Of a stretch of DNA of 64,000 nucleotides, positions 1-64,000 are shown piece after piece. Source of the DNA: Escherichia coli (lineage in GTDB: Bacteria > Pseudomonadota > Gammaproteobacteria > Enterobacterales > Enterobacteriaceae). The stretch lies in assembly GCF_003334785.1 (NCBI RefSeq), contig NZ_QOWV01000009.1; one strand, written 5' to 3'. Both the position numbers and the translations under genes were made by a program. Below the pieces are notes generated by a model that had not been told where the DNA came from, made no database searches, and saw only the letters and a list, made by a program, of their open reading frames with translations. How positions within the stretch are numbered: position 1 is the first letter of the stretch; each line of letters starts with the position of its first letter.

Positions 1-11338: not shown

Positions 11339-12310
11339 TTACGGCAGAATTGACGGCTGATCCGCCCCTTCTTTTTCCACTTTCTGCTGCAACATGTGTT
11401 CGCGCTTCATACCCAGTTTCAGAGCCAACGCAGATGCCACATAGATGGAAGATGCAGTACCGATGGAAACACCGATAAGCATGGTCAGCGAGAAGCCTTC
11501 CAGTACCGGACCACCGAAGAGGTACAGCATCAGGATAACCATCAAGGTAGTACCGGATGTGATCAAGGTACGGTGCAGCGTCTGGGTCAAGGACACGTTA
11601 AAGATTTCGTAAGGCGTACCGCGACGGATCTTGCGGAAGTTTTCACGAATACGGTCCGATACCACGATACTGTCGTTAAGCGAGTAACCGATAACCGACA
11701 TCAACGATGCCACAATGGTCAGGTCAATCTCGATATGGAATAACGACAAAATACCCAGCGTAATGATAACGTCGTGCGCCAGCGCAATAACCACCCCTGC
11801 CGCCAGTCGCCACTCAAAGCGGAAACCTACGTACACGAGGATAGACAGCAGCGCTGCCATCAACGCCATCGCACCGGTTTGCGCAAGGTCTGCCCCCACG
11901 CTCGGACCGACGAACTCAATACGCTTCACTGCTGCATTCTGATTGGTGGATTCGTTAATCACCTTCAGAACCTGGCTGCCCAACACCTGACCGCCGGTTT
12001 CGCCTTCAGCAGGCGGCATACGGACCATGATGTCATGGCTGCTACCAAAGTTTTGCAGCATCGGCTCTTCAAAACCGGCTTTTTGCAATGCATCACGCAT
12101 TACGTCAATTTCAGCCGGTTTTTCGAGCGTAATTTCAATAACCGTACCACCGGTGAAATCCAGCCCCCAGTTAAAGCCGCGCACGCCCATAATAACGATA
12201 GCAGCGATTAACAGCAGACCAGAGATGCCGAAAGCCCAGTAGTCCCAGCGCATAAAGTCATAGACTTTACGGCCGTGGTTTAGTTGTTCAACAGTATATT
12301 CCTGTGCCAC
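11339..12310 (-). CDS. secF: Protein translocase subunit SecF
   Basis: ORF-track frame 11339-12355; start placed at the GTG giving (M)[27 protein letters not shown]... (323 aa). Confidence 0.92.
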
Positions 12311-12320
12311 ATCGCACTCC

Positions 12321-14168
12321 TCAGATTGACAGCTTCTTGACGCGCTTGCCGCCATATAGCAGGTTTACGATGGCACGCGTACCGACAATCGCGGTAAACA
12401 TCGACGTCGCCACACCGATACCGGTAGTAATCGCGAACCCTTTAATTGCCCCGGTACCCACTGCGTACAGGATGATGACTTTAATCAGCGTGGTGATGTT
12501 CGCATCGAAGATAGAACTGAATGCGCCACGATAACCTTCATCAATTGCCTGTTGAACAGTACGTCCGTTGCTCAACTCTTCTTTAATACGTTCGTTGATC
12601 AGTACGTTCGCATCGACCGCCACCGCAAGGGTTAAGACGATACCCGCGATACCTGGCATACTCAGCGTTGCGCCTGGCAACAGCGACATAATGCCGACGA
12701 TTAAGATCAAGTTGGCAATCAGAGCACTGGTCGCAATCAGACCAAACTTCTTATAGAAGATGATCATGAACAGAATAGAAACCAGCAGACCGGCAAGGCA
12801 AGCCTCCAGCCCCTGTTCAATGTTCTGCATACCCAGGGTTGGGCCAATGGTACGTTCTTCAACAATCTGAATCGGCGCGATCAACGCACCGGCACGCAGC
12901 AGCAGTGACAGCTGACGGGCTTCGTTCGGGTTGTTGATGCCGGTGATACGGAAGCTGTTACCCAGACGAGACTGGATGTTGGCGATGTTAATCACCTCTT
13001 CCTGTTTCACCAGAACCGCACGACCATTTGCATCTTTCTTACCGCTGTCTTTGTACTCCACAAACAGGGTTGCCATCGGTTTGCCGATGTTGTCCTTAGT
13101 GAAGTTAGACATGATGTTACCACCAGCGCTATCGAGCGAGATGTTAACCTGCGGTTGGTTGTATTCGTCCTGGCTGGAAGTGGAGTCGGTGATATGGTCA
13201 CCGGTCAGAATTACGCGTTTGTACAGCACAACTGGCTGACCTTCGCGGGTCTGTTTCACTTCAGAGTCGCCCGGTACGCGACCGGATGCCGCAGCGGCCT
13301 GGTCAACGTTGGTGTTTACCAGACGGAATTCCAGCGTTGCCGTCGCACCCAGAATCTCTTTCGCACGCGCAGTGTCCTGAATACCTGGCAGTTCAACAAC
13401 GATACGGTCAGCACCCTGACGCTGAACCACCGGCTCCGCCACGCCAAGTTGGTTTACACGGTTACGCAGGATATTAATGTTCTGCTGCACCGCATATTCA
13501 CGCGCTTCACTCAGACGAGCATCGCTCATTACCGCACGCAGCTGGTTGCTGCCCTGGCTGCTAATCACCAGGTCCGGATGGCGCTTGCTCAGATACGCAA
13601 TGGCTTCATCACGAGCTTTAGCATCGCGGAAAGTGATGCTCAGGCCGTAGTTGTTTTCTTTACGAACAGTGGTATACGGGATGCCCTTTTCGCGCAGGTC
13701 ACTGCGTAGGCTATCGATATTTTGTTCCTGGAGTTTGCCAAGCGCGGTGTCCATATCCACTTCCATCAGGAAGTGAACGCCGCCACGCAGGTCAAGGCCG
13801 AGCTTCATCGGCTCAGCGTGAATAGCTGCCAGCCAGCGCGGCGTTGCCGGGGCAAGGTTAAGCGCCACGACGTATTTGTCACCCATAACGCCCATTAATG
13901 CTTCACGAGCGCGCAACTGGGTGTCAGTGGAGTCGAAGCGCGCAAGAATAGCGCCCTCTTCCAGTGCCACAGACTTAGCAGTTATTTTTTCTTCTTGTAA
14001 CGTTTTCTGGACCTGGATCAGCGTTTGCTCACTGGCGGCGACTCCGCGCGCACCAGTGATCTGAACAGCCGGATCCTCACCAAACAGGTTGGGAAGCGCA
14101 TACAGCAGACCGATGACAATCACCACGATCAGCATGACGTACTTCCACAAAGGATAACGGTTTAACAC
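12321..14168 (-). CDS. secD: Protein translocase subunit SecD
   Basis: 615-aa [40 protein letters not shown]... recognised as SecD. Confidence 0.96.
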
Positions 14169-14195
14169 GGCAATTCCCTTAGGGAAAAATTTTAA

Positions 14196-14528
14196 TTACA
14201 GCGCCTTCATGGTGCCTTTCGGCAGGACGGCAGCTACGAAGTCACGTTTAATAACTACTTCAGTGGTGTCATTCAGCGCGATAGCAATGTAGCCGTTTTC
14301 CGCTACTTTGGTTACGCGACCAACCAGGCCACCGTTCGTCAGAACTTCATCACCTTTGGCAATGGAGTCCATCAGCTTTTTGTGTTCTTTGGTGCGCTTC
14401 TGCTGTGGACGCAGGATCATGAAATAGAAAATCAGACCGAATACCACCAGCATCAAAATCAAAGACATCGGGCTACCTTGCGCCGGTGCACCCGTTGCCG
14501 CTACCGCATCAGAAATAAAAAAGCTCAT
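14196..14528 (-). CDS. yajC: Sec translocon accessory subunit YajC
   Basis: ORF-track frame 14196-14558; start placed at MSFFISDAVAATGAPAQGSPMSLILMLVVFGLIFYFMILRPQQKR (110 aa). Confidence 0.92.
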   Translation of the reverse strand: MSFFISDAVAATGAPAQGSPMSLILMLVVFGLIFYFMILRPQQKRTKEHKKLMDSIAKGDEVLTNGGLVGRVTKVAENGYIAIALNDTTEVVIKRDFVAAVLPKGTMKAL

Positions 14529-14550
14529 TAAATTTCCCTCATTATTAATA

Positions 14551-15693
<1,143 letters not shown>

Positions 15694-15733
15694 TCAGAAA
15701 AACAGTCCAACGTTTTAAACCAGCGCCGCGGAA

Positions 15734-16804
15734 TTACTCCCCGACGCGCTCATTAATTGCCTGCGGATTGTACGTGATAAACATCGCATCACCGTAACTA
15801 AAAAAGCGATATTTCTCTTCTACCGCTGCTTTATAGGCGTTCATGGTGTGTTGATAACCGGCAAAGGCCGAAACCAGCATAATCAGCGTCGACTCTGGCA
15901 AGTGGAAGTTCGTCACCAGCGCATCGACCACTTTGTACTGGAAGCCCGGATAGATAAAGATTTGGGTATCGTCGAAGAACGGTTCAATGAGATCGTTTTT
16001 CGCTGCCTGAGCCGCGCTTTCCAGCGAACGTACTGAAGTGGTGCCAACCGCAATCACCCGGTTACCGCGCGCTTTCGCCGCCAGTACCGCGTCTACCACA
16101 TCCTGCGGTACTTCAGCGTATTCCGAGTGCATGATGTGATCTTCAATGGTGTCGACGCGCACCGGCTGGAAGGTGCCCGCACCAACGTGCAACGTCACAA
16201 ACGCCATCTCCACGCCTTTGGCGCGCAATTTTTCCAGCAAAGGCTCGTCAAAATGCAGACCTGCGGTCGGGGCTGCAACCGCGCCCGGTTTTTCGCTATA
16301 AACGGTTTGATAAAGTTCGCGGTCAGCGTCTTCGTCCGGACGGTCGATATACGGCGGCAGCGGCATATGGCCGATGCTGTTGAGAATATCCAGCACCGAG
16401 CGTTCATCATTAAATTCGACTTCAAACAGTGCGCCGTGGCGCGCGGTCATTGTTGCGTTAATACTTTCGTCATCGCCCAGCAGCAGTTCTGCGCCAGGTT
16501 TTGGCGCTTTCGAGGCGCGAATATGCGCAAGAATGCGTTTGTCGTCGAGCATCCGTTCAACCAGCACTTCAATCTTGCCGCCGCTGGCTTTACGCCCAAA
16601 CAGGCGCGCCGGGATCACGCGGGTATTATTAAAAACCAGAAGATCGCCGGGGTTGAGCTTATCAAGTAAATCGGTGAAAGTACCGTGCGTCAGCGCGCCC
16701 GTCGGCCCGTCCAGCGACAGTAAACGACAGCTACTGCGTTCAGGCATGGGATAGTGGGCAATCAGGGATTCGGGCAATTCAAAGGAGAAATCGGTAACGC
16801 GCAT
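15734..16804 (-). CDS. queA: S-adenosylmethionine:tRNA ribosyltransferase-isomerase
   Basis: 356-aa [36 protein letters not shown]... recognised as QueA. Confidence 0.96.
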
Positions 16805-16896
16805 GACACTGACTCAGACTAAAATAAGAGGCGGGTAGTCTAGTGCCGGGGCGCTCTCCCTGCAACCTTTACCCCCTTTTGGATAGAATATAATCG

Positions 16897-17478
16897 ATGA
16901 ATTTTTTAGCTCACCTGCATTTAGCCCATCTCGCGGAAAGCTCGCTTTCCGGCAATTTACTGGCTGATTTCGTACGCGGAAATCCTGAAGAAAGTTTTCC
17001 GCCCGACGTCGTGGCTGGCATTCATATGCATCGACGTATCGACGTATTGACTGACAATCTGCCGGAAGTCCGCGAAGCACGGGAGTGGTTTCGTAGTGAA
17101 ACGCGCCGCGTTGCGCCTATTACGCTGGATGTCATGTGGGATCACTTTCTTTCCCGCCACTGGTCGCAGCTGTCGCCGGACTTTCCGCTACAGGAATTTG
17201 TCTGTTATGCCCGCGAGCAAGTGATGACGATTTTGCCGGACTCACCGCCACGTTTTATCAATCTGAACAATTACTTGTGGTCAGAGCAGTGGCTGGTGCG
17301 CTATCGCGATATGGATTTCATCCAGAACGTGTTAAACGGCATGGCAAGCCGCCGCCCACGTCTGGATGCCCTGCGTGACTCCTGGTACGATTTAGACGCT
17401 CATTATGACGCCCTCGAAACCCGCTTCTGGCAGTTTTATCCGCGGATGATGGCGCAGGCGTCACGCAAGGCGTTATAA
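16897..17478 (+). CDS. acpH: Acyl carrier protein phosphodiesterase
   Basis: 193-aa [35 protein letters not shown]... recognised as AcpH. Confidence 0.92.
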
Positions 17479-17482
17479 AACG

Positions 17483-19297
17483 TTAGTTCATCCATACCGT
17501 AGCCGAAATGGCAGGCAAAGCCAGAATCCCGTCAGTCAGTTGCCCATGCCCTTCTTTGCATTGCCATTGCACGGCATTGAGAAACGGTGACGCGGGTAGC
17601 ACCACTTCACAGGCCTCGCCACGGTTGATTGCCACCAGTACACGTTGCTGATTCAGCACGCGGACAAATACCACCACGTTATCTTCCGCATACAGCACCT
17701 GACAGCCGCCATGACGTAGCGCCTGACTTTTCTTACGCAGCGCAATCATTCGCTGGTACAGCGCGAATAACGCCGTATCCTGCTTTTCCACCTGCCAGGG
17801 GAACGGTTTACGGCAAAACGGATCGTTTTTGCCATCCAGTCCTACTTCATCACCGTAATAAATGCACGGTACACCAGGCCAGGTGAACAGCCAGACCACC
17901 GCCAGCGGCAGGCGCGCAATATCCCGACCGAGCAGCGTTTTAAATCGCGCAGTATCGTGGCTGTCGAGCTGATTAAACATACGTAATTGTTGTTGATGAG
18001 AAAGCCCTGCGCGGTAATTATCCATCCAGGCCATACAGGTTTGGGCATCAATTTGCTGCGGATCGTAAGAGATATCGGTATTGGCAAGAAATCCCCACAA
18101 CGGGAATGTGAAGCCACGATAGTTCATGGCGGCATCTTCCACATCGGCCTGTAACCATTGCCGTGCATCGCCAAAATGTTCGCCGACAATATACGCTTCC
18201 GGCTGGGTTTCTTTCGCCGCTTCGGTGATCCCGGCAACGTGCTGCATATTATTGCGCGCCCCACCCGCCTCCCCCAGCATATGCACCACATCCAGCCGCC
18301 AGCCGTCCATATTCCACGGCGCTTTCAGCCAGTGGCGGACAATACTGTCTTCCCCGCGATAAATTTCATTCACCAGACTTTCCGACTGATAATCCAGCTT
18401 CGGCAAGCTGGCATAGCCAAGCCAGTCGAGCGCCGTGCCATCATCACTAAACGAGTACCAGTCGCGCCAGGGCGATTCGGGGTTGTGACAAGCACCACCC
18501 GTGCCACGATTATGCCTGTCAAACCAGGCATGGGAATCGCCACTGTGGTTAAACACGCCGTCCAGCACCAGCCGCATTCCCAGCTGCTGCGTATTGTGTC
18601 GCAAACGCAGCAACGCCCCATCACCGCCAAACTGCGGATCGACATGGCGATAATCCTCGGTATCGTATTTATGTACGCTGGGAGCTTTAAACACCGGATT
18701 GAGATACAGCGCTGTCACGCCAAGCTTTTTCAGATACGGCAGTTTTTCGCTTATCCCGTCCAGATCGCCGCCATAGAACGTTGATCCGCCCGCCTGCGCC
18801 GTGACCGGTTCATCCCAGTCACGCAAGATGATCTCTTGTCCGGCTGCATGATGGTAATAGACATGATCCTGTTCAGCTTCACGAGGAAGACTACGCGCAA
18901 AACGATCAGGGAAGATCTGATAAAAAATCTGATCCGCAGCCCATTGTGGGCCGATATCCGGTACATCGACGGCAAACTGCTCCAGTCGTGCCGGCGGCAT
19001 TCGGCTGAAGCCCTGCGGTGTAAACCAACGCTGGCGATCGTGCCACAGCAGTTTGAAACTGTAACGCCGCCGGGGTTGTCCGCTGGAGAGATCAATCGCC
19101 GCACGCCATGCGGTGACGCCAGGCTGCGGCTGACTGCGCTGCTTATGCATCGGTACTGACATTTCTTCGTTATCGTGTTCTGTACGCAGCATAATGCGCT
19201 GCGGTGGGTCTTCGCCCGTCAGCCACAGTGTAATGAGCAGTTGATCTTTGCTTTGTTTAACAAATGGGGGCACCGGCAGGTGCCATGCATTTAACAT
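17483..19297 (-). CDS. malZ: Maltodextrin glucosidase
   Basis: GH13 alpha-amylase-family ORF; track frame begins with two consecutive ATGs (MMLNAW...), the second taken as the start. Convergent with acpH with only 4 nt between stops. Confidence 0.92.
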
Positions 19298-19455
19298 CAT
19301 AATTCCCCTGTGATGAAAATCTGATCACCTTGCCATAGCCTAATGCAGGATCACTCATCATCTGAAGGATATTTGGGGGAGGAGGACGGGGGCGGATAAC
19401 TTTCGGAATAGCCGGATCAGGATTTCCTCCTGAACCGGCTTACAGAACGCAAGGA

Positions 19456-20829
19456 TTACTGGTTTTCAGCCAGCTGACGATCGTGGCGGCGTTTAAACAT
19501 CCAGCCAATCAACAGCACAACAATCCACGCGAAACCGACATACAGCGAGATACGCGTATCCGGGTGATAACCAATCAACCCGATAATAAAGAGCAGGAAA
19601 ATCAGCCCGCCGATGGTCGTTGCTACCCCACCCGGCACTTTAAATTTCAGCGCCTTAACTTCTTCTGGCGGCAAACGGCGACGGAAGGCAATTTGCGACA
19701 GCAGGATCATAATCCACACCCACACCGTGGCGAAGGTTGCCAGCGAAGCGATCACCAGGAAGACGTTTTCCGGCATGATGTAGTTCAGATACACCGCAAA
19801 CAGCAGCGCGGTAGTCATCACCAGCACCGTAACCCACGGAATACCGCGACGCGACGTTTTGCTGAAAATTTTCGGCGCGCTGCCCTGCTCTGCCATACCG
19901 TGGAGCATACGGCCTACGCCAAATACATCACTGTTAATTGCCGACAGCGAAGCAGTCAGCACAACAAAGTTAAGAATGCTGGCGGCAAAGGTAATGCCCA
20001 TATGCTGGAACGTCAGCACGAACGGGCTACCGGCAGTGCCAACCTGATTCCACGGGTAGATAGACATAATGACGAACAGCGTACCGACGTAGAACACCAG
20101 AATACGCATCGGCACGGAGTTAATCGCACGCGGTATCGATTTCTCAGGATCTTTCGCTTCACCGGCGGTAATCCCGATAATTTCGATCCCACCGTAAGCA
20201 AACATCACCATTTGCAACGACATTACCATGCCAAGCCAGCCGTTACTGAAGAAGCCGCCGTTGCTCCACAGGTTATGAATACCGGTCGGTTGCCCGCCGT
20301 TGCCAATCCCCCAGATGATGATGCCGAAACCGGCGACAATCATGATGATGATGGTGGCGACTTTAAAGAACGAGAACCAGAATTCCAGCTCACCGAATAC
20401 CTTCACGCTCATCAGGTTTACGGCGCAAATGATCAGCACCACGCTCAGTACCCAAATCCAGTGCGGCACCGTCGGGAACCAGACACCCATATAGATACCA
20501 AAAGCGGTCACATCGGCGATGGCGACAATAAGGATTTCAAAGCAGTAGGTCCAGCCGGTAATGTAACCTGCCAGCGGGCCGAGGTTTTCCTGCGCATAAC
20601 GCGAGAAAGAGCTGGCGGCCGGGTTATGTACCGACATTTCCCCCAGCGCACGCATAATGATATACGCCGCGATACCACCGATAATATAGGCCAACAACAC
20701 GCTCGGACCGGCCATTTTGATGGCGTCTGCCGAACCGTAAAACAGCCCGGTGCCAATTGCTGAACCCAGTGCCATAAAGCGTATGTGGCGGGTACTTAGC
20801 CCACGCTTTAGCTTGTTCTTACTTTCCAT
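19456..20829 (-). CDS. proY: Proline-specific permease (APC family)
   Basis: ORF-track frame 19456-20832 begins at a TTG; start placed at the ATG giving [34 protein letters not shown]... (457 aa). Confidence 0.92.
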
Positions 20830-20904
20830 CAATTCCTAACCCATCAACACAATAAAAAACCACGGGGCATCGCAGCCCCGTGGTTAAAACAAATGTTCAG
20901 TGAT

Positions 20905-22224
20905 TTAGTGAGCGCTGGAGGTCACCTGACGACCTGCCGCGCGATCCCAGATAATGGCCAGAACCACCATCACCACTGTTGGCATTAACCACGCCAGACC
21001 TTGTTCGGCCAGCGGTAAACGCTGCGCCCAGGACGGTAAGATATCGCTGAATGCAGATGCTTTGATCCCGTCGAGAATACCAAAAAGCAGGCTGATAAAC
21101 ATCGGCGGAGCAATCACGCGGGACGAATTATGCCACCATGAGCGTGTAAAACTTAATACAACCAGTGCGATACACGGCGGATAAATAGCGGTCAGCACCG
21201 GTACGGAGATCTGGATCAGCTGGCTTAAGCCGAGGTTAGAAACCACCATCGAGAAGCCGCCGAGGATAAACACCAGCGTACGATAAGAGAGCGGTACGTA
21301 CTGGGCAAAGAATTCTGCACAAGCACAGGTCAGGCCAACTGCCGTTACCAGGCAGGCGATGAAGATTAACGCCGCCAGCAGGAAGCTACCGCCGCCGCCA
21401 AAGGTGTGCTGAACGTAAGCATGCAGAATAGCAGCGCCGTTTGCAGACTGATCGACCAGCGACGCGCTGTCTGACCCCAGACGGAACAGCGCCAGGTACA
21501 GCAGAGTCAGACCAACACCCGCCATCAGGCCAGCCCAGACGGTATAACGGGTCAGCAGACGCGCTTCGGTAACGCCACGAGAACGCGCCGCGTTAACAAT
21601 AACGATACCAAACACCATTGCGCCCAGCGTATCCATGGTCAGATAGCCGTTAACGAAGCCGTTAGAAAACGCAGCGTTTTGATAAGCCTCAGTCGCCGTG
21701 CTGATAGAACCCGCCGGCCAGACAATAGCGGCAACAGACAGGATGACCAGCGCGATAATTTTCAGCGGCGCAAGGAAGTTGCCCACGGTATCCAGCAGCT
21801 TGCCCGGATAGAGCGAAACCAGAATAACGATAGCGAAATAGACCAGGCTGTAGATAAACAGCGGCAGCGCGGAATCACCCGTCAGCGGCGCAATCCCCAC
21901 TTCAAAGGAAACGGTAGCTGTACGCGGCGTAGCGAAAAGCGGCCCCACCGCCAGGTAACAAACCGTTGCCAGCAGTACGCCAGCGACTTTACCGATTGGC
22001 GTGCTGAGGCTGTCAACACCGCCGCCAACTTTTGCCAGCGCCACTACCGTTAATACCGGCAGGCCAACGGCAGTAATGAGGAAGCCGAATGCCGCAGTCC
22101 AGACGTGTTCGCCTGCCTGTAAGCCGACCATTGGAGGGAAAATAATGTTACCTGCGCCGACGAACAACGCAAATGTCATAAAGCCCAGAGCGATGATATC
22201 GCGCGATCTTAATTGATGGGTCAT
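20905..22224 (-). CDS. brnQ: Branched-chain amino acid transporter (LIVCS family)
   Basis: 439-aa polytopic membrane [37 protein letters not shown]... recognised as BrnQ. Confidence 0.93.
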
Positions 22225-22574
22225 AAATCATACTGCCTGTGGATGTGGTGTTGTAACGTTAAATTTTTGTGCCAATCCCTGGGGATGATACAGCGGTATA
22301 TTTAAACAATTTTAGCGGGAAATACTCCCAACCAGGCGCGGCGAAGAATAGTTTTTCGATTTACCGCGTTAATGCAGTCAGTATGACAGCACCTGAAGCG
22401 CAATTTAAACGCTTATAACGTTTTAAAGCAAGGAGGGATCTAAAAACCAGAGGTATATAGCGATAAGAAATCACCAACCAGTATAAAACACTATTTCCGT
22501 GAAAAAGACATGGCTAATCATGCGAACAAAAAATCACCAACCGTTGTAAAATCTAACGCCCGTATTTTGACTGC

Positions 22575-22603
22575 AAAGAAAATAAGCCAGCATCGACTGG
22601 CTT
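22575..22603 (-). terminator. Putative terminator downstream of phoR
   Basis: Minus-strand hairpin (arms aagccag / ctggctt, 22584-22603) followed by a U-rich stretch (plus-strand aaagaaaat 22575-22583); about 30 nt after the phoR stop. Stem is short, so moderate confidence. Confidence 0.45.
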
Positions 22604-22630
22604 ATGGCAATAAAAGATGACAAAGGCGGA

Positions 22631-23926
22631 TTAATCGCTGTTTTTGGCAATTAAACGTTCCGGGATAACAAAACTGAAACGTGTTCCTTTTCCTACTGTA
22701 CTCTCAATATTCAGGCGACTTTCGTGATGATTCACAGCATGTTTCACGATCGCTAACCCTAATCCGCTACCGCCGGTTTGCCGGGAACGCGCTTTATCAA
22801 CGCGATAAAAACGCTCGGTCAGGCGCGGAATATGCTCCGGTGCAATGCCCGGTCCGTTATCTTCAACGCTAAATTCGGCACCGTGCGGCACTCGCTGCCA
22901 GCGTACGGTGATATGCGTGCCTTCCGGCGTATGATTCACGGCGTTATAGACCAGGTTCGAAATCGCACTGCGTAGCTGATCTTCGTTGCCAGACACCTTG
23001 AGGCCGTTATCTATCTCAAAGGTAAATGTCTGTTTTTTCTGACTCAGAGTCTGAGCCTCGCGCTCAACAACGCGCAGCATCATCGGCACATCAACCTTTT
23101 CATTGAGCAAATGCGTCGGTGCGGCTTCTATTTTCGACAGCGTCAGCAATTGCTTCACCAGTCCTTCCATCCGCTGGGTCTGCTCGCGCATGGTGTGCAA
23201 CGCTTTTTCGCGTACCGCGCCTTCCAGCGGCTGCTCATTCATCATCTCCAGGTAACCCTGTAACACGGTCAATGGCGTACGTAACTCATGGCTCACGTTG
23301 GCAAAAAAGTTACGCCGCGCCCCTTCCAGTTGATGCATTTGCGTGACATCACGCGCCACCATCAGCAACTGTTTGTGGGTATAAGGCATGACGCGAATTT
23401 CCAGATGCCGCCCGGTGTTGAGCACCAGATTGAGCGGGCGAGAAAAATCACGCGTTTTCAGATATTGCGTAAACTCCGGGTAACGCAGTAGGTTAAGGAT
23501 GTTCTGCCCGTTATCTTCCGGCCAGCGCAAACCAAGAATTTGTTGCGCCAGACCGTTACACCAGAAAATACCGCCCTCTTCCGTGGTCAGCACCACCGCG
23601 TCGGGCAGCGACTCCGCGCCGCTACGAAAGCGTTTAATCAGATTGCCCAGTTCACGGCGGCGTTTTTTATTTCGCAGCTGCATCTGGTGTAAGCCGTATA
23701 GTAGCGGTTCCCAGCTACCACGCCCCGGTGGCGGGGTCATACTGCGATCCACCCACAGCCACCATGAAAGGCGCAATAAATTCCAGAAATGCCAGATAAG
23801 CAGTCCTGTTACCGATGCCAGCAAAAACCAGGGCAGGTAACCAAAAAATGCACCCAGGATGAAAGCCGGGAGGCAGCAAAGTAGCAGCTCCAGCACCAGC
23901 CTTTTCCACGACAGCCGTTCCAGCAC
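22631..23926 (-). CDS. phoR: Phosphate regulon sensor histidine kinase PhoR
   Basis: 431-aa ORF with N-terminal TM segments, H-box ([14 protein letters not shown]) and ATPase domain; immediately downstream of phoB. Confidence 0.96.
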
Positions 23927-23983
23927 GTAAGATACTCCAGTTAAGAAATCATAAGCCCTGCTCTGCGTCCGATGAGCAAGGCG

Positions 23984-24673
23984 TTAAAAGCGGGTTGAAA
24001 AACGATATCCTGTACCGCGCACGGTCTGCACCATGCGGTCATGCCCGCCGGGCTCCAGTGCTTTACGCAGGCGACGAATGTGGACATCGACCGTGCGGTC
24101 TTCCACATACACGTTAGTTCCCCAGACGTGGTTTAACAGCTGCTCGCGGCTGTACACGCGCTCAGGATGCGTCATAAAAAAGTGCAGCAGTTTAAATTCT
24201 GTCGGCCCCATCTCCAGCGGCTCTTCGCCCGCCATCACTCGGTGAGATGTCGGGTCGAGACTTAATCCCTGCATCTCAATCACCTCTTCCACCGCCATTG
24301 GCGAAATACGGCGCATTACCGCTTTGATTCGCGCCACCAGCTCCTTCGGCGAAAACGGCTTGGTGATATAGTCATCCGCGCCGGTTTCAAGGCCGCGCAC
24401 GCGATCTTCTTCTTCCCCTCTGGCGGTCAACATCACCACTGGAATATCCCGGGTCATCGACTCGCGCTTGAGGTGTTTGATGAACTGGATACCGGAGCCG
24501 CCAGGTAACATCCAGTCAAGGAGAATTAAATCCGGCCAGGGTTCATTCAGTTGATTCACAGCACTGTCATAATCTTCCGCTTCGACCGGCTGAAAGCCAT
24601 TTTGTTCGAGCACGAAGCAGACCATTTCGCGAATTGGAGCTTCATCTTCTACGACCAGAATACGTCTCGCCAT
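23984..24673 (-). CDS. phoB: Phosphate regulon response regulator PhoB
   Basis: 229-aa [30 protein letters not shown]..., receiver domain plus OmpR-type winged helix. Confidence 0.97.
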
Positions 24674-24726
24674 GATTTGCCCTGTTGTAATAAATAGGTT
24701 GCGATCATTAATGCGACGTCATTATG

Positions 24727-24754
24727 CGTCAGATTTATGACAGATTTATGAAAA
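24727..24754 (-). promoter_or_regulatory. Pho box upstream of phoB (autoregulation)
   Basis: Minus-strand sequence reads TTTTCATAAATCTGTCATAAATCTGACG: tandem 7-bp CTGTCAT-type direct repeats spaced about 11 bp apart, roughly 55-80 nt upstream of the phoB start. Confidence 0.7.
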
Positions 24755-24862
24755 GCTCGTCGCACATATCTTCAGGTTATTGATTTCCGTGGCGCAGAAA
24801 AAAGCAAATGGCACATCTGTTTGGGTATAATCGCGCCCATGCTTTTTCGCCAGGGAACCGTT

Positions 24863-26065
24863 ATGCGCATCCTTCACACCTCAGACTGGCATCTCGGCCA
24901 GAACTTCTACAGTAAAAGCCGCGAAGCTGAACATCAGGCTTTTCTTGACTGGCTGCTGGAGACAGCACAAACCCATCAGGTGGATGCGATTATTGTTGCC
25001 GGTGATGTTTTCGATACCGGCTCGCCGCCCAGTTACGCCCGCACGTTATACAACCGTTTTGTTGTCAATTTACAGCAAACTGGCTGTCATCTGGTGGTAC
25101 TGGCAGGAAACCATGACTCGGTCGCCACGCTGAATGAATCGCGCGATATCATGGCGTTCCTCAATACTACCGTGGTCGCCAGCGCCGGACATGCGCCGCA
25201 AATCTTGCCTCGTCGCGACGGGACGCCAGGCGCAGTGCTGTGCCCCATTCCGTTTTTACGTCCGCGTGACATTATTACCAGCCAGGCGGGGCTTAACGGT
25301 ATTGAAAAACAGCAGCATTTACTGGCAGCGATTACCGATTATTACCAACAACACTATGCCGATGCCTGCAAACTGCGCGGCGATCAGCCTCTGCCCATCA
25401 TCGCCACGGGACATTTAACGACCGTGGGGGCCAGTAAAAGTGACGCCGTGCGTGACATTTATATTGGCACGCTGGACGCGTTTCCGGCACAAAACTTTCC
25501 ACCAGCCGACTACATCGCGCTCGGGCATATTCACCGCGCACAGATTATTGGCGGCATGGAACATGTTCGCTATTGCGGCTCCCCCATTCCACTGAGTTTT
25601 GATGAATGCGGTAAGAGTAAATATGTCCATCTGGTGACATTTTCAAACGGCAAATTAGAGAGCGTGGAAAACCTGAACGTACCGGTAACGCAACCCATGG
25701 CAGTGCTGAAAGGCGATCTGGCGTCGATTACCGCACAGCTGGAACAGTGGCGCGATGTATCGCAGGAGCCACCTGTCTGGCTGGATATCGAAATCACTAC
25801 TGATGAGTATCTGCATGATATTCAGCGCAAAATCCAGGCATTAACCGAATCATTGCCTGTCGAAGTATTGCTGGTACGTCGGAGTCGTGAACAGCGCGAG
25901 CGTGTGTTAGCCAGCCAACAGCGTGAAACCCTCAGCGAACTCAGCGTCGAAGAGGTGTTCAATCGCCGTCTGGCACTGGAAGAACTGGATGAATCGCAGC
26001 AGCAACGTCTGCAGCATCTTTTCACCACGACGTTGCATACCCTCGCCGGAGAACACGAAGCATGA
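24863..26065 (+). CDS. sbcD: Nuclease SbcCD subunit D
   Basis: ORF-track frame 24821-26065; start placed at [21 protein letters not shown]... (calcineurin-like phosphoesterase motifs DWHLG, GDVFD, GNHD); 400 aa; stop overlaps the sbcC start by 4 nt. Confidence 0.95.
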
Positions 26066-29000
26066 AAATTCTCAGCCTGCGCCTGAAAAACCTGAACTCA
26101 TTAAAAGGCGAATGGAAGATTGATTTCACCCGCGAGCCGTTCGCCAGCAACGGGCTGTTTGCTATTACCGGCCCAACAGGTGCGGGGAAAACCACCCTGC
26201 TGGACGCCATTTGTCTGGCGCTGTATCACGAAACTCCGCGTCTCTCTAACGTTTCACAATCGCAAAATGATCTCATGACCCGCGATACCGCCGAATGTCT
26301 GGCGGAGGTGGAGTTTGAAGTGAAAGGTGAAGCGTACCGTGCATTCTGGAGCCAGAATCGGGCGCGTAACCAACCCGACGGTAATTTGCAGGTGCCACGC
26401 GTAGAGCTGGCGCGCTGCGCCGACGGCAAAATTCTCGCCGACAAAGTGAAAGATAAGCTGGAACTGACAGCGACGTTAACCGGGCTGGATTACGGGCGCT
26501 TCACCCGTTCGATGCTGCTTTCGCAGGGGCAATTTGCTGCCTTCCTGAATGCCAAACCCAAAGAACGCGCGGAATTGCTCGAGGAGTTAACCGGCACTGA
26601 AATCTACGGGCAAATCTCGGCGATGGTTTTTGAGCAGCACAAATCGGCCCGCACAGAGCTGGAGAAGCTGCAAGCGCAGGCCAGCGGCGTCACGTTGCTC
26701 ACGCCGGAACAAGTGCAATCGCTGACAGCGAGTTTGCAGGTACTTACTGACGAAGAAAAACAGTTAATTACCGCGCAGCAGCAAGAACAACAATCGCTAA
26801 ACTGGTTAACGCGTCAGGACGAATTGCAGCAAGAAGCCAGCCGCCGTCAGCAGGCCTTGCAACAGGCGTTAGCCGAAGAAGAAAAAGCGCAACCTCAACT
26901 GGCGGCGCTTAGTCTGGCACAACCGGCACGAAATCTTCGTCCACACTGGGAACGCATCGCAGAACACAGCGCGGCGCTGGCGCATATTCGCCAGCAGATT
27001 GAAGAAGTAAATACTCGCTTACAGAGCACAATGGCGCTTCGCGCGAGCATTCGCCACCACGCGGCGAAGCAGTCAGCAGAATTACAGCAGCAGCAACAAA
27101 GCCTGAATACCTGGTTACAGGAACACGACCGCTTCCGTCAGTGGAACAACGAACCGGCGGGTTGGCGTGCGCAGTTCTCCCAACAAACCAGCGATCGCGA
27201 GCATCTGCGGCAATGGCAGCAACAGTTAACCCATGCTGAGCAAAAACTTAATGCGCTTGCGGCGATCACGTTGACGTTAACCGCCGATGAAGTTGCTACC
27301 GCCCTGGCGCAACATGCTGAGCAACGCCCACTGCGTCAGCACCTGGTCGCGCTGCATGGACAGATTGTTCCCCAACAAAAACGTCTGGCGCAGTTACAGG
27401 TCGCTATCCAGAATGTCACGCAAGAACAGACGCAACGTAACGCCGCACTTAACGAAATGCGCCAGCGTTATAAAGAAAAGACGCAGCAACTTGCCGATGT
27501 GAAAACCATTTGCGAGCAGGAAGCGCGCATCAAAACGCTGGAAGCTCAACGTGCACAGTTACAGGCGGGTCAGCCTTGCCCACTTTGTGGTTCCACCAGC
27601 CACCCGGCGGTCGAGGCGTATCAGGCGCTGGAGCCTGGCGTTAATCAGTCTCGATTACTGGCGCTGGAAAACGAAGTTAAAAAGCTCGGTGAAGAAGGTG
27701 CGACGCTACGTGGGCAACTGGACGCCATAACAAAGCAGCTTCAGCGTGATGAAAACGAAGCGCAAAGCCTCCGACAAGATGAGCAAGCACTTACTCAACA
27801 ATGGCAAGCCGTCACGGCCAGCCTCAATATCACCTTGCAGCCACTGGACGATATTCAACCGTGGCTGGATGCACAAGATGAGCACGAACGCCAGCTGCGG
27901 TTACTCAGCCAACGGCATGAATTACAAGGGCAGATTGCCGCGCATAATCAGCAAATTATCCAGTATCAACAGCAAATTGAACAACGCCAGCAACTACTTT
28001 TAACGACATTGACGGGTTATGCACTGACATTGCCACAGGAAGATGAAGAAGAGAGCTGGTTGGCGACACGTCAGCAAGAAGCGCAGAGCTGGCAGCAACG
28101 CCAGAACGAATTAACCGCGCTGCAAAACCGTATTCAGCAGCTGACGCCGATTCTGGAAACGTTGCCGCAAAGTGATGAACTCCCGCACTGCGAAGAAACT
28201 GTGGTATTGGAAAACTGGCGGCAGGTACATGAACAATGTCTCGCATTACACAGCCAGCAGCAGACGTTACAGCAACAGGATGTTCTGGCGGCGCAAAGTC
28301 TGCAAAAAGCCCAGGCGCAGTTTGACACCGCGCTACAGGCCAGCGTCTTTGACGATCAGCAGGCGTTCCTTGCGGCGCTAATGGATGAACAAACACTAAC
28401 GCAGCTGGAACAGCTCAAGCAGAATCTGGAAAACCAGCGCCGTCAGGCGCAAACTCTGGTCACTCAGACAGCAGAAACGCTGGCACAGCATCAACAACAC
28501 CGACCTGACGACGGGTTGGCTCTCACTGTGACGGTGGAGCAGATTCAGCAAGAGTTAGCGCAAACTCACCAAAAGTTGCGTGAAAACACCACGAGTCAAG
28601 GCGAGATTCGCCAGCAGCTGAAGCAGGATGCAGATAACCGTCAGCAACAACAAACCTTAATGCAGCAAATTGCTCAAATGACGCAGCAGGTTGAGGACTG
28701 GGGATATCTGAATTCGCTAATAGGTTCCAAAGAGGGCGATAAATTCCGCAAGTTTGCCCAGGGGCTGACGCTGGATAATTTAGTCCATCTCGCTAATCAG
28801 CAACTTACCCGGCTGCACGGGCGCTATCTGTTACAGCGCAAAGCCAGCGAGGCGCTGGAAGTCGAGGTTGTTGATACCTGGCAGGCAGATGCGGTACGCG
28901 ATACCCGTACCCTTTCCGGCGGCGAAAGTTTCCTCGTTAGTCTGGCGCTGGCGCTGGCGCTTTCGGATCTGGTCAGCCATAAAACACGTATTGACTCGCT

Positions 29001-29208
29001 GTTCCTTGATGAAGGTTTTGGCACGCTGGATAGCGAAACGCTGGATACCGCCCTTGATGCGCTGGATGCCCTGAACGCCAGTGGCAAAACCATCGGTGTG
29101 ATTAGCCACGTAGAAGCGATGAAAGAGCGTATTCCGGTGCAGATCAAAGTGAAAAAGATCAACGGCCTGGGCTACAGCAAACTGGAAAGTACGTTTGCAG
29201 TGAAATAA
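26062..29208 (+). CDS. sbcC: Nuclease SbcCD subunit C (SMC-like ATPase)
   Basis: 1048-aa ORF with N-terminal Walker A (GPTGAGKTT), long Q-rich coiled coil, central CxxC hook (PCPLCGS) and C-terminal signature/Walker B region ([17 protein letters not shown]...[11 protein letters not shown]). Confidence 0.96.
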
Positions 29209-29333
29209 CTATTCAGCAGGATAATGAATACAGAGGGGCGAATTATCTCTTGGCCTTGCTGGTCGTTATCCTGCAAGCTATCACTTTATTGGCTACGGTG
29301 ATTGGTAGCCGTTCTGGTGGTTGTGATGGTGGT

Positions 29334-30518
29334 ATGAAAAAAGTCATTTTATCTTTGGCTCTGGGCACGTTTGGTTTGGGGATGGCCGAATTTGGCATTA
29401 TGGGCGTGCTCACGGAGCTGGCGCATAACGTAGGAATTTCGATTCCTGCCGCCGGGCATATGATCTCGTATTATGCACTGGGGGTGGTGGTCGGTGCGCC
29501 AATCATCGCACTCTTTTCCAGCCGCTACTCACTCAAACATATCTTGTTGTTTCTGGTGGCGTTGTGCGTCATTGGCAACGCCATGTTCACGCTCTCTTCG
29601 TCTTACCTGATGCTCGCCATTGGTCGGCTGGTATCCGGCTTTCCGCATGGCGCATTTTTTGGCGTCGGAGCGATCGTGTTATCAAAAATTATCAAACCCG
29701 GAAAAGTCACCGCCGCCGTGGCGGGGATGGTTTCCGGGATGACAGTCGCCAATTTGCTGGGCATTCCGCTGGGAACGTATTTAAGTCAGGAATTTAGCTG
29801 GCGTTACACCTTTTTATTGATCGCTGTTTTTAATATTGCGGTGATGGCATCGGTCTATTTTTGGGTGCCAGATATTCGCGACGAGGCGAAAGGAAATCTG
29901 CGCGAACAATTTCACTTTTTGCGCAGCCCGGCCCCGTGGTTAATTTTCGCCGCCACGATGTTTGGCAACGCAGGTGTGTTTGCCTGGTTCAGCTACGTAA
30001 AGCCATACATGATGTTTATTTCCGGTTTTTCGGAAACGGCGATGACCTTTATTATGATGTTAGTTGGGCTAGGGATGGTGCTGGGAAATATGCTAAGTGG
30101 CAGGATTTCAGGACGTTATTCACCACTGCGCATTGCAGCAGTGACTGACTTTATAATTGTACTGGCACTGCTGATGCTCTTTTTCTGCGGCGGCATGAAA
30201 ACAACGTCGCTTATTTTTGCTTTTATTTGTTGCGCGGGATTATTTGCCCTTTCAGCACCGCTACAAATATTGTTACTACAAAACGCCAAAGGCGGAGAGT
30301 TATTAGGTGCCGCAGGTGGGCAAATAGCGTTTAACCTCGGTAGCGCCGTCGGCGCATATTGCGGAGGTATGATGCTGACGCTGGGACTGGCATATAATTA
30401 CGTGGCGCTGCCTGCCGCCCTGCTTTCGTTTGCTGCGATGTCGTCGTTGCTGCTGTATGGTCGCTATAAGCGCCAGCAAGCGGCGGATACTCCGGTGCTG
30501 GCGAAACCACTGGGGTAG
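29334..30518 (+). CDS. araJ: MFS transporter AraJ
   Basis: ORF-track frame 29250-30518; start placed at MKKVILSLALGTFGLGMAEFGIMGVL... (394 aa), 12-TM MFS protein. Confidence 0.9.
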   Translation: MKKVILSLALGTFGLGMAEFGIMGVLTELAHNVGISIPAAGHMISYYALGVVVGAPIIALFSSRYSLKHILLFLVALCVIGNAMFTLSSSYLMLAIGRLVSGFPHGAFFGVGAIVLSKIIKPGKVTAAVAGMVSGMTVANLLGIPLGTYLSQEFSWRYTFLLIAVFNIAVMASVYFWVPDIRDEAKGNLREQFHFLRSPAPWLIFAATMFGNAGVFAWFSYVKPYMMFISGFSETAMTFIMMLVGLGMVLGNMLSGRISGRYSPLRIAAVTDFIIVLALLMLFFCGGMKTTSLIFAFICCAGLFALSAPLQILLLQNAKGGELLGAAGGQIAFNLGSAVGAYCGGMMLTLGLAYNYVALPAALLSFAAMSSLLLYGRYKRQQAADTPVLAKPLG

Positions 30519-30546
30519 GTTATAGTCTCGGTGCTCATTACTTATT

Positions 30547-30768
30547 GCCGGATGCGGCGTGAACGCCTTATCCGCCCTACGCGGTTCTGGCACATTTTGC
30601 AGGCCTGATAAGACGCGGCAAGCGTCGCATCAGGCATCGGAGCACTTATTGCCGGATGCGGCGTGAACGCCTTATCCGGCCTACGGTTCTGGCACCTTTT
30701 GTAGGCCTGATAAGACGCGGCAAGCGTCGCATCAGGCCTGATAAGACGCGGCAAGCGTCGCATCAGGC
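30547..30768. repeat. BIME: tandem REP cluster between araJ and mak
   Basis: Repeated gccggatgcggcgtgaacgccttatccg(g/c)cctac and aggcctgataagacgcggcaagcgtcgcatcaggc units; an approximately 110-bp composite unit is duplicated in tandem with one extra REP copy. Confidence 0.85.
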
Positions 30769-30793
30769 ATGATGCGCCAATTGCCTACGTTTT

Positions 30794-31702
30794 TTACTCT
30801 TGTGGCCATAACCACGCAGCGCCGCGTACGCCGCTGGAATCACCGTGCTTCGCCTTACGCACCGGCGTTTCACATTCGCCGCCGAAGACAAATTGTTTAA
30901 TCAACTGCCCAACCGTTTGATATAAACGGTCTACATTGCTCATCCCGCCCCCCAGGACAATCACATCCGGATCGAGAATATTCACGACATGTGCCAGCGA
31001 TTTTGCCAGCCGCAGCTCGTAGCGACGCAATGCCAGTTCCGCTACCGGATCGCTTTCTTCAACCAGGCGGATAATTTCACTGCCTTTCAGCGCATGTCCG
31101 CTCAAACGACGATAATCCATCGCGAATCCCGTGCCCGAAATAAAGGTTTCAATACAACCTTGTTTACCGCAATAACAAGGGACTTCCTCGCGATAACGCA
31201 GTTCGTCTTCGTCCATCCACGGTAGCGGATTGTGTCCCCACTCACCTGCCGTGCCATTGCCGCCGATATGCGCCCGCCCATTGAATGCCACGCCCGCGCC
31301 GCATCCCGTGCCGATAATCACGGCAAATACCGTCTGCGCTCCCGCTGCCGCGCCATCTACTGCTTCTGAAACCGCCAGACAGTTAGCGTCATTTGCCAGC
31401 CGCACTTCCCGCTGCAACCTCGCGCTTAAGTCTTTATCGAATGGCTGACCGTTGAGCCAGGTTGAATTGGCATTCTTCACCACACCGGTGTAAGGCGAAA
31501 TTGAGCCAGGAATGCCCATACCTACCGTTCCGCGCTGCCCCGTCGCCTGCTCCGCCATATCAACCAACGTGGCGATCGTTTCAATAGTCTGCCGGTAATC
31601 ATCACGCGGCGTGGGCAGACGATGGCGGTACAACTGCTCCCCTGCATCGCCCAGTGCAATCACTTCAGTTTTGGTGCCGCCTAAATCGATACCTATACGC
31701 AC
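30794..31702 (-). CDS. mak: Fructokinase / manno(fructo)kinase, ROK family
   Basis: ORF-track frame 30794-31840; start placed at the GTG giving (M)[24 protein letters not shown]... (302 aa) with the ROK sugar-kinase glycine motif. Confidence 0.9.
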
Positions 31703-31826
31703 GGTACTCTCCTTATTTTTTTCAATATTAATAGCGTAGAGACGGACAACCGGATTGGCAATGCAAGGCCGCCGACAATTCGTTATCATGCCCGCTAAAT
31801 TTAACGACAAGGCCGTGGAAATTATC

Positions 31827-32738
31827 ATGCTGTGGTTCAAAAATTTAATGGTTTACCGTCTTAGCCGCGAGATTTCGCTGCGTGCAGAAGAGATGGAAAA
31901 ACAGCTAGCCTCGATGGCATTTACCCCATGCGGCAGCCAGGACATGGCGAAGATGGGCTGGGTTCCTCCGATGGGATCGCACAGCGATGCGTTAACGCAC
32001 GTTGCCAATGGTCAAATTGTTATCTGCGCGCGCAAAGAAGAAAAAATCCTCCCGTCTCCGGTGATTAAACAGGCGCTGGAAGCGAAAATCGCCAAACTGG
32101 AAGCGGAACAGGCGCGTAAGCTGAAGAAAACCGAAAAAGATTCGCTGAAAGACGAAGTGCTGCACTCTCTGCTGCCGCGTGCTTTCAGCCGTTTTAGCCA
32201 GACAATGATGTGGATCGACACGGTTAACGGTTTGATTATGGTGGACTGCGCCAGTGCCAAAAAAGCGGAAGATACGCTGGCATTACTGCGTAAAAGCCTG
32301 GGGTCGTTACCGGTTGTACCATTGAGCATGGAAAACCCGATTGAACTGACGCTGACCGAATGGGTTCGCTCCGGTAGTGCGGCACAGGGCTTCCAGCTGC
32401 TTGATGAAGCCGAGCTGAAATCGTTGCTGGAAGATGGCGGCGTGATCCGCGCGAAGAAACAAGATCTGACCAGCGAAGAGATCACCAATCACATTGAAGC
32501 CGGAAAAGTGGTGACTAAACTGGCGCTCGACTGGCAGCAGCGCATTCAGTTTGTGATGTGCGACGATGGTTCGCTCAAGCGTCTGAAGTTCTGCGACGAG
32601 CTGCGCGATCAAAACGAAGATATCGACCGTGAAGATTTCGCCCAGCGTTTTGATGCCGATTTCATCCTGATGACTGGTGAACTGGCAGCGTTAATTCAAA
32701 ACCTGATTGAAGGATTAGGTGGCGAAGCACAACGTTAA
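31827..32738 (+). CDS. rdgC: Recombination-associated protein RdgC
   Basis: ORF-track frame 31755-32738; start placed at [29 protein letters not shown]... (303 aa). Confidence 0.93.
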
Positions 32739-32757
32739 TTGCTGATTTTCCTTTAAT

Positions 32758-32790
32758 GCCGGATGCGACGCCTGCCGCGTCTTATCCGGC
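32758..32790. repeat. REP element downstream of rdgC
   Basis: gccggatgcgacgcctgccgcgtcttatccggc, a canonical REP palindrome beginning about 20 nt after the rdgC stop. Confidence 0.7.
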
Positions 32791-32895
32791 GTACGAAGCC
32801 ACACCAGGCATATAATTATTCGCTACGGCGAGCAATAATTTTTAGCGCAGCAATATTATGCGTTTTACGCTGTAACTTGCTCCATGGACGTTGTG

Positions 32896-33177
32896 TCATT
32901 GTTTTTCCTCAAGCCGGTGACGCGCTTCACTGCGAATTTTCCGCGTTGCCCCGGTTTTCACTAAATCACGTAACAGCGAAAGATCGGGTTGTTCGACAAA
33001 TAAGAGTAATGATGGATCCTCTTTTAACCACGCCGTTTTCACATCGGCAGCCAGCTGTGGATTATTAATAGCCAGCGACCGATCCTGAGGCTCAGTCAAT
33101 GTCGTTAACAACAACGCCGGGGTATGTGCGTTGCGCAATGCCGTTTGGCGTAAATGATCATTGCGACTTTGCAGCAA
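32896..33177 (-). CDS. ykiA: Hypothetical small ORF at the position of K-12 ykiA (possible gene remnant)
   Basis: 93-aa ORF MLQSRNDHLRQTALRNAHTPALLL... between rdgC and ppnP; no recognisable domain. The symbol is assigned by position only, recalled from K-12 gene order, and is unverified. Confidence 0.3.
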   Translation of the reverse strand: MLQSRNDHLRQTALRNAHTPALLLTTLTEPQDRSLAINNPQLAADVKTAWLKEDPSLLLFVEQPDLSLLRDLVKTGATRKIRSEARHRLEEKQ

Positions 33178-33384
33178 TGCACGCCACCATTCATCATCTG
33201 ATTTATCTTTTATCGTAGCCAGTTCCGCAACAATATCTGGAGATCTTCACTGATATTTATATCAACCTTGATAAATTATGAATATATCGGAAATTGAAAA
33301 AATCGCAGCAAAGGAAATATTATTATGGGCTAAAGAAAGGATATTTCAGAAAAATGCCCTCCCGTTCAAGGGGAAGGCGAGGAA

Positions 33385-33669
33385 TTACAGATAGCGGCAC
33401 AGATAAGAGGTGGGTTCGGCAACTTGCAGATGAAACTCACTGTGACCGGGAACATTAAACACCGAACCGGCTTCATACACCTGCCAGTCGGTCGCGTCAG
33501 GCAGTAACACATTCAGCGCGCCACTGATTACCGTCATCTCTTCCGGCTCAGCGGTGCTGAAGGTGTATTCGCCTTCAACCATAACACCCACGCTGGCGCG
33601 ACCAGTGCTGCTGCTGGAAAAGCCGATTGATTTCACTTTGCCGGAAAAGTACTCATTACTTTGAAGCAT
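33385..33669 (-). CDS. ppnP: Pyrimidine/purine nucleoside phosphorylase PpnP (YaiE)
   Basis: 94-aa [40 protein letters not shown]... recognised as PpnP. Confidence 0.92.
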
Positions 33670-33740
33670 AAACTGGCCCTGTTTGGTAGTTGAACATCTA
33701 CTTCACTATAGGGGCCAGAGGCGCTGGCTGTCACGCAAAA

Positions 33741-34418
33741 TTACACCAGTAATTCCGCAGCCAGCCGTGCAATCAATACGTTAGACAGCAAGACAGGAAC
33801 ATCGAGCTGTTTTTGCAGTAAATCGCGATGACGTTGGTGAAATCCTAAACAATCCAGCATGATGACATCAGCCCCTTTTGCCAGTAATTCTTTCCCGGCA
33901 TCAATGATTTTTTGTTCTGAATCATGAATGGGGTTACCCAATGAAAATACCGGCGATTTCTGCAAAATTTGCCATTTTTGCGCCTGAACGGGCAGCATCT
34001 CCTCAACCGGAACGATAACCCCCACCTGATGATCTTCAACAATAGAGGAAACCAGTGGAGGCAATATTCGCGACGGCTCAAGAAAGATCGTATTACGCGC
34101 AGTCATACTACTAATGTTTGCTGTACTCATTAATAAAATGACGTCATAACCCTGATTATCGAGCACTTCAACCACACCTTGCAGGTCACGCTCCACTTTG
34201 CGACGCGAAACATGGGCCAGCTGGTTGTCATTTAATAATGTGAGAATGGTGTCTTCGCCTGCTTCTGGCGCGTACTCCGCCATCACTTCTTCACGACTTA
34301 ACTTCCCCAGCAGGCTATGATGGGAAATATTATCTTCGTCAATGTATTCCGTCAGGAGCGGCAAAACTTCCTGCATAGGTACAATGCCGATGGTCAGGAT
34401 CGCCAACGACGCACTCAT
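33741..34418 (-). CDS. aroM: Protein AroM
   Basis: 225-aa [33 protein letters not shown]...; third gene of the aroL-yaiA-aroM operon. Confidence 0.9.
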
Positions 34419-34675
34419 TGTTCATCCACCTTACTTTTCTTTCGTCGTTAATTACCGGGCAAGTGTGAAGCACCACTGCTGACACTTACTTGTGCTACAA
34501 ATGACAAAAAGCGTAGCAGCAGACGTGCACGGCATAATGTAAAGATTCCAAATGATTCCAGTAATGGATTGTTATTGTTTAATATTCTAATTATTAGAAA
34601 AACATGAATTATGAAAAATGTGACGCAGATCCCTTGTAGTGGCACTCAGAATCCCTTCCGAGCAGTCTGATGCGG

Positions 34676-34876
<201 letters not shown>

Positions 34877-34916
34877 TTATTTCACGGGATGAACGTTAAG
34901 TATAGGCGCTCGAAAA

Positions 34917-35441
34917 TCAACAATTGATCGTCTGTGCCAGGGCGCTGCGAATTTCAGAAATCACCTGGCTGGGTTCGTTTGTTGCGTCGATGATAATATG
35001 CGCAACTTCGCGATATAGCGCATCGCGTTCTTCCAGCACTTCCTGAACTTCTTCGCTCAGCGGTTTTCCCGTTAAGGTTGGCCGTAAATCTTCTTCCGGT
35101 GCAGCTTGCAGTCGGTTAACCAGGACTGATACTGGCGCACACAAATAAAACACGATCCCGTTATTTTGCATGAAGTGACGATTAAATTCCGTCAGAATAA
35201 TGCCGCCGCCTGTAGCGATAACGGTGGATGGCGCAGTTACCGCTTCCAGCGCCGCCGTTTCTCTGGCGCGAAATCCCGCCCACTCTTCCCTTTCGACGAT
35301 CTCCGCGACCGTCATATTGAGCTGTGATTGCAACCACTGATCGGTATCGACAAACCGACGGTTAAGCGAATCGGCAAGGGCCATTCCGACCGTTGTTTTA
35401 CCACAGCCCCGAGGCCCGATCAGAAAAAGAGGTTGTGTCAT
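34917..35441 (-). CDS. aroL: Shikimate kinase 2
   Basis: 174-aa [29 protein letters not shown]... with Walker A P-loop (GPRGCGKTT). Confidence 0.95.
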
Positions 35442-35604
35442 CGTGGGTTTTCCCCAATAGGTCGCAATGCGGCGAAAGCCGGTGTCATGAGAATAGCGAT
35501 CATACCATCAAACTAGTACAATTTCGATTGTAAAGAAAAAATTCCACTTAAAGTGAAAATCTCAATACACCCCTTACTATACCAATAAATATTCAAGAAT
35601 GAAG

Positions 35605-35622
35605 TGTAAATAATAAATTACA
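35605..35622. promoter_or_regulatory. Putative TyrR box in the aroL upstream region
   Basis: TGTAAA-taataa-ATTACA fits the TyrR box pattern TGTAAA-N6-TTTACA. A weaker second copy lies near 35529-35546 and an ACTAGTAC TrpR-like half-site near 35512-35519. These sit about 90-180 nt upstream of the aroL start. Sequence-pattern match only. Confidence 0.5.
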
Positions 35623-35623
35623 T

Positions 35624-36082
35624 TTAGCCACGACTACGTTGCACTTCCAGCCACCACTTCTCCAGCTCCGCGGCAAAGGCCTGGCGGTCACGTTGTGAAA
35701 GGCTATCTGGTCCGCCGGTCTGGATCCCACTGGCACGTAAGGTATCCATAAAATCGCGCATCGTCAGGCGCTCACGAATGGTCGCTGGCGTGTAACGTTC
35801 GCCGCGCGGATTAAGCGCCGCAGCGCCTTTCTCGATGGCTTCAGCAGCCAAAGGTATATCTGCGGTGATCACCAAATCGCCCGCTTCACACTGCCGGACA
35901 ATTTCGTTATCGGCAACGTCGAAACCTGCCGCGACGCGCAGCGTACGAATAAATCGCGATGGCGGCACGCGTAAACTCTGGTTTGCTACCAGTACCAGCG
36001 GCATCTGCATACGTTCCGCCGCGCGATACAAAATCTCTTTAATTACATTGGGACACGCGTCGGCATCCACCCAAATTGTCAT
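35624..36082 (-). CDS. yaiI: UPF0178-family protein YaiI
   Basis: ORF-track frame 35624-36202; start placed at [30 protein letters not shown]... (152 aa). Confidence 0.88.
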
Positions 36083-36201
36083 AAAGTCATCCTTTGTTGG
36101 GTAATCCTCTATTGTGTCGCGCTTTTGCCTTCCGGCATAGTTCTGTTTATGCTTCTGCCAGCGATTATCAAAACAATGAATTTCACGGCAGGAGTGAGGC
36201 A

Positions 36202-37011
36202 ATGGAAAAGAAAATCGGTTTTATTGGCTGCGGCAATATGGGAAAAGCCATTCTCGGCGGTCTGATTGCCAGCGGTCAGGTGCTTCCAGGGCAAATCTGG
36301 GTATACACCCCCTCCCCGGATAAAGTCGCCGCCCTGCATGACCAGTTCGGCATCAACGCCGCAGAATCGGCGCAAGAAGTGGCGCAAATCGCCGACATCA
36401 TTTTTGCTGCCGTTAAACCTGGCATCATGATTAAAGTGCTTAGCGAAATCACCTCCAGCCTGAATAAAGACTCTCTGGTCGTTTCTATTGCTGCAGGTGT
36501 CACGCTCGACCAGCTTGCCCGCGCGCTGGGCCATGACCGGAAAATTATCCGCGCCATGCCGAACACTCCCGCACTGGTTAATGCCGGGATGACCTCCGTA
36601 ACGCCAAACGCGCTGGTAACCCCAGAAGATACCGCTGATGTGCTGAATATTTTCCGCTGCTTTGGCGAAGCGGAAGTAATTGCTGAGCCGATGATCCACC
36701 CGGTGGTCGGTGTGAGCGGTTCTTCGCCAGCCTACGTATTTATGTTTATCGAAGCGATGGCCGACGCCGCCGTGCTGGGCGGGATGCCACGCGCCCAGGC
36801 GTATAAATTTGCCGCTCAGGCGGTAATGGGTTCCGCAAAAATGGTGCTGGAAACGGGAGAACATCCGGGGGCACTGAAAGATATGGTCTGCTCACCGGGA
36901 GGCACCACCATTGAAGCGGTACGCGTACTGGAAGAGAAAGGCTTCCGTGCTGCAGTGATCGAAGCGATGACGAAGTGTATGGAAAAATCAGAAAAACTCA
37001 GCAAATCCTGA
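36202..37011 (+). CDS. proC: Pyrroline-5-carboxylate reductase
   Basis: ORF-track frame 36094-37011; start placed at [25 protein letters not shown]... (269 aa) with the N-terminal NAD(P)-binding GxGxxG motif. Confidence 0.95.
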
Positions 37012-37027
37012 TGACTTTCGCCGGACG

Positions 37028-38143
37028 TCAGGCCGCCACTTCGGTGCGGTTACGTCCGGCTTTCTTTGCTTTGTAAAGCGCCAAATCTGCCGATTTCAAC
37101 CACTCACGATAGTGACTCATTTGTGGGTTCAGCGGCGCAACCCCCACACTAATCCGTAAAGTTACCTGTGGCGTATTCGGCAAACGTAATGTATTTAGCC
37201 CTTCATGCACCCGTAACATGGCGGTAATGGCGCTCTCAGCTGGCGTACCGGACATGATTACTGCAAACTCATCGCCGCCAAACCGACCAATCACATCGCT
37301 ACCGCGCAGGGTAATTTGTAACTGTCGGGTAAGCGCCACAATCGCTTCATCGCCCACATCATGGCCCCAGGTATCGTTGATGCTCTTGAAATGGTCGATA
37401 TCGATAATCAGTAACGTTGCATCGCGATTATGCCGCCGACAGTTATCAAATTCATTGCGTAACATAGTTTCCCAATGACGTCGGTTATACACGCCCGTCA
37501 TGCCGTCGCGGGTACTCATGACCTGCAACCTGCGTTTATGTTCCGCCAGTTTGGTTGCCGTCTGGTAGCTGACCCAGCCAAACAGCAGAGGATAAATGAC
37601 AATAATGGGAAGGGAGAGCCACCATTCCAGCGGCGCACTATTGAACGACACGGTAATGCCCGTCAGCTCGAGGGTGACAAGGCAGGAAACCACCATCAAC
37701 ACCAGACCCGCGACAAACAGACGGGGGCCGCCTGCCCCCATCAAATTCAGACACATAATCATCAACATCGCGGTGGAAGGCAGCACGTTTACGCCCATTA
37801 CGCCTACCCACATTCCCGCTAATACTGCATCGGTTTTTAAGTTGTAAATTTCCCGGCTAAGCGGATCGACGGCCCTGCTCGCTATCTGCCAGGCTAAATG
37901 CGGCCAGACGAACGCCCAGCCGACCAACACCAGCCACCACCAGCCCGGCGGCGGGTGTGAAACCAGCGTTGAAGCAATCGGTAAGAACATGCCAGCCAGG
38001 CCAACCGCACGGGGTAGTCTGACGCGACGGGCGAAGCGCAGCCCGGACCGCTGATGTTCGTTTTGAGGAGTTAAAGGAGGTTCCTCCCCGTGCGCCGCCG
38101 CTTTTTTGAAAAAGTTTTCATCATTCATTATTTTTGGGAACAT
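37028..38143 (-). CDS. dgcC: Diguanylate cyclase DgcC (AdrA/YaiC)
   Basis: 371-aa ORF with N-terminal membrane (MASE-like) region and C-terminal GGDEF domain (RFGGDEF). Confidence 0.92.
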   Translation of the reverse strand: MFPKIMNDENFFKKAAAHGEEPPLTPQNEHQRSGLRFARRVRLPRAVGLAGMFLPIASTLVSHPPPGWWWLVLVGWAFVWPHLAWQIASRAVDPLSREIYNLKTDAVLAGMWVGVMGVNVLPSTAMLMIMCLNLMGAGGPRLFVAGLVLMVVSCLVTLELTGITVSFNSAPLEWWLSLPIIVIYPLLFGWVSYQTATKLAEHKRRLQVMSTRDGMTGVYNRRHWETMLRNEFDNCRRHNRDATLLIIDIDHFKSINDTWGHDVGDEAIVALTRQLQITLRGSDVIGRFGGDEFAVIMSGTPAESAITAMLRVHEGLNTLRLPNTPQVTLRISVGVAPLNPQMSHYREWLKSADLALYKAKKAGRNRTEVAA

Positions 38144-38244
38144 TCAGAAACAATTTTCCCAAATTATAGAGACGGAGCTAAAGGCAGAAGTATGATATTT
38201 CGGGTGAGCCATTTTCGTAGCTCACCCGTTAGCACTATCAGGTA

Positions 38245-38565
38245 TCAGGCGGCTTTCTTGAGGCAGGCACTCATAAACTTATTACGATCATCACCTTTCA
38301 GAGATTGTTGTGTTGCTTGATTATTGCATTCGCGCATCTTTTGCTGCTGTGGCGTCAAACTTTTTTCGCCAGGCGCAGACTTGCTGTTCTTCAGGCAATC
38401 ACTCATGTAGGTCTTACGAGCATCCCCTTTCAACGCCTGCGCCGTCGCCTGCTGATTACAGGAGGTCATACGCTGTTGTTGTGGGGTTAAAGTTCTCTCG
38501 GCAGCGCCGACGGTGGTTAAAAAAACCAGACCGAAAAGCAAGGTAACCAGTAATGTTATTTTCAT
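38245..38565 (-). CDS. psiF: Phosphate starvation-inducible protein PsiF
   Basis: ORF-track frame 38245-38583; start placed at MKITLLVTLLFGLVFLTTVGAAER... (106 aa); two internal repeats TPQQQ(R/K)M..CN(Q/N)QAT.Q.LKGD.R; downstream of phoA. Confidence 0.9.
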   Translation of the reverse strand: MKITLLVTLLFGLVFLTTVGAAERTLTPQQQRMTSCNQQATAQALKGDARKTYMSDCLKNSKSAPGEKSLTPQQQKMRECNNQATQQSLKGDDRNKFMSACLKKAA

Positions 38566-38640
38566 AGCACCATCCCTCTTCATGTTTTAACCATGAGCGT
38601 ATGCGCCCGTGATCTGCCATTAAGTCTGGTTGCTAACAGC

Positions 38641-38676
38641 AAAAAAACCACCCGGCAGCGAAAATTCACTGCCGGG
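38641..38676 (-). terminator. Rho-independent terminator immediately after phoA (upstream of psiF)
   Basis: Minus-strand hairpin cccggcag / ctgccggg with 10-nt loop, followed by tggttttttt, starting 8 nt after the phoA stop. psiF lies beyond it, so read-through must be partial or psiF has its own promoter. Confidence 0.6.
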
Positions 38677-38683
38677 CGCGGTT

Positions 38684-40099
38684 TTATTTCAGCCCCAGAG
38701 CGGCTTTCATGGTGTAGAAGAGATCGGTCTGGTCGGTCAGTCCAACAACATTGGCGGCATGCGGGCCATACGCCGCAATACGCAACTGACTGCCGGTATG
38801 TTCTTGTGAATCCTCTTCGGAGTTCCCGTAACTCATCACCATCACTGCGCCATCTTTGGTATTTAGCGCCTGGGTGAGGCCCGGAGCTTTGGTATCCGGC
38901 GCAACAATCTGGCTGGCGTGGGCGTGATCAGCGGTGACTATGACCAGCGTGTTACCCTCCTTTTTAGCGAATTCCAGCGCCCGTTGTACGGCTTCATCGA
39001 GATCGACCGTCTCGCCAATTTGCCCACAAGGATTCGCAGCATGATCCTGTTTATCGATTGACGCACCTTCAACTTGCAGGAAAAAGCCTTTCTCATTTTT
39101 ACTCAACAATTCAATGGCTTTGTCGGTCATCTGCGCCAGGGTTGGTACACTGTCATTACGTTGCGGATTTGGCGTACAGGTGACTGCGGGCTTATCGATA
39201 TTGCCATGGTACGTTGCTTTCGGTCCTAGCCAGCGCACTGGCATATTGCCGTCAGCAAACAGGCCAAGCAGGGGTTTTTGCTGATTCGCTTCCGTCACCG
39301 AATTCAGTGAGGCAGCATCGCTCACCAACTGATAACCACGCGCCTGTGCCTGTTCACGCAGCGTTTTTCCCTGCCATTCACCAGCGGTTGCCGTTTCAGC
39401 AAAGGTTTTTGCGCCGCCGCCAAGCGTAACGTCGGCACGAGCGTTAAGCAGCTGTTCGGTAATCGATCCTTTTCCGCCTTTTTCCAGAGCGTTACCCGGA
39501 CATTTTTCACTGGTCGCGCTCGGACCGTAGCATTTGCGCGAGGTCACATGTGCCACCAGCGCAGCGGGCGTGGCATCCTGCAACTCTGCGGTAGAAACGT
39601 TACCGGTCGCCAGACCTGCGGCTTTTGCCATTTCCAGAATCGTTGGGTGATCTTTTTCGTGAATATCGACGCCCAGCGCGCCGTTATAGGTTTTGACACC
39701 GGTTGACCAGGCGGTTGCTGATGCAGCCGAGTCGGTGACGTAGTCCGGTTTGCCGGTTTTTTTATTCAGCGCATAGTGAGTGTATTGCCCGGTAAGCGGT
39801 AAGGCATCTATACCTTTAAAAAAGCCGCCCGCACCTTCGGCATAATTACGTGCGGCAGTAATTTCCGAGTCCCCCATCCCATCGCCAATCAGCAAAATAA
39901 TATTTTTTGCAGGTTTATCGCTAAGAGAATCACGCAGAGCGGCAGTCTGATCACCCGTTAAACGGCGAGCACCGCCGGGTGCAGTAATATCGCCCTGAGC
40001 AGCCCGGTTTTCCAGAACAGGCATTTCTGGTGTCCGGGCTTTTGTCACAGGGGTAAACAGTAACGGTAAGAGTGCCAGTGCAATAGTGCTTTGTTTCAC
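38684..40099 (-). CDS. phoA: Alkaline phosphatase
   Basis: ORF-track frame 38684-40168; start placed at the GTG giving (M)[50 protein letters not shown]... (471 aa) with the active-site region [12 protein letters not shown]. Confidence 0.97.
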
Positions 40100-40162
40100 T
40101 TTATTTTCTCCATGTACAAATACATTAAAAAATAAAAACAAAGCGACTATAAGTCTCGGCCG

Positions 40163-40179
40163 TGACAACTTTATGACAG
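40163..40179 (-). promoter_or_regulatory. Pho box of the phoA promoter
   Basis: Minus strand reads CTGTCATAAAGTTGTCA, the PhoB-binding direct-repeat pattern, about 65-80 nt upstream of the phoA GTG. Confidence 0.8.
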
Positions 40180-40199
40180 CTGTTGAAAAGATTAACTTT

Positions 40200-40460
40200 T
40201 TACTGACGAGGATGCTTCAATAACTTCTTTACGTAATCGCGCAGCAGCTCCGTATCGTCGTCAGGAATGCTGGCATCGGGCTTTACCTCGTACAGCGCCC
40301 CCTCTACCTGATCAATCAACCGCTGTTGGTCATTTTGCGCCATATTGCGAAGCATTGCAGTGACGATAATCTCCAAAGCTTCTACCTGCGCACACAGTTC
40401 TTTCGACTCTTCTTCTTTTTGGGCAAGCTTAAATAACAACTCAGCAATGAGATTTTTCAT
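40200..40460 (-). CDS. iraP: Anti-adaptor protein IraP
   Basis: 86-aa [43 protein letters not shown]... recognised as IraP. Confidence 0.92.
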
Positions 40461-40922
40461 GTCTGTATTTCCTTATCCAAAGTATGGAGAAGTTAACATT
40501 ATGTTTCACAACTTCATAGTGTCTGGAAGTATTATTTTTATGACAAAGGAAATACTTTGCGCAAATATTTTTTGTTTGATTACCAGCGAAACGTTTCTCT
40601 TATTTAAATAATTACCCACACAAAATATAGGCTTTTAATTATCAACCTTTATTATAAATAAAAGTTATGAAATATATTCTCTTCGTTAACTTATAATTAA
40701 GAGAAAAAAACTCACCGCATGGCCATTTAAGCCAGGAATAAATTAGCTTCCCGTTCATCATTTTTGTGATCTTGCGCACATCTTTGAGATAACGCACTTT
40801 CTTCACCAGTACGTTGCACGCTTTGTCAGCAGAAGATTGCAACAATCTTTCAGAAGGCCGCGAATCCCCCGTTTTGTCGTGGTAATGTATGCACTTTGTG
40901 TTAGACGGGATAGGTTTTTAAG

Positions 40923-42017
40923 ATGGAAAAACTGCGGGTAGGAATCGTTTTTGGTGGTAAATCAGCGGAACATGAAGTGTCTCTGCAATCGGCAAAAAAC
41001 ATTGTCGATGCCATTGATAAAAGTCGCTTCGACGTTGTGCTGCTGGGCATTGATAAACAAGGGCAATGGCACGTCAGCGATGCCAGCAATTATCTGCTAA
41101 ATGCAGACGATCCTGCCCATATTGCGTTGCGCCCTTCGGCGACCAGCCTTGCGCAGGTGCCAGGTAAACATGAGCATCAGCTTATCGACGCGCAAAACGG
41201 TCAGCCGTTGCCGACGGTGGATGTCATTTTCCCGATTGTCCACGGTACGCTGGGCGAAGATGGTTCCTTGCAGGGAATGCTGCGGGTCGCCAATTTACCG
41301 TTTGTAGGTTCTGATGTTCTGGCTTCAGCAGCCTGTATGGACAAAGATGTCACCAAACGTCTGCTACGCGATGCCGGGCTGAACATTGCGCCATTTATTA
41401 CCCTGACGCGCGCCAATCGTCACAACATTAGTTTTGCCGAAGTGGAGTCTAAACTGGGGTTACCACTGTTTGTAAAACCGGCTAATCAGGGCTCTTCTGT
41501 TGGTGTCAGCAAAGTAACCAGTGAAGAACAGTACGCAATTGCCGTCGATCTGGCGTTCGAGTTCGATCATAAAGTGATCGTTGAGCAAGGGATCAAAGGT
41601 CGTGAGATCGAATGCGCAGTTCTGGGCAACGACAATCCGCAAGCCAGCACCTGTGGAGAGATCGTACTCACCAGCGATTTCTATGCCTACGACACCAAGT
41701 ACATTGACGAAGATGGCGCGAAAGTGGTAGTTCCGGCAGCCATTGCGCCAGAAATCAACGATAAGATCCGGGCGATTGCCGTTCAGGCTTATCAAACGTT
41801 GGGATGCGCAGGCATGGCGCGTGTAGACGTGTTTTTAACCCCAGAGAACGAAGTGGTGATCAACGAGATCAACACCCTGCCTGGCTTCACTAATATCAGT
41901 ATGTATCCGAAGCTGTGGCAAGCCAGCGGTCTGGGTTACACCGATCTGATCACACGTTTGATTGAACTGGCGCTGGAGCGTCACGCTGCGGATAACGCAT
42001 TGAAAACCACAATGTAA
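40923..42017 (+). CDS. ddlA: D-alanine--D-alanine ligase A
   Basis: 364-aa ATP-grasp [30 protein letters not shown]... recognised as DdlA. Confidence 0.96.
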
Positions 42018-42040
42018 TATTTTAACGCCCGATAATATTC

Positions 42041-42253
42041 TTATTGGGCGTTTTCAGTTTCTTCATCGCGACGACGAATAATCAACCCCGCCAGCCAGAA
42101 ACTAATCACCCACGTCACCAGACCGACGGCATAGGTCTGCCAACCTTTTGCTTCAAATCCCAGTAACCCCACCACGCCATTAAGAATGAATATAAGGCCA
42201 ATGGCGAACGCATAGTAGTGCCAGTCACGGCGGATTTTTACAGGCAGATTCAT
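42041..42253 (-). CDS. yaiZ: Small inner-membrane protein YaiZ
   Basis: ORF-track frame 42041-42385; start placed at MNLPVKIRRDWHYYAFAIGLIFILNGVVGLLGF... (70 aa, two predicted TM helices). Confidence 0.82.
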   Translation of the reverse strand: MNLPVKIRRDWHYYAFAIGLIFILNGVVGLLGFEAKGWQTYAVGLVTWVISFWLAGLIIRRRDEETENAQ

Positions 42254-42512
42254 GGCAGCTCCGTTAACGAAAAACAACATCCTTGCATATTCTGCAACAA
42301 CCGTCTGTGGTGTAGACAACATTTTCGTAATTGTTAATAAATTTAACTTAAGGTTGCCATTTTGTGACTCACAACGAAGATTCACGCTTCGGGAATATTC
42401 CCAACATCAATTTACCATGATTCTGATATTGACAATCTAAATGACCTGTCAGACTTGCCATAAGCCGCTGGTATCACACCAGAAGAGAAGCAGATGACTT
42501 CCGGAGGTTTTT

Positions 42513-42821
42513 ATGGCTGATTTCACCCTGTCAAAATCGCTGTTTAGCGGAAAATATCGCAATGCCTCTTCAACGCCTGGCAACATTGCCTATGCGTTGT
42601 TTGTGCTGTTTTGCTTTTGGGCTGGGGCGCAATTGCTGAACCTGTTAGTGCATGCGCCCGGCGTCTATGAGCGTTTAATGCAGGTCCAGGAAACAGGTCG
42701 CCCACGGGTGGAAATTGGTTTAGGTGTCGGCACCATTTTCGGGCTGATCCCGTTTTTAGTAGGCTGCCTCATTTTTGCAGTGGTGGCGCTATGGCTGCAC
42801 TGGCGACATCGCCGCCAGTAA
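42513..42821 (+). CDS. yaiY: Small inner-membrane protein YaiY
   Basis: 102-aa [45 protein letters not shown]... with hydrophobic helices. Confidence 0.88.
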
Positions 42822-42832
42822 GTTTTACATTG

Positions 42833-42867
42833 TCAGATGCGGCCTGAAACGCCTTATCTGGCCTGAC
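42833..42867. repeat. Degenerate REP-like palindrome between convergent yaiY and yaiW
   Basis: tcagatgcggcctgaaacgccttatctggcctgac resembles the REP consensus (gccggatgcggcgtgaacgccttatccggcc) with substitutions. Confidence 0.45.
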
Positions 42868-42879
42868 ATTCCTGTTTGA

Positions 42880-43974
42880 TCACTGTTTCATACAACGCGC
42901 CCGCCGTTCGTCTACGCGCTTCGCAAACCAGGCCGTAGTCAGGTTGCGGGTGATTTTCGGGCTTTCCAGTTGAATGCCAGGCAACATTTCGCGGGGGAGT
43001 GATTTACCCGTTTTCGTTTCGGCAAGTTGATAAACTTTCTTGTACAGCGCCGTCTCCTCAAAAGAGAAGCTGTCACCTTTCTCTAACTGACGGCGAATTT
43101 CGCTGTCGCTCATCCCCAGTTTTGCAGCCAGTTTGCGCGTTGCCAGTTCGGTTTTCCCGGGTTCTTTACTGTCGTAACGAATTAAATCACCGTCCAGTGC
43201 CAGCTTCACGCCGCTGGCCTTACTGACCGCGTTCTGAAACGCGGCATTACGGCTGGCGTACCAGCCAGCGTTAAAATCAGCAAAACGGTATATCGGTGCG
43301 CTATAACTGGCGGGATAATTCAGTAAATGGTAAGTACCAAACCACAACCCGCCGCGGCGACTGAAGACTTCCTGACGGACTGTACCGTCCATTTTCCACG
43401 GGTACCCTTTGGTATGCTGTTCGGCAAAAGCAATGCTGACCTGCATCGGCCCACCGGTGCGCACCGGATTGAGCGAACCAAACAGCGTCTGCCCCATTGG
43501 CACCATGTTGATCAGATCGTCAAAAATCGCGCTCAATTGCTTTTCTGTACGCACCGAATCTAACCGTTCGCTATAACTTTTGCCGTTTGGCGATTTGATT
43601 TTTAGCGCGGTATGAACCAGAAAAGCAGGAATGTGCATCCGTTCAGCACGACGGTCAATCTCTTGCCAGGCGATCTTGCTTAAGCCCGGAACGGCCGGAT
43701 CTGCCTGATAATTTGACTCCTGCTGCGCCACCGCCAGCACCGAGCAGACGTTTTCCAGCGTCGGTGCCAGCCCCTGACTTTCAAAGGTGGTGGCGAGATC
43801 TTTCGCCCAGGCATCGCGGTCTTTCACGCTCGCAGGCATCTTCTGCCGCACGACGCTCGCTACATCTATCGCTTTTTCGCCCTTTTTCAACGGTTGCGGA
43901 GCCTGACTACTACACCCCGCTAAAACCAGAACCGCCAACAATGACAGCGAAGATAGAGGATTGACGCGCGACAT
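42880..43974 (-). CDS. yaiW: Lipoprotein YaiW
   Basis: 364-aa ORF MSRVNPLSSLSLLAVLVLAGCSS... with lipobox (LAGC); directly downstream of sbmA. Confidence 0.9.
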   Translation of the reverse strand: MSRVNPLSSLSLLAVLVLAGCSSQAPQPLKKGEKAIDVASVVRQKMPASVKDRDAWAKDLATTFESQGLAPTLENVCSVLAVAQQESNYQADPAVPGLSKIAWQEIDRRAERMHIPAFLVHTALKIKSPNGKSYSERLDSVRTEKQLSAIFDDLINMVPMGQTLFGSLNPVRTGGPMQVSIAFAEQHTKGYPWKMDGTVRQEVFSRRGGLWFGTYHLLNYPASYSAPIYRFADFNAGWYASRNAAFQNAVSKASGVKLALDGDLIRYDSKEPGKTELATRKLAAKLGMSDSEIRRQLEKGDSFSFEETALYKKVYQLAETKTGKSLPREMLPGIQLESPKITRNLTTAWFAKRVDERRARCMKQ

Positions 43975-43986
43975 TACTTCTCCTTT

Positions 43987-45207
43987 TTAGCTCAAGGTAT
44001 GGGTTACTTCCTGAATTTTGTCACCATCCAGCTCATGTTCAAAGCTGCGCAGACGTTTGTAGATAGACATCAACTCAACCAGTGTGGTCCATGAGTTAAT
44101 CAGGTACTGGAAAGCACCGCGAACCTGACCAAAAACGTTGGTAATCTGCGTCATCAGGCCGAGCGTAATCGTACCGGCAACAATTGACGGAAACAGCAAG
44201 AACAAACCGAAAACGTTATCGACCTGCAAATAGAGAATGCGGGCGATGTTGAAATACATATAGTGAAAATAGAGGCGGAAATAGTTTTTCCGTACGGCGC
44301 TAAACAGCTCGCGTACCGTAGGCGGCGTCGCGCGCGTGGCATCGTCTTCACCATAAACCAGCTCTTTACGGTAGGCAGCCTCTACACGCTGGTTTTTAAA
44401 CTCCAGCCCCGGCAGTTTGATCCCTACCACTGCCAGCAATCCGGTCCCCATCAGCGACCAGACGATTGCGGCAATCACCAGACCATACGGAATGTGCCCG
44501 ATAATCGGCAGCTCCGGCACATGCGCGGAGAGCGTTACCAGCACCGGCAGGAAGGCGATCAACGTCATGATGGCGTTGATAAAACTGACGCCCATATTCT
44601 CCAGCGTTGAAGCAAAACGCATGGTGTCTTCCTGCACACGCTGTGCGGCCCCTTCGATATGACGCAGTTGTTGCCAGTTCGCCATGTAATATTCGTTCAT
44701 CGCTGTACGCCAGCGGAACACGTAGTGACTGACAAAGAAGTTGTTCAGCACACTGATCACCACAGCGATCAGCGCAATCCCCAGAAAGACGCCCACTTCG
44801 CGGTAAAATTGTTCGATGGTGACTTTATGCGGCGAACTTAGCGCGGTTTGAATCAGATCATAGAACGGCGCATACCAGGCGTTGACGGCGACCCCGACTT
44901 CCACCAAAAACCAGGTGACGAAGATGATCAGTGCAGTACCGAGTATTGACCAGTATTGCCAACGATGCGGGCTGTAGATAAACCAGAACAATGCAAAAAG
45001 TCCTACGCAAACAATGTAGTAAGCGTAAAAAATCAGGAAATCCAACGACCAGAAACGCGCGGCGCTAATCGGGATCTGCCCGGAAGCGCCGGTGATACGC
45101 GCCACCCAGTCACCCCCACCGGCTTGCCAGAAGATAACGGCAATCAATGCCCAAACGAAGGCCGAGAGAAAAAACGTTCCCGGCTTTGGGAAAAAAGACT
45201 TAAACAT
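43987..45207 (-). CDS. sbmA: Peptide antibiotic/peptide transporter SbmA
   Basis: ORF-track frame 43987-45213 begins at an upstream GTG; start placed at [31 protein letters not shown]... (406 aa), ABC-type transmembrane domain without an ATPase domain. Confidence 0.93.
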
Positions 45208-45558
45208 ATGCACTCCTGCTAACTTCTTATCGTTTTAACAACTGCTGTGTATTAACCGCATGACCGCTACAAAGCGTCAGCCAAATGAAACCGCCCATTG
45301 TGACCCATAGCAAGGCGCTTAGTTCGCCAGCCTGACCATAAGAATTGTTTCGACGGATTTCACAAACCAAAGATTGTTTACATAAGCGGATTAACACGCG
45401 CAGGATCACAAATGCAGGCATTGGTGAGCAGGAAAAAGATCGTGTTTACGCGCCGTTACGTTTTTAACACTATTATTGCACTAATTCGCCCTTTGCAATC
45501 TATCAATGAGTAGTATAAATACGCTCAGTTACCTTCATTCAATCTATGGACACCACCG

Positions 45559-46716
45559 TTGAAACGTAGTCTGCTTTTTTCTGCCGTGCTGTGTGCGGCG
45601 TCATTGACCTCCGTCCATGCGGCGCAGCCGATCACTGAACCGGAGTTTGCCTCTGATATTGTCGATCGTTATGCCGATCATATTTTTTACGGCAGCGGTG
45701 CCACGGGGATGGCTCTGGTTGTTATCGACGGTAACCAGCGCGTCTTTCGCAGTTATGGCGAAACGCGACCTGGTAATAACGTTCGCCCGCAGCTGGATTC
45801 GGTCGTGCGTATTGCTTCCCTCACCAAGCTAATGACCAGTGAGATGCTGGTGAAATTGCTCGACCAGGGGACCGTGAAGTTAAACGATCCGCTAAGTAAA
45901 TATGCTCCGCCAGGCGCACGCGTGCCAACCTACAATGGGACGCCCATTACGCTGGTCAATCTGGCAACCCATACCAGCGCCCTGCCCCGTGAACAGCCCG
46001 GTGGCGCGGCACATCGTCCGGTGTTTGTCTGGCCAACGCGCGAGCAACGCTGGAAATACCTTTCTACGGCGAAGCTGAAAGCCGCGCCAGGCAGTCAGGC
46101 GGCGTACTCTAACCTTGCGTTCGACCTGCTGGCAGATGCACTGGCGAATGCGTCCGGCAAGCCTTATACCCAGTTGTTTGAAGAGCAGATTACCCGTCCA
46201 TTGGGGATGAAAGACACCACCTACACCCCCTCACCGGATCAGTGCCGCCGTTTAATGGTTGCTGAGCGCGGTGCCAGTCCGTGCAATAACACGCTGGCGG
46301 CAATTGGCAGCGGCGGCGTCTATTCCACGCCTGGCGATATGATGCGCTGGATGCAGCAGTATTTGTCATCTGATTTTTATCAGCGCAGTAACCAGGCAGA
46401 TCGCATGCAGACGTTGATTTATCAGCGCGCGCAGTTTACGAAAGTGATTGGCATGGATGTCCCCGGCAAAGCGGATGCGCTTGGTTTAGGTTGGGTATAT
46501 ATGGCCCCGAAAGAGGGTCGTCCGGGGATTATTCAGAAGACAGGCGGTGGTGGCGGTTTCATTACCTATATGGCGATGATCCCGCAGAAGAATATTGGCG
46601 CGTTTGTGGTGGTCACTCGTTCGCCGTTGACGCGCTTTAAAAATATGAGCGATGGCATCAATGACCTGGTGACCGAGCTAAGCGGGAATAAACCGTTGGT
46701 TATCCCCGCGTCCTGA
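45559..46716 (+). CDS. ampH: Penicillin-binding protein AmpH (class C beta-lactamase-like)
   Basis: 385-aa ORF beginning at a TTG; signal peptide and SxxK active-site motif (IASLTK). Confidence 0.9.
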   Translation: MKRSLLFSAVLCAASLTSVHAAQPITEPEFASDIVDRYADHIFYGSGATGMALVVIDGNQRVFRSYGETRPGNNVRPQLDSVVRIASLTKLMTSEMLVKLLDQGTVKLNDPLSKYAPPGARVPTYNGTPITLVNLATHTSALPREQPGGAAHRPVFVWPTREQRWKYLSTAKLKAAPGSQAAYSNLAFDLLADALANASGKPYTQLFEEQITRPLGMKDTTYTPSPDQCRRLMVAERGASPCNNTLAAIGSGGVYSTPGDMMRWMQQYLSSDFYQRSNQADRMQTLIYQRAQFTKVIGMDVPGKADALGLGWVYMAPKEGRPGIIQKTGGGGGFITYMAMIPQKNIGAFVVVTRSPLTRFKNMSDGINDLVTELSGNKPLVIPAS

Positions 46717-47405
<689 letters not shown>

Positions 47406-47406
47406 T

Positions 47407-50334
<2,928 letters not shown>

Positions 50335-50857
50335 TTGTCATCCCTCCTCAGGGACGTAATAAGTTGATCCATCAATTATCAATGCATAGAAAACATATTA
50401 TGTTTCGCGCTAACGATTATGCTGCGTTACAGACGAATGGTTCAATTATTCTTTCCCCTAAGTCCGAATGTGGACATATATAATTTATGGAGAAAAACAC
50501 GCATCAAATTCATAAAAGCACAGTATTTCAACATGTTGCAGATAATTTTGTTTTTGAAGCATACGCATAATAAATATCACAAATACAAACCAGATAAATA
50601 TCCTATGAATATGCAACAAAGTTTTAATTATTCAATTTATAGCAGCGCAACCAAACTCCAAAAAATAATAACCAACAGCTATAAATAAAGATTAAAAATA
50701 TTTTCAGTGAATATAAAATTATTGCTGTTTCTATTAAAAAGATGTCCTGGCCTCTCTTCCATTCTCTTCTTGTCAACATCGCGACAACTTTCGTAAAACA
50801 TCCCTACCCTGCTTCAGGTATACTATGCCCCTCGATTCCACAAACATCAGGCAGACC

Positions 50858-51832
50858 ATGACAGACTTAATCCAACGCCCTCGTCGCCTGCGCAAATCTC
50901 CTGCGCTGCGCGCTATGTTTGAAGAGACAACACTTAGCCTTAACGACCTGGTGTTGCCGATCTTTGTTGAAGAAGAAATTGACGACTACAAAGCCGTTGA
51001 AGCCATGCCAGGCGTGATGCGCATTCCAGAGAAACATCTGGCACGCGAAATTGAACGCATCGCCAACGCCGGTATTCGTTCCGTGATGACTTTTGGCATC
51101 TCTCACCATACCGATGAAACCGGCAGCGATGCCTGGCGGGAAGATGGACTGGTGGCGCGTATGTCGCGCATCTGCAAGCAGACCGTGCCAGAAATGATCG
51201 TTATGTCAGACACCTGCTTCTGTGAATACACTTCTCACGGTCACTGCGGTGTGCTGTGCGAGCATGGCGTCGACAACGACGCGACTCTGGAAAATTTAGG
51301 CAAGCAAGCCGTGGTTGCAGCTGCTGCAGGTGCAGACTTCATCGCCCCTTCCGCCGCGATGGACGGCCAGGTACAGGCGATTCGTCAGGCGCTGGACGCT
51401 GCGGGATTTAAAGATACGGCGATTATGTCGTATTCGACCAAGTTCGCCTCCTCCTTTTATGGCCCGTTCCGTGAAGCTGCCGGAAGCGCATTAAAAGGCG
51501 ACCGCAAAAGCTATCAGATGAACCCAATGAACCGTCGTGAGGCGATTCGTGAATCACTGCTGGATGAAGCCCAGGGCGCAGACTGCCTGATGGTTAAACC
51601 TGCTGGAGCGTACCTCGACATCGTGCGTGAGCTGCGTGAACGTACTGAATTGCCGATTGGCGCGTATCAGGTGAGCGGTGAGTATGCGATGATTAAGTTC
51701 GCCGCGCTGGCGGGTGCTATAGATGAAGAGAAAGTCGTGCTCGAAAGCTTAGGTTCGATTAAGCGTGCGGGTGCGGATCTGATTTTCAGCTACTTTGCGC
51801 TGGATTTGGCTGAGAAGAAGATTCTGCGTTAA
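50858..51832 (+). CDS. hemB: Porphobilinogen synthase (delta-aminolevulinic acid dehydratase)
   Basis: ORF-track frame 50825-51832; start placed at [37 protein letters not shown]... (324 aa). Confidence 0.96.
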
Positions 51833-51845
51833 TTTTGTTTCCTCT

Positions 51846-64000: not shown

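Follow-up and report, generated by a model that had tools for sequence, protein, structure and literature searches.

Antisense and untranslated transcription is reportedly suppressed by Rho together with NusG, as Peters et al. are said to have described in 2012. For convergent neighbors in Escherichia coli, overlap between transcripts has been recorded repeatedly: of the 370 convergent operons in the study of Conway et al. (2014; PMC4161252), 276 overlap, with a mean of 286 nt, and the ExcludonFinder study (Nucleic Acids Res 2025, PMC12288877) lists 165 convergent excludons in MG1655, a term used there for pairs with an overlap of RNA-seq-defined transcript boundaries in half or more of 58 transcriptomes. 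The excludon calls of the latter study come from a coverage-threshold algorithm, and its validation by p19 dsRNA did not work for convergent pairs. SEnd-seq has described bidirectional termination together with collision of RNA polymerases (RNAP) at convergent pairs, and collision sites that are heterogeneous if a stem-loop element is missing (bioRxiv 10.1101/2022.10.23.513370).

Here we analyze the junction between acpH and malZ in a stretch of 64,000 nucleotides from E. coli (GCF_003334785.1 NZ_QOWV01000009.1), which we call the window and whose positions are counted from its first letter. A sequence-only reading of this DNA had noted that the stop codons of the two convergent genes are separated by only 4 bp, with no room for a terminator on either strand, so that each transcript must extend antisense into the other gene, and had predicted transcriptional interference or antisense pairing between a gene of lipid metabolism and a gene of the maltose regulon. 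In our judgment there is a good probability that this is an ordinary convergent junction without a terminator, which arose by a deletion in the ancestor of Escherichia, and that its overlap, which is already reported, would be limited by Rho/NusG and perhaps by polymerase collision and is a tolerated by-product of the arrangement.

The acpH/malZ junction and its reported overlap

The elements of the junction are the following:

16897–17478, plus strand: acpH, coding for ACP phosphodiesterase (193 aa), with a TAA stop at 17476–17478, according to the ORF list, NCBIfam and RefSeq
17479–17482, no strand: the spacer AACG, 4 bp between the two TAA stops
17483–19300, minus strand: malZ, coding for maltodextrin glucosidase (605 aa), with a TAA stop that reads TTA at 17483–17485

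Read directly, positions 17470–17490 of the window are GCG TTA TAA / AACG / TTA GTT CAT, and acpH and malZ are the only long ORFs at the junction in the ORF list. The product of acpH is matched end to end by the NCBIfam equivalog NF007466 (432 bits, residues 1–193 of 193), and that of malZ is matched over its full length by NF008051 (1132 bits). The same 4-bp gap is found in the RefSeq annotation of strain 300709, ATCC 11775, S103EC and K-12 MG1655; in the RefSeq record of MG1655, malZ (b0403) ends at 424332 and acpH (b0404) at 424337, and 161 of 161 positions across the junction agree between the window and MG1655. The sequence, the ORFs, NCBIfam and RefSeq thus agree on the gene names, the coordinates and the gap given by the sequence-only reading, all of which were correct. 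The two genes are neighbors on opposite strands with their 3' ends facing each other, which is the convergent geometry of an excludon.

In the MG1655 record malZ measures 1815 nt, with one codon fewer at its 5' end than in the PGAP annotation of other strains (1818 nt); this difference, at 19298–19300 of the window, is one of start-codon annotation only. The locus of ATCC 11775 has about 126 bases more between queA and acpH (506–723 of that locus) than the equivalent region of the window (16805–16896), and our guess is that the extra bases are a REP-type element. This size difference had been considered as an insertion at the junction, and was rejected as such because it maps between queA and acpH.

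To put the 4-bp gap in perspective, convergent pairs were counted in four annotated stretches, about 196 kb in total, from a single E. coli genome; in the 2.6 kb around the junction that were queried, this genome matches the window at 100% identity. The 32 pairs in this sample have a median gap of 54 bp, and seven of them (22%, 95% CI 9–40%) have a gap of 4 bp or less or overlap: iprA/ampH and modC/ybhA (0 bp each), mltF/tadA and yfiM/kgtP (-4 bp each), nadB/trmN (-16 bp), ybhQ/ybhR (-39 bp) and malZ/acpH itself (4 bp). The first of these pairs lies in the same window and is tighter than acpH/malZ, with ampH (plus strand) ending at 46716 and iprA (minus strand) beginning at 46717; it is absent from the published excludon list (PMC12288877, Table 1). 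The number of convergent pairs in E. coli is put at 704 in a recent preprint, and scaling up from 7 of 32 pairs in our small sample we extrapolate to some 100–150 junctions as tight as this one, or more. The 4-bp gap between acpH and malZ is unexceptional in E. coli.

The overlap of the two transcripts has been published. Table 1 of the ExcludonFinder study (PMC12288877) includes malZ-acpH among the MG1655 convergent excludons, together with modC-ybhA, ybhQ-ybhR, mltF-tadA, nadB-yfiC/trmN and yfiM-kgtP. For malZ-acpH this study reports overlap of coverage alone, and neither mutually exclusive expression nor processing by RNase III nor a phenotype. It was also the only paper in which our full-text literature search found both gene names together; searches for yajB with malZ, or for either gene with Rho, returned nothing relevant, and the supplements of Adams 2021 (PMC7815308) have no entry for acpH or malZ. 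The overlap of the acpH and malZ transcripts is therefore already documented, and its prediction is correct but not new.

The presence of the pair in a list for which half or more of 58 RNA-seq samples must show the overlap (PMC12288877) would also fit a functional excludon, in which MalT-driven transcription of malZ lowers the expression of acpH, or the reverse, through collision or through cleavage of the RNA duplex by RNase III. Such an excludon would couple the use of maltodextrins to the turnover of the ACP prosthetic group, but the literature search revealed no functional link between malZ and acpH. Deletion of acpH, as Thomas and Cronan are said to have found in 2005, has no growth phenotype, which we also count against this explanation. 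Its likelihood depends further on the history of the junction, which is described below.

Transcript 3' ends and candidate modes of termination

The statement that the junction offers no room for a terminator holds: 4 bp are too short, and we detected no intrinsic terminator for about 700–900 nt downstream on either strand. A consensus terminator scan of positions 16500–19600 was negative to a distance of about 600 nt from the junction; over the whole region it returned three sites, which equals the shuffled expectation (3.1). There are no inverted repeats between 17380 and 17600. When hairpins of -6 kcal/mol or better that abut a T-rich octamer were sought over 800–900 nt in each direction, only loose multi-branched folds were obtained, and no compact GC stem abutting a U-run; weak hairpins with 4–6 T in the next 8 nt occur e.g. 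near 17781 and 17727. As a positive control, a hairpin with a T-run is plain by eye in the corresponding loci of Salmonella, Leclercia and Citrobacter. The 3' extension of acpH (17440–17640, plus strand) folds no more stably than shuffled sequences (z = +1.6). The 3' extension of malZ (17520–17320, minus strand) has a predicted energy of -78.9 kcal/mol (z = -3.2), which none of 200 shuffles reached, and forms two long hairpins, neither of which is followed by a U-run. On the basis of the consensus scan, the inverted-repeat search, the folds and the hairpin and U-tract scan we rejected an intrinsic or bidirectional terminator near the junction. A known RNA family or a 3'-UTR sRNA at the junction was likewise rejected, as Rfam gave 0 matches at E<=1 for either strand of 16500–19500.

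Since neither strand carries an intrinsic terminator, RNA polymerase must enter the partner gene in antisense orientation in both directions. Extension of each transcript into its partner, as claimed by the sequence-only reading, is thus forced by the terminator-less 4-bp gap, and the resulting overlap is the one listed for MG1655 (PMC12288877). The RNA segments concerned are the following:

17479–17908, plus strand: 3' extension of acpH, obligatory, untranslated and antisense to the 3' end of malZ, as characterized by composition, folds and scans
17320–17471, minus strand: the first approximately 160 nt of the 3' extension of malZ, antisense to the 3' end of acpH, structured and without a U-tract
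17249–17365, minus strand: the first stretch of the malZ extension in which C exceeds G (C/G 1.1–1.5), inside antisense acpH; a weak candidate for a Rho entry region

An explanation that would retain defined 3' ends is that each transcript stops at an intrinsic or bidirectional terminator embedded in the coding sequence of its partner. TransTermHP predicts overlapping terminators for 146 of the 165 convergent excludons of E. coli (PMC12288877), and the unusual stability of the malZ extension (z = -3.2) as well as the weak hairpins near 17781 and 17727 could be taken in the same sense. However, the consensus scan was negative within about 600 nt and overall did not exceed the shuffled expectation, the hairpin and U-tract scan yielded only loose multi-branched folds, the stable hairpins at 17320–17471 lack a U-tract, and synonymous sites at the 3' end of malZ are not conserved. 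We therefore regard embedded terminators as unlikely.

The base composition of the acpH extension would be compatible with factor-dependent termination. In this extension, C exceeds G in every 78-nt window over about 430 nt (C/G 1.05–2.0), with a peak at 17635–17764 (35–36% C, 18–23% G), which makes it a plausible candidate for a Rho loading (rut-like) region. The first 180 nt of the malZ extension show no C bias (C/G 0.7–1.0), and this RNA, being also structured, would be the poorer Rho substrate. A high C content is, however, a general property of strands antisense to G-rich coding regions, and composition alone is no proof of a rut site.

We infer that beyond the stop codon, where the ribosome has been released, the antisense RNA of either gene is untranslated and would most likely be ended by Rho/NusG. 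The acpH RNA would be terminated within a few hundred nucleotides, at heterogeneous positions in the C-rich, unstructured antisense-malZ RNA; termination of the malZ RNA would occur later and less efficiently, in structured antisense-acpH RNA that lacks a C bias. Whenever both genes are active, head-on collisions of polymerases may add to termination. It is conceivable that some malZ transcripts read through much of acpH, even toward the co-oriented queA.

In its strongest form, such read-through would create an operon in which the malZ RNA crosses antisense acpH (582 nt) into queA-tgt-yajC-secDF, i.e. a non-contiguous operon with acpH embedded in it. Only acpH intervenes between malZ and queA, which share a strand, the antisense-acpH RNA is expected to serve Rho poorly in view of its structure and lack of C bias, and there is no terminator on the minus strand from 17482 to 16800. 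On the other hand, about 700 nt of untranslated antisense RNA normally provide ample opportunity for Rho. Moreover, ExcludonFinder lists only three non-contiguous operons for MG1655 (PMC12288877), and malZ-acpH-queA is none of them. We consider an operon of this kind quite improbable, and prefer termination by Rho/NusG, possibly aided by collision, within the partner genes.

Origin and variation of the junction in Escherichia

To trace the junction beyond E. coli we retrieved the acpH locus of 80 species and determined the position of malZ in every one. The 4-bp gap was found in Escherichia loci only. Its sequence is AACG or GACG in E. coli, GGCT in Escherichia sp. MOD1-EC7003, and GGTA in E. 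albertii and Escherichia sp. E1V33, so that in the sampled Escherichia the length of the spacer is fixed and all four of its bases vary. In 63 of the 76 other species of Enterobacteriaceae, acpH is followed by a highly conserved gene of 200 aa on the same strand, identified as peroxiredoxin C (NF011576, 473 bits), of which the window has no homolog. The order acpH–peroxiredoxin–malZ occurs in Salmonella, Leclercia and some Citrobacter and Enterobacter. In all six loci of this order that were read for a terminator, a hairpin and a T-run come after the peroxiredoxin gene (in Salmonella AAAGGCTCGCGATAGCGAGCCTTTTTT), and in loci where the peroxiredoxin gene is the single insert the stops of acpH and malZ are about 785–1120 bp apart. 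Escherichia has kept AcpH at full length, and its MalZ is one residue shorter than in the other genera examined, ending in ...VWMN* as compared with ...VWMNC* in Salmonella; the missing residue (window 17483–17488) is consistent with a deletion breakpoint inside the last codon of malZ.

Tight junctions have also arisen in further lineages without a peroxiredoxin gene at this place, with a spacing of 10 bp in Pseudenterobacter and a 4-bp overlap in Siccibacter. In Leclercia sp. UBA7405, again without this gene, the junction is 38 bp long and holds a perfect GC hairpin. A 4-bp junction conserved throughout the enterobacteria was accordingly rejected in favor of Escherichia plus a few independent compact cases. 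Repeats were noticed in two loci: in Superficieibacter the space before malZ (4583–4940 of its locus) consists of about three tandem copies of a unit of approximately 115 bp, and in "Escherichia sp." ESNIH1 about three tandem copies of such a unit lie downstream of the peroxiredoxin gene and before malZ (5262–5557 of its locus). These units contain REP-like GC-rich palindromes (GCCCGGTGGCGCTGCGCTTACCGGGCCTACG...).

The ancestral order indicated by these comparisons is acpH, the peroxiredoxin C gene and a hairpin/T-run terminator, with malZ converging on it from the other side. A parsimonious reading is that one deletion in the ancestor of Escherichia began directly behind the acpH stop and ended within the last codon of malZ; it would have removed the peroxiredoxin gene, the sole terminator and that codon, and left the two stops 4 bp apart. 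As judged from the compared sequences, the junction would most parsimoniously be a lineage-specific deletion scar in Escherichia. Such an origin argues against selection for the overlap.

The junction is also polymorphic within E. coli. Of 5426 complete genomes, 4295 match a 200-bp probe spanning it without interruption, and in 1128 (21%), including O157:H7 and O55:H7, an island of 1.66 kb separates acpH from malZ. The empty site in the window is the junction itself (17479–17482), and in a carrier locus the island occupies positions 1180–2842. It has a G+C content of 37.5%, as against 53–55% in the flanks, and encodes on the malZ strand an ORF of 485 aa that includes a region of 12-nt (4-aa) tandem repeats. 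The 485-aa protein has no match in NCBIfam, Pfam, PADLOC, PHROGs or the PDB sequences, and its cluster is composed only of E. coli entries annotated as "hypothetical protein". The island also contributes a 20-nt inverted repeat, located about 35–80 nt beyond the malZ stop. Its ends showed neither terminal repeats nor a target-site duplication. The copies of the island are 90–99% identical to each other and more diverse than the flanking core genes, and in carriers acpH ends in CTC TGA, not TTA TAA. The island in 21% of genomes indicates that direct abutment of acpH and malZ is dispensable within E. coli.

Positions 17381–17580 show 90–95% identity to the window in 2086 E. coli genomes, while for the surrounding 2.6 kb this is the case in just 11. 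Part of the 2086 are island carriers that match half of the probe; strains in which the region is contiguous, such as S103EC, are also only 92.9% identical. From these identities, diversity seems to be raised locally beside the insertion/deletion site.

We also looked for constraint on the overlapped coding ends, using third codon positions in five Escherichia sequences. Variability in malZ codons 571–600 is 0.63, the highest value in the gene, compared with a mean of 0.40. In acpH, where the mean is 0.33, codons 121–180 have values of 0.20–0.30; this slight decrease, in only five sequences, is unconvincing, though it may reflect weak constraint there. Third positions in these sequences gave no sign of a conserved RNA element in the overlapped ends, and selective constraint on them was rejected, there being no dip at the 3' end of malZ and a slight one in acpH.

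These observations bear on the functional excludon introduced above. In its favor, the 4-bp spacing is kept in all sampled Escherichia species, and excludon pairs as a class show higher synteny (PMC12288877). However, acpH and malZ adjoin each other only in Escherichia and in a few lineages independent of it; in most relatives the peroxiredoxin gene lies between the two, with a terminator as well where malZ comes next; the 1.66-kb island parts the genes in about a fifth of E. coli genomes; and the bases of the spacer and nearby synonymous sites vary freely. Together with the results of the literature search, this makes regulation of one gene by transcription of the other very unlikely. A more specific variant, that the deletion itself created a link peculiar to this lineage, in which malZ induced by maltose and MalT silences acpH and shifts the balance of holo- and apo-ACP during growth on maltodextrins, appears to us hardly credible. 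If it were true, strains with the island, such as O157:H7, would be natural "uncoupled" variants.

The junction is probably a neutral scar, and its overlap would be a side effect that is tolerated, not a regulatory coupling under selection. Regarding the sequence-only reading, the antisense overlap that it deduced stands, being both forced and published. The regulatory link that it implied between the maltose regulon and ACP metabolism does not: overlap at such junctions is normal, the junction looks like a deletion scar, 21% of genomes carry an island in it, and no constraint was seen. This link is disfavored by the evolutionary evidence and is unsupported.

Significance and comparison with known systems

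The acpH/malZ junction matters little in itself, as it is one of many pairs with hardly any spacer and has already been catalogued. It does call for caution, because the overlap can here be traced to the loss of a peroxiredoxin gene and a terminator, and overlap alone is consequently no evidence of selected regulation. The variants of this locus could serve as natural controls for convergent interference: E. coli with the 4-bp gap, E. coli with the 1.66-kb island, and Salmonella with the ancestral gene and terminator.

Like the convergent excludons described earlier (PMC12288877, PMC4161252), acpH and malZ are neighbors on opposite strands with overlapping 3' ends, and this exact pair has been catalogued; it differs from convergent excludons in general in that its architecture is traceable to what we take to be a lineage-specific deletion. 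With the bidirectional terminators revealed by SEnd-seq (bioRxiv 10.1101/2022.10.23.513370) it shares the situation that convergent transcripts must stop in a common region, to which collision could contribute. In those elements, however, the intergenic overlap encodes a stem-loop at which RNAP pauses and which sets the site of collision, whereas here the spacer has 4 bp and no such stem-loop. The acpH extension resembles the targets of antisense suppression by Rho/NusG in being untranslated, C-rich, G-poor and located downstream of a stop codon; the malZ extension differs from them by its structure and lack of C bias, and the role of Rho at this junction is a prediction. A further counterpart is the Salmonella-type arrangement of acpH, peroxiredoxin C gene, terminator and malZ, which has the same flanking genes in the same orientation: there, the peroxiredoxin gene and the terminator keep the two convergent ends apart, whereas Escherichia, without both, has them facing each other across 4 bp.

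Follow-up and report, generated by a model that had tools for sequence, protein, structure and literature searches.

Promoters controlled by Lrp, such as those of ilvIH, pap and the liv genes, carry multiple phased upstream sites, and for this regulator a SELEX consensus, YAGHAWATTWTDCTR, was reportedly obtained by Cui et al. in 1995. Small lysine-rich peptides do occur in enterobacteria. Both facts are pertinent to the DNA upstream of brnQ, the gene of a branched-chain amino-acid transporter. In a passage of PMC4474525 citing Cho et al., brnQ-proY is placed among the Lrp-controlled genes, and brnQ is listed as a GcvB R1 target that has been verified in Salmonella and is conserved in E. coli (PMC9299463). 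With respect to short reading frames in intergenic DNA, most novel sORFs have been found not to be under purifying selection (Stringer et al., bioRxiv 10.1101/2021.07.02.450978). An initial annotation of a 64-kb stretch of E. coli DNA (the whole stretch analysed, here called the window) had drawn attention to a pair of direct repeats and a lysine-rich ORF of 36 codons between phoR and brnQ. In the following, both are compared with the systems named above.

Organization of the phoR-brnQ spacer

The minus strand of the window encodes phoB, phoR (23926-22631), brnQ (22224-20905) and proY. The spacer between phoR and brnQ (22225-22630) comprises 406 bp without any annotated feature. Of 5426 complete E. 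coli genomes, 5425 contain it, each as a single copy, and it keeps a nearly constant size of about 406-410 bp across genera, without an indel at the repeats. For evaluating conservation, 80 brnQ loci were fetched across the Enterobacteriaceae, of which 77 spacers were aligned, and identity at fourfold-degenerate brnQ sites (0.54) served as neutral baseline. An Rfam scan of the spacer gave a chance tmRNA fragment as sole match (8.4 bits, E = 0.37). A literature search with these sequences resulted in irrelevant eukaryotic matches only, while the query 'phoR-brnQ' gave nothing.

A single transcription start site (TSS) of brnQ has been mapped to K-12 position 418,645 by 54 reads, corresponding to a 5' UTR of 170 nt (Kim et al., 2012, PMC3415461, supplementary file 2), and the sequence published there for the region upstream of the TSS is identical to that of the window. 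By the conversion K-12 = 418,815 + (22224 - w), where w is the window position, the TSS corresponds to the A at 22394 on the minus strand. Among the entries listed by Kim et al. (2012), no other TSS is found between K-12 418,400 and 418,799. The core promoter (22394-22431, minus strand) consists of a -35 element TTGCTT (22431-22426), a 17-nt spacer and a -10 element TTAAAT/TAAATT (22408-22402); across the 77 spacers, it is near-invariant and its 17-nt spacer invariant. A sigma-70 consensus scan of the phoR-brnQ spacer returned zero hits, as the real -10 element breaks the A2 rule of the scanner, and the promoter was consequently positioned from the published TSS. At the other end, a terminator scan detected the intrinsic phoR terminator, a hairpin at 22582-22605 (minus strand) followed by the T-run TTTTCTTT, the stem of which is preserved despite two-sided changes in other genera (GCCAG...CTGGC versus ACCAG...CTGGT). 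Hence, the initial annotation was right in assigning both the phoR terminator and the brnQ promoter to this spacer. However, with the TSS at 22394, both repeats and the ORF are located upstream of the brnQ promoter and not opposite the leader, by which the previously assumed geometry is corrected.

Several other peculiarities of the spacer were observed. The 17-nt promoter spacer includes the palindrome AAACG-TTATAAG-CGTTT (22423-22407), and an invariant GATC (22440-22437) lies immediately upstream of the -35 element; judged from these motifs, a factor binding to the core promoter or, alternatively, an effect of Dam methylation at 22401-22440 is suggested. Between the terminator and the phoR stop codon, which they follow immediately, the similar heptamers TTGTCAT and TTGCCAT are found 13 nt apart (22606-22622, TTGTCATCTTTTATTGCCAT in minus sense). 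Their TGTCA and TT-CCA portions are kept across genera, including Klebsiella indica, and they resemble Pho-box half-sites, albeit with the wrong spacing of 13 rather than 11. In Escherichia sp. MOD1-EC7003 (locus L005, 414-1099), six tandem 114-bp units of the REP/BIME type with 96% matches sit between the phoR stop codon and the conserved block A described below, enlarging the spacer to about 1150 bp; an artefactual 232-aa ORF traverses this array.

The direct repeats and the 36-codon reading frame

Two exact copies of AAATCACCAACC are present on the plus strand exactly where they had been reported. The promoter-proximal copy (copy 2, 22468-22479) reads GGTTGGTGATTT in brnQ sense and extends from -85 to -74 relative to the TSS, whereas the distal one (copy 1, 22531-22542) covers -148 to -137 and overlaps block A by 3 nt with its T-run end. 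The copies are separated by 51 bp, equivalent to 63 bp from start to start, and belong to a longer imperfect repeat of 24 nt, the proximal (22465-22488) and distal (22528-22551) arms of which agree at 20 of 24 positions. When the 406-bp spacer is considered alone, such a pair appears unusual, as an exact direct repeat of at least 12 nt was found in 1.1% of 5000 dinucleotide shuffles (P ~0.011) and a 20/24 pair in none of 1000 shuffles, in which the top value was 19. Yet the initial annotation had surveyed the whole window. With REP sequences excluded, the 64-kb window holds four isolated pairs of identical 12-mers no more than 100 bp apart, three besides AAATCACCAACC, compared with 0.24 in block shuffles, so that exact pairs of this kind appear normal for real DNA at window scale. 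The 20/24 agreement of the longer arms still counts against a functionless pair. Elsewhere in the window, AAATCACCAACC does not occur exactly, and two matches with one mismatch are located inside long ORFs. The long direct repeats encountered in the window-wide count, at 30703-30768 and 61720-61916 (GCCTGATAAGACGCG... and GCCGGATGCGGCGTGAACGCCTTATCCGG), are of the REP/BIME type.

The similarity between the two 24-nt arms is restricted to Escherichia. It amounts to 20/24 in the source strain, 19/24 in E. coli E69 and 17/24 in E. albertii, E. whittamii and two further Escherichia species, whereas the arms are unrelated in 69 other Enterobacteriaceae (mean 8.2/24, maximum 14). The proximal copy has an identity to E. 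coli of 0.435 in 64 non-Escherichia genomes, compared with 0.54 for neutral sites, and the value of 0.67 for the distal copy is raised by its 3-nt overlap with the conserved T-run, while conserved blocks of the same spacer reach 0.86-0.97. Even within E. coli the pair is polymorphic: the 41-nt context of the distal copy is identical in 3825 of 5425 genomes and different in the other 1600, with AAATCACCAATC replacing the repeat in K-12 W3110 (11/12) and AAATCAGCAACC in strain NGF1. An operator composed of these direct repeats would therefore be neither conserved in orthologous promoters nor fixed in the species, and the proposal that they form a regulator-binding site, for which conservation in orthologous spacers had been named as the deciding observation, is contradicted by this absence of conservation, by the polymorphism extending to K-12 and by the loss of one copy in one strain. 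Lack of conservation may still leave room for a lineage-specific function. Regarding origin, the 17/24 similarity would already have been there at the base of Escherichia, and two later substitutions in copy 1 (GTCTGG to GGTTGG) would have produced the exact repeat in part of E. coli.

The strain with the loss is E. coli A39 (locus L081, NZ_CP028737.1 3502215-3502557), in which the spacer measures 343 instead of 406 bp. Its junction connects GCGATAAGAAATCACCAACC directly to GTTGTAAAATC, with exactly one repeat and the intervening 51 bp missing. The deletion takes out nearly all of block A, and the annotation still lists both brnQ and phoR as intact. The same 63-bp deletion was found in this genome only (1 of 5426). 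Judged from the junction, it bears the signature of slippage between the direct repeats. Acting as a substrate for slipped-strand deletion of 63 bp would thus be the sole demonstrable consequence of the repeats, a mutational one. The A39 allele also represents a ready-made natural variant for studying the role of the upstream region in brnQ-proY expression.

The ORF (22510-22620, plus strand; translation MANHANKKSPTVVKSNARILTAKKISQHRLAYGNKR) is likewise present. It had been described as antisense to the brnQ leader but, at -116 to -226 from the TSS, lies upstream of the promoter and runs across the phoR terminator in antisense orientation instead. The earlier suspicion of a chance ORF lacking a clear Shine-Dalgarno sequence is borne out, as the 12 nt preceding the ATG (GTGAAAAAGAC) contain neither GGAG nor AGGA and the frame has decayed. 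Over the 77 spacers, its length varies between 7 and 51 codons. At the position of the start codon, six loci have CCG, ACG, CCA or CCC instead, and six more have CTG. Only 15 codons are left in E. coli E69, and two Escherichia loci (L001 and L004) show frameshifts. Among Escherichia, codon positions 1 and 2 account for most of the substitutions (3, 8 and 2; 2, 8 and 6; 5, 6 and 3 at positions 1, 2 and 3, respectively, in three comparisons), resulting in 9-10 amino-acid changes in 36. Outside block A, identity is the same as at neutral sites (0.54). MANHANKK, the only conserved part of the ORF, is block A DNA read in this frame and varies at none of the three codon positions; since these codons show no synonymous variation, the constraint acts on the DNA. 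Moreover, ORFs of at least 30 aa are abundant, with 61 in 5.5 kb. The ORF is missing from the approximately 400 Ribo-RET/Ribo-Api ORFs listed by Stringer et al. (a single dataset), and among the entries listed by Kim et al. (2012), also a single dataset, no TSS on the ORF strand is found for K-12 418,400-418,799. The 36-codon ORF is a chance reading frame and not a gene.

Conserved blocks and putative Lrp sites

Five blocks of the spacer (A-E) are conserved far above the neutral level. Block A (22508-22533, minus strand; TTTTTTGTTCGCATGATTAGCCATG in brnQ sense) is a 26-nt element upstream of the brnQ promoter at -139 to -114, which is near-invariant across the Enterobacteriaceae (identity 0.87 versus 0.54). 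It stays with brnQ in K. indica, in which the gene of a different transporter takes the place of phoR upstream. When block A and the repeats were compared by eye with consensus sequences for CRP, ArgR, MetR, IHF, Fis, PhoB, sigma-54, Fur and the marbox, no fit at the conserved positions was seen. The BaeR box (TTTTTCTCCATDATTGGC) was rejected as an explanation for block A, as the match of 13/18 is at background level, with 15 such matches in the 64-kb window, and the CTNCA core is unmatched. RNA folding of the stretch from the terminator to block A revealed no covariation except in the terminator itself.

Block B (22449-22395, minus strand; identity 0.86) corresponds to the promoter with its invariant spacer and the GATC. 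The remaining blocks belong to the brnQ 5' UTR (22225-22394, minus strand, 170 nt). Blocks C (22380-22335, CTGACTGCATTAACGCGGTAAATCGAAAAACTATTCTTCGCC) and D (22327-22310, GGGAGTATTTCCCGCTAA) are strongly conserved and lie at +15 to +85 of the brnQ mRNA, the former including an 11/15 match to the Lrp consensus at 22344-22358. Block E (22253-22232, ACAACACCACATCCACAGGCAGT) is invariant, with an identity of 0.97. A search for a stable or covarying RNA fold in the 5' UTR was negative (z = -0.79, alifold consensus -5.7 kcal/mol, no covariation), and conservation of the leader is thus not due to a stable RNA fold. A CA-rich site at 22234-22261 (minus strand), which includes block E, is predicted by RNAduplex to pair with nt 63-88 of GcvB at -22.8 kcal/mol. 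This value was computed with the R1 region only; a duplex calculated with full-length GcvB and the UTR paired the whole molecules and was meaningless. The R1 element lies about 215 bp away from the nearer repeat copy and about 280 bp from the distal one and is unconnected with the repeats or the ORF.

The brnQ leader also contains a perfect sigma-54 -24 element (22269-22274, minus strand; TGGCAC-N5-TTTAA, without the -12 GC) that is specific to E. coli. In genomic SELEX, a weak RpoN+NtrC peak (37%) has been assigned to K-12 418,832 in the phoR>brnQ spacer (PMC8743547), about 67 bp from this sigma-54-like element.

With respect to Lrp, the best match to YAGHAWATTWTDCTR in the spacer is TAGTGTTTTATACTG at 22479-22493 (minus strand; 13/15, centre at -92), which extends into the AT-rich end of the proximal 24-mer. 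A second consensus-like site at 22448-22462 (minus strand, centre at -61) scores 10/15 in E. coli, with a family mean of 12.05/15 when the better strand is taken for each sequence and 11.6/15 in one orientation. Further E. coli matches of 11/15 are located at 22544-22558 and 22511-22525. Across the 77 spacers, six peaks reaching 10.3/15 or more are obtained with the consensus at conserved positions, compared with 1.44 on average and never more than 5 for 500 column-permuted consensi, a lenient null, as permutation breaks the AT-rich core of the motif and any AT-rich motif is thereby favoured. The predicted centres at 22551, 22518, 22486 and 22455 (-157, -124, -92 and -61) are spaced by 33, 32 and 31 bp, those at 22486 and 22455 being the most Lrp-like. 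Consensus-like sites at conserved positions about 31-33 bp apart suggest an Lrp array. Of the four predicted sites, the first and the third accommodate the AT-rich ends of the 24-mers, and the exact 12-mer cores, scoring below 11 against the consensus, are placed in the linkers. The 63 bp by which the repeats are spaced correspond to six turns of the helix or to two periods of the predicted array. As Lrp-like sites coincide with the AT-rich ends of the two 24-mers, the repeats could conceivably contribute to the binding of a regulator in E. coli specifically, although we consider it unlikely that the repeat arms indeed assist Lrp binding in this species.

Competing explanations and comparison with known systems

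In our view, the repeats are most probably (about 0.8) a lineage-specific, neutrally evolving and functionless pair in the distal upstream region of brnQ-proY, accompanied by an ORF that is a chance frame. The main contender would be a regulator that acts on brnQ from upstream and for which the repeats mark two sites. The most plausible candidate is Lrp, which would bind cooperatively to positions phased by about 31-33 bp, with 63 bp representing two periods. This is consistent with the reported membership of brnQ-proY in the Lrp regulon, as far as the cited passage of PMC4474525 goes, with the number of conserved consensus peaks in comparison with the permuted consensi, with the 33-, 32- and 31-bp phasing of four predicted peaks and with the overlap of the 13/15 match and the proximal 24-mer. 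In addition, the A39 deletion corresponds to exactly two periods and brings the two outer sites to a distance of 33 bp. However, the GGTTGGTGATTT cores sit between the Lrp-like 15-mers and are themselves off consensus, they are polymorphic and evolve at or below the neutral rate, the peaks at 22518, 22612, 22351 and 22320 can be put down to conserved sequence scoring 10-11/15, and the null distribution is generous to AT-rich motifs. Taken together, this renders regulator sites at the repeats improbable. A somewhat better, still doubtful case can be made for a family-conserved, uncharacterised upstream module of brnQ-proY, consisting of the phased Lrp-like sites and a factor-bound block A, in which the E. 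coli 24-mers would have been homogenised at equivalent positions within a two-site period of a nucleoprotein complex.

A lysine-rich small protein encoded by 22510-22620, or at least a conserved peptide of 8-13 residues beginning with MANHANKK, might be expected from the ATG present in most spacers, the highly conserved first eight codons and the existence of comparable enterobacterial peptides. Against this stand the missing Shine-Dalgarno sequence, the loss of the start codon in six spacers (12 when counting CTG), the length range of 7-51 codons with frameshifts in L001 and L004 and 9-10 amino-acid changes in 36, the absence of synonymous variation indicating constraint on DNA and the lack of an entry in both the Ribo-RET/Ribo-Api and the same-strand TSS data (one dataset each), so that a coding function is extremely improbable. 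Hardly more credible is an origin of the repeats as ends or remnant of a duplication or of a small mobile or REP-like element. Admittedly, direct repeats bordering a 51-bp segment look like target-site or tandem duplications, and REP/BIME arrays have been inserted into the spacer of another Escherichia species. Nevertheless, spacer size hardly varies among genera (about 406-410 bp) and the repeats are not associated with an indel, AAATCACCAACC is otherwise absent from the window and the 63-bp units, when compared beyond the 24-mers, agree at only 8 of 39 positions, which argues against a tandem duplication. A REP/BIME or otherwise dispersed repeat would be expected in many copies, whereas each E. 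coli genome contains the spacer once.

Under the favoured reading of a functionless repeat pair, the function of the spacer would reside in the phoR terminator, the sigma-70 promoter of brnQ, an upstream control region and the 170-nt leader with its GcvB R1 target, the control region being presumably made up of the phased Lrp sites and block A. Neutrality of the repeats, occupancy of the predicted sites by Lrp and a role for block A are in this respect what we infer from comparing sequences, whereas the positions, the TSS, the missing conservation, the polymorphism, the A39 deletion and the decay of the ORF are direct observations. The locus is ordinary with regard to the features initially highlighted: the sequence observation is real, while its functional reading is not. 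Thereby a false lead is removed, as neither a pair of regulator sites nor a small-protein gene is to be sought here. As a by-product, a map of the constrained parts of the phoR-brnQ spacer across the Enterobacteriaceae was obtained, which is modestly useful, and block A is the only item that appears worth testing at the bench.

In comparison with the Lrp-controlled promoters of ilvIH, pap and the liv genes, the gene of a branched-chain amino-acid transporter is here likewise preceded by consensus-like sites about 31-33 bp apart, but at brnQ these are predictions, and the exact repeat cores lie between them and are not conserved. The ORF resembles the non-functional intergenic sORFs described by Stringer et al. 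in lacking a Shine-Dalgarno sequence and purifying selection, and differs from them in not being among the translated ORFs listed there. With 12-nt identical repeats 63 bp apart and their exact natural loss in A39, the repeat pair is similar to known substrates of slipped-strand, RecA-independent deletion, although here the deletion has occurred in only one of 5426 genomes. Finally, the brnQ leader resembles those of GcvB R1 targets such as dppA, oppA and sstT in that it carries the invariant CA-rich sequence ACAACACCACAUCCACA just 5' of the start codon.

Follow-up and report, generated by a model that had tools for sequence, protein, structure and literature searches.

The araJ-mak spacer of an Escherichia coli genome holds a BIME-2 element that differs from that of K-12 by a rare 31-bp REP duplication

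The spacer between araJ and mak in this Escherichia coli genome is occupied by a BIME-2, an array of REP palindromes that is the same element as in K-12 MG1655 save for a 31-bp duplication. We studied it within a stretch of DNA of 64 kb, referred to below as the window. The kind of element is already known and is present in K-12, and the sole feature specific to the window is the rare duplication of 31 bp of a REP. Taken jointly, the account in which the element is a BIME-2, originates and varies through recombination or slippage, and has the 3'-UTR and gyrase functions that the literature describes for its class appears to us highly probable.

Anatomy and class of the repeat array

The element sits between two convergent genes. 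araJ, encoding an MFS transporter, occupies 29334-30518 on the + strand and ends in a TAG stop codon at 30516-30518; mak, encoding a fructokinase, occupies 30794-31702 on the - strand, with its TAA stop codon at 30794-30796. Both sets of coordinates were taken over from FDAARGOS_1248, in which the locus is identical and annotated by RefSeq, and the protein calls are those of the NCBIfam models NF007498 for AraJ upstream (765 bits) and NF007108 for Mak downstream (609 bits), with SbcC also called by NCBIfam (26062-29208, + strand). The spacer extends from 30519 to 30793, and the RefSeq coordinates agree with the 275 bp and the convergent arrangement that the first-pass annotation, made from the letters alone, had given. 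The REP element is fully contained between the two stop codons, and the RefSeq record of MG1655 lists no REP features in the araJ-mak interval.

Tandem periodicity, proposed in the first pass as the check on which the reading should stand or fall, was recovered at two scales. TRF detected an array of period 102 at 30540-30737 (1.9 copies, 94% matches, score 359) and a second array of period 31 at 30703-30773 (2.3 copies, 97% matches), and a repeat search returned two repeats, one of 54 nt at 96% and one of 42 nt at 98%, whose copies lie 102 and 104 nt apart, together with dense inverted repeats across the element. Combined with alignment, these results delimit two composite units: unit 1 of 104 bp (30540-30643), made up of a y REP, an 18-nt linker, a z2 REP and a 15-nt linker, and unit 2 of 102 bp (30644-30745), made up of a y REP, a 16-nt linker and a z2 REP. 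Over the ~97 nt that they share, the units differ by three substitutions and one 2-nt indel (96-97% identity), so that the earlier description of two near-identical composite units with a few differences and one extra REP is borne out by TRF, the repeat search and the unit alignment alike. The unit length of ~110 bp given with that description is to be corrected to 102-104 bp, because unit 1 and unit 2 align as 104 and 102 nt.

The bounds first assigned to the element, 30547-30768, coincide exactly with the start of the first and the end of the last of five REP palindromes. The first, y REP 1 (30547-30580, - strand), has one mismatch to the y pattern and carries CTAC on the + strand at 30577-30580; its foot has a G-to-C change (GCCCTAC), it reads as an iREP on the + strand and as a REP on the - strand, and its RNA hairpin is predicted at about -15 kcal/mol. 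z2 REP 1 (30599-30635, palindrome 30603-30635, + strand) matches the z2 pattern exactly, with the conserved 5' GTAG mutated to GCAG (30599-30602) and a hairpin of -20.4 kcal/mol. y REP 2 (30651-30684, - strand) matches the y pattern with 0 mismatches, has the canonical GGCCTAC with CTAC at 30681-30684, and forms a hairpin of about -20 kcal/mol, and it is followed by z2 REP 2 (30701-30737, palindrome 30705-30737, + strand), whose GTAG at 30701-30704 is intact. The fifth, z2 REP 3 (palindrome 30736-30768, + strand), also matches the z2 pattern; it lacks GTAG, being preceded by TCAG, and has 2 nt of its foot in common with z2 REP 2. Both y REPs read GCCGGATGCGGCGTGAACGCCTTATCCGGCCTAC on the + strand and all three z2 REPs read GCCTGATAAGACGCGGCAAGCGTCGCATCAGGC. 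The REP units measure 30-33 nt, or 34-37 nt with the tetranucleotide, and every stem contains a two-base mismatch bubble, GC/TT in y and AA/GC in z2. The first four REPs thus follow the order y(-), 18 nt, z2(+), 15 nt, y(-), 16 nt, z2(+), with orientation alternating throughout; z2 REP 3 has the orientation of z2 REP 2, and strict alternation, which the K-12 allele keeps throughout, is broken only by this 31-bp duplicate.

None of 100 dinucleotide-preserving shuffles of the window produced a match to the y or the z2 REP pattern. As RNA, the individual REP hairpins are predicted at -14.5 to -20.5 kcal/mol on either strand, and the folding of the whole spacer compared with shuffles gave z = -7.1 and -6.7 for the two strands. 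Among 10 z2 variants from this locus and elsewhere, pairing of the stem is kept in 100% of cells, and two double changes are compensatory. Downstream of the last z2, the sequence GCATGATGCGCCAATTGCCTAC (30767-30788, - strand), which ends in CTAC, is the degenerate remnant of a REP; it was found through inverted repeats and a weak match to the Rfam naRNA4 model (30735-30807, - strand, 39 bits) and is kept in all alleles examined.

In the published scheme, BIME-1 combines z1 and y REPs around a long L linker that often contains an IHF site, whereas BIME-2 combines z2 and y REPs with short linkers in multiple tandem copies, whose number at a given locus differs among strains (Ton-Hoang 2012, PMC3333891). 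The araJ-mak array is extragenic, its palindromes fit the y and z2 consensus, y and z2 alternate across short linkers in tandem units, and the element is present in K-12 and occurs across genomes as one- and two-unit alleles, a strain-variable copy number. The first-pass call of a BIME of REP palindromes between araJ and mak is therefore upheld under the published definition of BIME-2. It departs from the canonical form in two respects: its fifth REP is a z2 in the same orientation as the fourth and overlaps the foot of the latter, a z2-z2 pair that the canonical alternating layout does not include, and one of its z2 REPs has GCAG instead of GTAG. The REP pieces match all 5,426 of 5,426 E. coli genomes, at a median of at least 31 places per genome among the matches listed, and the window itself contains 4 y and 7 z2-like REPs. 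Further, IS1397 inserts specifically into E. coli REPs (PMC1525189), and in strain E118 a truncated IS1397-family element lies inside the loop of an araJ-mak z2 REP, which amounts to an independent recognition of the sequence as a REP.

The IHF site proposed in the first pass fared differently. Some BIMEs are associated with IHF, and the araJ-mak array shares with BIME-1 (RIP) a y REP and an extragenic position, but it lacks both a z1 REP and the long L linker (its linkers are 15-18 nt and its non-y REPs are z2), and the IHF consensus WATCAANNNNTTR has no match in 30519-30793, the nearest lying at 30910-30922, inside mak. It is the L linker of BIME-1 that carries IHF sites (PMC3333891), and araJ-mak is not a member of that class; that it should nevertheless be an IHF-binding BIME is hardly credible, and we withdraw the site.

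The window contains a second BIME-2, between fghA and yaiL (61728-61914), with a y/z2/y/z2 layout and a 100-bp period. It has this layout and a one-unit/two-unit polymorphism in common with araJ-mak (in 12 of 29 sampled chromosomes the fghA-yaiL spacer has the two-unit length and in 16 it is ~100 bp shorter), but it has its own linkers and z2 loops and is without the extra same-orientation REP. That BIME-2 elements in general vary in copy number has already been published (PMC3333891).

Copy-number alleles and the 31-bp duplication

Comparison of copy number at this locus across E. coli genomes, the other check suggested at the outset, revealed one-unit alleles, two-unit alleles and two-unit alleles with the additional z2. 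Among 59 chromosomes, sampled at even spacing along the ranked matches, the one-unit allele of 135-143 bp accounts for 33 (56%, including the IS1397-carrying strain and also a shorter variant), the K-12-like two-unit allele of 244 bp for 14 (24%), and a diverged two-unit allele of ~268 bp, carried for example by 536 and Nissle, for 11 (19%); the 275-bp allele of the window is the remaining one, which heads the ranking by construction. In WGS1363, y loop, z2 stem and linkers are not the same in the two units of the diverged allele, and an extra 33 nt lie between the units.

The first-pass annotation took the few differences between the two units as a sign of recent tandem duplication. The 96-97% identity of the units would suit this reading, as would the one-unit alleles, which are the commonest in the sample and occur also in some cryptic Escherichia lineages. 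However, the same two-unit layout is found in K-12 MG1655 and in the quarter or so of the sample that shares its allele, on two flank haplotypes (MG1655 and WP2 have two units on the K-12-like flank, and ST540 has two units on the other flank, which is common to O157 and O111); the diverged two-unit allele adds a further group, and a decayed form of that diverged arrangement was found in E. whittamii, among the species representatives. It is also unit 2 that has the consensus GTAG and GGCC foot and unit 1 that is mutated, unlike what a fresh copy of unit 1 would look like. Finally, two one-unit strains share the K-12-like flank and have AraJ and Mak proteins identical to those of two-unit WP2: LH13-b (142 bp) retains unit 1 and M719 (140 bp) retains unit 2. 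One-unit alleles in two registers point, at the level of sequence, to independent contractions of a two-unit allele. A recent duplication of the composite unit of ~102 bp in the source genome is thus largely refuted, and we rate it as very improbable. Rather, from the comparison of alleles, units of ~102 bp would be gained and lost by unequal recombination or by replication slippage between the repeats.

Related species extend this picture. Two cryptic-clade Escherichia have one unit; E. albertii, which lacks araJ, has a lone y-like REP; in C. koseri, a BIME of the Citrobacter type, with at least 3.5 units in tandem, adjoins mak, and other Citrobacter have a short hairpin only. From the alleles and the species representatives together, we conclude that REP clusters in this spacer predate the diversification of E. 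coli, and that their copy number is labile.

The sole recent event is the z2 duplication of 31 bp. The segment 30734-30764 (+ strand), which creates z2 REP 3 and underlies the TRF period of 31, is an exact direct duplicate of 30703-30733, and the MG1655 spacer, at 244 bp versus 275 bp, is otherwise equal to that of the window base for base, with one 31-bp copy fewer; from this identity, the window allele is the K-12 allele plus a direct duplication of 31 bp. It occurs in 3 of 5,426 complete E. coli genomes (FDAARGOS_1248, LR-64-2 and 200112), and a 42-mer and a 30-mer across the z2-z2 junction match only these three genomes, and there only the araJ-mak locus. Over 25 kb, several genomes that do not have the duplication show essentially no difference from the window, and for this reason we consider the duplication young. 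Short tandem palindromes are error-prone in some sequencing technologies, but the window and three complete assemblies, which come from the USA and from other places, share the junction base for base, and this makes an assembly or sequencing artefact extremely unlikely.

How the extra copy arose is suggested by its borders. The duplicated z2 segment is flanked by the imperfect direct repeats AGGCCTGAT and AGGCATGAT, and a 4-nt microhomology, AGGC, allows five equivalent placements of the boundary. The copy would have formed most simply through replication slippage or unequal exchange at the microhomology between AGGCCTGAT and AGGCATGAT, since this microhomology brackets it. The REP family overall is thought to have been spread in trans by a RAYT/TnpA-REP transposase. 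The araJ-mak y and z2 partners do resemble REPIN-RAYT systems in forming an imperfect inverted doublet, with 17-nt arms that are 88% complementary, and the doublet carries the GTAG/CTAC and the stem mismatch that TnpA-REP needs in vitro (PMC3333891). Unlike such systems, however, the 64-kb window is without a RAYT gene, and z2 REP 1 and z2 REP 3 would not be RAYT substrates because GTAG, a defining feature of REPs, is missing from them. TnpA-REP cleaves in vitro between C and T of a CT dinucleotide (Ton-Hoang 2012, PMC3333891), and 0 of the 5 boundary placements has its break at C^T; slippage is therefore the simpler origin, and a RAYT-mediated one the less likely. RAYT/TnpA-REP would likewise be unnecessary to explain the polymorphism at araJ-mak.

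As to its consequences, the extra z2 copy is probably close to neutral in function: the hairpin that it adds within the array is an identical one, and the first structures that either transcript would meet stay as they were.

Predicted roles at the RNA and DNA levels

When transcribed from araJ or from mak, the REP hairpins would fall in both 3' UTRs. REPs have been described as partial, context-dependent and partly Rho-dependent terminators and as stabilisers of mRNA that act locally in the 3' UTR (Harris 2026 preprint). By analogy with the repeat class, the hairpins at araJ-mak may impede read-through in a leaky and partly Rho-dependent way and may block 3'-to-5' exonucleases, and this role as 3'-UTR barrier and stabiliser is, in our estimate, somewhat more likely than not to be the main effect of the element here. 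A bidirectional terminator, as proposed in the first pass, is plausible in this form of leaky 3'-end hairpins.

The stricter version, in which araJ and mak share the spacer as a canonical intrinsic (Rho-independent) terminator that works in both directions, we regard as unlikely. Stable GC-rich hairpins do lie between the convergent genes, overlap with a predicted bidirectional terminator has been reported for ~40% of REPs in such positions (Harris 2026 preprint), and Citrobacter relatives have a plain terminator-like hairpin in the corresponding place, which in C. amalonaticus is flanked by T and A runs. In addition, base pairing between the degenerate remnant at 30767-30788 and the last z2, in its 3' half, can give an alternative hairpin (30741-30793, -22.3 kcal/mol) that abuts and partly includes a T6 run of the + strand (30790-30795, overlapping the mak stop codon) and has A-rich sequence on its 5' side. 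Against this, a consensus scan of 30300-31000 returned 0 intrinsic-terminator-like sites on either strand, the REP hairpins have no adjacent U tracts, and what comes after the first hairpin on the mak strand is GCGUCUUAUC instead of a run of U. The hairpin at the T run would also compete with the last z2 hairpin, which is transcribed earlier. The alternative hairpin with T6 is a possible weak intrinsic terminator for araJ in the folding model, one that falls short of the scan's thresholds. The REP/bidirectional-terminator and TERMITe Term-seq supplementary tables yielded no usable 3' ends or half-lives for araJ-mak, and mobilome mapping of REP31/REP32 gave nothing usable for the element. araJ itself appears in the REP/bidirectional-terminator supplementary tables in a differential-expression row only.

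At the DNA level, gyrase cleavage is significantly enriched in BIME-2 elements, mostly at y REPs and independently of transcription (Sutormin 2019, PMC6379681). Because of this enrichment, the gyrase site suggested in the first pass is plausible by analogy, and the y REPs of araJ-mak would be the likely sites of binding and cleavage, going by the literature on the class. The published supplementary tables that we searched gave no gyrase-cleavage entry for araJ or mak.

A more far-reaching role is raised by similarity to REP325, a BIME-2 of six y/z2 units whose repeat unit is naRNA4 (Qian et al. 2015, PMC4550694). The head-to-head z2/linker/y pair at 30602-30681 (- strand) matches the Rfam naRNA4 model (RF02564) at 79.8 bits, above the gathering score of 59.5, and the two elements share the same type of unit (y, linker, z2). 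They differ in that REP325 has six units between yjdM and yjdN, inside an operon, whereas araJ-mak has two between convergent genes, and the araJ-mak head-to-head linker aligns only partly with the 'l' linker of REP325 in the Rfam alignment. Under one reading, then, araJ-mak would encode naRNA4-like RNAs that bridge REP cruciforms with HU and condense the chromosome, in keeping with the nucleoid role that Qian et al. 2015 (PMC4550694) put forward for the REP325 units, which are homologous. The naRNA4 model, however, matches three places within the 64-kb window, araJ-mak included; since two further places match, it is in practice a generic detector of BIME-2 units, and because it describes a generic y/z2 pair its score says little about function. 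A consensus scan of the spacer found no promoter-like site on either strand. Moreover, a recent report, whose group counts among its members an author of the first REP325 work, finds that REP325 and naRNA4 cause no measurable compaction of the nucleoid and sees no REP-REP contacts, and reassigns REP325 to local 3'-UTR regulation (Harris 2026 preprint), which weakens the reading further. We consider such an RNA role at araJ-mak very unlikely, and retain the local 3'-UTR role as the preferred one.

Internal reading frames and significance of the locus

The element fully encloses three ORFs of 30 aa or more, at 30542-30763 (- strand), 30559-30666 (+ strand) and 30656-30772 (+ strand). The first-pass annotation had dismissed the ORFs here as spurious and counted two; the dismissal stands, on the grounds of allele-dependent length and sequence and of the lack of a PGAP call, and the count becomes three. 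The longest, of 73 aa (30542-30763), starts with ATG and is uninterrupted, which could be taken as a sign of a real small protein. Its peptide, however, consists of translated REPs (MRRLPRLIRPDATLAASYQA...), and its length and sequence shift with copy number and allele: the corresponding ORF has 73 aa in the window, 78 in MG1655, 44 in a one-unit allele and 58 in the two-unit allele of WGS1363. PGAP/RefSeq annotates none of the ORFs in the element, and we see next to no chance that any of them encodes a real small protein.

The value of these results lies almost wholly in annotation hygiene: the interval is best labelled as a BIME-2 REP cluster and its internal ORFs suppressed, and polymorphism in the length of the spacer is to be expected in strain comparison and in primer design. 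A more speculative point concerns the site of the duplication. In Escherichia sp. MOD1-EC7003, which has one unit, the z2 foot that corresponds to the site of the duplication in the window carries a microsatellite, (CATCAGG)x6. The 3' foot of the terminal z2 might on this basis be a recurrent hotspot of slippage, yielding a series of alleles that might tune the 3' ends or the stability of araJ and mak transcripts, an idea that we offer as improbable. If it were true, REP number could rise without a RAYT and outside the alternating BIME layout. With one-unit alleles in both registers, the 31-bp duplication and the IS1397 insertion, the locus provides a worked example of how a REP cluster expands and contracts, and its natural series of alleles could serve to test the effect of REP copy number on the expression of convergent genes.

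Other REP elements of the window

The araJ-mak element is accompanied by a second BIME-2 at 61728-61914, between fghA (frmB) and yaiL, which has the layout y/z2/y/z2 with a period of 100 bp. The two elements differ in their linkers and share a length polymorphism between one-unit and two-unit alleles across E. coli genomes: among 29 sampled E. coli chromosomes, the fghA-yaiL BIME-2 had two units in 12 and one unit in 16. A third BIME (63887-64000), composed of y-like and z2 REPs, continues past the end of the window and matches naRNA4 (Rfam RF02564) at 62.8 bits.

Lone REPs were found at 4663-4695 on the plus strand and 32758-32790 on the minus strand. One of them, about 20 nt 3' of the rdgC stop codon, holds a z2-type interior inside y-type feet (GCCGGAT...ATCCGGC), a compensatory foot change. 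The other, a z2 variant, has 3 mismatches.

Insertion and possible slippage in the araJ-mak spacer

In E. coli E118 (NZ_CP049196), the araJ-mak spacer contains a truncated IS1397-family element of ~973 bp, annotated as incomplete; IS1397 is an insertion sequence known for targeting REPs (PMC1525189). The allele has one unit, and the IS splits its z2 REP within the central loop, with GACGCG on one side of the IS and GCAAGCGTC on the other. In Escherichia sp. MOD1-EC7003, the spacer adjoining the mak stop carries a (CATCAGG)x6 microsatellite where the z2 REP has its 3' foot, the same position as the 31-bp duplication of the window (30703-30733 copied as 30734-30764), and this coincidence suggests that the foot may be a local slippage hotspot.

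The mak region across strains and species

Locus tags in MG1655 (410144-412481) pass from b0394 (mak) to b0396 (araJ) with no b0395 between them, a gap in numbering that suggests a former ORF b0395, since withdrawn, in the REP-filled spacer. The mak gene itself is annotated as a pseudogene in O157:H7 FRIK944 (frameshift) and in GPEC1258 (internal stop).

Escherichia albertii NBRC 107761 is without araJ; sbcC and mak are directly convergent there, and their interval holds one y-like REP, GCCAGATGCGGCATGAGCGCCTTATCTGGC. In Citrobacter koseri NCTC10786, at least 3.5 tandem units of a Citrobacter-type BIME, with a period of ~100 bp, adjoin the mak stop at the equivalent position. Colonisation of this spacer by REP clusters has therefore also occurred, independently, in another genus.

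Follow-up and report, generated by a model that had tools for sequence, protein, structure and literature searches.

Background

The gap between rdgC and ppnP in Escherichia coli contains a short reading frame, and the question that it raises is whether this frame encodes a bona fide small protein or is the surviving piece of a larger gene that has decayed. We investigated this problem in a stretch of DNA of 64,000 nucleotides (hereinafter the window; contig NZ_QOWV01000009.1 of the RefSeq assembly GCF_003334785.1), in whose E. coli segment the gene order around the frame is mak–rdgC–gap–ppnP–aroM. The gap measures 646 bp, from the stop of rdgC at 32738 to that of ppnP, a minus-strand gene, at 33385. 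The frame itself lies on the minus strand at 32896..33177, begins with a TTG and encodes 93 residues, in agreement with the first-pass annotation of the window, which had described a frame of this size in a gap of about 650 bp.

Results and discussion

Identity of the reading frame

The first-pass annotation had taken the position to be that of ykiA in K-12, and this proved correct. In the RefSeq annotation of E. coli K-12 MG1655, ykiA (b0392) is a pseudogene at NC_000913.3 408609..408950, and ykiD (b4732) is found at 408947..409030. Subtracting the K-12 coordinate from 441846 gives the window position, which places ykiA at 33237..32896, i.e. at 32896..33237 on the minus strand, with the 93-residue frame inside it; the pseudogene consists of the last 113 codons and the stop of a 759-codon gene of the DUF2773/YdbD family. 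Over the region, the window and MG1655 differ by 1 mismatch in 2,701 nt. In records that are 100% identical to the window, PGAP labels 32896..33237 (minus strand) as 'DUF2773 domain-containing protein, incomplete, missing N-terminus' and 32816..32899 (minus strand) as 'protein YkiD'. Given the same locus, matching coordinates and no sequence difference beyond that single nucleotide, the ykiA/ykiD pair of K-12 and that of the window are the same object, and the RefSeq annotation of ykiA, taken with this near-identity, makes our finding the known ykiA pseudogene.

Two features ascribed to the frame at first pass did not hold. It had been said to lack any recognizable domain; in fact its product spans the whole model of the Pfam family PF10971 (DUF2773; positions 1-81 of 81, E = 2.3e-46). 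The upstream frame had been said to close immediately before the start codon; we found 23 sense codons between the in-frame TGA (33249..33247) and the TTG, and all but one of these 23 show homology with the intact protein. The 113 codons of the remnant are, as a whole, 93% identical to residues 647-759 of an intact 759-residue protein and show 38% identity to residues 656-766 of YdbD, while an NCBIfam search with the 113-residue remnant returned no match. The absence of an obvious ribosome-binding site, also claimed earlier, was confirmed, only a weak Shine-Dalgarno-like GGTGG being found 6 nt upstream of the TTG.

The frame has thus no start codon and ribosome-binding site of its own, as the ancestral ATG has been deleted, which leaves the internal TTG at 33177 as the earliest canonical start. 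The full-length architecture of the DUF2773/YdbD family (750-800 residues) is absent from the window, where only codons 357-362 and ~650-759 survive. The window therefore contains a fragment of a member of this family and no functional member. The 93-residue frame is very probably a non-functional leftover from the 3' end of a gene that deletions have destroyed, namely the annotated K-12 pseudogene ykiA, which is already known as a pseudogene in the reference genome.

The first-pass annotation had also reported a flanking repetitive extragenic palindrome (REP), and this element is present at 32758..32790, between rdgC and ykiD, whose ends converge there. It is an extragenic imperfect palindrome that forms a hairpin in the predicted fold, and the pattern GCCGGATGCG..CTTATCCGGC that characterizes it occurs in 3 copies in the window as against 0 in 100 shuffles; by these features it belongs to the REP elements. 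The two other copies, at 30651-30680 and 61728-61757, are identical to each other (GCCGGATGCGGCGTGAACGCCTTATCCGGC). An Rfam scan of the region detected no RNA gene, its sole match being a partial, sub-threshold one of the REP to naRNA4 (E = 0.011; 27.8 bits, the gathering score being 59.5), which we take to be REP-derived. On the plus strand, frames of 38 residues (33278-33394) and 101 residues (32763-33068) overlap the ykiA promoter region or run antisense to the ykiA remnant (ykiA') and ykiD, and a promoter-like site is seen at 33294-33323; there is no evidence that either frame is a gene.

The intact operon

FORC_044, a strain of the O157 type, carries two overlapping minus-strand genes in this gap, which code for a 759-residue DUF2773 protein and a 149-residue protein of the SF0329 family, and the intact operon is likewise found between rdgC and ppnP in strains W619 and RM9872-C1. 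The longer intact homologue for which the first-pass annotation had proposed to search is hence available in O157:H7-type E. coli, and its interpretation of the frame as a piece of a decayed gene is upheld both by this intact form in the same gap and by the RefSeq pseudogene. The O157:H7 pair, comprised of WP_120795310.1 (named 'ydbD' in the Sakai record) and the SF0329 protein WP_001303823.1, constitutes the orthologous locus from rdgC to ppnP. Relative to it, the window is 94% identical in the region upstream of the gene and, as noted, 93% identical in the remnant, but it lacks the start codon, codons 1-356 and codons ~363-649 of the first gene, and codons 12-135 of its partner. In other strains that have the pair, the SF0329 protein has 151 residues. 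In O157:H7 it has 149 and ends in ...ALKNYCPP, owing to a 1-bp indel near the 3' end (locus positions 1624-1660); the commoner ending, ...ALKIIARRSE, was seen in the 151-residue form at the three loci compared and is the one retained by YkiD.

Orthologues of the long gene extend beyond these strains. Escherichia sp. E4930 carries an intact 759-residue orthologue with 73% identity between ppnP and rdgC, without SF0329, and another E. coli assembly has a 90%-identical intact orthologue, with SF0329. The intact gene shows an omega of 0.21-0.24, pointing to purifying selection. An exhaustive HMMER search recovered a family of full-length homologues of 750-800 residues with 25-35% identity, distributed over 169 clusters at E <= 1e-3, 109 at E <= 1e-10 and 35 at E <= 1e-30. 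SF0329 is not a constant partner of this family, being absent beside the homologues in E4930, at two metagenomic enterobacterial loci and at ydbD. Within K-12 itself, YdbD (b1407, 768 residues) aligns with the 759-residue protein over its whole length (28% identity, E = 3e-84). It is an intact paralogue with the predicted architecture of the ancestral gene product; it differs from ykiA in its location (1.475 Mb), in being intact, and in having no SF0329 gene downstream.

An AlphaFold model of the intact protein, built with 41 homologues, reached a mean pLDDT of 91 and comprises an N-terminal hydrophobic helix, a β-helix at ~68-176 and an unbroken α-solenoid that continues to the C-terminus. 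The N-terminal helix may, to judge from its sequence, be a signal peptide with an A-x-A site. Mapped onto the model, the remnant covers the last few helices of the continuous solenoid and forms no autonomous domain. A match to the leucine-rich repeat variant protein 1LRV (E = 7e-13) was obtained with the central part of the family profile, and a Foldseek search against the PDB retrieved only generic HEAT/ARM solenoids with TM-scores of 0.1-0.3. The resemblance to LRV/HEAT-like solenoid proteins such as 1LRV is thus one of repeat fold only, of which the window keeps just the final helices, and generic matches at such low TM-scores permit no functional inference.

In the AFDB fold search the top non-self matches were members of the YdbD group, with names such as 'DUF2773 domain-containing bactofilin' and 'protein involved in detoxification of methylglyoxal', which are database labels only; a Pfam search of the intact ykiA-type protein gave no bactofilin match, and an NCBIfam search of the 759-residue protein gave no match. 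As the gap is variable between strains, a reading of it as a defence island or prophage region was also considered, and was dropped when PADLOC and PHROGs searches with both intact proteins matched no families.

Anatomy of the deletions

The junctions in ykiA were read from a comparison with the intact gene. From 33244 upward, the window matches the DNA directly 5' of the ATG of the intact gene, and from 33237 downward it matches codons ~647-759. Between the upstream DNA and the 3' part lies an 18-nt stub (33226..33243, minus strand) that represents codons 357-362 (SPDIVA) and is fused in frame to codon ~650. In blastn, 18 of its 18 nucleotides match positions 3264-3281 of the intact O157-type locus, corresponding to nucleotides 1069-1086 of the gene, and an exact 17-mer of the stub has a single site in the gene, at nucleotide 1069, that is at codon 357 in frame 0. 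The TGA that closes the remnant frame (33247..33249, minus strand) falls in the former 5'UTR/Shine-Dalgarno region of the intact gene.

This arrangement implies two breakpoints. At the first, codon 357 adjoins the 5'UTR at a point 2-3 nt ahead of the ATG, with the loss of ~1.07 kb and a microhomology of 1 nt. At the second, codon 362 is joined to codon ~650, with an in-frame loss of 864 bp (288 codons) at the imperfect repeat CGCAA.AATATC. In all, ykiA has lost its start codon and ~1.93 kb. Among the complete genomes, where 444 of the 447 that bear the gene body have >=80% of it, neither upstream break was found without the other, so that the order of these breaks as two steps is one that we infer.

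YkiD, a relic of the SF0329-family gene

The gene ykiD (b4732; 32816..32899, minus strand; RefSeq) encodes 27 residues, the sequence of which is MTQRPWSKLQR followed by KTHNIAALKIIARRSE. These are exactly residues 1-11 and 136-151 of the 151-residue SF0329 protein. Blastn matches that overlap by 10 bp and the junction sequences show that ykiD was formed by an in-frame deletion of 372 bp (124 codons) between 10-bp direct repeats, CGC[C/T]GTAACT, one copy of which survives at the junction (32868..32877). The ATG of ykiD overlaps the stop codon of ykiA (ATGA) and is preceded, at a distance of 7 nt, by a GAGG Shine-Dalgarno sequence. The intact SF0329 protein (149-151 residues) is recognized by NCBIfam NF049912, with 93.7 bits against a cut-off of 60, and by Pfam PF25753 (E = 4.8e-22), whereas the 27 residues of YkiD have no match in NCBIfam and are not picked up by the SF0329 profile. 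Its descent from SF0329 is accordingly established by exact residue identity and the deletion junction rather than by a profile match. A sequence search of the PDB with SF0329 found nothing significant.

YkiD is among the small proteins newly named in an epitope-tag/immunoblot screen (VanOrsdel et al., PMC6001520). In that paper the words pseudogene and remnant are not used, and no relic origin of YkiD is mentioned; a literature search on SF0329, DUF2773 and ykiD yielded nothing further of relevance. It is essentially shown by the present comparison that this published small protein is what an in-frame deletion has left of an SF0329-family gene.

Distribution of the alleles in E. coli

The census was based on 5,426 complete E. 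coli genomes, in 5,425 of which the rdgC–ppnP gap was matched by megablast. The 1.94-kb gene body is kept in 447 of the 5,426 (8%), mostly of the serotypes O157:H7, O55:H7 and O145:H28, and the middle segment of SF0329, through the absence of which the ykiD-forming deletion was counted, is kept in 921 (17%). The same upstream truncation junction as in the window is present in 4,967-4,981 of the genomes (~92%). The truncated allele is hence the majority form, in about 83-92% of genomes, and the junction common to its carriers is an argument that the truncation arose only once.

A third allele, seen in the O104:H4 type and others, has the K-12 upstream junction but has lost window positions 32900-33219, i.e. 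the rest of ykiA'. Its carriers share a +1 frameshift of SF0329 in the C-run at codon 5. The loss of what remained of ykiA', together with the frameshifted SF0329, indicates that decay is continuing. Both genes are damaged in each kind of non-intact allele that we examined, which hints that the 759-residue and SF0329 proteins work together. IS1 insertions in or beside the ykiA/DUF2773 gene were observed in strains 5444, VL7S7, 100416 and CUWW06.

Promoter and expression

The region at 33244..33384 (minus strand) corresponds to the ancestral upstream region of the DUF2773 gene, comprising its 5'UTR and promoter; it is the part that is 94% identical to the O157-type allele, and it is AT-rich (36-40% GC). 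A promoter scan detected a σ70-like site on the minus strand, with the −35 element at 33349-33344 and the −10 element at 33327-33322, directly after a terminator-like hairpin of ppnP (33378-33356). A ykiA promoter-lacZ fusion has been reported to be activated by BglJ-RcsB, with the transcription start mapped by 5'RACE (Salscheider et al., PMC3950696), and the promoters of ynbA and ykiA are both BglJ-RcsB targets according to the same study. In K-12, ydbD (positions 7145-9451 of the K-12 segment) has ynbA (9622-10227) downstream, so that both DUF2773 loci adjoin BglJ-RcsB-regulated promoters.

Since the promoter has escaped deletion and its activity has been published, transcription probably runs through the relic, across both ykiA' and ykiD. 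The retention of the ykiD ATG and of its GAGG Shine-Dalgarno sequence provides a plausible reason for a detectable product of 27 residues. From ykiA', which lacks an inherited start codon, no functional protein would be expected.

Selection on the remnant and the possibility of domestication

Among the alternatives to simple decay, the one that survives best is that the remnant is now a domesticated mini-gene, whose product would be a DUF2773-only protein of 93 or slightly more residues, made from the BglJ-RcsB-inducible transcript and selected alongside YkiD. We examined constraint in a sample of 8 diverse remnant alleles. None of the 8 interrupts the 113-codon frame, one pair having an in-frame 3-bp deletion, and the segregating changes comprise 28 nonsynonymous and 17 synonymous ones, with 0 stop codons. 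The open frame and an omega of ~0.5, which is below 1, would favour a mini-gene. This omega is far above that of the flanking genes but not clearly higher than in the corresponding part of the intact genes (0.27-0.41); given the small counts and a transition bias, it fits decay and weak constraint alike, and it does not demonstrate a relaxed constraint statistically. The pN of the remnant is 0.012-0.039, against <= 0.0014 for rdgC, 0 for ppnP and <= 0.0135 for aroM, and this excess over the flanking genes, of about tenfold or more, speaks against domestication. By our estimate, the ~45 substitutions would be expected to create ~2 new stops, so that an open frame is weak evidence of selection. 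Among database ORF calls, moreover, there are frameshifted and chimeric versions of the remnant; some of these may be assembly errors, and the frameshifted variants again weigh on the side of decay.

Other observations pull in both directions. The kept and reportedly active promoter (PMC3950696), the detection of the downstream relic YkiD as a small protein (PMC6001520), the presence of the allele in >80% of E. coli genomes and the coverage of the complete PF10971 model by the fragment are all in keeping with a mini-gene. Against this, the fragment has inherited no start, the TTG being an internal leucine codon that is equally present in the intact genes and has only the weak GGTGG upstream of it; in the structural model it amounts to the last few helices of a solenoid, with no autonomy; and in the O104:H4-type lineage it has been deleted entirely. 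On balance we regard a domesticated ykiA' as improbable. The broader proposition that the relic operon as a whole is alive, with two domesticated mini-proteins (a DUF2773 fragment of ~93 residues and the 27-residue YkiD) under selection in >80% of E. coli, we likewise hold to be unlikely. Of the conserved, constrained and translated 93-residue orthologue that the first-pass annotation had named as the mark of a genuine small protein, we recovered only the frame open in 8 of 8 alleles and the omega of ~0.5. Our preferred reading therefore continues to be that of a non-functional gene remnant.

Direction of change

It could also be supposed that the short K-12 form is ancestral and that the 759-codon gene of the O157-type strains arose later, through insertion or fusion of foreign DNA. 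Such a course of events would fit the majority status of the short allele and the AT-rich composition of the region, which is like that of acquired DNA. Yet the short form has no start codon and begins in the middle of a repeat, and its 18-nt stub from codon 357 is inexplicable by insertion. The long form, moreover, occurs at the same locus, with 73% identity, in an Escherichia divergent at the species level, has the architecture of the wider family of 750-800 residues that includes YdbD, and is, by its omega of 0.21-0.24, under purifying selection. The stub and the outgroup already refute this reading in effect, and we assign it very little probability. Conversely, the same-locus orthologues, the purifying selection, the full-length family and the alignment with YdbD establish the long form as ancestral and the K-12 form as derived from it by deletion. 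That the frame is merely a chance opening in intergenic DNA with no gene ancestry, an idea for which nothing more than its small size and weak ribosome-binding site could be adduced, has already been refuted by the PF10971 match (E = 2.3e-46) and by the C-terminus of the intact protein, to which the remnant is 93% identical; it has virtually no chance of being correct.

A scenario for the decay of the operon

The history of the K-12 form can be summarized as follows. The ancestral state was a minus-strand operon in the rdgC–ppnP gap of Escherichia, with a first gene coding for a 759-residue paralogue of YdbD. The ancestral protein had a β-helix and an LRV/HEAT-like solenoid that ended in the DUF2773 region, preceded by an N-terminus that, to judge from its sequence, is signal-peptide-like. 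In E. coli, the 759-codon gene is translationally coupled, via the ATGA overlap, to a gene of the SF0329 family that codes for 151 residues. The truncation of ykiA may then have come about through two successive microhomology-mediated deletions or, as an alternative mechanism, through one template-switching event. A third, independent in-frame deletion of 372 bp reduced the SF0329 gene to the 27 codons of ykiD.

Conclusions

As the annotation of the reference genome already lists ykiA among the pseudogenes, its recognition in the window has little discovery value. What the analysis adds is the anatomy of the breakpoints, the stub of codon 357 and the origin of YkiD from SF0329, all of which are absent from PMC3950696 and PMC6001520; to these we add the three-allele decay series and the recognition of YdbD as the intact paralogue. 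The locus offers a clean, fully resolved example of how a gene decays stepwise through microhomology-mediated deletions, since alleles that are intact, half-decayed and further-decayed coexist within one species. That a reported small protein, YkiD, is a relic with a kept ribosome-binding site calls for caution in catalogues of small proteins. The O157:H7-type strains, in turn, are the place to study the intact BglJ-RcsB-regulated pair of YdbD-like and SF0329 proteins.

Follow-up and report, generated by a model that had tools for sequence, protein, structure and literature searches.

The genes aroL, yaiA and aroM follow one another in the same direction in Escherichia coli and are classically annotated as the operon aroL-yaiA-aroM. 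Is the spacer between yaiA and aroM simply an internal stretch of that operon, or does one message end and another begin there? According to the original prediction, aroM could have an internal promoter in this spacer, which might otherwise contain a processing site or a small RNA. We examined it in a stretch of 64,000 nucleotides of the E. coli contig NZ_QOWV01000009.1, here called the window. Window position p corresponds to position 441846 - p of MG1655 v3, and the U00096.2 coordinate is 776 lower. This mapping was verified on printed sequences (the Term-seq entry for yaiA and the yaiA start entry of Cho 2014), and the coordinate given for the CRP site by Shimada 2011 agrees with it. The spacer is identical to that of MG1655, and from aroL to aroM a single base differs, inside aroL: at window position 35150 the coding strand has T where MG1655 has G, which fits the 99.4% identity of AroL. 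The strain is thus a K-12 relative and not the reference sequence itself.

Both flanking genes lie on the minus strand, the yaiA stop codon ending at 34676 and the aroM ATG standing at 34418, and the coordinates predicted for a 257-bp gap between co-directional genes are exact. The description of this gap as strongly AT-rich holds for a core of about 80 bp but not for the whole, which has a GC content of 0.401 (window, 0.512) and is only at the 5th percentile among 257-nt windows. Stretches of 80 nt as AT-rich as the core make up 0.13% of the window, and the core is flanked by DNA of 43–56% GC; in related spacers its sequence is poorly conserved whereas its length is kept. In size, the gap ranks third among about 36 gaps between co-directional neighbouring gene pairs in the window. 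The only larger ones are phoR-brnQ (406 bp) and tsx-yajI (298 bp), both of them accepted transcription unit boundaries. The spacer was found in 5426 of 5426 complete E. coli genomes and contains no annotated feature. AroM itself has weak similarity to Asp/Glu racemases according to Pfam.

Features of the yaiA-aroM spacer and its flanking genes (window coordinates).
Feature	Position	Strand	Evidence
aroL	34917-35441	(-)	ORF list, MG1655 annotation
yaiA CDS, upstream flank	34676-34867	(-)	ORF list; MG1655 b0389; Pfam YaiA PF16362, E 5.7e-40
yaiA-aroM spacer, 257 bp	34419-34675	(-)	ORF list, MG1655 annotation
yaiA 3' UTR hairpin, 8-bp stem GCUCGGAA/UUCUGAGU, GGGA loop	34644-34663	(-)	fold of 34612-34685
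Dominant yaiA mRNA 3' end	34640 (MG1655 v3 407206)	(-)	Term-seq, classed 'primary', Adams et al. 2021 Supplementary file 1
CRP site AGGGATCTGCGTCACA, centre 34626.5	34619-34634	(-)	genomic SELEX, ChIP-seq
TCACA(Y)TTTT island, CRP-box right half and T-run	34614-34623	(-)	alignment
AT-rich core, GC 0.21 (~80 bp), between CRP site and promoter	34538-34618	(-)	composition
Minor aroM start P1, 148-nt leader	34566 (U00096.2 406504)	(-)	Cappable-seq, score 6.3
Conserved element: TGGAAT 34555-34560, TGGAAT 34545-34550, TTTACA 34538-34543	34538-34560	(-)	repeat, alignment
Conserved box CTGCTACGCTT, extended -10	34509-34519	(-)	conservation, sigma-S consensus match
Main aroM start P2, 83-nt leader	34501 (U00096.2 406569)	(-)	Cappable-seq, score 30.9
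aroM 5' UTR, with hairpin 34459-34489 and Shine-Dalgarno AAGGTGG 34426-34432	34419-34500	(-)	fold, alignment
Shine-Dalgarno AAGG island	34429-34432	(-)	alignment
aroM CDS, downstream flank, regulated gene	33741-34418	(-)	ORF list; MG1655 b0390; Pfam AroM PF07302, E 5.4e-76

The reading that we favour, and regard as probable, is that the gap is a transcription unit boundary at which the yaiA message ends and a control region for aroM, with a CRP site and a sigma-S-type -10 element, begins. On the yaiA side, the gene has a transcription start of its own at 34892, 25 nt upstream of its ATG and within the 49-bp aroL-yaiA junction (34868-34916). This start has a Cappable-seq score of 719, compared with 4.7 and 7.4 for the starts upstream of aroL (Ettwiller et al. 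2016), and it is the strongest in Cho 2014, with 15197 reads and four condition codes. In strength, the yaiA promoter exceeds the aroL starts by two orders of magnitude. Its -10 hexamer is TATACT (34899-34904), and the start sits 7 nt after CCTATACTTAA, which matches the sigma-S consensus, as quoted in a citing paper, at 10 of 11 positions. Any -35 element of this promoter would fall within the aroL coding sequence. Weaker 5' ends occur in both start-site datasets inside yaiA (window 34744-34859, U00096.2 406211-406326), several of which were assigned to aroM by Cho 2014; these may reflect either internal initiation or breakdown of the yaiA RNA, which is very abundant.

At the other end of the yaiA message, Term-seq places a dominant 3' end 36 nt past the stop codon and 4 nt past a hairpin. 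The source, Supplementary file 1 of Adams et al. 2021, covers three growth conditions and has yaiA three times; the two entries compared both give 407206. The gap does hold an internal RNA end. Is the hairpin a terminator? Its stem has three G-C, three A-U and two G-U pairs, and it is followed by GCCACUAC and not by a U-tract. A consensus scan found no intrinsic terminator anywhere in the gap, and a canonical intrinsic terminator for yaiA was rejected on these two grounds. Neither yaiA nor aroM appears in the other supplementary files of Adams et al. 2021 that were searched, the Rho-region table included. The end at 34640 may be a trimmed or processed one that is shielded by the hairpin, and because the hairpin is not a canonical terminator some read-through of yaiA into aroM is probable.

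An equivalent hairpin, ACTC(G/A)GAA...TCTGAGT, is kept in Escherichia, Salmonella and most Citrobacter. It is lacking in Enterobacter, Lelliottia and Leclercia; in Enterobacter and its relatives yaiA is followed by about 35 nt without a stable hairpin. In a few genera yaiA is followed by a strong hairpin rich in G+C (loci L066, at about 2793-2815, L036, L039, L045, L068 and L069), and that of L066 is followed by a T-run (CCCCCGCCTCGCGGGGGAATTTTC) and resembles a textbook intrinsic terminator. Since the type of hairpin varies by genus, the manner in which the yaiA message ends differs between lineages. Further along the E. coli DNA, the Term-seq table has a strong primary 3' end downstream of ppnP (yaiE), at window 33351 (MG1655 408495), which follows a hairpin and T-run (CCCTTGAACGGGAGGGCATTTTT); this is a classical terminator that closes the aroM-ppnP stretch.

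On the aroM side, Cappable-seq, which enriches triphosphate 5' ends and was applied to one published culture (Ettwiller et al. 2016), gives two starts within the gap. That at 34501 is the strongest between yaiA and aroM, and the minor one at 34566 possibly has the weak -10 sequence AACAAT (34574-34579). Both positions come from this single dataset. The start-site list of Cho 2014, stationary phase included, goes from 406399 to 406829 with nothing at 34501 or 34566, the SMRT-Cappable-seq supplements have no entry for aroM or for coordinates 4072xx-4073xx, and a literature search found no paper describing an aroM promoter or aroMp. Continuous coverage with no internal 5' or 3' ends, which the original prediction had named as the contrary outcome, is contradicted by the published maps, which show ends of both kinds in the gap. 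A spacer internal to an operon would be short and free of RNA ends; this one is the third-largest gap in the window, and both 3' and 5' ends map inside it.

Just upstream of the main start lies the box CTGCTACGCTT, the best-conserved island of the spacer. In hexamer-convention numbering it has TG at -15/-14, C at -13 and the hexamer TACGCT (34510-34515). As an extended -10 element the box can also be written TGCTACGCTT, and there is no usable -35 element. The start at 34501 is a T, 9 nt after the hexamer, a distance at the upper limit of what is usual. For sigma-S, the extended -10 consensus is KCTAYRCTTAA (Weber et al. 2005, as quoted in a citing paper), and GCTACGCTT, or GCTACGCTTTT (34507-34517), matches it in this quoted form at 9 of 11 positions, C-13 included; the last two positions are TT here and AA in the consensus. 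How much is such a match worth? The pattern KCTAYRCTT occurs 5 times in the window where 2.9 occurrences are expected, and the CRP pattern with up to two mismatches occurs 22 times where 25 are expected. Because neither pattern is above chance, we gave motif matches alone no weight and relied instead on the experimental maps and the conservation of the elements.

With each species represented by one genome, a search yielded 74 loci encoding AroM, nearly all of which retain the order aroL-yaiA-aroM. Complete matches to both yaiA and aroM were available for 68 loci (67 of the 74, plus MG1655), and across these enterobacterial loci the gap measures 186–297 bp, with a median of 237. When the spacers are aligned, a few conserved islands stand out sharply from a background in which identity to the E. 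coli base is about 43% (see table). Of the 74 loci, 48 have the CTGCTACGCTT box exactly and eight more have a variant of it (CTGCCAGGCTT, CTGCTAGGCTT, CTGCTACGATT, CTGCTACGCTA and CTGCCAGGATT). The variants all retain C-13, A-11 and T-7, and these three bases are invariant across the 56 loci of the 74 that carry the box. A-11 and T-7 are the two bases that sigma factors recognise in the -10 element. Variant CTGCCAGGCTT is found in Escherichia albertii NBRC 107761 (L070) and Intestinirhabdus alba (L016), and the related CTGCCAGGATT in L069. In the E. albertii locus (about 2130-3000) yaiA seems to be truncated or degenerate: the match is limited to residues 23-55, at 61%, and overlaps the end of the aroL match.

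The box is wholly lacking in the other 18 of the 74 loci, which include L051-L063 and L065 (Kosakonia, Phytobacter and relatives). Many of these keep TCACA(T)TTTT and, at the place of AGAATATT in E. coli, have a hexamer resembling TAnTAT, such as GTTACTATT. The aroM promoter may differ in these genera. In the aroM leader, a block at 34441-34463, 23–45 nt upstream of the ATG, reads (C/T)TTGCCCGG(G/T)AAT(T/G)AACGACGAAG and is kept in Escherichia, Citrobacter, Salmonella and Intestinirhabdus but not in Enterobacter and its relatives.

Two loci, L047 and L038, have lost yaiA. In L047 the TCACA, TTTACA and GCTACGCTT sequences are all at their usual distances from the aroM ATG; in L038 TCACA is at the same distance and the other two are present in variant forms (ATCTTTACG and CTGCTACGCTA). 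The persistence of these elements next to aroM when yaiA is missing indicates that they belong to aroM.

Expression data point in the same direction. A 2026 study reports that aroM mRNA is lower in an rpoS deletion strain at both pH 7.5 and pH 5.5, as judged by RNA-seq and qPCR, and singles out aroM with aldB, ydcS and ydcT as the four genes that are lower at both pH values. Neither aroL nor yaiA is in any of the supplementary lists of that study. An earlier review also counted aroM among rpoS-dependent genes, and in Cho 2014 the units 'yaiA;aroM' and 'aroM' are distinguished from 'aroL;yaiA;aroM'.

Could aroM nevertheless be expressed mainly by read-through from the aroL and yaiA promoters, the 5' ends in the gap being minor starts or processing products? 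This would be in keeping with the classical annotation, with the Cho 2014 units that run from aroL or yaiA into aroM, and with a yaiA hairpin that is not a canonical terminator. Against it, the method that detected 34501 enriches triphosphate ends, making a cleavage product unlikely; the yaiA start is some 23 times stronger than the aroM start, and yet there is a dominant 3' end at 34640; aroM responds to rpoS whereas aroL and yaiA are not in the lists; and the promoter elements persist where yaiA has been lost. We judge such an arrangement quite improbable as the main source of aroM mRNA. That aroM depends purely on read-through is unlikely, since the gap has a capped start and a dominant 3' end of yaiA, and aroM responds to rpoS separately.

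If aroM has a promoter of its own, which sigma factor reads it? From the features of the -10 box, namely C-13, the CTAYRCTT pattern and the upstream TG, we infer that it would be read mainly, and directly, by the RpoS holoenzyme. Such recognition would explain the rpoS dependence of aroM mRNA. The rpoS effect could, however, be indirect, with a real promoter that is read by sigma-70 as an extended -10 (TGn) promoter, or by sigma-32. The TG at -15/-14 serves sigma-70 as well, and the start at 34501 was seen in the one culture used for Cappable-seq; TACGCT, on the other hand, is a poor sigma-70 hexamer and has no -35 element 16–18 bp upstream. Sigma-32 is suggested by genomic SELEX, in which a peak of RpoH holoenzyme, not RpoS, falls in the yaiA-aroM spacer at about window 34534 (Shimada 2017), but inspection found no sigma-32 -10 element (CCCCATnT). 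In the main-text tables, the RpoS SELEX study does not include aroM, and the RpoD SELEX paper includes only the yaiI-aroL spacer and not yaiA-aroM. ChIP flags for both sigma-70 and sigma-S cover the yaiA-aroM region in Cho 2014, at low resolution and adjoining the strong yaiA promoter. C-13 and CTAYRCTT are sigma-S-selective features according to the consensus as quoted, and aroM is among the four genes that the authors of the 2026 study single out at both pH values. Taken together, this makes the sigma-70 or sigma-32 alternative rather unlikely, and we retain sigma-S as the probable main reader.

The second input is CRP. The 16-mer AGGGATCTGCGTCACA was listed for the yaiA-aroM spacer in the in vitro genomic SELEX of Shimada 2011, and the same 16-mer was a high-confidence site, assigned to aroM, in an in vivo CRP ChIP-seq study of ETEC H10407. 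It matches 8 of the 10 core positions of TGTGA-N6-TCACA. The right half, TCACA(Y)TTTT, is present in 55 of the 68 spacers, and the left half is variable. The distance from the centre of the CRP site to the -10 hexamer is strictly kept, at 111.5–113.5 bp (about 112.5) in 41 of the 44 spacers in which the two elements occur together. Where does this place CRP with respect to the starts? Relative to the main start the centre is at -125.5, which is not a standard activating position. Relative to the weak start at 34566 it is at -60.5, compatible with class I spacing, for which the reference positions are near -61.5, -71.5, -82.5 and -92.5. Judged by this spacing, the weak start may be that of a CRP class I promoter. 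In the text consulted, the 2026 rpoS study gives aroM no special mention when it describes genes that respond to a crp deletion, and the sources consulted report neither an effect of CRP on aroM expression nor fusion data. The internal promoter that the original prediction had suggested for aroM is upheld by triphosphate 5' ends at 34501 and 34566, a conserved -10 element, CRP binding, and an rpoS effect listed for aroM but not for aroL or yaiA.

Between the CRP site and the -10 box lies a further conserved element, which spans -59 to -37 from the main start. It begins with a direct repeat of TGGAAT with a 10-bp period and ends in TTTACA. The part conserved across genera is (A/G)ATCTTTACA (34538-34546; -45 to -37), which in Escherichia, Citrobacter and Salmonella is preceded by the two TGGAAT repeats, and wherever TTTACA and GCTACGCTT occur in the same spacer, TTTACA is the upstream one, at a distance of exactly 26 nt. 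TTTACA was rejected as a -35 element because it is 22 bp from TACGCT in every species, which is too long. Comparison by eye with the motifs for TyrR, OmpR, CpxR, PhoP, ArcA, EvgA, sigma-E, sigma-54 and sigma-32 found no match to the conserved elements. For Cra, GGAATCTTTACA is loosely similar to the operator but fails in Enterobacter, which has GATC instead of GAATC, and a literature search for a link between aroM and Cra found nothing relevant. One might speculate that (A/G)ATCTTTACA is the operator of a factor not so far assigned to aroM, and that CRP acts at a distance through the AT-rich DNA, giving a promoter with three inputs (sigma-S, CRP and the further factor). This is a tentative suggestion from the pattern of conservation, and on balance we hold it to be doubtful. 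Were it true, a three-input promoter of unusual geometry could offer a way to approach what AroM, which resembles racemases, does in the cell.

Does the gap encode anything? A small RNA, the remaining idea of the original prediction, found no support. It is true that the gap can form two hairpins (34459-34489 and 34644-34663). When 33000-36500 was scanned with Rfam at permissive settings, no match rose above chance level; the best one in the gap, to a lncRNA model from mammals, had E = 4.6 and 19.8 bits, the gathering score being 55. Neither the entire gap nor the yaiA 3' region nor either leader folds better than shuffled sequences (z from -1.07 to +0.70), the aroM 5' UTR being unremarkable at z = +0.25, and RNAalifold applied to the aroM leader of 38 sequences found no consensus pairs. 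To the eye, segments complementary to the CTGCTACGC box lie downstream of it in several genera, but their distance and order vary and such pairing was not counted.

Mechanical open reading frames of 65, 30 and 27 codons are present on the minus strand of the gap. Their similarity in other genomes tracks the conservation of the DNA and decays outside Escherichia, and a small protein was rejected on this basis. The 65-codon frame is matched in other genera only from about residue 20 onward, its N-terminal third being lost, and a 1-nt indel in this stretch separates genera. All three frames begin upstream of the main transcription start, and the MG1655 RefSeq annotation, which includes recent small proteins such as YkiD, has nothing in the gap. 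It is therefore very improbable that the gap encodes a small protein, a small RNA or a leader of the riboswitch type.

We accordingly return to a boundary between two units, for which the parts described above would fit together as follows. The yaiA gene would be transcribed from its own strong promoter at 34892, and its message would end at 34640 after the small hairpin, giving a predicted RNA of about 253 nt. The remaining 220 bp or so would then be the regulatory region of aroM, made up of the CRP site, the AT stretch whose length is kept, the TGGAAT/TTTACA element and the extended -10. RNA polymerase would start at 34501 and make the 83-nt leader; the weaker start at 34566 is spaced 60.5 bp from the CRP centre, a distance that would be suited to activation of class I type.

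The main value of this analysis is for annotation. The aroL-yaiA-aroM stretch would be better described as three nested units, whose promoters are aroLp, yaiAp, which is very strong, and an internal one for aroM; the yaiA 3' end sits between the last two. Separate units explain why aroM follows the general stress regulon and aroL is under TyrR/TrpR control. Position in the operon alone is consequently no ground for assuming that aroM has a role in aromatic amino acid synthesis. The general picture of promoters, terminators and operons is unchanged. The conserved ATCTTTACA / TGGAAT element, with its strictly kept distance to the CRP site, is of some interest.

How does the region compare with known systems? 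csiD and aldB have promoters under joint sigma-S and cAMP-CRP control, and the aroM region is like them in having a CRP site upstream of a sigma-S-type -10 element and in being occupied by CRP. In csiD the CRP site is near -68.5. In aroM, by contrast, it is at -125.5 from the main start, and the class I-like position of -60.5 applies only to the weak start. The parallel with aldB extends to expression, since aroM behaves likewise in the rpoS mutant of the 2026 study. With sigma-S extended -10 promoters in general, the aroM promoter shares the match to 9 of 11 positions of the consensus as quoted, including C-13, the lack of a usable -35, a start just downstream and an rpoS-dependent gene. It differs in having TT for AA and a start 9 nt away, and in that the spacer is not in the RpoS SELEX table of the main text.

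The end of the yaiA message resembles Rho-independent termination in that a hairpin lies immediately upstream of the mapped 3' end; unlike such terminators, it has no U-tract, its short stem has two G-U pairs, and the consensus scan was empty. The closest comparison is with the sub-operonic units described by Cho 2014 and Conway 2014. Here too, the gene annotated as the last of an operon, aroM, has its own start and its own regulation, and the gene before it has its own 3' end. There is no difference in kind: the yaiA-aroM gap is a typical example, an ordinary sub-operonic boundary most of whose parts were already present in public genome-wide datasets.

Follow-up and report, generated by a model that had tools for sequence, protein, structure and literature searches.

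How does the phosphate-starvation signal carried by PhoB reach psiF, a gene that follows phoA behind a strong transcription terminator and has no recognisable Pho box of its own? The question was raised by a sequence-only reading of a 64,000-nt stretch of E. coli DNA (the window), which proposed that either regulated read-through of the phoA terminator or an unrecognised promoter brings psiF under control. Our analysis suggests that both routes operate in a modified form: the explanation that we consider likely combines a leaky phoA terminator, which would let PhoB-dependent transcripts through, with a sigma-S-type promoter that belongs to psiF itself.

The phoA-psiF operon and its PhoB sites

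Sequence comparison gives 100% identity between the region analysed here and E. coli K-12 MG1655, and the RefSeq annotation of that genome has adrA, psiF, phoA and iraP in it, each encoded on the minus strand of the window. The alkaline phosphatase gene phoA runs from a GTG start at 40099 to 38684, with its TAA stop at 38686-38684, and psiF, encoding a phosphate starvation-inducible protein of 106 aa, occupies 38565-38245; both agree with the list of open reading frames. The annotation further gives iraP, which encodes an anti-adaptor that stabilises RpoS, at 40460-40200, and phoB (24673-23984) and phoR (23926-22631), also on the minus strand, were recognised from the open reading frame list and their translations. 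Between phoA and psiF lies a gap of 118 nt on the shared strand, in agreement with the distance of about 120 nt noted earlier. Reading the sequence 3' of psiF and upstream of adrA, we found an 8-bp hairpin, GGGTGAGC...GCTCACCC (38202..38227, minus strand), which has no T-run and was not called by the terminator scan.

In 1990, Metcalf, Steed and Wanner reportedly located psiF distal to phoA. Sequence, gene order and Pho box are all alike between our region and the phoA-psiF operon of the E. coli K-12 Pho regulon; the region is this known operon, and in that sense the finding is essentially ordinary. PMC10294691 counts the operon among the reported members of the pho regulon, with PhoB bound upstream and positive regulation of all its genes, and further publications also give phoA-psiF as a single unit.

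A Pho box consists of 18 bp, with two 7-bp CTGTCAT repeats spaced 11 bp apart, and replaces the -35 element. Scanning the 64 kb with the consensus CTGTCATAWAWCTGTCAY at up to 3 mismatches returned 3 matches where 0.17 were expected. One is the PhoB site of the phoA promoter, CTGTCATAAAGTTGTCAC (40179-40162, minus strand; 2 mismatches to the 18-nt consensus), and 10 nt downstream of it the sequence reads TATAGT (40146..40151, minus strand), which we take to be the -10 hexamer of phoA. The others are two overlapping boxes in the phoBR promoter, upstream of phoB (24754-24726, minus strand), so that the earlier claim of a phoBR unit with its Pho box inside the window stands. Published PhoB ChIP-seq sites (PMC10294691) coincide with the phoA box (TGTCATAAAGTTGTCACG, upstream of phoA) and match the phoBR boxes (TTTCATAAATCTGTCATA, sbcD/phoB); they are placed at 401676 for phoA and at 417093 and 417245 for phoB, with none between, and from 332 kb to 417 kb the sole peak is the one upstream of phoA.

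We were not able to identify a Pho box belonging to psiF. In the 3' end of phoA and the intergenic region, a scan allowing up to 7 mismatches gave at best 6-7 mismatches out of 18, which is background level, and none of the 59 phoA-containing relatives has a box with 4 or fewer mismatches between phoA and psiF. The published ChIP-seq (PMC10294691) likewise has no PhoB occupancy at psiF in vivo, which answers the proposal to probe this interval by PhoB ChIP and upholds the original remark that psiF lacks a recognisable box. We accordingly rejected the idea that psiF has a weak or cryptic Pho box nearby. The phoA Pho box survives, now upstream of psiF, in five genomes that have lost phoA (four of Enterobacter and one of Leclercia).

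The window had also been described as holding three Pho-controlled units within about 18 kb. The span is right (17.8 kb from the end of phoR to the start of iraP), but iraP does not fit the description: PhoB is not the route of its response to phosphate starvation, which runs through ppGpp according to the passage of PMC2648988 that cites Bougdour and Gottesman (2007), and in published RNA-seq a phoB deletion alters iraP only 2.4-fold. In a simple random-placement estimate, the chance that any two of 9 operons fall within 16 kb is about 0.22, and several lineages have lost phoA while keeping its neighbours; we therefore rejected the clustering, which is consistent with chance, as a functional signal. 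The operon, its control by PhoB and the closeness of phoA, iraP and phoBR on the map all belong to textbook knowledge, and the observation is of little consequence.

The phoA terminator and probable read-through into psiF

The phoA stop codon is followed, after 5 nt, by a stem-loop of 13 bp (9 of them G-C) with the 4-nt loop AUUU (38678-38649, minus strand; terminator scan and folds). A single G separates the stem from a run of seven T (38647-38641, minus strand; terminator scan). Pairing starts at the 6th nucleotide after the stop and the GC core begins 7-8 nt after it, so the earlier placement of a strong hairpin and U-run at 8 nt comes close enough. The hairpin has a dG of -26.4 kcal/mol, and the fold of the whole intergenic RNA reaches z = -4.1 against shuffles. 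Terminator-like matches as such are not above shuffles in the 2.8-kb region (5 against 3.5), and among the 5 this one is by far the strongest.

Across 58 Enterobacteriaceae sequences, from Escherichia to Klebsiella, the stem is paired in 99.2% of cells and compensatory double changes occur at 4 of the 7 aligned stem pairs; the observed covariation score for the whole structure was reached by none of 500 shuffles. The T-run is also conserved, with 80-97% T at alignment positions -31 to -26 (76 distinct sequences). In genomes with phoA the hairpin has a median of -21.4 kcal/mol and is at or below -12 in 57 of 59, whereas in genomes without phoA it has decayed to a median of -9.0 (4 of 15 at or below -12); the latter represent only about 5 independent phoA losses, and in two of these lineages the hairpin is still intact. 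The stem is therefore tied to phoA. As judged from its structure and covariation, the hairpin 3' of phoA is a genuine intrinsic terminator, and RNA 3' ends are predicted to form at the T-run (38641-38647).

Conceivably the main function of the hairpin is 3' stabilisation: it would be a barrier to exonucleases on a processed phoA mRNA, in the manner of intercistronic REP or stem-loop elements, and phoA would exceed psiF through differential decay and not through termination. Strong 3' hairpins do protect upstream mRNA, and RNA-seq reports steady-state levels only. A pure stability element, however, has no need of a T-run conserved at the canonical position, and we regard this reading as quite unlikely. 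The decay of the hairpin upon phoA loss is expected under either model and does not discriminate between them. A double role, as terminator and stabiliser, stays compatible with the evidence.

The proposal to compare phoA and psiF transcripts is answered by published RNA-seq, as the ChIP proposal was by published ChIP-seq. Counts for psiF were 36,625 and 28,610 in the wild type against 851 and 659 in a phoB deletion, a 43-fold dependence on PhoB. Across the terminator the per-nucleotide RNA density falls to 0.46 of that of phoA, a value for steady-state RNA that could partly reflect differing stabilities of the two segments. Deletion of phoB leaves the RpoS markers otsB, katE and dps as they are in the wild type, and hence the PhoB-dependence of psiF does not run through RpoS; a PhoB effect by that path was rejected.

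These data bear on the idea that there is no meaningful read-through and that psiF is induced wholly from its own promoter, either by a cryptic PhoB site or by IraP-stabilised RpoS. A separate psiF promoter is indeed very probable and psiF is RpoS-dependent (see below), and the product of the neighbouring iraP stabilises RpoS in phosphate starvation. Against this stand the unchanged RpoS markers beside a 43-fold change in psiF, the lack of a ChIP-seq peak or of a Pho box above background at psiF, and the phoA Pho box that phoA-less Enterobacter genomes have preserved upstream of psiF. Induction from the psiF promoter alone is thus extremely improbable. An absence of read-through combined with a PhoB-bound psiF promoter, the outcome set against the sequence-only reading at the outset, did not arise in either part: a psiF promoter very probably exists, but without a PhoB site.

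A further possibility was that read-through is specifically regulated, with a factor, a small molecule or an RNA fold disabling the terminator in phosphate starvation as in an attenuator or riboswitch. For a hairpin of -26 kcal/mol followed by seven T, a per-nucleotide psiF:phoA ratio of 0.46 is high, and GGGTGG before the T-run is conserved beyond what pairing needs. Yet minimum free energy and partition function calculations on the last 150 nt of phoA together with the terminator gave no competing antiterminator fold; the terminator stem dominates in this context with a pairing probability of about 1, and an attenuator-type alternative structure was rejected. Membership in a known RNA family was rejected as well: an Rfam search returned only two chance-level matches (E = 0.74 and 0.8), with E = 0.8 as the best value for a cis-regulatory family. 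Moreover, the hairpin lies 3' of a full-length coding sequence and not in a leader, the ratio comes from one condition only and carries no positive sign of change, and the conserved GTGG, since it persists where the hairpin has decayed, is more readily accounted for by the -35 position of the psiF promoter. We hold regulated read-through to be very improbable. Of the original alternatives, then, read-through and a separate promoter are each supported in part, but nothing indicates that the read-through is regulated, and the phoA terminator looks like a constitutively leaky, operon-internal one. A literature text search on the phoA terminator and the psiF promoter returned nothing relevant.

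A sigma-S-type promoter candidate overlapping the terminator

Twelve nucleotides past the terminator T-run begins a conserved box, CCAGACTTA (38621..38629, minus strand), which from its conservation and its match to consensus we propose as a sigma-S-type -10 element of psiF: C at -13, CAGACT from -12 to -7, T at -6 and A at -5. It was found in 80 of 80 related loci, including those of genomes that lost phoA. In 76 distinct sequences C-12, A-11, T-7 and T-6 are conserved at 100%, C-8 at 99% and C-13 at 96%. Exactly 17 bp upstream of CAGACT stands GTGGTT (38646..38651, minus strand), the putative -35-position element, which shares positions with the terminator's 3' arm and T-run. Its TGG is 96-99% conserved, also in phoA-less genomes with a decayed hairpin, and the spacer between the two elements is variable in sequence and invariant, without indels, in length.

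The box matches the sigma-S consensus TNTGCYAAACTT (-17 to -6; PMC4447067). When CCAGACTT is set against CYAAACTT, 7 of the 8 positions agree, and these positions are 96-100% conserved in the 76 distinct sequences. As a sigma-70 promoter it would be poor, with 3 of 6 positions of CAGACT matching TATAAT and a poor -35 in GTGGTT, and a sigma-70 scan called no promoter at the box. The box also corresponds to positions -13 to -5 of the psiF TSS mapped in Salmonella by SalCom. An RcsB motif 57 nt from the ATG follows this start at a distance of 7 nt, a geometry shared by the Salmonella loci analysed, where CAGACT accordingly falls at -12 to -7; the position of the start was transferred by homology from the arizonae and diarizonae loci and not from SL1344 DNA. 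By the same homology, psiF transcription in E. coli is predicted to start at 38615..38617 (minus strand), 7 nt past the T of CAGACT.

Expression data point in the same direction. In EDL933, psiF ranks within the 100 genes most dependent on RpoS (dependence ratio 73). In stationary-phase MG1655 the log2 signal of psiF is 11.0 in the wild type and 7.4 in an rpoS deletion (about 12-fold), while phoA stands at 6.8 in the wild type, which is background, and at 8.1 in the rpoS deletion. In the phoB deletion, the per-nucleotide density of psiF is 2.2 times that of phoA.

Two genome-wide screens have no sigma signal here: the sigma-factor ChIP-chip and TSS data of Cho et al. 2014 contain no sigma-binding region or TSS from the phoA promoter region to a site inside psiF, and psiF is absent from the 63 sigma-S sites of Peano et al. 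2015. Both screens are incomplete, so they lower the claim of direct sigma-S action without excluding it. The supplement of Romero 2014 has no psiF or phoA entry, and a RegulonDB-derived table (2019) gives solely the phoA-psiF unit with PhoB, the CCAGACTTA promoter not being curated. Taken together, a separate psiF promoter of the sigma-S type, without a PhoB site, very probably exists, and it may be recognised directly by the sigma-S holoenzyme.

Downstream of this promoter, the region from the psiF Shine-Dalgarno (SD) sequence to the start codon, GAAGAGGGAUGGUGCUAUG (38563..38581, minus strand), shows complementarity to the sRNA CpxQ: against the cpxP 3'UTR sequence it forms 9 uninterrupted Watson-Crick pairs (GGGAUGGUG:CACCAUCCC), with further pairs on the flanks. 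CpxQ has been described to bind near the psiF SD, with PsiF repressed (preprint 10.1101/2025.09.11.675593). RNAalifold suggested a UGGU:ACCA helix that would join the tail of the terminator to the box; this was dropped, as its 4 bp are too short and invariant on both sides.

The SD region allows another reading of the conserved box, in which ACCAGACUU is not a promoter element but a cis-acting anti-SD that pairs with AAGGAUGGU and masks the ribosome-binding site of psiF in the phoA-psiF transcript. Over 9 positions 79.8% of cells are paired, the duplex has -13.3 kcal/mol in E. coli and is a perfect 9-bp match in Kosakonia, several Citrobacter genomes have insertions between the two arms as would be expected of an apical loop, and the two variable box positions are those mismatched with the SD. 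Covariation, however, is almost nil, with one double change and both arms near-invariant, and the conservation on the SD side is independently explained by CpxQ pairing. The anti-SD also leaves unexplained the fixed, indel-free spacing to GTGGTT and the conservation of the box in genomes where it would not be transcribed from upstream. In Salmonella, finally, the TSS was mapped downstream of the box, so the psiF transcript there does not contain it. We keep the anti-SD as a minor and doubtful rival of the promoter reading. The two are compatible and do not exclude each other.

Terminator and psiF promoter might form one conserved composite module whose nucleotides have a double use: the 3' arm and T-run of the terminator would be the -35 region of the promoter, while ACCAGACUU, the -10 box, would be transcribed solely in the PhoB-driven read-through mRNA and act there as an anti-SD, so that PhoB- and RpoS-derived mRNAs are translated with unequal efficiency. 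We think such a module unlikely; if it exists, the transcript isoform, and not the amount alone, would tell which stress is present. In this composite reading, the anti-SD ACCAGACUU resembles the CpxQ seed ACCAUCCCU.

A two-input model for psiF and its relation to known systems

In the explanation that we favour, a leaky terminator combined with a promoter of psiF's own, transcription from the PhoB-activated phoA promoter would meet an intrinsic terminator 5 nt past the phoA stop. This terminator would end a large share of the transcripts and let the rest pass, and the leak would bring the PhoB signal into psiF, which itself has no PhoB site. This leak is probably a constitutive one, and a plausible cause is that a ribosome terminating at the phoA stop has the 5' arm of the hairpin within its footprint; in 62 distinct sequences, stop and stem are separated by 0-11 nt, with 5 nt as the median. 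Overlapping the terminator, a sigma-S-type promoter, with GTGGTT on the 3' arm and T-run as its -35 and CCAGACTTA as its -10, would provide a PhoB-independent input both in stationary phase and in stress, when phoA is silent. Since PhoB would act by read-through and RpoS from the gene's own promoter, psiF would combine two signals, and CpxQ would additionally repress its translation at the ribosome-binding site.

The phoA-psiF operon is already known, and the assignment of a psiF promoter is a small addition to it. What is gained is a concrete, conserved promoter candidate, CCAGACTTA, which overlaps the terminator and accompanies the known RpoS-dependence of psiF; a phoA terminator that is conserved by covariation and decays in phoA-less lineages is of modest added value. 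psiF may thus serve as a compact example of PhoB, RpoS and CpxQ inputs on one gene. The results have potential use in the annotation of the psiF transcription unit and for genetic parts built on the phoA terminator region.

The phoA terminator can be compared with terminators occluded by ribosomes. According to the tR2 experiments of Li et al. (PMC4824070), a terminator that follows a gene by a few bp is almost completely repressed in vivo. The phoA stem, 0-11 nt past the stop, lies in the range of distances repressed in those experiments, although, unlike what they describe, termination after phoA is clearly not abolished.

The psiF promoter candidate resembles sigma-S promoters of the -13C, CYAAACTT type (PMC4447067) in its C at -13, -12 and -8, its A at -11, its T at -7 and -6, its weak -35 and, in many species, an A/T-rich discriminator. 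It shares with them rpoS-dependent expression. It differs from the consensus at position -10, which is G in E. coli and not A, and from known sigma-S promoters by the lack of a sigma-S ChIP signal at the site in the two genome-wide studies; Salmonella is so far the only source of a mapped start.

Operon-internal, partly efficient intrinsic terminators are known to set the ratio of proximal to distal expression, for example in rpsU-dnaG-rpoD and rplKAJL-rpoBC. As in these operons, a hairpin followed by a U-run stands between two co-directional genes, and the distal gene, psiF, depends on the upstream promoter and has the lower RNA level (0.46 per nucleotide). Unlike them, the phoA terminator overlaps the -35 position of a promoter that would serve the distal gene.

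The phoA terminator

The 2.8 kb around phoA and psiF match E. coli K-12 MG1655 with 100% identity, and the same 2.8 kb were found in 5,426/5,426 complete E. coli genomes searched; in the clinical E. coli MLI108K1 and MLI108K2 an IS1 insertion within the adrA-psiF-phoA-iraP stretch splits the match in two. RefSeq annotates proC, adrA, psiF, phoA, iraP and ddlA in this region, and both the annotation and the ORF list place iraP (40460-40200), phoA (40099-38684), psiF (38565-38245) and adrA (38143-37028) on the minus strand. The sequence-only reading had described a strong hairpin with a U-run just past the phoA stop, and psiF about 120 nt further on the same strand. Both descriptions hold: in the consensus scan a 13-pair stem (38678-38649, minus strand; 9 G-C pairs, 4-nt loop, dG −26.4 kcal/mol) precedes a single G and a run of seven T (38647-38641), pairing starts at the sixth nucleotide past the phoA TAA, and the psiF ATG lies 118 nt after the phoA stop.

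For comparison, psiF loci of 80 Enterobacteriaceae species were collected and the genes around them mapped. The stem was compared in 58 distinct intergenic sequences between phoA and psiF: pairing holds in 99.2% of cells, and 4 of 7 aligned stem pairs show both-sided changes (for example C-G to U-A and G-C to A-U). For the whole structure, 0/500 shuffles matched the covariation score, and shifting the partner by 1-3 columns lowered pairing to 21-54%. When the 150 nt at the 3' end of phoA are included in the fold, pairing probability in the stem stays at ~1 and no competing fold appears; no Rfam family matches the terminator region. Because the stem covaries, lacks a competing fold and belongs to no Rfam family, the hairpin reads as a conserved, canonical intrinsic terminator; the dominant stem and the absent alternative fold speak against an attenuator.

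Downstream of psiF, an 8-bp hairpin without a U-run (GGGTGAGC/GCTCACCC, 38202-38227, minus strand) lies 60 nt ahead of adrA. Cho et al. give an adrA TSS at 402757 (U00096.2 coordinates), within the 3' part of psiF.

PhoB input to psiF

Scanning the 64 kb with the Pho-box consensus at ≤3 mismatches gave 3 matches (0.17 expected), namely the phoA Pho box (40179-40162, minus strand) and two overlapping phoB boxes (24754-24726, minus strand). The best match in the phoA 3' end and the intergenic region has 6-7 mismatches of 18, which random sites in the window also reach by the hundreds, so that psiF indeed has no recognisable Pho box; E. coli and all phoA-containing relatives examined lack one at psiF. 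The additional PhoB site that ChIP might have revealed is absent from published ChIP-seq, which places PhoB upstream of phoA (401676) and at phoB, with no site between them (PMC10294691).

The phoA-psiF pair is among the reported pho operons (Fitzgerald et al., PMC10294691). DESeq2-normalised counts in that study were 318,602/301,623 for phoA in wild type versus 1,490/1,607 in the phoB deletion, and 36,625/28,610 versus 851/659 for psiF, from which we calculate a 43-fold PhoB dependence of psiF. An indirect effect through RpoS was rejected because otsB, katE and dps, which classically depend on RpoS, are unchanged in the phoB deletion. Since psiF has neither a PhoB site nor a Pho box, the PhoB signal must reach it by read-through of the phoA terminator. 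The wild-type psiF:phoA ratio per gene length is 0.46, a steady-state RNA value that possibly includes stability differences.

We found no evidence that this read-through is regulated, as the sequence-only reading had offered as one of two possibilities; read-through itself is supported by the PhoB-dependent psiF RNA, and the other possibility, an unrecognised promoter, now has a conserved candidate and rpoS-dependent psiF expression in its favour. In 62 distinct sequences, 0-11 nt (median 5) separate the stop codon from the stem, and a passage in PMC4824070 describes a terminating ribosome as almost completely repressing, in vivo, a terminator a few bp past a gene; it is plausible that the phoA terminator would leak in this way.

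Upstream, the phoA Pho box starts 21 nt past the iraP stop, with no terminator-like hairpin in between (40180-40200, minus strand). Transcription of iraP may run into phoA and could explain the basal level of phoA RNA that remains when phoB is deleted.

A candidate sigma-S promoter for psiF

Twelve nucleotides past the T-run lies a box, ACCAGACTTA (38630-38621, minus strand), that is kept in 80/80 loci. A search for E. coli TSS data on psiF found none; in Salmonella SL1344 the psiF TSS is given as 437138 (SalCom; table in PMC7913699). In that table an RcsB motif, TGGGATATTTCCCA, begins 57 nt ahead of the ATG, and the TSS precedes it by 7 nt; our two Salmonella loci both have the motif, likewise 57 nt ahead of the ATG, exact in subsp. 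diarizonae (L024) and with two mismatches in subsp. arizonae (L015). This geometry puts CAGACT exactly at −12 to −7, with C at −13.

In a gap-free alignment of 76 distinct sequences, C-12, A-11, T-7 and T-6 are each 100% conserved, C-13 96%, C-8 99% and A-5 97%, and conservation of the TGGTTTTTT block (−34 to −26) is 80-99%; positions −10 and −9 are free to vary, as is the 12-nt spacer. Such conserved elements at fixed distance, with a stretch between them whose length is constant and whose sequence is free, have the signature expected of a promoter. The box agrees with the sigma-S-dependent consensus TNTGCYAAACTT (−17 to −6), in which C at −13, −12 and −8 and T at −6 are absent from sigma-S-independent promoters (Peano et al.); CCAGACTT matches CYAAACTT at 7/8 positions and the Citrobacter variant CCAAACTT at 8/8. 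CAGACT is a poor sigma-70 hexamer and GTGGTT, at the −35 position, a poor −35 element; a sigma-70 promoter scan did not call the site, and it is absent from two genome-wide sigma-S binding studies.

In stationary-phase MG1655, psiF reaches log2 10.9-11.1 in wild type versus 7.0-7.8 in an rpoS deletion (PMC3923258 Table S7). The signal of phoA stays at background level in wild type (6.7-6.9), and the deletion shows, if anything, a higher value (PMC3923258). Transcription of psiF is therefore rpoS-dependent and occurs without phoA in this phase. In the phoB deletion, psiF density per nucleotide is still 2.2 times that of phoA. We propose, as a candidate assignment, that a conserved sigma-S-type psiF promoter overlaps the 3' side of the phoA terminator.

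The box could also, non-exclusively, act as an anti-SD: its complement lies in the psiF Shine-Dalgarno region, with ~80% of cells paired. Almost no covariation accompanies this pairing, which makes it only a minor rival to the promoter, and conservation from SD to ATG has a separate explanation. The sRNA CpxQ, from the cpxP 3'UTR (L082 701-757), is complementary to the stretch 38563-38581 (minus strand), with nine contiguous Watson-Crick pairs (GGGAUGGUG:CACCAUCCC) and two flanking 5-bp blocks; a 2025 preprint reports CpxQ binding of psiF near the SD and repression of PsiF (10.1101/2025.09.11.675593). This pairing probably explains the near-invariance of GGATGGTGC(T/A)ATG across genera.

Insertions and deletions are abundant downstream of the box in relatives. 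Two Citrobacter loci (L016, ~3750-3950; L068, ~3860-3960) carry 100-250 nt insertions between the −10 box and the psiF RBS, that of L068 resembling an ERIC/IRU-type repeat (…CCCCAGTCACTTACCTGAGTCAGTGACTGGGGTGAGC…); large insertions are tolerated in the psiF leader.

Natural phoA losses and the neighbouring units

Loss of phoA with psiF kept was found in 14/80 genomes (~five independent losses), and L023 has a disrupted phoA. In these 15 phoA-less loci the hairpin is mostly decayed (median dG −9.0 kcal/mol versus −21.4 in phoA-containing genomes), and GTGGTTTTTT and CCAGACTTA are kept in 15/15. Functionally, the stem goes with phoA, and the T-run region and box with psiF.

In five genomes (L056, L060, L061 and L066, Enterobacter cloacae complex; L076, Leclercia; ~3680-4000) an internal deletion of phoA leaves its Pho box, −10 region, first codons and last codons ('CTGAAATAA'), and therefore puts psiF ~280-315 nt behind the PhoB-dependent promoter. 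The four Enterobacter genomes have a weakened stem (−6 to −13 kcal/mol). In L015 and L024 (~3650-3780) phoA is missing, and its 5' untranslated region remnant holds a long near-perfect inverted repeat with arms of ~27 nt (...CCATAGCCGCTTCGTTTTTATTTT / AAAATAAAAACGAAGCGGCTATGG...); the Pho box there is degenerate, with no match at ≤4 mismatches. One locus labelled 'Chryseobacterium sp. 18061' (L027, CACSKA010000001.1) has an enterobacterial ddlA-iraP-psiF-proC order and a PsiF 87% identical to that of E. coli, and is evidently mislabelled or contaminated.

Three Pho-controlled units had been claimed within ~18 kb. The span stands (17.8 kb for phoBR, phoA-psiF and iraP; from ORF list and translations, phoB is at 24673-23984 and phoR at 23926-22631, both minus strand), and phoBR and phoA-psiF are PhoB targets. 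The claim fails for iraP, which changes only 2.4-fold in the phoB deletion and responds to phosphate starvation via ppGpp (Bougdour and Gottesman 2007, as cited in passages of PMC2648988 and PMC3511308). With ~nine pho operons placed randomly on a 4.64-Mb chromosome, the chance of some pair within 16 kb is ~0.22. Several lineages do without phoA and keep its neighbours. The iraP-phoA-psiF adjacency is kept in all phoA-containing genomes examined; one interpretation is that IraP stabilises RpoS and RpoS drives psiF. In stationary-phase MG1655, iraP (b0382) is itself at log2 10.8-12.5 in the rpoS deletion versus 7.6-8.9 in wild type, and phoA (b0383) is likewise slightly higher (PMC3923258 Table S7), which suggests RpoS feedback on iraP or earlier phosphate/ppGpp stress in the mutant.

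The observation from sequence is thus confirmed and its interpretation partly supported. The finding is ordinary: this is the phoA-psiF operon as already known, and the terminator inside it is conserved and leaky. For psiF, a RegulonDB-derived table gives only the phoA-psiF unit with PhoB. The sole increment is a concrete promoter assignment and the comparative evidence behind it.

Follow-up and report, generated by a model that had tools for sequence, protein, structure and literature searches.

The DNA upstream of iraP is well studied, and Bougdour and Gottesman in 2007 and Girard et al. in 2018 are said to have described a ppGpp/DksA-activated iraP promoter on which ppGpp acts directly. Other described systems resemble further parts of the DNA between iraP and ddlA. 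In class II CRP promoters of the galP1 type, a consensus site bound with nanomolar affinity in vitro is followed by a TAnnnT hexamer about 19 nt downstream, and in the canonical -41.5 arrangement the centre of the site lies about 29.5 nt from the hexamer. The operator rbsO of the rbsDACBKR operon, a LacI/GalR-family operator, is an 18-bp inverted repeat with a central CpG that lies near the rbsD start codon and represses. The rbsD operator of K-12 has the sequence CAGCGAAACGTTTCGCTG, which is also the sequence in the RbsR-DNA crystal structure (bioRxiv 10.1101/2025.04.02.646877). In known enterobacterial gene-loss relics, the open reading frames are gone, the flanking regulatory DNA is kept, and the junctions evolve quickly and accept insertion sequences.

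The spacer between iraP and ddlA of Escherichia coli shares something with each of these systems. It concerns the same gene and upstream region as the ppGpp/DksA-activated promoter, and both iraP transcription start sites (TSSs) considered here lie inside that region. It also holds a CRP site that agrees with the consensus at 9/10 and is bound with nanomolar affinity in vitro, with a TAnnnT hexamer about 19 nt downstream, but in E. coli this hexamer, TAATTT, begins 27.5 nt from the centre of the site, the gene is gone and no TSS is listed. Upstream of iraP lies a palindrome that, like rbsO, is an 18-bp inverted repeat with a central CpG; unlike rbsO, it precedes the two iraP promoters and has a degenerate left half-site. 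As in other gene-loss relics, reading frames appear to have been lost while regulatory DNA beside them was kept, and the junctions evolve quickly and accept insertion sequences. In contrast to the usual relics, the two deletions would have taken out almost precisely the reading frames, and the CRP site, a promoter module from inside the lost segment, has remained conserved throughout the genus without its gene. Overall, the spacer is mostly an ordinary sigma-70 divergent promoter region in a probable gene-loss scar.

The spacer and the promoters of the flanking genes

Positions given here are those of the window, which is the whole stretch of 64,000 nucleotides of E. coli DNA that was analysed. 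Within it, iraP (40200..40460, - strand) and ddlA (40923..42017, + strand) are divergent, and the spacer between them is exactly 40461-40922. The original prediction had described an AT-rich divergent region of about 460 bp, in good agreement with the 462 bp found and with a GC content of 0.342 (34%) in the spacer versus 0.512 (51%) in the whole window. The sub-block 40601-40742 (142 bp) has a GC content of only 0.246, and only two 200-nt stretches in the 64 kb are poorer in GC than the poorest of the spacer, which has 0.24 and falls at about the 0.3rd percentile. The prediction had also held that the region is longer than two simple promoters need. This was a fair statement: the mapped promoter elements and conserved sites lie in 40461-40601 and 40858-40922, with about 255 bp between them. 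Regulatory complexity, which that statement implied as the reason for the length, does not appear to be its main cause; three ancestral intergenic regions, left over after the loss of two genes, together account for the length, and conservation is lowest where the sequence is richest in AT. The locus is reversed relative to K-12 (window position = 441846 minus the NC_000913.3 position) and shows 0 mismatches to E. coli K-12 MG1655 over 5001 nt around the spacer. Among complete E. coli genomes, 5423 of 5426 contain the spacer, with an identity of 97-100%.

Transcription starts are available from two published studies. For the iraP-direction strand of MG1655 in mid-log growth on M9-glucose, Cappable-seq places one TSS at 400543 of U00096.2 (score 298), which is window 40527 and 67 nt before the iraP ATG, and another at 400587 (score 168), which is window 40483 and 23 nt before the ATG (PMC4782308, supplement). 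A weak site at 400561 has a score of 3, and no start is among those listed on this strand of K-12 between 398889 and 400543 (PMC4782308). The study of EDL933 covers eight conditions, namely the exponential and the stationary phase of cultures in LB, M9, acid and salt (PMC10469882), and its coordinates were mapped to the window through locus 2215, for which 460780..460983 correspond to 40845..40642. In EDL933, the proximal iraP TSS (461142) is found in all eight conditions and the distal one (461098) in one condition, while the ddlA TSS at 460730, or window 40895, is found in all eight with the boxes gcgaat/taatgt; another start falls within the coding sequence of ddlA, 8 nt from its beginning, at window 40931 (PMC10469882). 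No further spacer TSS is among those listed between 40528 and 40894, either for the iraP strand of K-12 in M9-glucose or for both strands of EDL933 in the eight conditions. The ROSE, Rend-seq and Shigella supplementary tables have no entry at this locus.

Each flanking gene has a mapped TSS with a plausible -10 element, one for ddlA and two for iraP (Table 1). At both the proximal iraP promoter and the ddlA promoter, the -10 hexamer ends 7 nt before the TSS. The motif TGnTAACnT of the proximal iraP promoter is conserved across genera, as is the block ATAAAAATAATAC of the distal one, and 0.86 of the columns in the ddlA promoter and UTR are invariant within Escherichia. The pair CAGACA/CATAAT, obtained in a consensus scan, was rejected as the iraP promoter because the TSS at 40483 lies 15 nt past CATAAT but 7 nt past TAACTT. 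Based on these assignments, ddlA would be read from an extended -10 promoter with its TSS 28 nt upstream of the ATG, and iraP from two, which start 23 and 67 nt before its ATG, in the region that the literature describes as responsive to ppGpp and DksA.

These data also bear on the functional content that the original prediction had assigned to the spacer. An iraP promoter was expected inside it, and the two mapped TSSs at 40483 and 40527 place it there. The contrary outcome named at the time was only two conventional promoters; three promoters were detected, and all three are conventional. Additional regulatory sites had been suggested, and a high-affinity CRP site and a conserved LacI-family operator-like palindrome were found. 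The suggestion of a small transcript found no support. No primary 5' end that could belong to a small RNA is among the TSSs listed between 40528 and 40894, and the middle segment is poorly conserved. Moreover, the Rfam matches obtained for 39500-42000 at E<=10 were all eukaryotic and due to chance, and no terminator-like site was predicted in the spacer, including the part between the CRP site and iraP.

Table 1. Features of the iraP-ddlA spacer, in window coordinates
Feature	Position	Strand	Basis or remarks
iraP Shine-Dalgarno AAGGAAA	40468..40474	-	TAAGGAAAT conserved across 18 Enterobacteriaceae taxa
Proximal iraP promoter: TSS 40483 (A), extended -10 TGtTAACTT at 40490-40498	40483..40498	-	Cappable-seq and sequence
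Distal iraP promoter: TSS 40527, -10 TAAAAAT at 40534-40540, -35 TTTGCG at 40560-40565	40527..40565	-	Cappable-seq; bTSSfinder boxes tttgcg/taaaaa
Palindromic LacI-family operator-like box, 18 bp, - strand sequence AAGAGAAACGTTTCGCTG	40584..40601		16/18 versus rbsO
AT-rich stretch, inferred remainder of the ancestral MFS-stop-to-iraP spacer	40602..40700		0.45-0.69 of columns invariant within Escherichia
Conserved block CATAACTTTTATTTATAAT	40651-40669		Within the 40602..40700 remainder
PGAP 'hypothetical protein' WP_001300163.1, 67 aa, TTG start	40642..40845	-	Judged a spurious ORF
Inferred deletion junction from MFS loss, including a T7 run	40701..40739		0.31 of columns invariant within Escherichia; no homology to intact loci detected
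Putative CRP-dependent promoter, stranded by loss of the mdtG-like MFS gene	40740..40780	-	Alignment to the ext-MFS spacer; directed toward iraP, predicted TSS near 40733
-10-like TAATTT of the CRP module	40740-40745		
Conserved core of the CRP module	40747-40770		
CRP site TGTGCgcaagaTCACA	40765-40780		
Inferred relic of ext gene boundaries: tail of the ddlA-ext spacer and former ext stop region	40781..40857		0.56 of columns invariant within Escherichia
ddlA promoter and 5' UTR: -35 GCGAAT at 40860-40865, extended -10 TGgTAATGT at 40880-40888, TSS 40895, 28-nt leader	40860..40922	+	EDL933 TSS

Gene content between ddlA and iraP in other genera

The origin of the spacer becomes apparent when the locus is compared across the family. 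The comparison included 80 loci encoding IraP relatives, with one genome per species, and ddlA, iraP and phoA were located in each. The gap between ddlA and iraP is 450-464 bp in every Escherichia sampled, namely E. coli, E. albertii, E. whittamii and unnamed species, and about 2.4 kb or 1.7 kb in nearly every other genus, among them Salmonella, Citrobacter (C. amalonaticus and C. sedlakii), Enterobacter, Lelliottia, Leclercia, Kosakonia, Phytobacter, Yokenella, Cedecea, Pluralibacter and Franconibacter. A gap of about 2.4 kb is seen in Salmonella, most Citrobacter, Enterobacter, Kosakonia and over 20 further genera. The long gap carries two genes on the iraP strand. One of them, here called ext, encodes a product of about 230 aa with a Pfam Extensin-like_C domain (PF06904, E 1e-53), and the other encodes an mdtG-like MFS transporter of about 400 aa, regarded as an MdtG paralogue, whose score with the NCBIfam MdtG model, 543 bits, falls slightly short of the 571-bit cutoff. 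The MFS gene is found between ddlA and iraP in 63 of the approximately 80 loci, most of which also contain ext, and S. enterica subsp. enterica likewise has the arrangement ddlA-ext-MFS-iraP. Both genes are absent from all Escherichia sampled. Since many genera share this synteny, among them outgroups to the clade formed by Escherichia, Salmonella and Citrobacter, we infer by parsimony over the sampled genera that ddlA<- ->ext ->MFS ->iraP is ancestral in the Enterobacteriaceae and that both genes were lost in Escherichia. Three Citrobacter species (sp. NCU1, Awk 4 and R56) are also without ext and the MFS gene, but they possess a 600-bp spacer with a different junction sequence, and one C. 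amalonaticus strain (S646) is without the MFS gene only. The loss of these genes seems to have recurred.

The remaining 462 bp can be aligned in pieces to the intergenic regions of intact loci. Sensitive blastn and MAFFT were used for this purpose, and only blocks confirmed by either were accepted; global alignment with cheap gap extension gives noise between the true blocks. The segment 40841-40922 is similar to the ddlA-ext spacer, with about 85% identity to Salmonella and Citrobacter, and 40743-40782 is similar to the core of the ext-MFS spacer. From 40461 to about 40700, the sequence resembles the spacer between the MFS stop codon and iraP in Citrobacter and Salmonella, beginning at most about 20 nt from the former MFS stop codon. 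For 40786-40840 and 40701-40742, homology to the ancestral sequence is weak or none is detectable, so the breakpoints are approximate; in particular, the similarity of 40781..40857 to the ext stop region is weak. In intact genomes, the three ancestral spacers add up to 471-571 nt, and the MFS-iraP spacer has a GC content of 0.34-0.38 in every genus examined. Because the summed length and this composition match those of E. coli, the length of the E. coli spacer and much of its AT-richness are probably inherited.

Within Escherichia, the footprint of constraint is strong at the promoters, at the RbsR-like box (0.94 of columns invariant) and at the CRP core (0.77), and weak at the junction (0.31). 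The segments 40602-40739 and 40781-40857 are best regarded as relic sequence. It is quite probable that the whole spacer is a composite left by gene loss, in which three old intergenic regions were fused and which contains neither a small RNA nor a protein gene. The Escherichia lineage would have lost the ext and MFS reading frames almost exactly, so that their three flanking intergenic regions came to abut, and the AT-rich stretch in the middle would be a decaying relic that tolerates indels and IS insertion. In the literature searched, this gene-loss origin of the spacer and of its CRP site appears to be unreported.

Two further elements proposed for the spacer were rejected. A NagC site predicted by FITBAR at 40607-40629 (PMC3098098) is unsupported, being located in the least conserved AT-rich part and not itself conserved, and a reading of ATGATGAACGGGAAG as a conserved mini-ORF fails because its start codons are missing in C. 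amalonaticus. Strain Ec-U7 carries an IS1 insertion near 40680.

The CRP site in the middle of the spacer

The CRP site itself has been reported earlier. A Footprint-seq preprint of 2026 gives ttTGTGAtcttgcGCACAtct, at K-12 position 401077 and labelled 'ddlA / iraP', as a novel CRP site with a Kd of 1.2 nM in vitro and no function assigned (PMC12871828). The site agrees with the consensus TGTGA-N6-TCACA at 9 of 10 positions. A CRP site matching at least 9/10 is found 113-131 nt upstream of the MFS ATG in 40 of the 63 intact loci, and in intact loci it is followed at a fixed spacing of 19-20 nt by ATAAAAC/T, even where the intervening sequence differs. Two such elements at fixed spacing mark a class-II-like, CRP-dependent promoter that would have served the transporter gene, and the ancestral MFS promoter was presumably of class II. 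E. coli retains the CRP site, the adjacent 22-nt core ATCACAAAAATGATGAACGGGA and the TAATTT hexamer, while the 5' UTR and the MFS gene are gone. The spacing between site and hexamer is conserved in the 40 intact loci, and in two Escherichia lineages the hexamer reads GAATTT. As judged from these alignments, the CRP site is in origin the activator site of the promoter of the lost mdtG-like MFS gene.

Constraint on this module did not end with the gene. In Escherichia, 0.77 of its columns are invariant versus 0.31-0.56 in the flanks (Fisher p 7e-4), and this better conservation indicates that some constraint persists. No TSS near 40733 is listed in nine conditions (K-12 in M9-glucose and the eight of EDL933). 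What was once the class-II CRP promoter of the transporter gene would survive as a high-affinity CRP site that is constrained and has no detectable transcription start. As a weaker companion claim, selection may have maintained the site for a continuing role in the regulation of iraP or ddlA. Measured from its centre, the site is at -122.5 relative to the ddlA TSS and at -245.5 relative to the distal iraP TSS, both of which are unusual distances for CRP action, and caution is warranted in that a high-affinity intergenic site need not regulate its present neighbours. Gene loss would account for the origin of one of the strongest unassigned CRP sites of E. coli (401077).

The extra AT-rich DNA could be explained in other ways. 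It might encode an unannotated small RNA or hold a condition-specific promoter, for example the stranded CRP promoter, which under carbon starvation would read about 270 nt into iraP. Such a function would be consistent with a CRP site that is among the strongest unassigned ones in vitro, with a TAnnnT -10-like hexamer still at its ancestral spacing, with the conservation of the CRP core within Escherichia after the gene was lost, and with the lack of a predicted terminator from the CRP site to iraP. It is nonetheless unlikely, given that no TSS is listed near 40733 or elsewhere in 40528-40894, including in LB stationary phase when cAMP-CRP is active, that the hexamer has become GAATTT in E. 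albertii and one other lineage, that Rfam is without a match, and that the segment downstream evolves fast. Composition could instead point to horizontal acquisition of the segment, or to insertion of an islet silenced by H-NS, as AT-rich tracts are typical H-NS targets and a GC content of 0.25 over 142 bp is far under the genome average. However, Citrobacter and Salmonella have alignable sequence in their native MFS-iraP spacer, which is AT-rich in all genera examined; the segment has no mobile-element features, and the near-universal occurrence of the spacer in E. coli also argues against an insertion, which makes this origin very improbable, though H-NS may bind the segment. A real small-protein gene, corresponding to WP_001300163.1, is extremely unlikely, even though thousands of E. 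coli genomes in RefSeq carry this annotation and the ORF is intact in the window. The protein is absent from the K-12 annotation, begins with TTG and has no NCBIfam match, and no TSS is assigned to EDL933 locus 2215 among those listed. In E. albertii, Escherichia sp. E1V33 and other lineages, the frame is interrupted or the C-terminus replaced, with stops or frame changes at four of the loci. The ORF also runs through the CRP site and the deletion junction, and in Ec-U7 it is cut by the IS1. The PGAP annotation is probably a spurious call.

A palindrome resembling rbsO upstream of iraP

The element upstream of iraP that is best conserved in 18 taxa lies between the CRP module and the iraP promoters. 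The 18-bp box matches rbsO at 16 of 18 positions, and its promoter-proximal half-site, GTTTCGCTG, is identical to that of rbsO (9/9); the left half-site is degenerate, with AGAGAAAC versus AGCGAAAC. It is the only match to rbsO with at most 3 mismatches in the 64-kb window, where 0.05 would be expected. Of 81 loci, 59 have a box with the core AAACGTTTCGCT located 116-133 nt ahead of the iraP ATG, and none of 530 control windows of 400 nt from the same loci reaches the threshold of 3 mismatches or fewer. In S. enterica subsp. enterica, CTGAGAAACGTTTCGCTG occupies the same place. In an alignment of 18 taxa, AAACGTTTCG is the longest near-invariant run and shows stronger conservation than both -10 elements and the Shine-Dalgarno sequence. 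Within Escherichia, 17 of the 18 box columns are invariant (0.94) versus 0.44-0.45 in the flanks (Fisher p 6e-5). The box is not a new kind of element and is a candidate operator of the LacI family, specifically of the RbsR type; its conservation upstream of iraP appears to be unreported in the literature searched.

The location of the box bears on how it might act. Its centre (40592.5) is at -65.5 relative to the distal iraP TSS and at -109.5 relative to the proximal one, and the box lies 132 nt upstream of iraP. It is situated upstream of both iraP promoters and neither overlaps nor follows a core promoter as a repressor site would, so this position suits an activator and not simple occlusion. 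A position upstream of the promoter is more typical of activation, as with Cra. A LacI-family regulator, with RbsR as the best candidate, would most likely modulate iraP through this box.

A connection between RbsR and RpoS exists in Salmonella, where it is unexplained, and the rbsO-like box offers a simple hypothesis for it. In S. Typhimurium, the delta-rbsR and delta-iraP mutants both grow fast on succinate (Succ+) and both have low RpoS protein, while rpoS transcription is unchanged; the authors propose that RbsR acts indirectly, after transcription or after translation (PMC10965054). These phenotypes would fit a direct activation of iraP by RbsR. The palindrome suggests direct control of IraP by RbsR and, through it, of RpoS stability. 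The full proposal, in which RbsR directly activates iraP via the box and ribose availability tunes RpoS stability through the IraP anti-adaptor, is tentative and rather less likely than not. If true, it would provide a mechanism for the low-RpoS, succinate-positive phenotype of the Salmonella delta-rbsR mutants and a sugar input for an anti-adaptor so far known for phosphate starvation and ppGpp. In the literature searched, no paper makes a link between iraP and RbsR.

Chances are about even that the palindrome is instead the operator of another LacI-family regulator, such as PurR or Cra, or has no protein partner, with RbsR and RpoS linked only through rbsD mRNA. The core AAACGTTT is common to PurR and Cra boxes. 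A preprint entitled 'Ribose lowers RpoS translation through RbsD mRNA' describes, judging by its title, a route that could explain the delta-rbsR phenotype without iraP. In addition, genomic SELEX of RbsR is tabulated with only five sites, and the tabulating paper does not mention iraP. A route through rbsD mRNA alone is less easily reconciled with the low RpoS and Succ+ phenotypes that delta-rbsR and delta-iraP share in Salmonella at unchanged rpoS transcription (PMC10965054). With respect to PurR and Cra, the invariant half-site GTTTCGCT of the box is that of rbsO at 9 of 9 positions. The box agrees at only 10 of 16 positions each with the PurR and Cra consensus sequences, ACGCAAACGTTTGCGT and GCTGAAACGTTTCAGC, and both are a worse fit than rbsO.

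The middle of the iraP/ddlA spacer

The spacer between iraP and ddlA contains a block, CATAACTTTTATTTATAAT, that is kept in Escherichia, Citrobacter and Salmonella. The published transcription start site (TSS) lists place no start at this block. Judged by eye, its Citrobacter version, TATCATAACTTTA, resembles an IHF-type site. In E. coli Ec-U7, a copy of IS1A interrupts the AT-rich central part of the spacer, leaving the CRP site and the iraP promoters about 0.8 kb apart. This insertion is a natural experiment on the need for the CRP-site half and the iraP-promoter half of the spacer to adjoin. On the ddlA side, a second TSS on the ddlA strand lies within the coding sequence, downstream of the main ddlA TSS, and is present in all eight EDL933 conditions, which comprised LB, M9, acid and salt, each in exponential and stationary phase (PMC10469882).

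Features of the window, with the insertion point in Ec-U7 given as its window equivalent
Feature	Position	Strand	Location or size	200-nt GC minimum
Conserved block	40651-40669		~200 nt upstream of iraP	
IS1A insertion point, Ec-U7	~40680			
Main ddlA TSS	40895	+		
Second ddlA-strand TSS	40931	+	8 nt within ddlA CDS	
yaiT-like ORF	47428-50334	-	968 aa	
AT-rich island	~50250-50750		beside yaiT-like ORF	0.23
AT-rich island	~55300-55800		upstream of ORF 54391-55410	0.22

Gene content between ddlA and iraP in related genera

In intact loci, the spacer between the Extensin-like_C gene and the mdtG-like transporter gene (for example, 1441-1541 of locus L019) includes the 5' UTR of the latter. Past the CRP module, this UTR carries additional conserved blocks, CGCATCTCTGG and TTGCTAAACT. 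These blocks, which are deleted in E. coli, could represent either another promoter or a leader element.

Loss of the Extensin-like_C and transporter genes in Citrobacter spp. (L009-L012) seems to have been independent. Three Citrobacter species possess a 600-bp spacer whose junctions are unlike those of Escherichia, while C. amalonaticus S646 has lost the transporter gene alone and contains GC-rich REP-like repeats in the gap. In the Salmonella loci L013, L017 and L086, phoA is absent after iraP, and in L086 psiF follows iraP directly. The iraP product is 88 amino acids long in L013 and L086, and the ORF listing for L013 puts the start two codons ahead of its position in E. coli.

Other regions of the window

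The yaiT-like ORF is unbroken in the window, whereas yaiT of MG1655 is split by IS3. Despite this difference, the 5 kb around iraP is identical to MG1655 base for base. The source of the window is therefore either a K-12-like genome that lacks this IS3 or a close relative. Two other AT-rich islands, both of which appear to be intergenic, have a lower GC content than the iraP/ddlA spacer when 200-nt minima are compared.

Follow-up and report, generated by a model that had tools for sequence, protein, structure and literature searches.

The divergent genes yaiZ and yaiY are a known pair of Escherichia coli K-12, and our analysis indicates that they are probably two unrelated genes for small inner-membrane proteins that form separate transcription units, with yaiY under an Rcs-controlled promoter resembling that of rprA. 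Both genes are annotated, the membrane nature of their products has been published, and yaiY is a recognized Rcs gene, so the locus itself is already known; what is new here is the separation of the yaiZ and yaiY promoters and the block map of the latter. In the model that we favor, the genes would stand back to back by inheritance yet be transcribed separately, and each product would form a helical hairpin whose two termini are cytoplasmic. yaiZ would have a weak promoter that is active in unstressed cells, and yaiY would be silent in such cells until the Rcs envelope-stress phosphorelay switches it on, through direct action of RcsB on a promoter of rprA-like design.

The window analyzed is a stretch of 64,000 nucleotides from E. 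coli, and its sequence at this locus is 100% identical to that of E. coli K-12 relatives. The open reading frame list, the sequence, and the annotation bear out what the preliminary description had said of the pair: the divergent genes are real, lie between ddlA and yaiW-sbmA, and have the sizes, names, and orientation given there (Table 1). The RefSeq names of the 70- and 102-residue reading frames are yaiZ (b0380) and yaiY (b0379), respectively, and 259 bp (42254–42512) separate their start codons. Of 5426 complete E. coli genomes, 5420 contain the locus at a coverage of at least 80%. The dN/dS values of yaiZ (0.043) and yaiY (0.078) are low and near those of ddlA (0.030) and sbmA (0.060), which argues that both are real coding genes; both are under strong purifying selection. 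The two genes are restricted to the Enterobacteriaceae: YaiZ is carried by 156 of 100,044 species genomes, and the YaiY profile had no more than 60 matches among 1.84 billion representative proteins, with all named sources belonging to this family. We also considered a 14-nt inverted repeat around the pair (42009–42022 and 42820–42833) as the trace of a mobile cassette and dropped this reading because about one such repeat is expected by chance per 900 bp.

Table 1. Coordinates of genes and of observed or predicted elements at the yaiZ-yaiY locus (window positions)
Feature	Position	Strand	Remarks
ddlA	40923–42017	+	Flank on the yaiZ side
ddlA intrinsic terminator hairpin	42024–42052	+	Terminator scan, inverted repeat
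yaiZ (b0380) coding sequence	42041–42253	−	70 aa; ATG at 42253, stop codon ends at 42041
yaiZ Shine-Dalgarno GGAG	42259–42262	−	5 nt before the ATG; conserved footprint columns
yaiZ start sites and −10-like GAATAT/CAGAAT	42274–42294	−	−10-like element at 42287–42294
Conserved block CCACAGACG	42302–42310	−	Upstream of the yaiZ −10; footprint
CRP-like site TGTGA-N6-ACGAA	42363–42378		Footprint; centred near −91.5 relative to the predicted yaiY start
Box 1, RcsB-type, CGGGAATATTCCCA	42390–42403	+	cCAGGA-N4-TCC in most genera
Box 2, TACCATGATTCTGA	42413–42426	+	TCTGA, on the right, matches an RcsB half-site perfectly
Predicted yaiY −35 TTGACA	42429–42434	+	75/84 sequences; 15-nt spacer to the −10
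Predicted yaiY extended −10 TGtCAGACT	42447–42455	+	Conservation
Predicted yaiY start	42462	+	NC_000913.3 position 399384, minus strand; 51-nt leader; rprA alignment
Possible 5-bp hairpin CUGGU-AUCAC-ACCAG	42468–42482	+	In the yaiY leader, close to its 5′ end
yaiY Shine-Dalgarno GGAGG	42503–42507	+	5 nt before the ATG; invariant in the alignment
yaiY (b0379) coding sequence	42513–42821	+	102 aa; ATG at 42513, stop codon ends at 42821
REP-type palindromic element	42829–42866		Between convergent yaiY and yaiW
yaiW	42880–43974	−	Flank on the yaiY side
sbmA	43987–45213	−	Beyond yaiW

YaiZ is a full-length, high-scoring member of Pfam DUF2754 (PF10953; E = 6.6e-49, residues 1–70 on model positions 1–70), and YaiY is likewise one of DUF2755 (PF10954; E = 3.2e-49, residues 1–101 on model positions 1–100); the E. 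coli protein is the founding sequence in both cases. The families carry no functional annotation, in agreement with the unknown function first assigned to both products. NCBIfam gave no match, and no related solved structure was found. A 114-residue form of YaiZ starting at GTG was rejected, given that the same ATG is the start in 79 of 79 orthologous loci and that the protein alignment begins there.

Hydropathy confirmed the membrane character of both proteins, each of which has two hydrophobic helices and positive charges at both cytoplasmic ends. In YaiZ, the helices span about residues 15–33 and 41–59, flanked by Lys-6, Arg-8, and Arg-9 at the N-terminal end and by Arg-60 to Arg-62 at the C-terminal end. 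Published GFP localization and LacZ/PhoA fusions place YaiZ in the inner membrane with a cytoplasmic C terminus; it is thus a two-pass inner-membrane protein with both termini in the cytoplasm. The helices of YaiY cover about residues 24–46 and 69–95, or 28–46 and 75–93 in the test of helices and flanking charges, with Lys-8, Lys-14, and Arg-16 at one end and Arg-98, Arg-100, and Arg-101 at the other, suggesting the same two-pass topology with both termini in the cytoplasm. The AlphaFold model of YaiY has helices at 22–47, 49–59, and 66–101, at low confidence (pLDDT 64, pTM 0.34). The alignment reveals a conserved YaiY loop of about 20 residues, HAPGVxExLMQ...RP, that is predicted to be periplasmic. 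Homology between YaiY and YaiZ was rejected (hhalign probability 0.8%). An FWxAG motif is common to the two proteins.

The preliminary description had treated the region between the genes as one shared upstream region. Our results indicate instead that these 259 bp hold two separate promoter regions. The yaiY-proximal ∼155 bp include a self-contained conserved promoter, which is kept in the absence of yaiZ in Entomohabitans, Apirhabdus, and another relative, and the yaiZ starts sit at the opposite end. We mapped the published MG1655 v2 start sites onto the window: the two yaiZ starts, at 42282 and 42274 (398788 and 398796; 2 and 4 reads in the published table), precede the yaiZ ATG by 29 and 21 nt, respectively. 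The −10-like pattern N-A-N-T-R-T that precedes them is conserved across genera in the footprint. At the other end of yaiZ, the 3′ arm of the ddlA terminator overlaps the yaiZ stop codon, with no T-run on the yaiZ side.

Expression under envelope stress, a point on which a check had been proposed, is documented for yaiY, according to the literature one of the genes that Rcs induces most strongly. Published qRT-PCR data give a 17.9-fold increase upon RcsB overexpression, inhibition of LolCDE raised yaiY 37–50-fold, and colicin M did so by log2 values of 3.9–5.2 in a study that lists it among the Rcs genes. No comparable induction of yaiZ was found in the literature surveyed. In unstressed cells, the proximal yaiY start is absent from the published start-site table. 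A published qRT-PCR study also reported a 16.3-fold increase of yaiY upon overexpression of sigma-E (rpoE); therefore, either a second input exists or this effect is indirect. The Cappable-seq data gave no matching positions for a yaiY start, and a 2-read yaiY start placed inside the ddlA terminator by one published dataset is implausible.

A general sigma-70 promoter scan of 41900–43000 returned no matches and did not call the predicted yaiY −10, which, like the short spacer of 15 nt between TTGACA and this −10, counts against the assignment. Because the yaiY promoter is non-canonical, we relied on conservation instead. Alignment and analogy with known promoters suggest that it comprises two RcsB-type boxes, a −35, and an extended −10. 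Of the 84 sequences, 81 carry the TG.CA.A.T pattern of the putative −10, the most divergent homologues among them. The predicted −35 is absent from the three most divergent loci. In the form TCYGA, the right half of box 2 is found in 81 of 84 sequences. Its left half, TACCA, is conserved yet departs from the RcsB consensus, so another protein may bind there. Box 1 is centred 23 bp upstream of box 2. It matches 8 of the 9 specified positions of TN(G/A)GAN4TC(T/C)NA, with C where T is specified, and 65 of the 84 unique orthologous sequences have its core RGA-N4-TCY at one fixed offset, the N4 being variable. A strict search for the RcsB consensus misses box 1 because only 8 of 9 positions fit; it found no match in the intergenic region and 2 in the window versus 2.05 expected, i.e. 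the chance level. Farther upstream, the CRP-like site has a nearly invariant left half and is kept upstream of yaiY in a locus without yaiZ (L082); it may be a site for CRP.

The promoters of rprA, bdm, osmB, and ymgG share a 14-bp RcsB box with a weak −35 immediately after it, a 17-nt spacer, and a −10, and yaiY resembles these genes in its strong induction by active Rcs. At rprA, the order is TGAGACGAATCTGA, TCGACG, 17 nt, and TACTAT; box 2 of yaiY is followed by 6 nt (TATTGA), 17 nt, and the −10 hexamer CAGACT. This is the spacing found at rprA, bdm, and osmB; that of ymgG deviates by no more than 1 nt. In its right half (AATCTGAT), box 2 hardly differs from the rprA box. The yaiY promoter differs from this type in the left half of box 2 (TACCA versus TN(G/A)GA), in the fuller second box 23 bp upstream, and in its non-canonical CAGACT −10 with an upstream TG; its RcsB sites are predicted. 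At rprA, the +1 lies 7 nt after the −10, and aligning the two promoters suggests a yaiY start at the position given in Table 1. In this arrangement, the half-box would abut the −35, the extended −10 would lie downstream of it with a start near 42462, and box 1 would serve as a second, full RcsB-type site upstream. By analogy with rprA, RcsB probably binds directly at yaiY.

It is also conceivable that box 1 itself drives the Rcs promoter, with GATATT/TATTGA (42425–42432) as the −10 and a start near 42437. Box 1 fits the RcsB consensus better than box 2, GATATT is conserved in most genera, and the centre of the box would then fall near −41, a typical activator position. The divergent loci L088, L089, and L090 speak against it. 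At the 17-nt spacing of the rprA type, they have TGTCCG, TACCGA, and TACTGA, none of which resembles a −10; at a 15-nt spacing, they have GATGTC, GATACC, and GATACT, with the last-position T only in L090. All three keep TG.CA.A.T, and the box/6/17/−10 spacing of rprA, bdm, and osmB fits box 2 and not box 1. We therefore consider a promoter driven by box 1 unlikely. In that case, the TTGACA and CTGTCAGACT blocks farther downstream would be part of the leader or of another promoter.

The strong Rcs induction of yaiY and the highly conserved, putatively periplasmic loop of its product make it a reasonable candidate for an uncharacterized envelope-stress effector. The most likely role of YaiY would be in the Rcs response, as a small membrane effector, a speculative proposal that we put forward as a tentative possibility. 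The polar, conserved first helix and the periplasmic loop would bind and modulate a larger inner-membrane protein, and YaiZ would act similarly but constitutively. MgrB, SafA, AcrZ, and MgtS are short hydrophobic proteins that are made under stress and exert their effect on a larger membrane protein to which they bind. YaiY resembles them in size class, membrane location, and control by a stress regulon; YaiY and YaiZ differ from them in having two helices and 102 and 70 residues, as opposed to one helix and 30–65 residues. The likeness of YaiY to the MgrB/AcrZ type would be a functional analogy without any family relationship. The promoter assignment provides a testable map that is conserved across the family, and the yaiY promoter could be used as a compact reporter of Rcs activity.

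A further reading, in which strong Rcs-driven yaiY transcription runs antisense into sbmA-yaiW and lowers its expression, and/or YaiY is a dedicated Rcs effector or feedback element, is in our view doubtful. The terminator scan found no intrinsic terminator after yaiY, where the 58-bp gap to yaiW holds only the REP element (Rfam naRNA4, 30.3 bits, below the gathering score of 59.5), and the scan together with the repeat search gave no efficient terminator for yaiY or yaiZ. The published set of convergent transcriptional overlaps ("excludons") in MG1655 includes yaiW-yaiY and yaiZ-ddlA. If antisense transcription from yaiY did act in this way, two envelope-stress responses would be coupled at the RNA level. 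The sbmA-yaiW operon is presumably sigma-E-dependent.

We also examined whether yaiY could be a direct sigma-E gene with the invariant TCTGA as its −10, a reading that we judge improbable. The hexamer TCTGAT at 42422–42427 equals the classical sigma-E −10 of the rpoH P3 and degP promoters, and the response to rpoE overexpression described above fits such control. However, the E. coli sequence has no GGAACTT-like −35 at 15–17 nt upstream, the sole GGAA being 23 nt away, and the sequence preceding TCTGA lacks conservation among genera. A scan of both strands of 42200–42560 with a strict −10 pattern (GGAACTT-like −35, 15–17 nt, TCnnA) found no sigma-E promoter; the same strict −10 also misses the GAACTA-N16-TCACA that is seen by eye upstream of sbmA. 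An indirect effect, via envelope perturbation and Rcs, would suffice to explain the rpoE response.

The preliminary description had further suggested a link to the neighboring peptide importer SbmA. The gene order ampH-sbmA-yaiW-yaiY-yaiZ-ddlA was seen in 79 of 79 loci whose flanks were long enough, also in Klebsiella, and the neighbors are all envelope-related; together with the shared FWxAG motif, this could indicate that YaiZ and YaiY are a functional pair under shared control that modulates SbmA (or YaiW). Several observations make this highly improbable. yaiY occurs without yaiZ (L082, L085, and L087), without yaiW (L029, L071, L082, and L088), and without sbmA (L090), its promoter blocks being intact in these loci and present even at a 34%-identical homologue in another genomic context. 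The two genes also have separate promoters and unlike expression, and their products are non-homologous. Because all of the genomes are close relatives, conserved order is expected from descent, and it looks like inherited synteny; in the test of sbmA-yaiW as a module with the pair, the genes co-occurred no more than inherited gene order explains. A link to SbmA accordingly lacks support, as yaiY persists with its promoter without sbmA or yaiW and the genes are regulated differently. These findings indicate that yaiY and yaiZ are independent units and that neither is necessarily tied to the other or to sbmA-yaiW.

That one of the two genes encodes a type I toxin of a toxin-antitoxin system or a phage-defense component is scarcely credible: the proteins are small and hydrophobic, Rcs activation has been linked to phage resistance, and one phage-resistant isolate carried yaiY V66M, but that isolate also had an rcsC mutation that accounts for its phenotype, and the genes are core, single-copy, syntenic, and under strong purifying selection. 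PADLOC and PHROGs gave no match, and Rfam found no antisense or small RNA family in the region beyond the sub-threshold REP-type match.

Finally, we inspected the yaiY leader. Its overall stability is unremarkable (z = 0.55), and RNAalifold returned no consensus structure for it. For the possible hairpin near its 5′ end, 78.9% of the cells are paired versus 68.5% in shuffles, and 17 cells are changed on both sides versus 5.9 (reached in 0 of 500 shuffles), whereas slid controls are at most 36.7% paired.

The divergent yaiZ-yaiY pair of the preliminary description stands as written, because both genes are annotated, each has a good ribosome-binding site 5 nt from its ATG (GGAG for yaiZ, GGAGG for yaiY), and each gene has an identical ATG start across 79 orthologous loci, at which the protein alignments also begin. 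The start codons lie 259 bp apart. A 114-aa GTG-start version of yaiZ was rejected, given this ATG conservation and the protein alignment. The stretch 41950-42900 is 100% identical to E. coli K-12 relatives and runs opposite to the MG1655 reference (NC_000913.3 position = 441846 - p, where p is the window position); the locus is ordinary and already known. A 14-nt imperfect inverted repeat just outside the pair (42009-42022/42820-42833) was discarded, about one being expected by chance at this size.

Features of the yaiZ-yaiY locus and its surroundings (window positions)
Feature	Position	Strand	Sequence	Remarks
iraP-ddlA gap	40461-40922			about 460 bp in Escherichia
67-aa ORF	40642-40845			AT-rich
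ddlA	end at 42017			flank on yaiZ side
ddlA terminator hairpin	42024-42052			T-run on ddlA side only
yaiZ (b0380)	42041-42253	minus		70 aa; annotated
yaiZ-side conserved block	42278-42290			alignment
yaiZ-side conserved block	42302-42310	minus	CCACAGACG	alignment
CRP-like site	42363-42378		TGTGA-N6-ACGAA
Box 1	42390-42403		CGGGAATATTCCCA	RcsB box consensus, 8/9 specified positions
Box 2	42413-42426		TACCATGATTCTGA	right half a perfect RcsB half-site
TTGACA	42429-42434			75/84 sequences
TG.CA.A.T	42447-42455			81/84 sequences
Possible leader hairpin	42468-42482			5 bp
yaiY (b0379)	42513-42821	plus		102 aa; annotated
yaiY-yaiW gap	42822-42879			REP-type element
yaiW and sbmA				flank on yaiY side
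Motif upstream of sbmA	45280-45330	minus	GAACTA-N16-TCACA

YaiZ and YaiY are full-length members of Pfam DUF2754 and DUF2755, respectively (E about 1e-49 each), and sequence comparison shows no homology between the two. Each family has a very limited distribution: relatives of YaiZ occur in 156 of 100,044 species genomes, a YaiY profile search of 1.84 billion proteins retrieved only 60 representatives, and all named sources are Enterobacteriaceae. Pairwise dN/dS values against the window (0.043 for yaiZ and 0.078 for yaiY) are comparable to those of ddlA (0.030) and sbmA (0.060), indicating strong purifying selection on both genes. By median dN across the genera compared, YaiZ (0.056) is more conserved than SbmA (0.076) and DdlA (0.110).

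According to hydropathy and charge analysis, each protein is positively charged at both ends and contains two hydrophobic helices, so both termini of each are predicted to be cytoplasmic. For YaiZ, a model substrate for membrane insertion, published fusions agree with the membrane nature proposed earlier for the pair: a GFP fusion was membrane-localized, LacZ and PhoA fusions placed the C terminus in the cytoplasm, and insertion was independent of YidC (PMC3225971). The YaiZ periplasmic turn comprises only 7 residues. YaiY has a predicted periplasmic loop of ~20 residues with the nearly invariant motif HAPGVxExLMQ...RP, and its helix 1 carries the conserved polar residues Asn-24 and Gln-40. 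No solved structure was found for any relative of either protein; the AlphaFold model of YaiY (helices 22-47, 49-59, and 66-101) is of low confidence (pLDDT 64, pTM 0.34).

Expression under envelope stress is, for yaiY, largely published already. The gene is a recognized member of the Rcs regulon and rose 17.9-fold by qRT-PCR upon overexpression of RcsB, the regulator of this envelope-stress phosphorelay (PMC2731931), 37-50-fold with a LolCDE inhibitor (PMC5105897), and by log2 3.9-5.2 with colicin M, grouped with other Rcs genes (PMC3599342). The remaining mentions of yaiY come from screens and were neither followed up nor confirmed, and the literature found assigns neither protein a function.

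Four conserved blocks lie on the yaiY side, where 84 unique sequences yielded the consensus aAtcCaGGA..AtTCc....c..AAaTTAcCAt.AtTCtGATATTGACAat..c.at.acCTGtCA.ACT. Box 1 follows the RcsB consensus TN(G/A)GAN4TC(T/C)NA (PMC7913699); across genera its specified positions are kept while N4 varies, with the core at a fixed offset in 65/84. The right half of box 2 reads TCYGA in 81/84, and its left half is invariant yet off-consensus. Downstream, the conserved positions of TG.CA.A.T are those that matter in an extended -10. A general promoter scan found no match in the region, nor did a strict RcsB pattern, which stayed at chance level across the window. From these sites and the comparison below, we infer with good support that RcsB controls yaiY directly through boxes 1 and 2.

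Known Rcs promoters from the MG1655 record suggest which promoter is used. That of rprA reads TGAGACGAATCTGA/TCGACG/17 nt/TACTAT/6 nt/+1; bdm and osmB share this layout and ymgG does so within 1 nt. Box 2 of yaiY has exactly the rprA layout (TACCATGATTCTGA/TATTGA/17 nt/CAGACT), which places the predicted yaiY start at about 42462, so that the leader would span 51 nt. Use of box 1 to drive the promoter instead, with GATATT or TATTGA as the -10, appears less likely: in the related loci L088 (Mangrovibacter), L089, and L090 the candidate hexamer is not -10-like at rprA-type spacing, and at 15-nt spacing only L090 keeps the final T (GATACT), whereas all three retain the downstream extended -10. 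Direct control by sigma-E would fit the 16.3-fold induction of yaiY by qRT-PCR upon sigma-E overexpression (PMC2731931), but it is quite unlikely; no sigma-E-type promoter was found by a strict scan and the relevant upstream stretch is unconserved, so the sigma-E effect is probably indirect. The CRP-like site is centered ~91.5 bp upstream of the predicted start; its TGTGA half hardly varies between genera, its other half is kept as NCANA, and it is retained in L082, an Entomohabitans locus without yaiZ.

The yaiY blocks persist in lineages without yaiZ and upstream of a 34%-identical YaiY homologue in an unrelated genomic context, and therefore belong to yaiY alone. An alignment of the intergenic region from 61 non-redundant loci also showed the two yaiZ-side blocks. 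Two weak yaiZ starts in the literature fall at 42282 and 42274; the conserved hexamer N-A-N-T-R-T, which is GAATAT in E. coli, lies immediately upstream of them. The supposed shared upstream region thus appears to comprise two separate promoters rather than one common control region. The strongly conserved CCACAGACG block adjoins the yaiZ -10-like hexamer on its upstream side and matches no nameable regulator site; yaiZ is also named as an OxyS target in a published list. In the most likely picture, yaiZ gives weak constitutive expression of a highly conserved two-helix membrane protein, and yaiY is Rcs-activated, with RcsB probably on box 2, and most likely on box 1 too, bringing RNA polymerase to a promoter that is weak, has a short spacer, and carries an extended -10.

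The order ampH, sbmA, yaiW, yaiY, yaiZ, ddlA and the orientations were found in 79/79 related loci with enough flank, with an intergenic length of 221-284 bp across related loci, and the order in Klebsiella is identical. Since all these genomes are close relatives, the synteny mostly reflects descent. yaiY stands without yaiZ in L085, L087 (Apirhabdus), and L082, where the order is ddlA, yaiY, an Ail/Lom outer-membrane gene, and sbmA, without yaiW. L090 keeps yaiY and yaiW without sbmA, ddlA, or yaiZ; hence yaiY needs none of yaiZ, yaiW, or sbmA adjacent. yaiW is also missing from L029, L071, and L088 (which has yaiZ and yaiY), so the sbmA-yaiW pairing is itself not universal. For the suggested SbmA link we found nothing beyond adjacency, and a YaiY/YaiZ/SbmA functional module is improbable. 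The earlier functional interpretation holds only in part. As the leading but tentative reading, YaiY may be a small membrane Rcs effector in which the conserved helix 1 and the periplasmic loop bind a larger inner-membrane protein; a YaiY/YaiZ/SbmA module, a promoter run from box 1, direct sigma-E control, and a toxin or defense role are all rated well behind it. A further, rather doubtful possibility is that yaiY transcription under Rcs activation disturbs the convergent sbmA-yaiW operon, or that YaiY acts back on envelope-stress signaling. A toxin or defense role for either protein is very unlikely, with no match in PADLOC or PHROGs; NCBIfam likewise gave none.

No convincing intrinsic terminator was found for yaiY or yaiZ; a REP element lies 3' of yaiY and the back of the ddlA terminator 3' of yaiZ. 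Both convergent pairs, yaiY-yaiW and yaiZ-ddlA, are listed as E. coli transcriptional overlaps (PMC12288877). The yaiY-yaiW gap holds only the REP-type element (a sub-threshold naRNA4 match), and once yaiY is induced, its transcripts probably continue into yaiW in antisense. The ddlA terminator hairpin and the yaiZ stop codon overlap; inside this hairpin, at 42048, lies a "yaiY" start published from 2 reads, probably an artifact or processing site.

RNAalifold predicted no structure in the yaiY leader, and its stability is not unusual. Near its predicted 5' end, a possible hairpin, whose stem was read off the window sequence itself, was paired in 78.9% of cells versus 68.5% in shuffles (slid partners, at most 36.7%), with both sides changed in 17 cells versus 5.9, a value reached by 0/500 shuffles.

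The motif upstream of sbmA was visible by eye and missed by a strict scan; it fits the sigma-E promoter reported for sbmA-yaiW. The 67-aa ORF, called as a hypothetical protein by the RefSeq pipeline (strain J53) and absent from the curated MG1655 record, is probably not a gene. In many genera outside Escherichia the iraP-ddlA gap holds an MFS transporter gene, the divergent loci of Entomohabitans, Apirhabdus, and Mangrovibacter among them, and the gap is 1.7-2.5 kb long in several further loci.

Follow-up and report, generated by a model that had tools for sequence, protein, structure and literature searches.

The window analysed here is a 64,000-nucleotide stretch of the Escherichia coli contig NZ_QOWV01000009.1 (RefSeq assembly GCF_003334785.1), in which the gene order is sbmA, ampH, iprA (yaiV), an autotransporter gene (yaiT), hemB (50858–51832), and tauDCBA. 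The start codon of yaiT lies on the minus strand at 50334–50332 and the annotated ATG of hemB on the plus strand at 50858, leaving a 523-bp intergenic gap (50335–50857) between the two divergent genes. The GC content of the gap is 0.338 (window mean, 0.511; sd, 0.048 for 523-bp windows), and equally low values are found in just 0.85% of the 523-bp windows; its AT content is thus far above the local average, as expected of an H-NS-silenced AT-rich region. GC is 0.245 in the core of the gap (50480–50740), 0.487 in the 117 bp adjoining hemB, 0.539 in hemB, and 0.453 in yaiT. In the sliding profile it rises from ~0.29 to >0.5 between 50700 and 50850, with a sharp step at ~50740–50780. An earlier note made from the sequence alone had described an AT-rich region of ~520 bp between yaiT and hemB with a sharp composition boundary and homopolymeric A/T runs. 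The first two points are borne out by these values; the runs are present (five of at least 5 bases) but not in excess of what the composition predicts (shuffled sequences of matched composition give 2.9 ± 1.6, P = 0.15), so that the observation holds except for the homopolymer detail. Only two further low-GC troughs were found in the window. The lowest (0.281), at ~55200–56100, precedes tauA, and from ~55335 onwards the O157 genome has different DNA, encoding a response regulator and a MASE1 histidine kinase where the window has yaiS/ykiC/yaiP; the third (0.338), at ~40200–41000, corresponds by coordinate conversion to the ddlA–iraP intergenic region. The gap sequence is 100% identical to that of E. 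coli FDAARGOS_1248 and 99.8% identical to those of K-12 derivatives, and is found in 5,422 of 5,426 complete E. coli genomes.

A HemB scan of species-representative genomes yielded 80 loci, the neighbours of which were mapped by tblastn. Arrangement A, with the order ampH, iprA, yaiT, gap, and hemB, occurs in ~40 species distributed over at least 15 genera of enterobacteria (Escherichia, Citrobacter, Enterobacter, Lelliottia, Pseudocitrobacter, Kluyvera, Trabulsiella, Yokenella, Pluralibacter, Leclercia, Superficieibacter, Phytobacter, Kosakonia, Intestinirhabdus, and Huaxiibacter). Arrangement B, in which ampH is the immediate upstream neighbour of hemB and both iprA and yaiT are missing, was found in Klebsiella, Raoultella, most Kosakonia, three Citrobacter species, Pseudescherichia, and others; its ampH–hemB gap is 87–170 bp long with a GC content of 0.42–0.61 in all but three loci. 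Arrangement C retains iprA and has yaiT deleted, the AT-rich stretch remaining in most such loci (examples are S. enterica subsp. diarizonae and Kluyvera intermedia), and arrangement D (Pantoea and Mixta) has a different left neighbour. Every gap of arrangement A is 389–617 bp long with a GC content of 0.32–0.38 (one, 0.44), and its profile is constant, ~100 bp of normal GC by hemB being followed by 200–300 bp at 0.15–0.35. At the other end of the iprA–yaiT module, the coding regions of ampH and iprA abut at convergent stop codons (46716/46717) with zero spacer, and therefore there is no room for an ampH terminator of its own outside iprA; genomes without the module have a GC-rich hairpin after ampH, immediately before the hemB promoter.

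The yaiT gene (47428–50334, minus strand) encodes an intact 968-aa autotransporter orthologous to EhaB, UpaC, and SeaB, as judged from its ORF and the annotation of an identical strain. The names EhaB and UpaC refer to forms of a single E. coli autotransporter gene (PMC8281228), and SeaB, formerly yaiU, is the Salmonella positional ortholog of EhaB, which adjoins hemB (PMC13248724). In K-12 (JM109), yaiT is a pseudogene split by IS3, and in O157 it is annotated as ehaB. The gene has been inactivated repeatedly and independently, by a separate IS3-family insertion in EC14, an IS1-mediated deletion in strain 4848, and a frameshift in the O157 strain ECP17-46; the copy in the window is intact. 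A second composition boundary is located inside the gene at ~48430, between the barrel region (~47428–48420, minus strand; conserved in the divergence profile; GC3, 0.59) and the hypervariable, AT-rich passenger region (~48430–50240, minus strand; GC3, 0.40). Because GC3 is also low in iprA (0.36) and is host-like in the barrel, low GC tracks the variable segments, not the gene borders. Among alleles, the nucleotide identity of the passenger (48430–50240) is 35–80%, and the barrel, signal peptide, and promoter are conserved. The passenger alleles are older than the species: the K-12-type passenger shares 75% amino acid identity with Enterobacter sp. ENT03, 72% with Escherichia sp. MOD1, and only 46% with the E. 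coli representative genome. The barrel is 98–99% identical within Escherichia. In 33 species, the first ~10 codons (AUG CAn nCn UGG AAA AAG AAA CU., 50302–50331) are near-invariant, including synonymous positions, which suggests a constraint at the level of RNA or translation initiation.

The gap is composed of three parts, a yaiT control region (50335–50475) marked by family-wide conservation, an AT-rich spacer (50476–50780; GC, ~0.27) unalignable between genera, and the own promoter region of hemB (~50783–50857), shared with genomes lacking yaiT. In alignment A1 of 18 species, the 141 bp adjoining yaiT are strongly conserved: the 21 nucleotides before the ATG (50335–50355) are invariant, and further conserved blocks are ATTATGC (50416–50422), GTTCAA (50440–50445), and GTCCGAAT.CGGAC (50462–50475). 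A sigma-70 promoter of yaiT is predicted at 50416–50445 on the minus strand from this conservation and from a consensus scan that found it independently of the alignment; the −35 hexamer TTGAAC (50445–50440) and the −10 hexamer CATAAT (50421–50416) score 9/12 and are separated by an 18-bp spacer, within the 16–18 bp required of such a promoter. All 40 module-bearing genomes have the exact TTGAAC-18-CATAAT arrangement at 60–85 nucleotides from the ATG; it is also present in two of the five loci where yaiT is deleted and iprA kept, and is missing from both strands of all 32 module-free loci (arrangements B and D). Transcription would start at ~50409, giving a leader of ~75 nucleotides.

Upstream of the predicted promoter lies a 14-bp palindrome, GTCCGAATGTGGAC (50462–50475), a candidate operator with the family consensus GTCyG-N4-CGrAC. 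Its distance of 16 bp from the yaiT −35 hexamer is fixed in 40/40 genomes, with its centre at ~−59.5 relative to the predicted start site. The half-sites match at 5/5 positions in 12 genomes, 4/5 in 23, and 3/5 in 5 (n = 40), so that 35 of the 40 carry a dyad-symmetric element of the 5-N4/6-5 type with four or five matching positions, and conservation falls to nil directly upstream of it. The degenerate pattern has two matches in the window (0.5 expected), and no such palindrome was found upstream of iprA, where autoregulation was looked for. Within the transcribed leader (~+33 to +46), a box GTTGrTCCATCAAT (50363–50376) consists of near-invariant columns in alignments A1 and A3, and its RNA pairing is not kept in other genera. 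Closer to the gene, a 5′-UTR hairpin, CGUCCCU-GAGG-AGGGAUG (50339–50356, minus strand), encloses the Shine–Dalgarno (SD) sequence 5 nucleotides upstream of the yaiT AUG. The RNAalifold consensus of this SD hairpin has seven pairs, of which the five core pairs are kept in 32–33 of 33 sequences; the single-sequence fold is not significant (z-score, −1.74), and no compensatory changes occur in the stem among the 33 sequences, because the stem is invariant. The roles proposed below for the palindrome and the SD hairpin are suggested by sequence.

At the opposite end of the gap, the predicted hemB core promoter (50785–50824, plus strand) is conserved with and without the iprA–yaiT module. Its −35 region is the conserved block CAACTTTCGTAAAACA (50785–50800); in alignment A2, which comprises the last 180 bp before hemB from arrangements A, B, C, and D, the block cAACTTTcGTAAAACA at these positions is common to genomes with and without the module. 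The −10 hexamer TATACT (50819–50824) is likewise kept (TAtAcT) with or without the module, and TAnAnT is invariant even in Pantoea. The hemB transcript would start at ~50831, and its 5′ leader (50831–50857, plus strand) has a conserved CATCAGGCAnACC before the ATG at 50858, as seen in alignments A1 and A2 and the RefSeq annotation. A 335-aa hemB ORF would result from an in-frame ATG at 50825; this codon, however, falls within the conserved −10 hexamer region, upstream of the predicted start site of transcription, and the alignments favour the annotated start at 50858 (324 aa). Since the A2 blocks are shared with module-free genomes, homology with these genomes begins at ~50783, and the GC step starts a few tens of base pairs upstream. 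The jump in GC falls at the junction of the iprA–yaiT module with native hemB DNA, and the hemB promoter is self-contained in ~75 bp. A natural deletion agrees with such a promoter: in strain 4848, the IS1-mediated event took yaiT and everything upstream of ~50806 and left hemB intact, the IS1 end supplying TTGGCA at 18 bp from TATACT to form a hybrid hemB promoter.

An insulating or regulatory element had been expected by the earlier note at the composition boundary. Regulatory elements were indeed found, as described above, but not a discrete insulator. The gap contains no terminator-like hairpin, its boundary towards hemB has no repeat, and 50740–50785 contains no GC-rich hairpin followed by a T-run and no discrete conserved element. 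At the boundary, module DNA simply gives way to the self-contained hemB promoter, and because this promoter has normal GC and lies outside the AT-rich tract, no special insulator would be needed. On the far side of hemB, the hemB–tauD gap (51833–51938) exists in two alternative alleles, a K-12-type one of ~106 bp that includes a repeat-like, GC-rich element (CCCTCTCCCC...GGGGCGAGGGG), and one of ~40 bp with a simple hairpin in the other sampled loci (L005, at 7501–7539; L006).

The AT-rich spacer (50476–50780), the presumed platform for nucleation and spreading of H-NS by analogy with the orthologous loci, contains 126 A, 96 T, 52 C, and 31 G. The equivalent stretch in ~40 species has a GC content of 0.15–0.35, and alignment A1 shows that 50741–50780 is conserved only within Escherichia. 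Among E. coli genomes, no other part of the neighbourhood varies as much as the spacer. Segment identities to the window sequence were determined across the 5,426 complete E. coli genomes: the yaiT control region (50335–50475) is at least 90% identical in every matching genome, and the hemB promoter with the 5′ coding region (50781–51085) is at least 95% identical in all but one, whereas the identity of the spacer is trimodal (864 genomes at ≥99%, 2,188 at 90–95%, and 2,203 at 60–80%). At least five spacer haplotypes are 18–30% apart, and the spacer of Escherichia sp. MOD1-EC7003, a genome assigned to a separate species, differs by 14% from the O157 allele, closer than E. coli alleles are to one another. 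The Jukes–Cantor (JC) distance between the K-12-type spacer and the O157- or B2-type alleles is 0.27–0.32, in comparison with 4-fold-site distances of 0.045–0.077 for hemB, 0.007–0.033 for the barrel, and up to 0.20 for tauD. E. coli spacer alleles nevertheless keep a length of 305–307 bp and a GC content of 0.25–0.28, and passenger and spacer alleles have been reassorted. As to motifs, TpA steps are 2.2-fold enriched, the H-NS high-affinity motif (TCGATAAATT-like) has three matches against 1.3 ± 1.2 expected, which is not significant, and the phasing of A-tracts is marginal (P = 0.059, not significant). No convincing tandem, flanking direct, or fimS-like inverted repeats were detected in or around the gap.

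Evidence for H-NS at this position comes from orthologs. Binding of H-NS to the yaiU promoter of S. Typhimurium has been shown by EMSA, ITC (Kd, 0.29–0.46 μM), and ChIP-qPCR; H-NS represses yaiU, the repression being cited there from earlier reports, and yaiU expression is lowered by an H-NS variant whose occupancy of the promoter is higher (PMC10657408). UpaC is listed among the H-NS-repressed autotransporters of UPEC in the passage of PMC5012682 that cites Allsopp 2012. SeaB and EhaB confer no phenotype in their parent strains, for which repression in vitro has been offered as a possible reason (PMC13248724). In K-12, an H-NS mark obtained by SELEX is located at the yaiU–yaiV end, not inside the yaiT–hemB gap, and a full-text literature search for yaiT together with H-NS returned no report. 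The silencing of yaiT proposed in the earlier note thus gains support from the repression published for yaiU/SeaB and, in the passage mentioned, for UpaC, although yaiT is not a recent acquisition.

Beyond the observed anatomy, conservation, module junction, and spacer hypervariability, we consider it probable that the gap consists of two divergent, self-contained promoter regions and a constrained AT-rich spacer that silences yaiT via H-NS. Silencing by H-NS is the best-supported reading of the mechanism, the occupancy in the source strain being deduced from the orthologs. The left part (50335–50475) is the yaiT control region, with a predicted near-consensus sigma-70 promoter, a candidate operator near −60, a leader box, and the SD hairpin. 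The middle part (50476–50780), belonging to the ancient iprA–yaiT module, turns over in sequence with its GC held at ~25–30%. Most likely, H-NS (with StpA) nucleates in this spacer, from which it would spread over the yaiT promoter into the AT-rich passenger-coding DNA, so that an intrinsically competent promoter would be kept silent until counter-silenced. The right part (~50783–50857) is the native hemB promoter, GC-normal and beyond the AT-rich tract.

Alternatively, the AT-richness might be a functionless by-product, the mutational bias of enterobacteria towards AT having lowered the GC of unconstrained non-coding DNA. Such drift would fit a spacer that is unalignable between genera, diverges 2–6 times faster than local 4-fold sites, exhibits neither motif enrichment nor a significant curvature signal, and can be lost without harm to hemB, as in strain 4848. 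It is unlikely, however, given that GC of 0.15–0.35 is kept in ~40 species despite complete sequence turnover, that the E. coli spacer remains at 305–307 bp despite 22–27% substitutions, that the GC of the gap falls in the lowest 1% of the window, and that H-NS binds the orthologous promoter fragment (PMC10657408).

According to another explanation, which follows the view of yaiT as a horizontally acquired gene in the earlier note, the gap would be the edge of a recently acquired island with a dedicated insulator shielding hemB. The sharp GC step, the AT-richness of iprA, passenger, and spacer, and the adjacency of ampH and hemB, without the module, in Klebsiella, Raoultella, most Kosakonia, and some Citrobacter are in line with an island. 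Its recency is not borne out, however: the module is found in 5,422/5,426 E. coli genomes, at least 15 genera carry it at this site, the GC3 of the barrel is host-like, and barrel identity tracks AmpH identity (Spearman rho, 0.63; P = 3e-5), as expected under vertical descent. Its presence within E. coli is not patchy, and it is shared with related genera at this site, unlike what is expected of a recent island. No flanking direct repeats were found around the module, and the annotation of the intact allele includes no mobility gene; the boundary also has no terminator or hairpin. The synteny-based conclusion of a 2026 paper agrees that yaiT is not a recent acquisition (PMC13248724). We therefore regard a recent island as highly improbable, and yaiT would be horizontally acquired in an ancient sense only, the module representing an insertion or a deletion relative to the ampH–hemB genomes. 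The earlier interpretation is partly right, failing on two points: the acquisition was not a recent one, and an insulator was not found.

Least credible of all is that the spacer conceals a gene missed in annotation, for a small protein or an sRNA, or a switch for phase variation (invertible, simple-repeat, or Dam/OxyR), as might be suspected from an 89-aa ORF (50419–50688), a 51-aa ORF, short AT-rich inverted repeats, and the phase variation of other E. coli autotransporters (PMC6083910). Other E. coli alleles have disrupted versions of the ORFs, an Rfam scan of 49800–51400 gave no match at E ≤ 1, the K-12 annotation has no feature in the gap, tandem repeats are lacking, the single GATC is not conserved and forms no cluster, and in 5,379 genomes the match to the gap is a single colinear segment, so that there is no inversion polymorphism. 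The small ORFs, not being conserved among E. coli alleles, were rejected as genes.

Several known systems resemble the arrangement in which a spacer-borne H-NS complex would silence yaiT. The upaC gene of UPEC CFT073 and yaiU/seaB of S. Typhimurium share with yaiT the locus by hemB, the gene family, and the AT-rich upstream region, and H-NS binding and repression have been shown for these orthologs. The present locus differs from them in having a K-12-type yaiT allele that is intact, not IS3-disrupted, and spacer alleles up to ~30% apart; H-NS binding here is presumed by analogy. Faster evolution has been reported in E. coli for upstream intergenic regions bound by H-NS and for core genes of ancient acquisition, the median diversity of the bound intergenic regions being 0.016–0.022 (Higashi et al. 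2016, PMC4720273). The yaiT gap is likewise that of an ancient, AT-rich, species-wide gene with a fast-evolving upstream region, and the spacer diverges faster than its neighbours as in that study, although its JC distance of 0.27–0.32 is >10 times the median reported there. The 523-bp gap exceeds the 10–300 bp size filter of that study, the tables of which include yaiV, but neither hemB nor yaiT. Regulatory regions upstream of autotransporter adhesins are known in E. coli also for agn43 (Dam/OxyR) and for upaE with the invertible element ipuS; unlike these, the yaiT gap has no flanking inverted repeats, recombinase, GATC cluster, or inversion polymorphism.

The palindrome bears a likeness to a further class of sites. 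Class I sites of the CRP/FNR type are palindromes of 5-N4-5 or 5-N6-5 centred near −61.5 (or −41.5). The palindrome of the gap has the geometry of an FNR box and would lie ~60 bp upstream of the transcription start, and the module itself encodes IprA, a winged-helix protein (HTH_46, E = 9e-31) with a weak cNMP-binding-like match; the layout of IprA is CRP/FNR-like only. iprA is present in every genome with yaiT, though the two genes are physically linked anyway. In an informal comparison, the half-site fits no operator known to us (FadR, Cra, GalR, TrpR, NemR, GlpR, and others). It is conceivable, if rather doubtful, that the palindrome is an IprA operator, through which IprA or another dimeric factor counter-silences H-NS, with the SD hairpin adding translational control (e.g., by temperature or CsrA); if so, the iprA–yaiT module would be a self-contained adhesin switch.

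Altogether, the biology of the gap is largely of a known kind, mostly demonstrated for orthologs, and current understanding is not overturned; the exact promoter, the palindrome, and the allelic depth of the spacer are modest new details, and the palindrome is the one remaining lead, as a candidate. The locus provides a clean example of an old AT-rich adhesin module beside a housekeeping gene only ~420 bp away, in which the silenced promoter and its presumed AT-rich platform travel with the module and hemB retains its own 75-bp promoter. EhaB, UpaC, and SeaB are candidate vaccine antigens, and the predicted promoter, palindrome, and SD hairpin offer precise targets for studies of their expression. 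The deep allelic classes of the spacer suggest that strains may differ in the regulation of this adhesin.
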